DNA from: an uncultured Gammaproteobacteria bacterium
GTDB taxonomy: Bacteria; Patescibacteriota; Microgenomatia; Daviesbacterales; UBA10151
Reading direction: 5' to 3'
NCBI GenBank assembly: GCA_964522265.1
Contig: CAZFVS010000028.1
Location: 1 to 6,209, forward strand
Length of the DNA: 6,209 nt
Shown here: positions 1-6,209 of the stretch, piece by piece
How positions within the stretch are numbered: position 1 is the stretch's first letter
Layout of the letters: every line of letters begins with the position of its first letter
Notes under the pieces: generated by a model
Seen by the model: the letters and a program-made list of their open reading frames with translations, nothing else
What the model was told of the DNA's origin: nothing
The model's database searches: none
Translations under genes and position numbers: made by a program

Positions 1-519
1 TTTGTCTTTTTCCAGTTTTTCTTTCTGGGCAAGCAGATCAACAATCTCATCCGTAATGGAGATTATTACTTTCTGGTCCTCCCGGGTTGCGGCAAGACGG
101 TAAGAAAGCTCCCGGAAAATACTGGCTGAGGACTGCGAGGAAAATAAAACAGTGAGCGGGTTTGTATGATATGAGCGTATATAGTAGGAGCGTACCCTCT
201 GTTCTAGTAAAACCTGTTGTATTGCTATCTTCTCCATCCTGGCATTAAGATCCTTTTCTTTCTGGGAAATTTTATACGAAAGGCTGTAAAGAGAAGCCTG
301 TATCTGGGTAAGCTGGCGTTTTAAAGAATCGAGCTGGCCCTCTAGAGGTTTTGTGGCGCTAATGGATTGTTCCCTGGCTTTATTTAATTCAGTGATCTGT
401 TTTTGCAGGTCCTCAACTTCATCGGCATAGGCTGAAGTAAAAAGTAAAAAGGAAAAAGCGAGCAAAGCTCCTGCTGTTGCAGTAAAAAGCAGGATGACAG
501 GCAGAAAGAATTTTTTCAT
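1..519 (-). CDS. N-terminal part, truncated at the left edge, of a secreted or membrane-anchored coiled-coil protein. It resembles the PcsB/EnvC-type N-terminal region of a cell-wall hydrolase or hydrolase activator.
   Basis: This ORF is not in the supplied track because it is truncated. My hand translation of the minus strand from the ATG at 519-517 stays open to base 1 (173 codons): MKKFFLPVILLFTATAGALLAFSFLLFTSAYADEVEDLQKQITELNKAREQSISATKPLEGQLDSLKRQLTQIQASLYSLSYKISQKEKDLNARMEKIAIQQVLLEQRVRSYYIRSYHTNPLTVLFSSQSSASIFRELSYRLAATREDQKVIISITDEIVDLLAQKEKLEKDK. It has a hydrophobic signal or anchor followed by long Q/E/K/L-rich heptad-like stretches. It starts 9 nt after the stop of the upstream minus-strand gene. 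The catalytic domain, if any, lies outside the window, so the family call rests on pattern recognition only. Confidence 0.7.
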   Translation of the reverse strand, partial: MKKFFLPVILLFTATAGALLAFSFLLFTSAYADEVEDLQKQITELNKAREQSISATKPLEGQLDSLKRQLTQIQASLYSLSYKISQKEKDLNARMEKIAIQQVLLEQRVRSYYIRSYHTNPLTVLFSSQSSASIFRELSYRLAATREDQKVIISITDEIVDLLAQKEKLEKDK

Positions 520-528
520 TAACCTATT

Positions 529-1641
529 TTACCACTCAAAATCTCTTTTGGGGGAGGGGTTTAGGAAAAGCAACCAGGTGTTGAATATAAAAAGACCTAT
601 TCCAACAAACCAGGCTAAATTAAATTCCTTGGCAAATGGCAAAAGCAAAAGCACTAATACAGGCAGCCATTTTTTCTGGTTCATTAAAATAAAGATCGGC
701 AGAAGCAGGATCGCAGAATCATGCGTCAGGGAGTGAACAGAAAATAAAATCGCACACAAAGTTATGAAAACAAATATTCTGTCAAAACTTAAAAATTTCT
801 TTCTAAAAACAAAAAGGACAAAAAAAGTAAGGTATAAAAAAAAGTTTAAAACTGCTGATTTGTCTCCAAAACCAACCATCTTCAGGGCTGAATCAAGGGT
901 GTAGTAATGCCAGATCCTGCTTCCGTATATAGGGTTTTCTGTTGCTGCAATAAAATGCGGGTATTTAGCCAGGCCTGTAAAACCTGACACTAAAAAACTG
1001 ACTGCCAGGATAACCAGCGCGGATACTATCAAACCCATCAGAAAACTTTTACCTTTTGAAAGGAGAAAAAGAAACGGGGTTATTAAAAGATATTGGGGTT
1101 TAAAAAGAAGCAATCCTATTATTAATCCTGCAGAAAAATACCTTCCTTTTTTATAAAAAAGGTAGACCAGAAAAAAAACCAGTGACAAAAAAAGGGATAT
1201 CTGGCCTAAAATAAAGTTTTGTATAACCGGCCAATATAACAAAGGTATAAGAGAGAAAAATATTGGTTGTCTAATATTTATAAAAAGTTTTCTGGACAGA
1301 TACCCGATAAACAAAACCGCCCCCATGTTTAAAAAACCCAGTAATAAATAGGCATTACCAAAAGAAAATAGGGTAAACGGAATAAAAAACAGGGCTACAA
1401 AAGGAGGGTTGCGGTAAGGAAGAAGCTTGACAGAGAGGTTTTGTGAGAAGGGTTTCTGGTATTTGCCTTGGGTTTTTTCATCATATAAAAACCTTCCTTC
1501 GCCGTTTCTTACAATCAGAGCTCCTGTGTAAAAACTAATAAAATCTGTTCCTTGGACTCCATTTTTGGCAATAGCAAGCAAAACAAGTGTCAGGAATAAA
1601 ACCATTGTTAAAAAAACGCTCTTTAAAAAAAGATTGAACAT
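529..1641 (-). CDS. Polytopic integral membrane protein, probably a GT-C fold glycosyltransferase of the GT87/DUF2029 type (370 aa).
   Basis: The ORF is complete (ATG 1641-1639, TAA 531-529). The protein is hydrophobic throughout, with roughly 9-11 predicted helices. After the first helix comes the loop GTDFISFYTGALIVRNGEGRFLYD, which resembles the acidic first-loop signature of DUF2029/GT87 mannosyltransferase-like proteins. An AGGGA lies 9 nt upstream of the ATG. The family assignment comes from motif memory, not from a search. Confidence 0.6.
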   Translation of the reverse strand: MFNLFLKSVFLTMVLFLTLVLLAIAKNGVQGTDFISFYTGALIVRNGEGRFLYDEKTQGKYQKPFSQNLSVKLLPYRNPPFVALFFIPFTLFSFGNAYLLLGFLNMGAVLFIGYLSRKLFINIRQPIFFSLIPLLYWPVIQNFILGQISLFLSLVFFLVYLFYKKGRYFSAGLIIGLLLFKPQYLLITPFLFLLSKGKSFLMGLIVSALVILAVSFLVSGFTGLAKYPHFIAATENPIYGSRIWHYYTLDSALKMVGFGDKSAVLNFFLYLTFFVLFVFRKKFLSFDRIFVFITLCAILFSVHSLTHDSAILLLPIFILMNQKKWLPVLVLLLLPFAKEFNLAWFVGIGLFIFNTWLLFLNPSPKRDFEW

Positions 1642-1684
1642 TTACTTTTGTCCCTGATTTAATTAATCTCAAACTTATGGTCAA
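1634..1684. promoter_or_regulatory. Candidate back-to-back divergent promoter region, with each -35-like hexamer lying in the first codons of the opposite gene.
   Basis: On the plus strand, TTGAAC (1634-1639) is followed 18 nt later by TTTAAT (1658-1663), ahead of the ATG at 1677. On the minus strand, TTGACC (complement of 1679-1684) is followed 16 nt later by TTAAAT (complement of 1657-1662), ahead of the ATG at 1641. The palindrome TTAATTAA lies at 1659-1666. All matches are imperfect and the background is AT-rich. Confidence 0.3.
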
Positions 1685-3158
1685 GTATACAGTTTTAATC
1701 TTTGCAGTCTACACGTTATTTGTCATTAAAGGTGCAATCATGCTTGACCCTGATTTTGGGGAACATATCAGAATGGGTCAAATCATTCTCTCACAGGGTA
1801 TCCCTAAAACAGACCAATTCTCATATACTATGTCAAACTACCCGCATATTTACCATGAGTGGTTTATTGGGTCTGTTATTGCCTGGTTTTATCCATTTTT
1901 AGACATGTGGGGGTTGTCGGCAATTTTTGCCATTTTCCCAACCCTGGCTCTTGTCATTTCAATTCCCAAAAAACCTTTCAAGTTTTTTTTAGGCCCCTTG
2001 CTTTTATCAGCTTCCATCCTTTTAGTTTACTCAGGAATAAGACCACAGGTAATTTCCTGGTTTTTTCTGGCAATCCTTTTAAAAGTGATCTTTGATGAAA
2101 AATTATGGGAAAAAACCCGCTTTTTTGTACCTGTCCTTTTTCTTGTTTGGACAAACCTGCACGGCAGTTTTGGGTTGGGGATAATTATTTTATTTATTTC
2201 TTTTCTGATCCAATCCTGGGAACGGAAAAAAATTGATACGCTGGGTTTCCTGGTTTGTTTGATCAGTTTTATTGCAACTTTTATAAACCCTTACGGCAAA
2301 GGCTTATGGTATGAATTCTGGCAAACCTCATCTGACAGCTCTCTGCGGTGGTATATCCAGGAGTGGAAAATCATGCTTTTACAATTTGATTTTGCATATT
2401 TTTTCCTGGTAGCGCTTTCAACCAGCCTGATAATAAGATATAGGGAAAAATTCACCCTGCAGCAGGTGTTTTTATTTTTTATTTTTCTCTTTGCAGGTTT
2501 CTTAAGTGTCCGGAATATCCCGCTCTGGATCATAGTTTCACTGCCAATTACCATAACAGGGATCAAAAACTTTCATGAGGAAGCTTCTAAAAATAAATTT
2601 TCACTGATGAGATTTAATAGGGTTTACAAAATTTTCCTTCTTTCATCCGTACTTATATTCATAGGCCAGAGTTACCAGATCTTCAAACAGCTTAATCTTT
2701 ACTCAGAGGAACTTTCATACCCTAAAAAAGCTGTTGTTTTTTTAAAGACACAACAGTTTAACCATATTTTTAACCTGTATGACTGGGGTGGATATTTAGA
2801 CTGGAAAATGCCTGAAAAAAAGGTTTTTATAGACGGGAGGATGCCCAGCTGGAGGTGGAAAGCACCAAACAGCCTGGAAAGTGATTATATTTTCAAGGAA
2901 TACCTTAAAGTTTCAGGAGGACAGGATATCCAAAAGATTTTTGATAAATACAAAGTTGATATTGTCCTCTGGCCAACACAGGCTGAAACTGATCCAAAGA
3001 CTAAACCAAAAAACTGGTTTGAAAAAATTCAGTATGATCTGTTAAAAAAGATCCCTGAAGAAAATATCGGAGGCAAAACCTTTATTGAGCAGCTTAAAAG
3101 TATGGGCTGGAAAGAGGTTTATAAAGATGATGTGGCAGTAATTTATAAAAAACCATAA
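1677..3158 (+). CDS. Large polytopic membrane protein with a C-terminal soluble domain. It is a GT-C-like (ArnT/PMT-style) glycosyltransferase candidate (493 aa).
   Basis: The ORF runs from ATG 1677 to TAA 3156-3158. The first helix (YTVLIFAVYTLFVIKGAIML) is followed directly by an acidic loop, DPDFGEHIRMGQ, which is the DxD-type first-loop arrangement typical of GT-C enzymes. About 10 further helices follow, and then a hydrophilic tail of ~150 aa (YSEELSYPKKAV...KDDVAVIYKKP). An alternative start at ATG 1740 has an AAGGTG 5 nt upstream but would remove helix 1. The exact family is undetermined. Confidence 0.55.
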   Translation: MVKYTVLIFAVYTLFVIKGAIMLDPDFGEHIRMGQIILSQGIPKTDQFSYTMSNYPHIYHEWFIGSVIAWFYPFLDMWGLSAIFAIFPTLALVISIPKKPFKFFLGPLLLSASILLVYSGIRPQVISWFFLAILLKVIFDEKLWEKTRFFVPVLFLVWTNLHGSFGLGIIILFISFLIQSWERKKIDTLGFLVCLISFIATFINPYGKGLWYEFWQTSSDSSLRWYIQEWKIMLLQFDFAYFFLVALSTSLIIRYREKFTLQQVFLFFIFLFAGFLSVRNIPLWIIVSLPITITGIKNFHEEASKNKFSLMRFNRVYKIFLLSSVLIFIGQSYQIFKQLNLYSEELSYPKKAVVFLKTQQFNHIFNLYDWGGYLDWKMPEKKVFIDGRMPSWRWKAPNSLESDYIFKEYLKVSGGQDIQKIFDKYKVDIVLWPTQAETDPKTKPKNWFEKIQYDLLKKIPEENIGGKTFIEQLKSMGWKEVYKDDVAVIYKKP

Positions 3159-3166
3159 AAAACTGG

Positions 3167-3188
3167 CCGCTTTTCTAAAATTGTGCTA
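3167..3188 (+). repeat. Left copy of an imperfect 22-bp direct repeat flanking the DUF433/DUF5615 cassette.
   Basis: The left copy is ccgcttttctaaaattgtgcta (3167-3188) and the right copy is ccgcttttctaaagttgtacca (3811-3832). They match at 19 of 22 positions, and the first 13 nt are identical. Sequence outside the repeat is unrelated on both sides. Confidence 0.7.
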
Positions 3189-3192
3189 TAAT
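3184..3192 (+). promoter_or_regulatory. Extended -10 promoter element (TGcTATAAT) positioned for a leaderless DUF433 transcript.
   Basis: The sequence tgctataat at 3184-3192 contains a perfect TATAAT (3187-3192) preceded by TGn. The ATG at 3200 begins 8 nt after the hexamer, which is where transcription would be expected to start. There is no Shine-Dalgarno motif in between and no good -35 element (tggccg). Confidence 0.5.
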
Positions 3193-3199
3193 TAATATT

Positions 3200-3469
3200 A
3201 TGAAAAGTTTGATTACCCATAATCCAGAAATTTTAGGCGGCAAACCAATTATCGCTGGCACAAGGATGTCTGTTGAGGTTCTCTTAGAATTTTTAGCTGG
3301 TGGGATGGAAATCAAAGAAGTATTAAAAGAATTTCCATTTCTAACCAGAGAACAGATAGAAGCAGCTATCAGCTTTGCTGCAAAAAAGGTTGGAGCAAAA
3401 AAAAGTTATTCTTCTGATGAAAATTCTGCTCCCCAAGCAATTCCTCATGAGATTTCTCGCAGACGTTAA
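3200..3469 (+). CDS. DUF433 (COG2442-type) small DNA-binding protein, the putative antitoxin (89 aa).
   Basis: The segment HNPEILGGKPIIAGTRMSVEVLLEFLAGGMEIKEVLKEFPFLTREQIEAAISFAAK matches the DUF433 signature (P-x-I-x-x-GKP-x-I-x-GTR, then a helix-turn-helix-like G-x-x-x-x-E-[IV]-L-x-x-[YF]P-x-L-T-x-E-x-I-x-A-A). The gene lies immediately upstream of a DUF5615 gene, which is the canonical pairing. It has an unusual ~25-aa hydrophilic tail that overlaps the next gene. Confidence 0.85.
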   Translation: MKSLITHNPEILGGKPIIAGTRMSVEVLLEFLAGGMEIKEVLKEFPFLTREQIEAAISFAAKKVGAKKSYSSDENSAPQAIPHEISRRR

Positions 3470-3797
3470 TATCACCCAAACTTTAATTAAATTCCTGCGT
3501 TCAAAAAACCACAATGTATTAGATATTAAGGTATTTGATCAAAAAATTTCTGATGTAGAAATAATAAAACTTGCCTTAAAAGAAGGGAGAATAATATTAA
3601 CTCACGATAAAGACTTTGAAGTGTTAAGTAAGTACCCAAAATATCATGTTGGTATTATTAAAATTAGGTTGAAAATACAAAATTCGCCACATTTTTGTGA
3701 AAGGATAAACTTTTTGTTAAAGCAAAAAAGTGAAAAGGTGCTTCACGGTTCGTTAACAATACTCGAAGAAAACTCTAATGATTCTTATCCTTATTAA
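3447..3797 (+). CDS. DUF5615 (Mut7-C/PIN-like, COG4634-type) protein, the putative toxin nuclease (116 aa).
   Basis: From ATG 3447 the product reads MRFLADVNITQTLIKFLRSKNHNVLDIKVFDQKISDVEIIKLALKEGRIILTHDKDFEVL.... This fits the DUF5615 pattern (M-x-F-L-x-D-x-N near the N-terminus, S/D-D-x-E-I, then T-x-D-x-D-F), and the acidic residues are retained. The track ORF begins at 3375. ATG 3417 and ATG 3447 are both in frame, and I chose 3447 because family members begin at this motif. This start gives a 23-nt out-of-frame overlap with the DUF433 gene. Confidence 0.8.
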   Translation: MRFLADVNITQTLIKFLRSKNHNVLDIKVFDQKISDVEIIKLALKEGRIILTHDKDFEVLSKYPKYHVGIIKIRLKIQNSPHFCERINFLLKQKSEKVLHGSLTILEENSNDSYPY

Positions 3798-3810
3798 CCT
3801 TTCCAATTAC

Positions 3811-3832
3811 CCGCTTTTCTAAAGTTGTACCA
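3811..3832 (+). repeat. Right copy of the 22-bp direct repeat flanking the DUF433/DUF5615 cassette.
   Basis: This copy, ccgcttttctaaagttgtacca, lies 644 bp downstream of the left copy. Its 3' part supplies the -35-like TTGTAC of the candidate promoter for the pilin-like operon. Confidence 0.7.
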
Positions 3833-3853
3833 AAGCTTGCCCTGCTTTAAAAT
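3825..3853 (+). promoter_or_regulatory. Candidate sigma70-type promoter for the pilin-like operon.
   Basis: TTGTAC (3825-3830) is followed by a 17-nt spacer and then TAAAAT (3848-3853). This would give a leader of roughly 45 nt before the ATG at 3906. The exact 9-mer caaagcttg occurs at 3831-3839 and at 3864-3872, on either side of the -10 element. Confidence 0.4.
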
Positions 3854-3905
3854 GCATGGTAAGCAAAGCTTGATATTCACTGTCGTTCATATTAAGCTGG
3901 GGTTA

Positions 3906-5120
3906 ATGCCCAAAATACTCTCCATATTACTTATATTCATATTAACTTTTTCCTATTTAAAACCTGCAGCAGCTGATACTAACCAGTGTTCTACTACCAC
4001 AGTATATGAGGGACAAGCAATACCAGCATTAGTTCAAAACATACCTCCTATGAGTAAAGAGACACCAGACAACAAAAGATGGGTAGTATTTAAGATTATT
4101 GCAAGCAAAGACCCTAAAAATAGAGATATCAATACAAAATATAAGGTTATTTTCGACTATGGTGCACTTGGTACAGGAGAAACCTCTAGAGATAATTTAT
4201 CTGTAGATAACGAAGGAGCTCTTATAGACGATAAGGGAAACTATCCTGGAATCAAATATGATCCTGCAGCAGGAACTTCATTGTTTCAGCCTGGTAAACA
4301 TAATATAGATGTAGAAAGAAAAGGGGTTAGTGGAACATATTGCAAAGGTACATACGAAGTACTTAAAGATGCTTCAGGTGGTATTAAAGATTGCAAATTA
4401 GATTTTCAACCACCAAATCCAGATGAGAATAAAGAAATTACAGTAAGAGGAACAGTAGATCCACCCGGATCATATCAATTAAGGGTAGAATCCAAAAAAT
4501 CATTTAATCTTGAAGTTAATTCAGAAGGGAAAATACAACCTATTAATATAGGAAAATTTAACCCAAGGCAAAATCCATATGCAATAGCTTTACAAACTCA
4601 GCAACTAGATATGGCTTCTAGTGTTATTTCAGGTTTTCCTGTATTCAGTTTCCAGGATACTAATTGTATATATCAAGTACAAATCGCTATTAGTGGAGGC
4701 TCTGGAGTTGTCACCCAACCAATTCAACCAGGCCCGCCTAAACCTGGTTCAGGAGGTGGTAGAACGGGTGTGGATTGCTCTAAAGAACCATCAGGATGCT
4801 CAACTTCTGCAGGGGAATTTTGTGACCCTCCTGCTAATACTCAGATAAAAACTGCCATTGGGTGTATCCCTACTGAACCATCAGCGCTGGTTGGAGGGCT
4901 TTTGAGGTTTGCTGCAGGAGGAGCAGGAGGGATTGCACTTTTACTGATGATTTTTGGGGCTTTCAGAATGGTTACCTCTGCTGGTAACCCGGAAAGCTTA
5001 AAAGCCGGCCAGGAACAATTCACAGCAGCTGTTATCGGGCTTTTGTTTATTATTTTTGCAGTATTATTGCTACAGATTATCGGGGTTGATATACTGGGAT
5101 TGCCTGGGTTCACCAAATAA
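3906..5120 (+). CDS. Secreted multi-domain protein: signal peptide, ~280-aa Cys-containing extracellular region, Pro/Gly linker, and a C-terminal VirB2/TrbC-like pilin hairpin (404 aa).
   Basis: I set the start at ATG 3906, which gives MPKILSILLIFILTFSYLKPAAA|DT, a classic Sec signal with an AxA site and GGGG 4 nt upstream. The track's TTG 3825 start adds a non-signal-like extension. The mature region has 8 Cys and is rich in beta-strand-type residues. The linker QPIQPGPPKPGSGGGRTG spans about 4716-4769. The C-terminus, from about 4845, reads IKTAIGCIPTEPSALVGGLLRFAAGGAGGIALLLMIFGAFRMVTSAGNPESLKAGQEQFTAAVIGLLFIIFAVLLLQIIG. This is helix-loop-helix with the same loop motif as the three downstream genes. 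Confidence 0.8.
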   Translation: MPKILSILLIFILTFSYLKPAAADTNQCSTTTVYEGQAIPALVQNIPPMSKETPDNKRWVVFKIIASKDPKNRDINTKYKVIFDYGALGTGETSRDNLSVDNEGALIDDKGNYPGIKYDPAAGTSLFQPGKHNIDVERKGVSGTYCKGTYEVLKDASGGIKDCKLDFQPPNPDENKEITVRGTVDPPGSYQLRVESKKSFNLEVNSEGKIQPINIGKFNPRQNPYAIALQTQQLDMASSVISGFPVFSFQDTNCIYQVQIAISGGSGVVTQPIQPGPPKPGSGGGRTGVDCSKEPSGCSTSAGEFCDPPANTQIKTAIGCIPTEPSALVGGLLRFAAGGAGGIALLLMIFGAFRMVTSAGNPESLKAGQEQFTAAVIGLLFIIFAVLLLQIIGVDILGLPGFTK

Positions 5121-5126
5121 TCCAAT

Positions 5127-5483
5127 ATGAACAAGCTCGCTTTAAATATAGATGGCAAAAATATCCCCAATCTGCCTGAATTTGGCACGAATAGTGAGCT
5201 CAAAGAACTTACTTTAGGGGGAATAGCCAGCGTTGCATTAAACCTGATTTTTTATATTGCCGGGCTGCTGCTTGCTATCTGGCTGGTCTGGGGCGTGATG
5301 CAGTATATCTTTGCCGGAGGCAATAAAGAAGCATTGGCGAAAGCCCGCTCCAGGATCACTTATGCACTGGTTGGTTTTATTATAGTTGTCATGTCTTTTA
5401 CAATTAGCCAATATATTAAAGCCGCACTTACATTTAATCCAACTCGATTACTACCGCCAATCACAAATATATCCACGCCATGA
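5127..5483 (+). CDS. Small two-TM hairpin protein, VirB2/TrbC-like (CPR T4SS-pilin type) paralogue 1 (118 aa).
   Basis: The gene starts 6 nt after the preceding stop. TM1 is ASVALNLIFYIAGLLLAIWLVWGVMQYIF, the loop is AGGNKEALAKARSRIT (5313-5360), and TM2 is YALVGFIIVVMSFTISQYI. The stop TGA overlaps the next ATG (ATGA at 5480-5483). Confidence 0.8.
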   Translation: MNKLALNIDGKNIPNLPEFGTNSELKELTLGGIASVALNLIFYIAGLLLAIWLVWGVMQYIFAGGNKEALAKARSRITYALVGFIIVVMSFTISQYIKAALTFNPTRLLPPITNISTP

Positions 5484-5791
5484 TAAGCAAAGCCTATGCT
5501 GTTGAATTAAACAAAGAGTATGGTTTCGGATGGGTAAGCAGTGCCGGTTATTTTCTTGGACTATATTTAGTCCCTATTGTTTTTGAAATTGCCGGGATAG
5601 CCGTACTTTTTTATACAGTTTTTGCGGCGATAAAATATATGACATCAGGAGGCGATAAAGAAGCAGTGGCATCAGCCCGCGCTATGATTACCCATTCAAT
5701 AATAGGCTTTCTTTTACTGATATTTGTCTTTCTGTTTCTGCAATATATATTCCCGGCAATCGGGCTGGAAGGGTTTGCTATAATCAGATAA
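5480..5791 (+). CDS. Small two-TM hairpin protein, VirB2/TrbC-like pilin-type paralogue 2 (103 aa).
   Basis: There is a 4-nt ATGA overlap with paralogue 1. TM1 is YFLGLYLVPIVFEIAGIAVLFYTVFAAIKYM, the loop is SGGDKEAVASARAMIT (5645-5692), and TM2 is HSIIGFLLLIFVFLFLQYIF. Confidence 0.8.
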   Translation: MISKAYAVELNKEYGFGWVSSAGYFLGLYLVPIVFEIAGIAVLFYTVFAAIKYMTSGGDKEAVASARAMITHSIIGFLLLIFVFLFLQYIFPAIGLEGFAIIR

Positions 5792-5793
5792 AT

Positions 5794-6114
5794 ATGAAAC
5801 TTTTAGCCCTTTCGTTTGACGAGGTTATAGGAAAAATCACTCCTCCTGTCCCCATCCGTAATATCGGAGAGGGCGGGGCAGGCATAAACAAGTTCCTTTC
5901 TAATATTTTAAACATCATCTATGTTTTCGGGTCAATTATTTTCCTTTTTATGATAGTGGTCAGTGCTGTCCAATGGATTATCTCAGGCGGTGATAAAGAA
6001 GCGGTCCAAAAAGCCCGTTCAAGAATCACCAGTGCCATCATCGGGCTTATTCTTTTGGCCCTAGCCAGGTTTATAGCAACACTGGTTGGTTCAATCACGG
6101 GTTTTAATATTTGA
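5794..6114 (+). CDS. Small two-TM hairpin protein, VirB2/TrbC-like pilin-type paralogue 3 (106 aa).
   Basis: The gene starts 2 nt after the preceding stop. TM1 is FLSNILNIIYVFGSIIFLFMIVVSAVQWII, the loop is SGGDKEAVQKARSRIT (5983-6030), and TM2 is SAIIGLILLALARFIATLVG. Confidence 0.8.
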   Translation: MKLLALSFDEVIGKITPPVPIRNIGEGGAGINKFLSNILNIIYVFGSIIFLFMIVVSAVQWIISGGDKEAVQKARSRITSAIIGLILLALARFIATLVGSITGFNI

Positions 6115-6117
6115 TAC

Positions 6118-6147
6118 TTGACAAGCTTTTTGTAATCTGCATATGAT
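6118..6147 (+). promoter_or_regulatory. Candidate sigma70-type promoter immediately downstream of the pilin-like array.
   Basis: TTGACA (6118-6123, a perfect -35) is followed by an 18-nt spacer and then TATGAT (6142-6147, 5/6 match to the -10 consensus). The predicted start point, around 6153-6155, coincides with the ATG ATG at 6152-6157. Confidence 0.45.
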
Positions 6148-6151
6148 AATA

Positions 6152-6209
6152 ATGATGCGGTCCAAAATTATTAGTGCATTAACTATCGGAATTGCTGTTT
6201 TACTGAATC
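6152..6209 (+). CDS. 5' end of an ORF with a hydrophobic N-terminus (signal peptide or TM helix). It is truncated at the right edge and its function is unknown.
   Basis: My hand translation gives atg atg cgg tcc aaa att att agt gca tta act atc gga att gct gtt tta ctg aat = MMRSKIISALTIGIAVLLN, open to the window edge. In-frame ATGs also occur at 6143 and 6155. Only 19 codons are visible, so the coding call is tentative. Confidence 0.35.
   Translation, partial: MMRSKIISALTIGIAVLLN

Follow-up and report, generated by a model that had tools for sequence, protein, structure and literature searches.

Arrays of pilin genes have been described in the Patescibacteria, with 441 arrays of two to eleven genes each found in 383 assemblies and an average paralogue identity of 25 % within them (Quinonero-Coronel et al. 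2025, PMC12102498). Such VirB2-like arrays were defined as at least two PF18895- or PF04956-positive genes, in tandem or with one non-pilin gene between them, and a pilin gene was located near virB4 in 1,135/1,948 assemblies (PMC12102498). In Southlakia epibionticum ML1, the genes SEML1_0006-0019 form a type IV secretion system (T4SS) cluster that includes a pilin series (Wang et al. 2023, PMC10633639). Six hairpin pilins have been reported for this organism (PMC12857230). Structure-based annotation calls these proteins pilins, Tn-seq showed the series to be essential, and both the T4SS and the pilin series are required for the epibiotic growth of this only genetically tractable patescibacterium (PMC10633639). 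Reviews describe the role of the patescibacterial T4SS as 'completely unknown' (PMC11665869). Gram-positive-type (MPF_FATA) T4SSs are generally pilus-less, and no pilus or filament has yet been observed for any member of the PF18895 hairpin family (PMC10633639; PMC12102498); the patescibacterial system would be the first pilus-forming T4SS in a monoderm (PMC12857230).

The stretch of DNA analysed here (the window; 6,209 nucleotides) appears to cover the beginning of a conserved T4SS locus on the chromosome of a Daviesbacteria-like bacterium, in which a six-class hairpin array would build a surface structure, a reading to which we assign a probability of roughly 60 %. The window adds no new kind of system, as arrays of this kind have already been published in the Patescibacteria, and with four complete tandem genes and the start of a fifth it falls within the published array definition (PMC12102498). 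Four tightly spaced, co-directional genes lie between positions 3906 and 6114, with the coordinates and spacing exactly as claimed in a first-pass annotation of the same DNA. The ectodomain-bearing pilin P0 (3906-5120; 404 aa from the ATG at 3906), the first array member, is identical to the NCBI protein P0016, and is followed on the same forward strand by the small hairpin pilin-like proteins P1 (5127-5483; 118 aa; paralogue class 1), P2 (5480-5791; 103 aa; paralogue class 2) and P3 (5794-6114; 106 aa; paralogue class 3). The successive genes are separated by 6 nt, a 4-nt ATGA overlap joining the P1 stop and P2 start, and 2 nt. Although the array had been taken to comprise four genes, a fifth (class 4; 6143-6209, forward strand) exits the window end, and relatives carry six hairpin genes in conserved order. 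The first 22 residues of this fifth product, a signal-peptide-like N-terminal segment, lie inside the window, and its start at ATG 6143 (MIIMMRSKIISALTIGIAVLLN...) pairs with that (MIILMRSKVLSVLAVGAAVLLN...) of the gene at 11471-11899 in the related locus L005, which encodes the fifth pilin of that locus (PF18895, E 3.5e-9). Between P3 and the fifth gene is a promoter-like site (6118-6147, forward strand; TTGACA, 18 nt, TATGAT; 11/12 matches), which is a consensus match only and constitutes weak evidence, since the count of such sites in the region equals the shuffled expectation.

The proteins P0 to P3 each end in a helix, a short loop and a second helix, with the common motif SGGDKEA..KAR..IT..IIG. 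All four loop peptides and the three codon strings quoted in the first-pass annotation are present in the sequence, and the two-helix hairpin topology it proposed is matched by Kyte-Doolittle windows, which give two hydrophobic segments around the loop in each protein. AlphaFold2 predicts helices at residues 325-357 and 362-392 of P0 (pLDDT 83.2) and at residues 29-63 and 68-102 of P3 (pLDDT 78), in each case with the loop between them. The loop carries a net positive charge in P1 and P3, is neutral (0) in P2 and has a net charge of -1 in P0. The proposed 'T4SS pilin' type was borne out by the Pfam profile search, which placed all four proteins in the T4SS_pilin family (PF18895; model of 71 positions, gathering cutoff 26.6 bits). 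P1 (E 6.8e-9, 36.1 bits) and P3 (E 2.8e-11, 43.8 bits) score above this cutoff and P0 (E 5.2e-5, 23.7 bits) and P2 (E 1e-5, 25.9 bits) just under it, with the alignments of the latter two spanning model positions 15-71. The L005 orthologue of P2 lies above the cutoff (29.6), orthologues of P0 score 26.5 and 26.4, and PF18895 is matched by 33/33 small relatives (E <= 0.01) and 99/100 large relatives (E <= 0.001). The first-pass description of this type as experimentally uncharacterised in CPR genomes has been overtaken by the Tn-seq result for S. epibionticum (PMC10633639) and by the catalogue of arrays (PMC12102498). Membership of the prepilin-peptidase-dependent type IV pilins was considered and rejected, since none of P0 to P3 has a class III signal motif (G/[FM]xxxE) within its N-terminal 45 residues and their architecture is a C-terminal two-helix hairpin.

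The same proteins had been likened to VirB2/TrbC, and this direct similarity was not found by Pfam, hhalign or Foldseek. No window protein matched PF04956 (VirB2/TrbC) at E <= 1, a family weakly matched by 2/33 relatives (best E 0.0011), while hhalign comparison of the 33-sequence profile against eight MPF_T VirB2/TrbC proteins gave a probability of 2.4 % and an E of 0.02, over helix 1 only. A PDB profile search found no pilin, and a Foldseek search against the PDB returned nothing with an E below 3.8. As judged by profile matches, the clear relatives of the hairpin proteins are the 'pilin-like' proteins of Mollicutes ICEs. The corresponding model NF045849 is matched by 32/33 relatives (best E 4.9e-13) across nearly the whole of its 80 positions, as well as by P1 (E 6.5e-6), and the scores of the window proteins (11.6-25.7 bits) fall short of the equivalog cutoff of 40, which makes them homologous, not equivalog members. 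One relative also matches the pLS20_p028 conjugation membrane protein. These clearest relatives, together with the lack of demonstrable similarity to VirB2 pilus subunits, favour an alternative which appears rather unlikely overall, namely that the same family in the same T4SS locus forms no filament, the six proteins instead remaining in the cytoplasmic membrane as part of a hetero-oligomeric channel or stalk in a T4SS of monoderm type, with P0 as a hairpin-anchored surface adhesin. We know of no conjugative pilus in monoderm conjugation systems of the Mollicutes ICE/pLS20 type, which likewise counts for such a channel. However, the helices predicted by AlphaFold2 (31-35 residues) exceed the length required to cross a bilayer, as is the case in pilins, and the S. 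epibionticum proteins were annotated as pilins from their structure (PMC10633639).

Local identity between neighbouring paralogues is 25-55 % (paralogue BLASTP E-values 2e-4 to 3e-12), while identity to the positional orthologues in other genomes is 62-88 %. The window contains no DNA repeats of >= 35 nt, and no repeat among the paralogues exceeds 20 nt. The absence of long repeats and the closer relationship to positional orthologues than to neighbours agree with the earlier proposal that the copies are old and held by selection on the protein, and support the interpretation of P0 to P3 as ancient paralogues under purifying selection. Reciprocal best hits link P1 to gene 1 of L005, L006 and L007, P2 to gene 2 of the same three loci and to the C-terminal half of a fused L001 gene, and P3 to gene 3 of L005 (75 %), L006, L007 and L001. 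Gene order is thus kept between the window and L005, L006 and L007, while classes 1 and 2 are fused in one gene in L001 and L003 is only partly collinear. Six hairpin genes are encoded in each of L005, L006, L016, L017 and L018, and by these orthology assignments the window array is five of six ordered, non-interchangeable PF18895 paralogues. The classes also differ systematically, with an ectodomain on class 0 only and a cleavable signal peptide, not recognisable in P1 to P3, on class 0 only in the window and additionally on the class-4 orthologue in L005.

The ordered one-to-one classes formed by the paralogues point to a heteromeric structure and speak against a repertoire for antigenic variation. 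The latter idea, in which the paralogues are interchangeable alternative major subunits for antigenic or host-range variation, has been suggested for the Patescibacteria (PMC12102498) and was likewise proposed for the arrays of VirB2 paralogues in Bartonella and Anaplasma. High divergence within the array (25 % literature average; 25-55 % locally), array sizes of 2-11 across the phylum and the swapping of the first-member ectodomain between close relatives speak for it, but it is improbable for this locus, where every class has a one-to-one, same-position orthologue in four diverged genomes and resembles its orthologues more closely than its paralogues. In addition, relatives repeatedly carry six genes, the signal peptide and ectodomain distinguish the classes, and the window, with no repeat of 35 nt or more, bears no trace of recent duplications or gene-conversion tracts.

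The first member combines a signal peptide (residues 1-23; 3906-3974; identified by inspection), two Ig-like beta-sandwich domains predicted by AlphaFold2 and Foldseek (about residues 27-270; 3984-4715), a Pro/Gly linker with a Cys-rich knob (residues 271-324; 4716-4877) and the helix-loop-helix hairpin (residues 325-392; 4878-5081). In the AlphaFold2 model, the ectodomain consists of two Ig-like sandwiches like the Bap and intimin adhesin domains, and its Foldseek matches in the PDB are Ig-like only. Among the P0 homologues, 102/119 align over the C-terminal ~100 aa only (median identity 59 %), the hairpin module is always C-terminal, and BLAST clustering divides the ectodomains into at least 24 groups. 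For the ectodomain type of the window, a set of 1.84 billion representative proteins contains only 19 related clusters. P0 and its L005 counterpart share 88 % identity over the hairpin module and have ectodomains that do not align. By these alignments, the P0 hairpin is more strongly conserved than any other piece of the array and the ectodomain is swapped between close relatives. A lead subunit which joins a conserved anchor to exchangeable Ig-like domains is thus a concrete candidate for host recognition. The location of the module at the extreme C-terminus of very diverse ectodomains represents anchor-like behaviour, as would suit a membrane channel with an attached adhesin, although six conserved paralogues are many for an anchor.

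No ATPase is encoded within the 6.2-kb window, and the first-pass statement that no secretion machinery is in view holds to that extent. The machinery is probably missing because the window ends before that part of the locus, and T4SS genes follow the array in the relatives. Downstream of the array in L016, L017, L018 and L003/L004 come first a conserved membrane protein of polytopic type and then genes for a PrgI/VirB3-like protein and a VirB4 ATPase (TraC-like/AAA_10/P-loop_TraG), the latter two ~8-11 kb past the array start. This T4SS core is set apart from the array by the polytopic protein, for which there is no family match, and a large gene on the opposite strand. An 11,918-bp NCBI contig, the same size as that of the window's proteins, carries a copy of the conserved polytopic protein with 77 % identity. 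By comparison with these relatives, the window's array is probably linked to VirB4 and PrgI. The nearest loci belong to Candidatus Daviesbacteria MAGs (Microgenomates group, Patescibacteria), consistent with the CPR origin proposed initially. The same gene order (PrgF, PrgG, PrgH, PrgI, PrgJ) occurs in pCF10, a further point in favour of a membrane channel, but hhalign comparison with PrgF was not significant (P 0.043).

At the opposite end, the window opens with the 5' part of a SpoIID-domain gene (1-519, reverse strand), of which 173 codons, encoding a signal peptide and coiled coil, precede the exit at the window start. The fragment shares 89.5 %, 61 %, 52 % and 27 % BLASTP identity with its counterparts in L005, L007, L001 and L003, respectively, and in the relatives, where Pfam SpoIID matches are found, this gene is the conserved divergent upstream partner of the array. 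Its coiled coil is PcsB-like and its neighbourhood, adjoining smpB, is a housekeeping one. Between the SpoIID gene and the array, an inserted stretch carries a GT87-family glycosyltransferase-like membrane protein (529-1641, reverse strand; 370 aa; PF09594 E 1.2e-17) and a polytopic membrane protein (1677-3158, forward strand; 493 aa) with no Pfam or NCBIfam match. The GT87 gene lies outside the conserved locus and is absent at the same position in L005, L007 and L016-L018. Hence, the glycosyltransferases reported upstream in the first-pass annotation are confirmed for the gene at 529-1641, but not for the 493-aa protein, and the immediate neighbours of the array are instead a toxin-antitoxin-like pair. 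This comprises a DUF433 protein (3200-3469, forward strand; 89 aa; PF04255 E 7.6e-23) as the antitoxin-like half, and a DUF5615/PIN-like protein (3447-3797, forward strand; PF18480 E 1.3e-18; PIN_10 1.2e-5; Mut7-C 1.6e-5), the start of which is likely ATG 3447 because the domain begins at residue 25 of the reading frame open from TTG 3375.

A peptidoglycan hydrolase-type gene with a SpoIID domain as conserved neighbour of small two-TM proteins would suit unrelated small membrane proteins, such as the holins of a lysis cassette, bacteriocins or immunity proteins, and placement in phage lysis cassettes had been named at the outset as the sign of holins. No holin or phage link emerged from PHROGs (no match at E <= 0.01), tblastn (no match in 50,697 phage records or 72,556 plasmids), a BFVD structural search (best E 0.89) or eight related loci, in which the array locus is chromosomal, next to smpB and without phage genes within 10 kb. 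Six paralogues, one of which has a 300-aa secreted ectodomain, are also unlike a lysis cassette, and the holin or lysis reading is close to refuted.

If the array builds a surface structure, as we favour, the hairpin proteins would insert in the cytoplasmic membrane so that both termini face outwards and the short loop lies on the inner side. A VirB4-driven machine would extract them from the membrane, as with VirB2-type pilins. They would then be assembled into one heteromeric surface structure, a short pilus or stalk, with a place of its own for each of the six classes. P0 would provide the most conserved hairpin and display a lineage-specific, exchangeable Ig-like pair on the flexible Pro/Gly linker, with the Ig-like domains as the host-contact (adhesin or tip) element of the epibiont. 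The SpoIID-domain protein, encoded divergently, may make an opening in the cell wall for this structure, as VirB1 does elsewhere, or may be a cell-division hydrolase kept near the array by synteny alone. A more specific model, which we put forward tentatively and with considerable doubt, envisages a single heteromeric, T4SS-dependent surface organelle of a monoderm CPR bacterium, with fixed class positions and a plug-in, strongly conserved P0 Cys-knob/hairpin 'socket' for exchangeable Ig-like host-recognition domains, whose host range could be retargeted by ectodomain swaps at the Pro/Gly linker, and in which the polytopic and SpoIID proteins would be the VirB6 and VirB1 equivalents of the Microgenomatia. 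Comparison with the relatives thus sharpens the problem to ordered classes, an exchangeable lead-subunit ectodomain and two candidate components. The conserved polytopic protein, which has no family assignment, is a candidate VirB6, a component reported to be scarce in Microgenomatia, while the SpoIID-domain protein is a candidate VirB1, reported absent from most patescibacterial genomes with VirB2 homologues. A term search of PMC12102498 returned no mention of an ectodomain-bearing first member, collinear one-to-one orthology or a SpoIID partner.

Among known systems, the tip or minor-subunit complexes found in type IV pili and in the pseudopili of type II secretion provide an analogy only. 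Those of the GspK/PilY1 type similarly include conserved, non-interchangeable small paralogues, one with a bulky domain that could cap or prime a filament, but their fold and machinery are unrelated and P0 to P3 lack the class III signal motif. With VirB2/TrbC (PF04956; Agrobacterium T-pilus, MPF_T) the array proteins share small size, two long hydrophobic helices with a short loop between them, a plausible both-ends-outside membrane topology and, in relatives of the window, a locus with VirB3- and VirB4-type genes. They differ in the absence of significant sequence or profile similarity, the lack of a long cleaved leader in P1 to P3, the monoderm host and the presence of six paralogues rather than one major pilin and VirB5. 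Furthermore, an SLT-type VirB1 adjoins virB2 in MPF_T plasmids, whereas the array locus has a SpoIID-type lytic transglycosylase instead. The Mollicutes ICE proteins (NF045849; Mbov_0395/MMCAP2_0565) show significant HMM similarity and a monoderm-type T4SS context, and pCF10 has the same order of the small membrane proteins PrgF and PrgG, PrgH (VirB6), PrgI and PrgJ (VirB4), although PrgF has no significant similarity to the array profile, and the Mollicutes ICEs and pCF10 are mobile whereas the array locus is chromosomal and adjoins smpB. The published Patescibacteria arrays, reported to be especially abundant in Microgenomatia, differ in that the relatives of the window have their T4SS core 8-11 kb from the start of the array, and the S. 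epibionticum array belongs to the Saccharibacteria rather than to a Daviesbacteria-like genome. They share with the window the phylum, PF18895 membership, tandem sequence-divergent hairpin proteins, a count of six genes (in S. epibionticum and in the window's relatives) and, judging from those relatives, a probable link to a T4SS of monoderm type that has PrgI and VirB4 but no obvious relaxase.

Four genes encoding pilin-like proteins are closely packed on the forward (+) strand of the window, at positions 3906-5120 (P0; 404 aa), 5127-5483 (P1; 118 aa), 5480-5791 (P2; 103 aa) and 5794-6114 (P3; 106 aa); 6 nt separate P0 from P1 and 2 nt separate P2 from P3, and P1 and P2 overlap by 4 nt (ATGA). 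These ORF coordinates and spacings agree with the tight array at 3906-6114 described in the first-pass annotation, and the loop peptides and codon strings quoted there are present in the window sequence. Each product ends in two hydrophobic segments flanking a short polar loop, and the helix-loop-helix ends ascribed to all four are borne out by hydropathy as well as by the AlphaFold2 models of P0 (helices 325-357 and 362-392; mean pLDDT 83.2) and P3 (helices 29-63 and 68-102; pLDDT 78.4). The net charge of the loop is +2 to +3 in P1 and P3, 0 in P2 and −1 in P0. Alignments also reveal a short [IV]-G-x-I-x-P motif upstream of helix 1 that is common to the large and small members (P0 residues 313-322, AIGCIPTEP; P3 residues 11-18, VIGKITPP; fifth pilin of the related locus L005, NIGSIAPS), and which is modelled by AlphaFold2 as a small beta-hairpin in P0. 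A repeat scan found no DNA repeats longer than 20 nt among the window paralogues and no direct repeats of at least 35 nt anywhere in the window. Recent duplication or gene conversion is thus ruled out, and the similarity among the paralogues is old and maintained on the protein, as had been proposed. No tRNA or Rfam RNA family occurs within the window.

The assignment of the array to the T4SS_pilin family is upheld, in that all four proteins match PF18895 (gathering cutoff 26.6 bits), with P1 (36.1 bits) and P3 (43.8 bits) scoring above the cutoff and P2 (25.9 bits; E 1e-5) and P0 (23.7 bits; E 5e-5) slightly below it. Among 33 small relatives drawn from the window, the database matches and the related loci, PF18895 is matched by 33/33 and NF045849 by 32/33 (best E 4.9e-13). 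The latter is the NCBIfam 'Mbov_0395 family pilin-like conjugal transfer protein' of Mollicutes integrative conjugative elements, and the window proteins score under its equivalog cutoff. The VirB2/TrbC homology claimed for the array is unproven: no window protein matches PF04956 (VirB2/TrbC), the relatives align with eight genuine MPF_T VirB2/TrbC proteins, taken from annotated MPF_T plasmids, with a non-significant hhalign probability of 2.4 %, and the P3 model has no Foldseek match in the PDB below E 3.8. Furthermore, no pilin emerged when PDB sequences were searched with a profile built on the 33 relatives. Since profile and fold methods have little power on a query that consists of a hairpin alone, these comparisons are inconclusive and do not count against a relationship. 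The family owes its 'T4SS pilin' label to naming, to its genomic context and to structure-based annotation in the literature, and not to demonstrated homology with a solved pilus subunit. That the hairpins are holins, or serve some other unrelated role, is most improbable; a holin or phage reading was rejected, as there is no match in the PHROGs phage families (E <= 0.01) or by tblastn in phage genomes, and no BFVD structural match below E 0.89. A plasmid or mobile-element reading was likewise rejected, as there is no tblastn match in PLSDB and the locus adjoins smpB in relatives.

The loci nearest to the window are those of Candidatus Daviesbacteria MAGs (Patescibacteria, Microgenomates group), and they show that the earlier count of four genes reflects truncation of the array by the window. 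A fifth ORF starts at ATG 6143 (MIIMMRSKIISALTIGIAVLLN...), extends past the window end and is orthologous to the fifth pilin of L005 (MIILMRSKVLSVLAVGAAVLLN...), and six hairpin genes make up the array in L005, L006, L016, L017 and L018. The array of L001 comprises five ORFs, one of which (2661-3359; 232 aa) joins classes 1 and 2 as two tandem hairpins, be it by genuine gene fusion or by a frameshift in the assembly; the counterparts of this ORF in the window (5127-5791) overlap by ATGA. Genes 0-3 of the window are reciprocal best hits of genes 0-3 in L005, L006 and L007, in the same order, and also pair as reciprocal best hits with the corresponding L001 genes. The identity between orthologues (41-88 %) is higher than that between window paralogues (25-55 %, in local alignments only). 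Together, the collinear reciprocal best hits and the closer similarity of orthologues define six ancient, distinct classes in a fixed order, a pattern that argues for non-redundant roles in one assembly. An interchangeable 'antigenic variation' repertoire, as suggested in PMC12102498, is unlikely in the light of this pattern.

The sole sizeable gap in the window array, of 28 nt, contains a near-consensus, sigma-70-like promoter-like site (6118-6147; TTGACA, 18 nt, TATGAT; 11/12 matches), the -10 of which overlaps ATG 6143; ATGs at 6152 and 6155 are also in frame. On this basis, a separate and possibly leaderless transcript is conceivable for the fifth gene. Promoter-like sites are as numerous in this region as expected from shuffled sequence. 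In L001, purine-rich tracts with a 9-nt period and repeated, Shine-Dalgarno-like GGAGG/AAGG units (1100-1160, 2600-2651, 3767-3854, 4633-4710, 11213-11282 and 11816-11912) are found in the gaps between the array genes and between other genes of the locus, and nothing comparable occurs in the window.

The first member is modular. P0 opens with a signal peptide (cleavage after AAA at residue 23, by inspection) and a pair of beta-sandwich domains, from which a disordered linker of Pro/Gly character leads to a small beta-hairpin knob rich in cysteine (Cys 291, 298, 306 and 320) and then to the hairpin. Foldseek comparison yields only generic Ig-like matches with low TM-scores, led by the Bap C region and including intimin D0-D1. 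Most P0 homologues (102/119) align solely over ~100 residues at the C-terminus, with a median identity of 59 % and a maximum of 88 %, and at total lengths of 225-677 aa the hairpin module is always located at the extreme C-terminus. By BLAST, the N-terminal parts separate into at least 24 clusters and, apart from one fn3 in 100 proteins, are almost devoid of Pfam domains. When 1.84 billion representative proteins were searched exhaustively with the window ectodomain, only 19 related clusters emerged, mostly of ~370-410 aa. The class 0 proteins of the window and L005 share a hairpin module that is 88 % identical, while their ectodomains are unalignable, and this module is the best-conserved piece of the array across genomes. 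Judged on these alignments, the first subunit behaves as a conserved anchor or 'socket' with an exchangeable surface domain, and the P0 ectodomain suits a host-contact element. Genes of the 23S_rRNA_IVP family with a faint bAvd match, found in or beside the arrays of L006 (5821-6294), L001 (4702-5064) and L002 (4674-5036), raised the idea of a diversity-generating retroelement acting on the variable ectodomain. This was dropped, as the repeat scan found no template/variable repeat pair in L001, L006 or the window, and no reverse-transcriptase family was present among the scanned proteins or precomputed Pfam marks. A 382-aa secreted protein consisting mostly of 45-nt (15-aa) tandem repeats is inserted mid-array in L006 (7691-8839).

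The absence of secretion machinery noted in the first-pass annotation is an effect of the window edge, with PrgI and VirB4 encoded 3' of the array in relatives. Three long contigs (L016, L017 and L018) share one layout. Upstream of the array, on the − strand, are genes for SmpB, a ~540-640-aa protein, DUF5657, a ~185-aa protein and a SpoIID-domain protein. The six pilins of the array, on the + strand, are succeeded by a polytopic protein of 517-605 aa, a long gene of variable content in the opposite orientation, PrgI (VirB3-like) and, ~8-11 kb past the array start, a VirB4-type ATPase, which is TraC-like in each of the three contigs and in L018 also shows AAA_10 and P-loop_TraG. The same gene order is found in L003/L004. 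The polytopic protein is homologous in 8/8 loci (L005 13817-15628; L006 10254-11918; L001 5160-6944; L003 14299-15915; L007 19057-20826; L016 13171-14988; L017 14437-16242; L018 14142-15695), where it lies 3' of the array either directly or past one or two small genes, and has more than 200 homologues. Its topology, computed on the L001, L003, L005, L006 and L007 copies, comprises a signal peptide, a ~130-170-aa ectodomain, at least six TM-like hydrophobic segments and a hydrophilic tail. Six scanned copies gave no Pfam match, the other loci have none among their precomputed marks, PF21724 is the sole Pfam mark among 120 listed homologues (carried by one), and there is no PDB sequence match. 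The genes downstream of the window are deduced from these relatives and from a shared contig size: the homologue P0138, which shares 77 % identity with the copy in L005, is located on an NCBI contig of 11,918 bp, the size also recorded for the contig carrying P3 and P0. The contig of the window thus very probably continues via pilins 4 and 5 into the polytopic gene. Its position, together with its topology, makes the polytopic protein a candidate for a divergent VirB6, a component reported to be scarce in Microgenomatia (PMC12102498).

The window begins within a − strand gene for a SpoIID-domain protein, of which the 5' part (1-519; 173 codons) is present; it covers the signal peptide and coiled coil and is 89.5 % identical to the L005 copy. 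This gene is the divergent, directly upstream partner of the array in seven related loci, with L006 the exception. A SpoIID-type lytic transglycosylase could open the wall in the role of VirB1, which is unfilled in most of these genomes (PMC12102498). A PcsB-like cell-division hydrolase fits equally, on account of the PcsB-like coiled coil and housekeeping neighbourhood. The gap between SpoIID and the array in the window (529-3797; ~3.4 kb) contains a GT87-like gene, a 493-aa membrane protein for which there is no family match, and a DUF433/DUF5615 pair, of which DUF5615 is PIN-like. In L007 the gap contains a Fic gene, while in L016-L018 it spans only ~70-160 bp; in L005 it holds a small ORF pair that, by eye from the sequence alone, is RelE-like. 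The gap has the look of a hotspot at which toxin-antitoxin-type cargo is inserted. The upstream glycosyltransferases reported earlier amount to the one GT87-like gene and, as the gap contents vary among relatives, such neighbours are most likely lineage-specific cargo.

Pilin arrays of this kind have been published by Wang et al. (PMC10633639), and the catalogue that Quinonero-Coronel et al. 2025 (PMC12102498) drew up with PF18895 lists 441 arrays from 383 assemblies, each with 2-11 pilin genes and most notably in Microgenomatia and Saccharimonadia, with a mean identity within arrays of 25 % and virB4 near a pilin gene in 1,135/1,948 assemblies. Six VirB2-like pilins occur in S. epibionticum, for which a pilus in a monoderm has been speculated (2025 review, PMC12857230), and the function of the T4SS/pilin system has been described as completely unknown (PMC11665869). 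The array in the window is thus a further example of a published system; the initial observation holds, and its interpretation is partly supported, being right about the kind of system and wrong about its novelty, the number of genes and the lack of machinery. The interest lies mainly in three contextual regularities, namely the collinearity of the six classes, the attachment of an exchangeable ectodomain to the best-conserved hairpin, and the presence of candidate partners resembling VirB6 and VirB1, which make an open question more testable.

Family membership, the hairpin, the ordered orthologous classes, the T4SS linkage in relatives and the modular first member are established by this analysis. 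Both protein ends would be outside the membrane and the loop inside, a topology to which the loop net charges of P2 and P0 lend little weight. VirB4-driven extraction and assembly would then give one heteromeric pilus or stalk, with the P0 ectodomain as adhesin or tip. A probability of roughly 0.6 is assigned to this heteromeric filament or stalk. In the main alternative, the same locus forms no filament, the hairpins being channel components that never leave the membrane and P0 an adhesin anchored by its hairpin, which is possible if rather doubtful. It would accord with the sole clear sequence relatives belonging to monoderm conjugative elements, for which no pilus is known; these are the NF045849 proteins of the Mollicutes elements, similar by HMM to the array hairpins. 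Comparisons with PrgF, PrgG and PrgH of pCF10 gave no significant similarity, the PrgF alignment being confined to the loop (P 0.043), and hhalign gave no match between the polytopic protein and PrgH. The gene order of pCF10, comprising the small membrane proteins PrgF and PrgG, then PrgH (TrbL/VirB6 match), PrgI and PrgJ, is the same as that in the relatives, and likewise accords with hairpins that remain in the membrane.

Follow-up and report, generated by a model that had tools for sequence, protein, structure and literature searches.

A candidate bimodular minor pilin with an Ig-like ectodomain at the head of a Patescibacterial PF18895 pilin array

The gene at positions 3906..5120 (+ strand; ATG at 3906, stop codon TAA at 5118-5120 included) of the window, the whole stretch of 6,209 nucleotides analysed here, encodes a bimodular 'leader' pilin of 404 aa in which a signal peptide, an ectodomain, a hinge, a Cys collar and a pilin hairpin follow one another. 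An identical protein is present at NCBI (P0001), and full-length homologues share 29-42% identity with it. The mechanically derived open reading frame opens further upstream, at TTG 3825; the methionine at 3906 is matched by the N-termini (MSK/MPK/MRL...) of 15 out of 16 aligned full-length homologues, and the hydrophobic segment at the start of the protein is therefore truly N-terminal. As claimed in an initial annotation of this DNA, the gene leads an array, being followed by three tightly spaced PF18895 ORFs at intervals of 6, -4 and 2 nt. These encode small pilins of 118 aa (5127..5483, +; PF18895 36.1 bits, above the gathering score; with neither cysteines nor the collar motif described below), 103 aa (5480..5791, +; 25.9 bits; overlapping the preceding gene by 4 nt) and 106 aa (5794..6114, +; 43.8 bits). 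Another ORF, whose translation starts with MMRSKIISALTIGIAVLLN, begins at 6152 and runs past the window end (6152..6209, +); as related arrays typically hold five small pilins, it is probably the next array member. A promoter-like sequence, TTGACA-18-TATGAT (11/12), is located at 6118-6147 ahead of this ORF. No VirB4, VirB6 or VirB3 gene lies within the window, which ends before them, and the link to a type IV secretion system (T4SS) comes from related loci.

The Sec-type signal peptide (aa 1-23; 3906..3974, +) was found exactly as the initial annotation had spelled it, namely MPKILSILLIFILTFSYLKPAAA followed by DT. Its n-region is basic, its hydrophobic core has Kyte-Doolittle values of ≥1.6 across residues 1-23, and positions -3 to -1 are all alanine (A-A-A); the cleavage predicted between AAA and DT is a rule-based call from hydropathy and the A-x-A rule. 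An AF2 helix covers residues 3-17. A similar N-terminus is present in 105 of the 120 listed homologues, and most of the other 15 resemble truncated or mis-started gene calls. The concern that a true start further upstream would leave the protein with no signal peptide proved unfounded, the signal being located at the true N-terminus. The predicted mature protein comprises 381 aa (24-404) and holds all eight cysteines (28, 146, 163, 254, 291, 298, 306 and 320), distributed as in the initial annotation, with four in the ectodomain and four in the segments VDCSKEPSGCSTSAGEFCDPP (289-309) and TAIGCIPTEP (316-325). A bacterial lipoprotein with an internal AIGC lipobox was considered and rejected; this AIGC is only superficially lipobox-like, as its cysteine lies at residue 320 behind the hydrophilic, charged ANTQIK and is not preceded by a hydrophobic stretch. 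The N-terminal signal contains no lipobox either, the first cysteine being at +5 after AAA.

The ectodomain occupies the place where VirB2-type pilins hold only a leader, a proposal of the initial annotation that is supported here. The large region of about 280 aa described there is real, but its size is amended to about 245 aa of folded ectodomain (24-269), or about 300 aa ahead of the hairpin once the hinge and collar are counted. Two beta-sandwiches were predicted by AF2 with pLDDT mostly of 85-97, in models built on shallow alignments of 29 and 9 sequences and with a whole-protein pTM of 0.52. Domain 1 (aa 24-157; 3975..4376, +) is a membrane-distal beta-sandwich with the cysteine pair C28/C146 (pLDDT 84.7 and pTM 0.80 when modelled alone), and domain 2 (aa 158-269; 4377..4712, +) is a second, Ig-like beta-sandwich with the pair C163/C254 (pLDDT 82-97 over 161-270). 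C28 and C146 are retained without exception in 17 homologues, C163 and C254 are likewise invariant, and this co-conservation together with the domain membership of the residues suggests one disulfide pair per domain. The N-terminal part is thus predicted to be well folded, not disordered, and exported by the Sec-type signal, which agrees with the extracellular location assigned to it initially.

The identity of the ectodomain is less specific. The initial annotation recognised no family in this region; searches of Pfam and NCBIfam likewise gave no named family, a PDB sequence search gave no match, and the N-terminal regions of the 103 other family members yielded just two fn3 matches. When domain 1 was compared with the PDB by Foldseek, the best matches were generic sandwiches with TM ≤0.6, and none reached E ≤1e-3. 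The whole model produced tandem Ig-like matches to PECAM-1 IgL1-2, Bap, KIR and complement MG domains at E of about 1e-5. These matches reflect a generic Ig-like or MG-like fold only, and such a fold alone gives no indication of binding.

The Pro/Gly hinge reported to connect the large region to the hairpin was found at 271-288, where it reads QPIQPGPPKPGSGGGRTG. It lies within a segment predicted to be disordered (aa 270-290; 4713..4775, +), in which P and G make up 11 of 21 positions and pLDDT falls below 50 at 280-290. The hinge is the least conserved region of the protein (12-18% identity). It is followed by a four-Cys collar (aa 291-325; C291, C298, C306 and C320; 4776..4880, +), which ends in TAIGCIPTEP (4851-4880) and includes a small beta-hairpin predicted by AF2 at 313-322. 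Among the 120 listed homologues, 118 carry the collar motif T[AS]x[G]C[IV][PH]TxP, located 86-94 (mode 89) residues before the C-terminus, and most of these proteins add C-x(2-8)-C-[ST][ST][AG][AG]G-x-C upstream of it. Small pilins lack the motif. A near-invariant GCIPTEP motif at a fixed distance fits a processing site and a structural collar equally well. Cleavage at TAIGC[IV][PH]TxP would make the protein a pro-pilin, from which a pilin of ordinary size (about 85-89 aa) and a secreted or separately retained ectodomain would be freed. The conservation and fixed spacing of the motif speak for such processing, as does the resemblance in size between the freed product and the small-pilin hairpin, and the classical pilins VirB2, TrbC and TraA all start out with a long N-terminal leader and are further processed. 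However, no hydrophobic segment precedes the motif, so that neither signal peptidase I nor II would be expected to act there, and a screen of the conserved neighbourhood, covering Pfam-annotated neighbours and four query proteins, revealed no recognisable protease gene. The motif cysteine and the three cysteines upstream suit a disulfide-stabilised collar equally, in which two disulfides would be expected.

The C-terminal module is a VirB2-like helical hairpin (aa 326-404; 4881..5117, +) that ends in a conserved PGF. It matches the Pfam family PF18895 (T4SS_pilin) over aa 336-392 (model positions 15-71 of 71) with 23.7 bits, just short of the gathering score of 26.6, and an E-value of 5.2e-5; PF18895 is matched by 101 of the 103 other family members at E ≤1e-3, the best at 3.3e-11. 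Two hydrophobic helices are predicted by AF2 at 325-357 and 362-396, with hydropathy segments at 328-360 and 368-403, and they are joined by a short polar loop, a TSxG[ND]xE turn being common to leader and small pilins. In a profile-profile comparison by hhalign, the leader hairpins aligned with those of small pilins over 67 columns (probability 99%, E 2.2e-18), the small-pilin profile taking in the three paralogues of the window, two of which are above the gathering threshold. This homology and the two predicted helices bear out the pilin hairpin proposed in the initial annotation.

The leader class is only 26% identical to its own co-encoded small pilins, and its inter-helix loop is neutral to acidic (net charge -0.30) versus basic in small pilins (+0.75), which could mean that an equivalent lattice position is not taken by the leader pilin. 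Both differences also count in favour of a serious rival explanation, that of a membrane-anchored surface protein. The hairpin would then be a two-helix anchor, perhaps docked on the T4SS or on a membrane pilin pool, and would never enter a filament, and the Ig-like module would work at the cell surface in adhesion or in envelope scaffolding or spacing; this reading is the less likely one but a real possibility. Tandem Ig-like domains are typical of cell-surface proteins generally, and the conservation of hairpin and collar could mean a fixed protein-protein contact in the membrane instead of lattice packing. On the other hand, a plain anchor would need no family-specific hairpin motifs such as GAFxMxTSAGNPE...IGLLF, which are common to leader and small pilins.

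The two modules show very different degrees of conservation. As the initial annotation had anticipated, alignment of the homologues revealed a highly variable N-terminal region and a conserved hairpin, with mean pairwise identities of 17-27% for the ectodomain versus 61-62% for the hairpin. Between species, leader hairpins are 58.6% identical, as opposed to 47.5% for the best-matching small pilins. Ectodomain similarity is detectable by BLAST in just 14 of the 120 listed homologues, and one homologue (P0010) combines a hairpin 88% identical to that of the query with an unrelated ectodomain of 485 aa. Between the proteins of two near-identical strains (P0003 and P0004), divergence is greatest in domain 1, which is 55.6% identical where the rest is 90-97% identical, and dS forms a mosaic along the gene and is saturated in domain 1. 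The ectodomain thus evolves quickly, shows a mosaic pattern among strains and may give way to an unrelated one, and the anchor is conserved across species. The dN/dS values of this single close pair, 0.04 in the hairpin versus 0.12-0.25 in the ectodomain (pairs of species representatives are at most 60% identical), indicate that the ectodomain, too, is under purifying selection. Purifying selection and conserved Cys pairs argue that this folded two-domain module is no disposable leader, which is a further point against the pro-pilin explanation; cleavage to an ordinary pilin is accordingly regarded as the less likely rival, and improbable.

A total of 321 homologues were found, and in all 120 listed the hairpin module forms the very C-terminus and is preceded by 118-560 aa. 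The same architecture was identified in 230 stretches of GTDB species-representative genomes, and the sequences sharing it belong mostly to Daviesbacteria/Microgenomates. An ectodomain-only profile, run against 1.84 billion representatives, retrieved 144 proteins, 112 of which end in the hairpin; among the top 50 matches, the exceptions were giant proteins with Ig repeats or fragments whose sequence stops within the collar, and the ectodomain was not found as a stand-alone gene. These data bear on the concern that the two parts are normally separate genes and that the ORF joins a gene for a secreted protein to a small pilin gene only through a frameshift, a mis-assembly or a gene-calling error. 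Such an artefact is ruled out for practical purposes, as the continuous architecture recurs in all 120 listed homologues and in hundreds of independent assemblies (NCBI, JGI, ENA, Logan), next to none of the matches of the ectodomain profile stand alone, no homologues with ectodomain and hairpin in separate neighbouring genes were seen, and the junction itself, the collar, is the most diagnostic conserved element.

Each of 64 non-redundant loci has exactly one motif-bearing gene, which is first in the array in 62 of them; a small pilin gene lies within 1 kb downstream in 62/64, and the modal number of small pilins after the leader gene is five. In 44 of 66 loci, a VirB6-like protein is encoded at a distance of 1.6-8 kb on the downstream side; a weak TrbL/VirB6 match was obtained, and PrgI/VirB3-like and TraC/VirB4-like genes are found further on where the flanks reach. 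The gene order in related loci is therefore leader, small pilins, a weakly VirB6-like gene in most cases, and then VirB3-/VirB4-like genes. The strict occurrence of one leader per array, its first position and its tight spacing with the small pilins point to the same assembly and argue against a mere membrane anchor. The leader gene was also considered as a target of a diversity-generating retroelement, and from repeats and the Avd score this was rejected for the window; no template/variable repeat pair was found, no direct repeats of at least 40 nt are present in the window, and none touches the leader gene in two related loci (L003 and L061). At L003, the leader gene is followed by a gene for a four-helix-bundle, Avd-like protein (33 bits versus a cut-off of 80 for the Avd model), which is absent from the window.

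Classical VirB2, TrbC and TraA pilins are hydrophobic two-helix hairpins of about 70-80 aa with a cleaved signal and an N-out/C-out topology, and are encoded in T4SS clusters. The leader pilin is similar in its hairpin, its N-terminal signal, its predicted N-out/C-out topology and its T4SS-cluster gene, but its mature form has a mass of about 40 kDa versus about 7-8 kDa, and the small mature subunit of about 65-80 aa is replaced by one predicted to comprise 381 aa. Moreover, similarity to any solved pilin was not detected at the sequence level; a search of all PDB sequences with the hairpin profile returned no solved VirB2, TraA or TrwL pilin and only two designed proteins (E 0.085 and 0.38). 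The query does not match PF04956, whereas some Saccharibacterial PF18895 pilins do.

Modular organisation is known from other surface structures, FimH and PapG being two-domain chaperone-usher adhesins and PilB and PilC of Streptococcus sanguinis modular type IV pilins. Like the leader pilin, these proteins unite receptor-binding and polymerisation modules in one polypeptide, with one special subunit next to several plain ones and a variable binding module. Their polymerisation modules and machines are unrelated, the extra module of the leader pilin is N-terminal, and the match of domain 1 to the FmlH lectin domain is insignificant (Foldseek E 0.06, probability 0.23). Modular type IV pilins have a class III (prepilin peptidase) signal, an N-terminal hydrophobic alpha-1 helix and a C-terminal extra module; the leader pilin lacks such a signal and has a Sec-type A-A-A site and a C-terminal hydrophobic module. 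PrgB-type Gram-positive adhesins offer another parallel, namely an Ig-like surface protein beside an MPF-FATA-type T4SS; however, PrgB is LPXTG/sortase-anchored and much larger than the leader pilin, and its Ig-like domains were matched weakly (8beg, E 0.08, probability 0.28, Foldseek). VirB5 forms a helical bundle that bears an appendage, whereas the leader pilin pairs an all-beta region with a VirB2-like hairpin and has no VirB5/TraC family match in Pfam or NCBIfam. The likeness to VirB5-type minor pilins concerns the proposed role as a low-copy subunit for target contact on the pilus, VirB5 being located at the pilus tip (PMC12857230).

PF18895 pilin arrays were shown to be essential for the epibiotic growth of a Saccharibacterium (Wang et al. 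2023, PMC10633639), and 441 of them were reported in Patescibacteria, with special abundance in Microgenomatia (Quinonero-Coronel et al. 2025, PMC12102498). The present array resembles them in the hairpin family, the tandem arrangement by VirB6-/VirB3-/VirB4-like genes and the phylum. It differs in a leader pilin of about 400 aa that has a Sec signal, a folded ectodomain and a Cys collar signature not found in small pilins, and that occurs in one copy, at the first position, with a hairpin that varies less than the small-pilin hairpins. A text search of PMC10633639 and PMC12102498 turned up no reference to a subclass of pilins bearing a large N-terminal domain, and all proteins listed for the S. 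epibionticum array have the domain within residues of about 38-180. Under the HMM criteria of PMC12102498, whose table has no lengths, the leader class was probably counted simply as 'VirB2'. The pilin arrays are thus already published, and a description of the bimodular leader subclass was not found. The host belongs to a monoderm lineage with an MPF-FATA-like machine (PMC12102498). The same study detected no adhesins such as PrgB in Patescibacteria, and the adhesin role is therefore left open.

On balance, there appears to be an even chance that the leader protein serves the Patescibacterial (MPF-FATA-like) T4SS as a bimodular minor pilin that displays an adhesin. Its incorporation into a filament, its tip position and its binding function are inferred. 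The N-terminal part would be exported by Sec and cut by signal peptidase I after AAA; helix 1 of the hairpin would act as a stop-transfer and helix 2 would re-insert, giving an N-out/C-out, loop-in topology like that of mature VirB2-type pilins. As a single or infrequent subunit, the hairpin may then enter the polymer, of whatever kind, that the small pilins assemble on the T4SS. It is most plausible that the leader pilin is the first subunit to be incorporated, and being first it would be distal. The hinge would let the Ig-like module reach outward as a host-contact (adhesin or receptor-binding) element, and the diversification and swapping of the distal module may tune host specificity as the anchor keeps its fit to the machine. 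A pilus of PF18895 proteins has not been shown in any Patescibacterium and is called a possibility by reviews (PMC12857230), which favours a membrane-anchored adhesin. Against such an anchor, a hinge of about 20 residues (30-45 with the collar) seems short for clearing the cell wall but would be enough for display on a filament.

What the Patescibacterial T4SS does and how the host is recognised are open questions, even though the T4SS and its pilin array are essential in the only genetically tractable Patescibacterium (PMC10633639, PMC11665869, PMC12857230). The leader subclass is a candidate host-contact element of ultra-small (CPR) episymbionts because it occurs once per array, at the first position, with a conserved anchor and a fast-evolving, exchangeable ectodomain. 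Its short signature, TAIGC[IV][PH]TxP at about 89 aa from the C-terminus, may be used for finding further members. It is now testable whether these pilins form a filament, whether host range tracks distal-domain alleles in metagenomes, and whether a VirB2-type pilus lattice can bear a 30-kDa passenger. If the protein were only membrane-anchored, the outcome would be far less surprising, but would still help to annotate a CPR protein class that is uncharacterised and occurs in the 230 stretches of species-representative genomes. A more far-reaching and speculative possibility is that a receptor-binding module is here, for the first time, built into a VirB2-type pilin, a dedicated initiator or cap that would nucleate a heteropolymeric pilus and whose swappable distal Ig-like domain would determine the host cells open to the episymbiont for attachment and feeding. 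If so, the conserved hairpin and Cys collar would nucleate some five different small pilins on a monoderm T4SS, and the leader pilin would supply both the adhesin and the VirB5 equivalent that the Patescibacterial T4SS seems to lack, as well as a genomic marker of host range.

The gene at 3906-5120 (plus strand) encodes a 404-aa protein, here called the leader pilin, in which all the elements described in the initial annotation (a signal, a Cys-containing region and a pilin hairpin) were found where it had placed them. The start at ATG 3906 is preferred over the mechanical TTG start at 3825, since 15 of 16 aligned full-length homologues have N-termini that match the former. Residues 1-23 are of the basic/hydrophobic/A-A-A type, and a signal-like N-terminus is common to 105 of the 120 homologues listed, most of the others being apparently truncated or mis-started calls. 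The eight cysteines are at positions 28, 146, 163, 254, 291, 298, 306 and 320, the hinge at 271-288 is 50% Pro/Gly and predicted to be disordered, and the C-terminal 79 residues comprise two hydrophobic helices. The score of this hairpin against the pilin family PF18895 (23.7 bits) is slightly below the gathering score of 26.6, and is backed by a profile-profile comparison between leader-type and small-pilin hairpins (probability 99%, E 2.2e-18). An identical copy of the protein is present in NCBI (P0001) on an 11.9-kb contig, and its nearest named relatives belong to Candidatus Daviesbacteria.

The possibility that the N-terminal region and the hairpin are normally separate genes, or were joined by an assembly fusion, had been raised at the outset and is ruled out by three results. 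Of the 321 matches to a search of 5.8 billion proteins, 120 were listed, and in all of these the hairpin module occupies the extreme C-terminus, following 118-560 residues. Scanning one genome per species recovered 230 encoding stretches, nearly all from Daviesbacteria, Microgenomates or unclassified Patescibacteria. When the ectodomain by itself (aa 24-269) was made into a profile and run against 1.84 billion representative proteins, just 144 were found, of which 112 end in the hairpin; the hairpin-less exceptions among the best 50 of the 144 were fragments stopping inside the collar (the four-Cys segment at aa 291-325) or its motif, or giant Ig-repeat proteins matching partially. The fusion is thus a conserved protein class. 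Many species-representative records with the locus are titled 'uncultured Gammaproteobacteria bacterium' (TPA; e.g. L007, L010-L012, L014, L020-L023), which look like placeholder or wrong taxonomy since the gene content indicates Patescibacteria.

AlphaFold2 (29-sequence alignment; mean pLDDT 81) predicted two all-beta domains at about 24-157 and 158-269 (pLDDT mostly 85-97), a disordered linker at 280-301 (pLDDT mostly <50), a small beta-hairpin at 313-322 and then the helical hairpin; the N-terminal region, for which disorder had been considered, is accordingly predicted as a folded two-domain module. Domain 1 modelled alone reached pLDDT 84.7 and pTM 0.80. Foldseek comparison of the whole model with the PDB retrieved tandem Ig-like proteins (PECAM-1 IgL1-2, the Bap C region, KIR2DL2, complement MG domains and SiiE) at E about 1e-5 and about 10% identity, and domain 1 alone matched only generic sandwiches (TM <=0.6, none at E<=1e-3). 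The first impression that the region belongs to no named family agrees with sequence searches of Pfam, NCBIfam and the PDB, which gave no family match for the ectodomain. In the model, domain 1 has C28 in its first strand and C146 in its last, and domain 2 has C163 in its first strand and C254 in a late one; as these four residues are also invariant among 17 homologues and nearly so among 29, it is a reasonable inference that each domain is stapled by one disulfide.

The collar carries a signature, T-A-I-G-C-[IV]-[PH]-T-x-P, in 118 of the 120 listed homologues, located 86-94 residues (mode 89) from the C-terminus and usually preceded by C-x(2-8)-C-[ST][ST][AG][AG]G-x-C. In related loci the motif is restricted to the large first gene, and the small pilins of the window have neither cysteines nor the motif. 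Cleavage of the leader pilin at this site would agree with the invariance and constant spacing of the motif; however, such processing appears quite unlikely, as the part upstream is unlike a leader sequence, the site lacks a suitable hydrophobic segment ahead of it, and a screen of Pfam-annotated neighbours and four query proteins recognised no protease in the conserved surroundings.

The two modules differ in conservation, a pattern anticipated in the initial annotation: averaged over pairs of 17 full-length homologues, the hairpin is 61% identical and the collar 42%, compared with 12% in the hinge and 17-18% in the two ectodomain domains, and BLAST-detectable likeness to the query ectodomain is found in only 14 of the 120 listed homologues. 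Homologue P0010 combines a hairpin 88% identical to the query with a 485-aa N-terminal region of no significant similarity to it, which indicates that modules are exchanged. Mean identity between species is 58.6% for leader hairpins versus 47.5% for the best-matching small pilins, and leader and small pilins of one array are only 26% identical; the leader hairpin therefore constitutes a conserved subfamily of its own.

At the strain level, one near-identical pair from the same study was compared (L085:349-1509 and L086:513-1688). Their nucleotide sequences agree at 85-98% over the upstream flank, the hinge, the collar and most of domain 2, but at only 33-75% within domain 1; the hairpin, at about 82-87%, has diverged almost exclusively through synonymous changes. 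The proteins are 55.6% identical in domain 1 and 90-97% elsewhere. The adjacent small pilin, at 67-88% nucleotide identity, is more diverged than the upstream flank. Along the leader gene dS varies from 0.05 to >1.5, a swing that bears the signature of recombination mosaicism, and dN/dS is 0.04 in the hairpin and 0.12-0.25 in the ectodomain (one pair, dS being saturated in domain 1). From the identity, dS and dN/dS profiles of this single strain pair, with saturation in domain 1, the ectodomain is judged functional and constrained, its distal half being exchanged or fast-diverging.

Variation driven by a diversity-generating retroelement (DGR) was considered because roughly one related locus in three has an Avd-like gene next to the leader gene. 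This gene, encoding a ~120-aa four-helix-bundle protein that matches TIGR02436 and PF05635 (23S rRNA IVP), starts <~60 nt downstream and stands between the leader gene and the small pilins; it occurs in L003 (11492-11848) and also in L009, L061, L058, L051, L065, L029, L057, L043, L038, L060, L055, L035, L018, L033, L030, L049, L054, L053 and L024. Against the DGR Avd model the protein scores only weakly (33 bits; cut-off 80), template/variable repeats were looked for and not found in L003, L061 and the window, and the window has no four-helix-bundle gene next to the leader gene; a DGR role is therefore unsupported and was rejected for the window.

The window is low in GC (31-44%) and CPR-like in gene content. 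A GT87-family membrane glycosyltransferase gene (529-1641, minus) is divergently paired with that of a 493-aa polytopic membrane protein (1677-3158, plus; no Pfam or NCBIfam match), and the two may form an envelope glycosylation pair. DUF433 (89 aa) and DUF5615/PIN-like ORFs (3200-3797, plus) represent a probable toxin-antitoxin pair inserted immediately 5' of the pilin array; as listed they overlap by 95 nt, so the second probably begins at a later Met. PIN/Phd and ParE/RelB pairs likewise flank the array in related loci L001 and L003. After a 108-nt gap, the leader gene is followed on the same strand by three small pilin ORFs of 118, 103 and 106 aa (5127-5483, 5480-5791 and 5794-6114; spacings 6, -4 and 2 nt), all matching PF18895 (T4SS_pilin). 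Directly past the third lies the region's best promoter-like site (6118-6147; TTGACA-18 nt-TATGAT, 11/12 matches), and a fourth plus-strand ORF (MMRSKIISALTIGIAVLLN...) starts at 6152 and runs off the window end at 6209, which suggests that the array has an internal promoter and continues past the window by one gene or more. The first and third small pilins weakly match NCBIfam NF045849 (E 6.5e-6 and 5.4e-4, below cut-off), the 'Mbov_0395 family pilin-like conjugal transfer protein' of Mycoplasma ICEs; this likeness hints at kinship between PF18895-type hairpins and the pilin-like proteins encoded by MPF-FATA elements of Mollicutes, and bears on the origin of Patescibacterial pilins.

A hairpin HMM was built and run on the six-frame ORFs of every locus fetched. 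A motif-bearing gene is present in 64 non-redundant loci, exactly one in each; in 62 it precedes all other hairpin genes of its same-strand array, and 62 have a small pilin <1 kb downstream. Contiguous small pilins are most often five (37/64 loci); solved conjugative pili are five-start helical assemblies, and a mapping of five paralogues onto a five-fold layer is pure speculation. A 510-640-aa protein with a weak, below-threshold TrbL/VirB6 match (E 0.0025) is encoded 1.6-8 kb downstream of the leader gene in 44 of 66 loci, and PrgI (VirB3-like) and TraC-like (VirB4-like) genes come next wherever flanks extend enough. An 88-nt direct repeat in L003 (12495-12582 and 14392-14479; 85% identity) lies at the 5' ends of a small pilin and the VirB6-like gene, which therefore share a near-identical N-terminal (signal-like) coding segment. 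Just upstream of the leader gene, 50 of 66 loci have a gene for a 570-600-aa protein with the SpoIID domain, a peptidoglycan-remodelling family (divergent in L001:7030-8757, L003:8197-9906 and L005:6252-8066), which could be a cell-wall-opening (VirB1-like) partner. A published survey reported this partner as missing in most Patescibacterial T4SS loci (PMC12102498). Upstream of the leader gene the window has no SpoIID gene, the toxin-antitoxin pair and membrane proteins being there instead. In view of the VirB6-, VirB3- and VirB4-like genes downstream in related loci, the window covers the 5' end of a T4SS locus of Patescibacterial type, whose core genes lie past the window end.

Large N-terminal domains cross the membrane only with a cleavable Sec signal; the 404-aa leader pilin has one, whereas each of the window's three complete small pilins begins with a short hydrophilic tail. 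If the ectodomain lies outside, helix 1 would serve as a stop-transfer segment and helix 2 would re-insert, giving an N-out/C-out, loop-in topology. Mature VirB2-type pilins (VirB2, TraA) are N-out/C-out and loop-in, and in solved conjugative pili both termini lie outside and the loop points toward the lumen; as pilus termini face out, an N-terminal passenger on a flexible linker could be displayed. Steric crowding would argue for a rare or terminal subunit, which fits the single copy per array, and the leader pilin may be an initiator or cap with a fixed contact to the machine or the first pilin layer, in keeping with its first operon position, a hairpin conserved beyond its structural paralogues and a rigid conserved collar beside the helix. 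The plainer reading, that it is purely a membrane anchor or anchored surface protein, is slightly favoured by its less basic loop (net charge -0.30 vs +0.75 in small pilins) and is a lesser though real possibility. The tip adhesin initially proposed is thus partly supported: its architecture, export, folding, variability pattern and non-artefactual nature are borne out by the analysis, whereas topology, display, the initiator or cap role, adhesin function and filament or tip location are inferred. A PF18895 polymer has so far not been observed (PMC12857230).

PF18895 pilin arrays in Patescibacteria have been published (PMC10633639; PMC12102498), including an essential six-gene array in the T4SS locus of Southlakia epibionticum, in whose supplement every listed protein has the domain at about residues 38-180 (PMC10633639). 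The survey of 441 arrays, with 2-11 genes each and commonest in Microgenomatia and Saccharimonadia, detected no adhesins such as PrgB, treated fusion in its text only for VirB3-VirB4 and tabulated 'VirB2' entries without lengths (PMC12102498). Some database entries of leader homologues are named just 'pilin', and the full-text literature on PF18895/T4SS_pilin/VirB2-like Patescibacteria, in a search covering few subscription journals, yielded no description of a large modular leader pilin. Within that searchable literature, the family and array are known, and the bimodular, single-copy, first-in-array subclass with the collar signature appears to be undescribed. In other Patescibacteria, T4SS pilin-domain proteins rank with the most strongly expressed of the unknown surface proteins (PMC10936435). 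On entirely computational evidence, the leader pilin is a specific candidate, open to testing, for the element by which an essential but functionally unexplained secretion system recognises a host.
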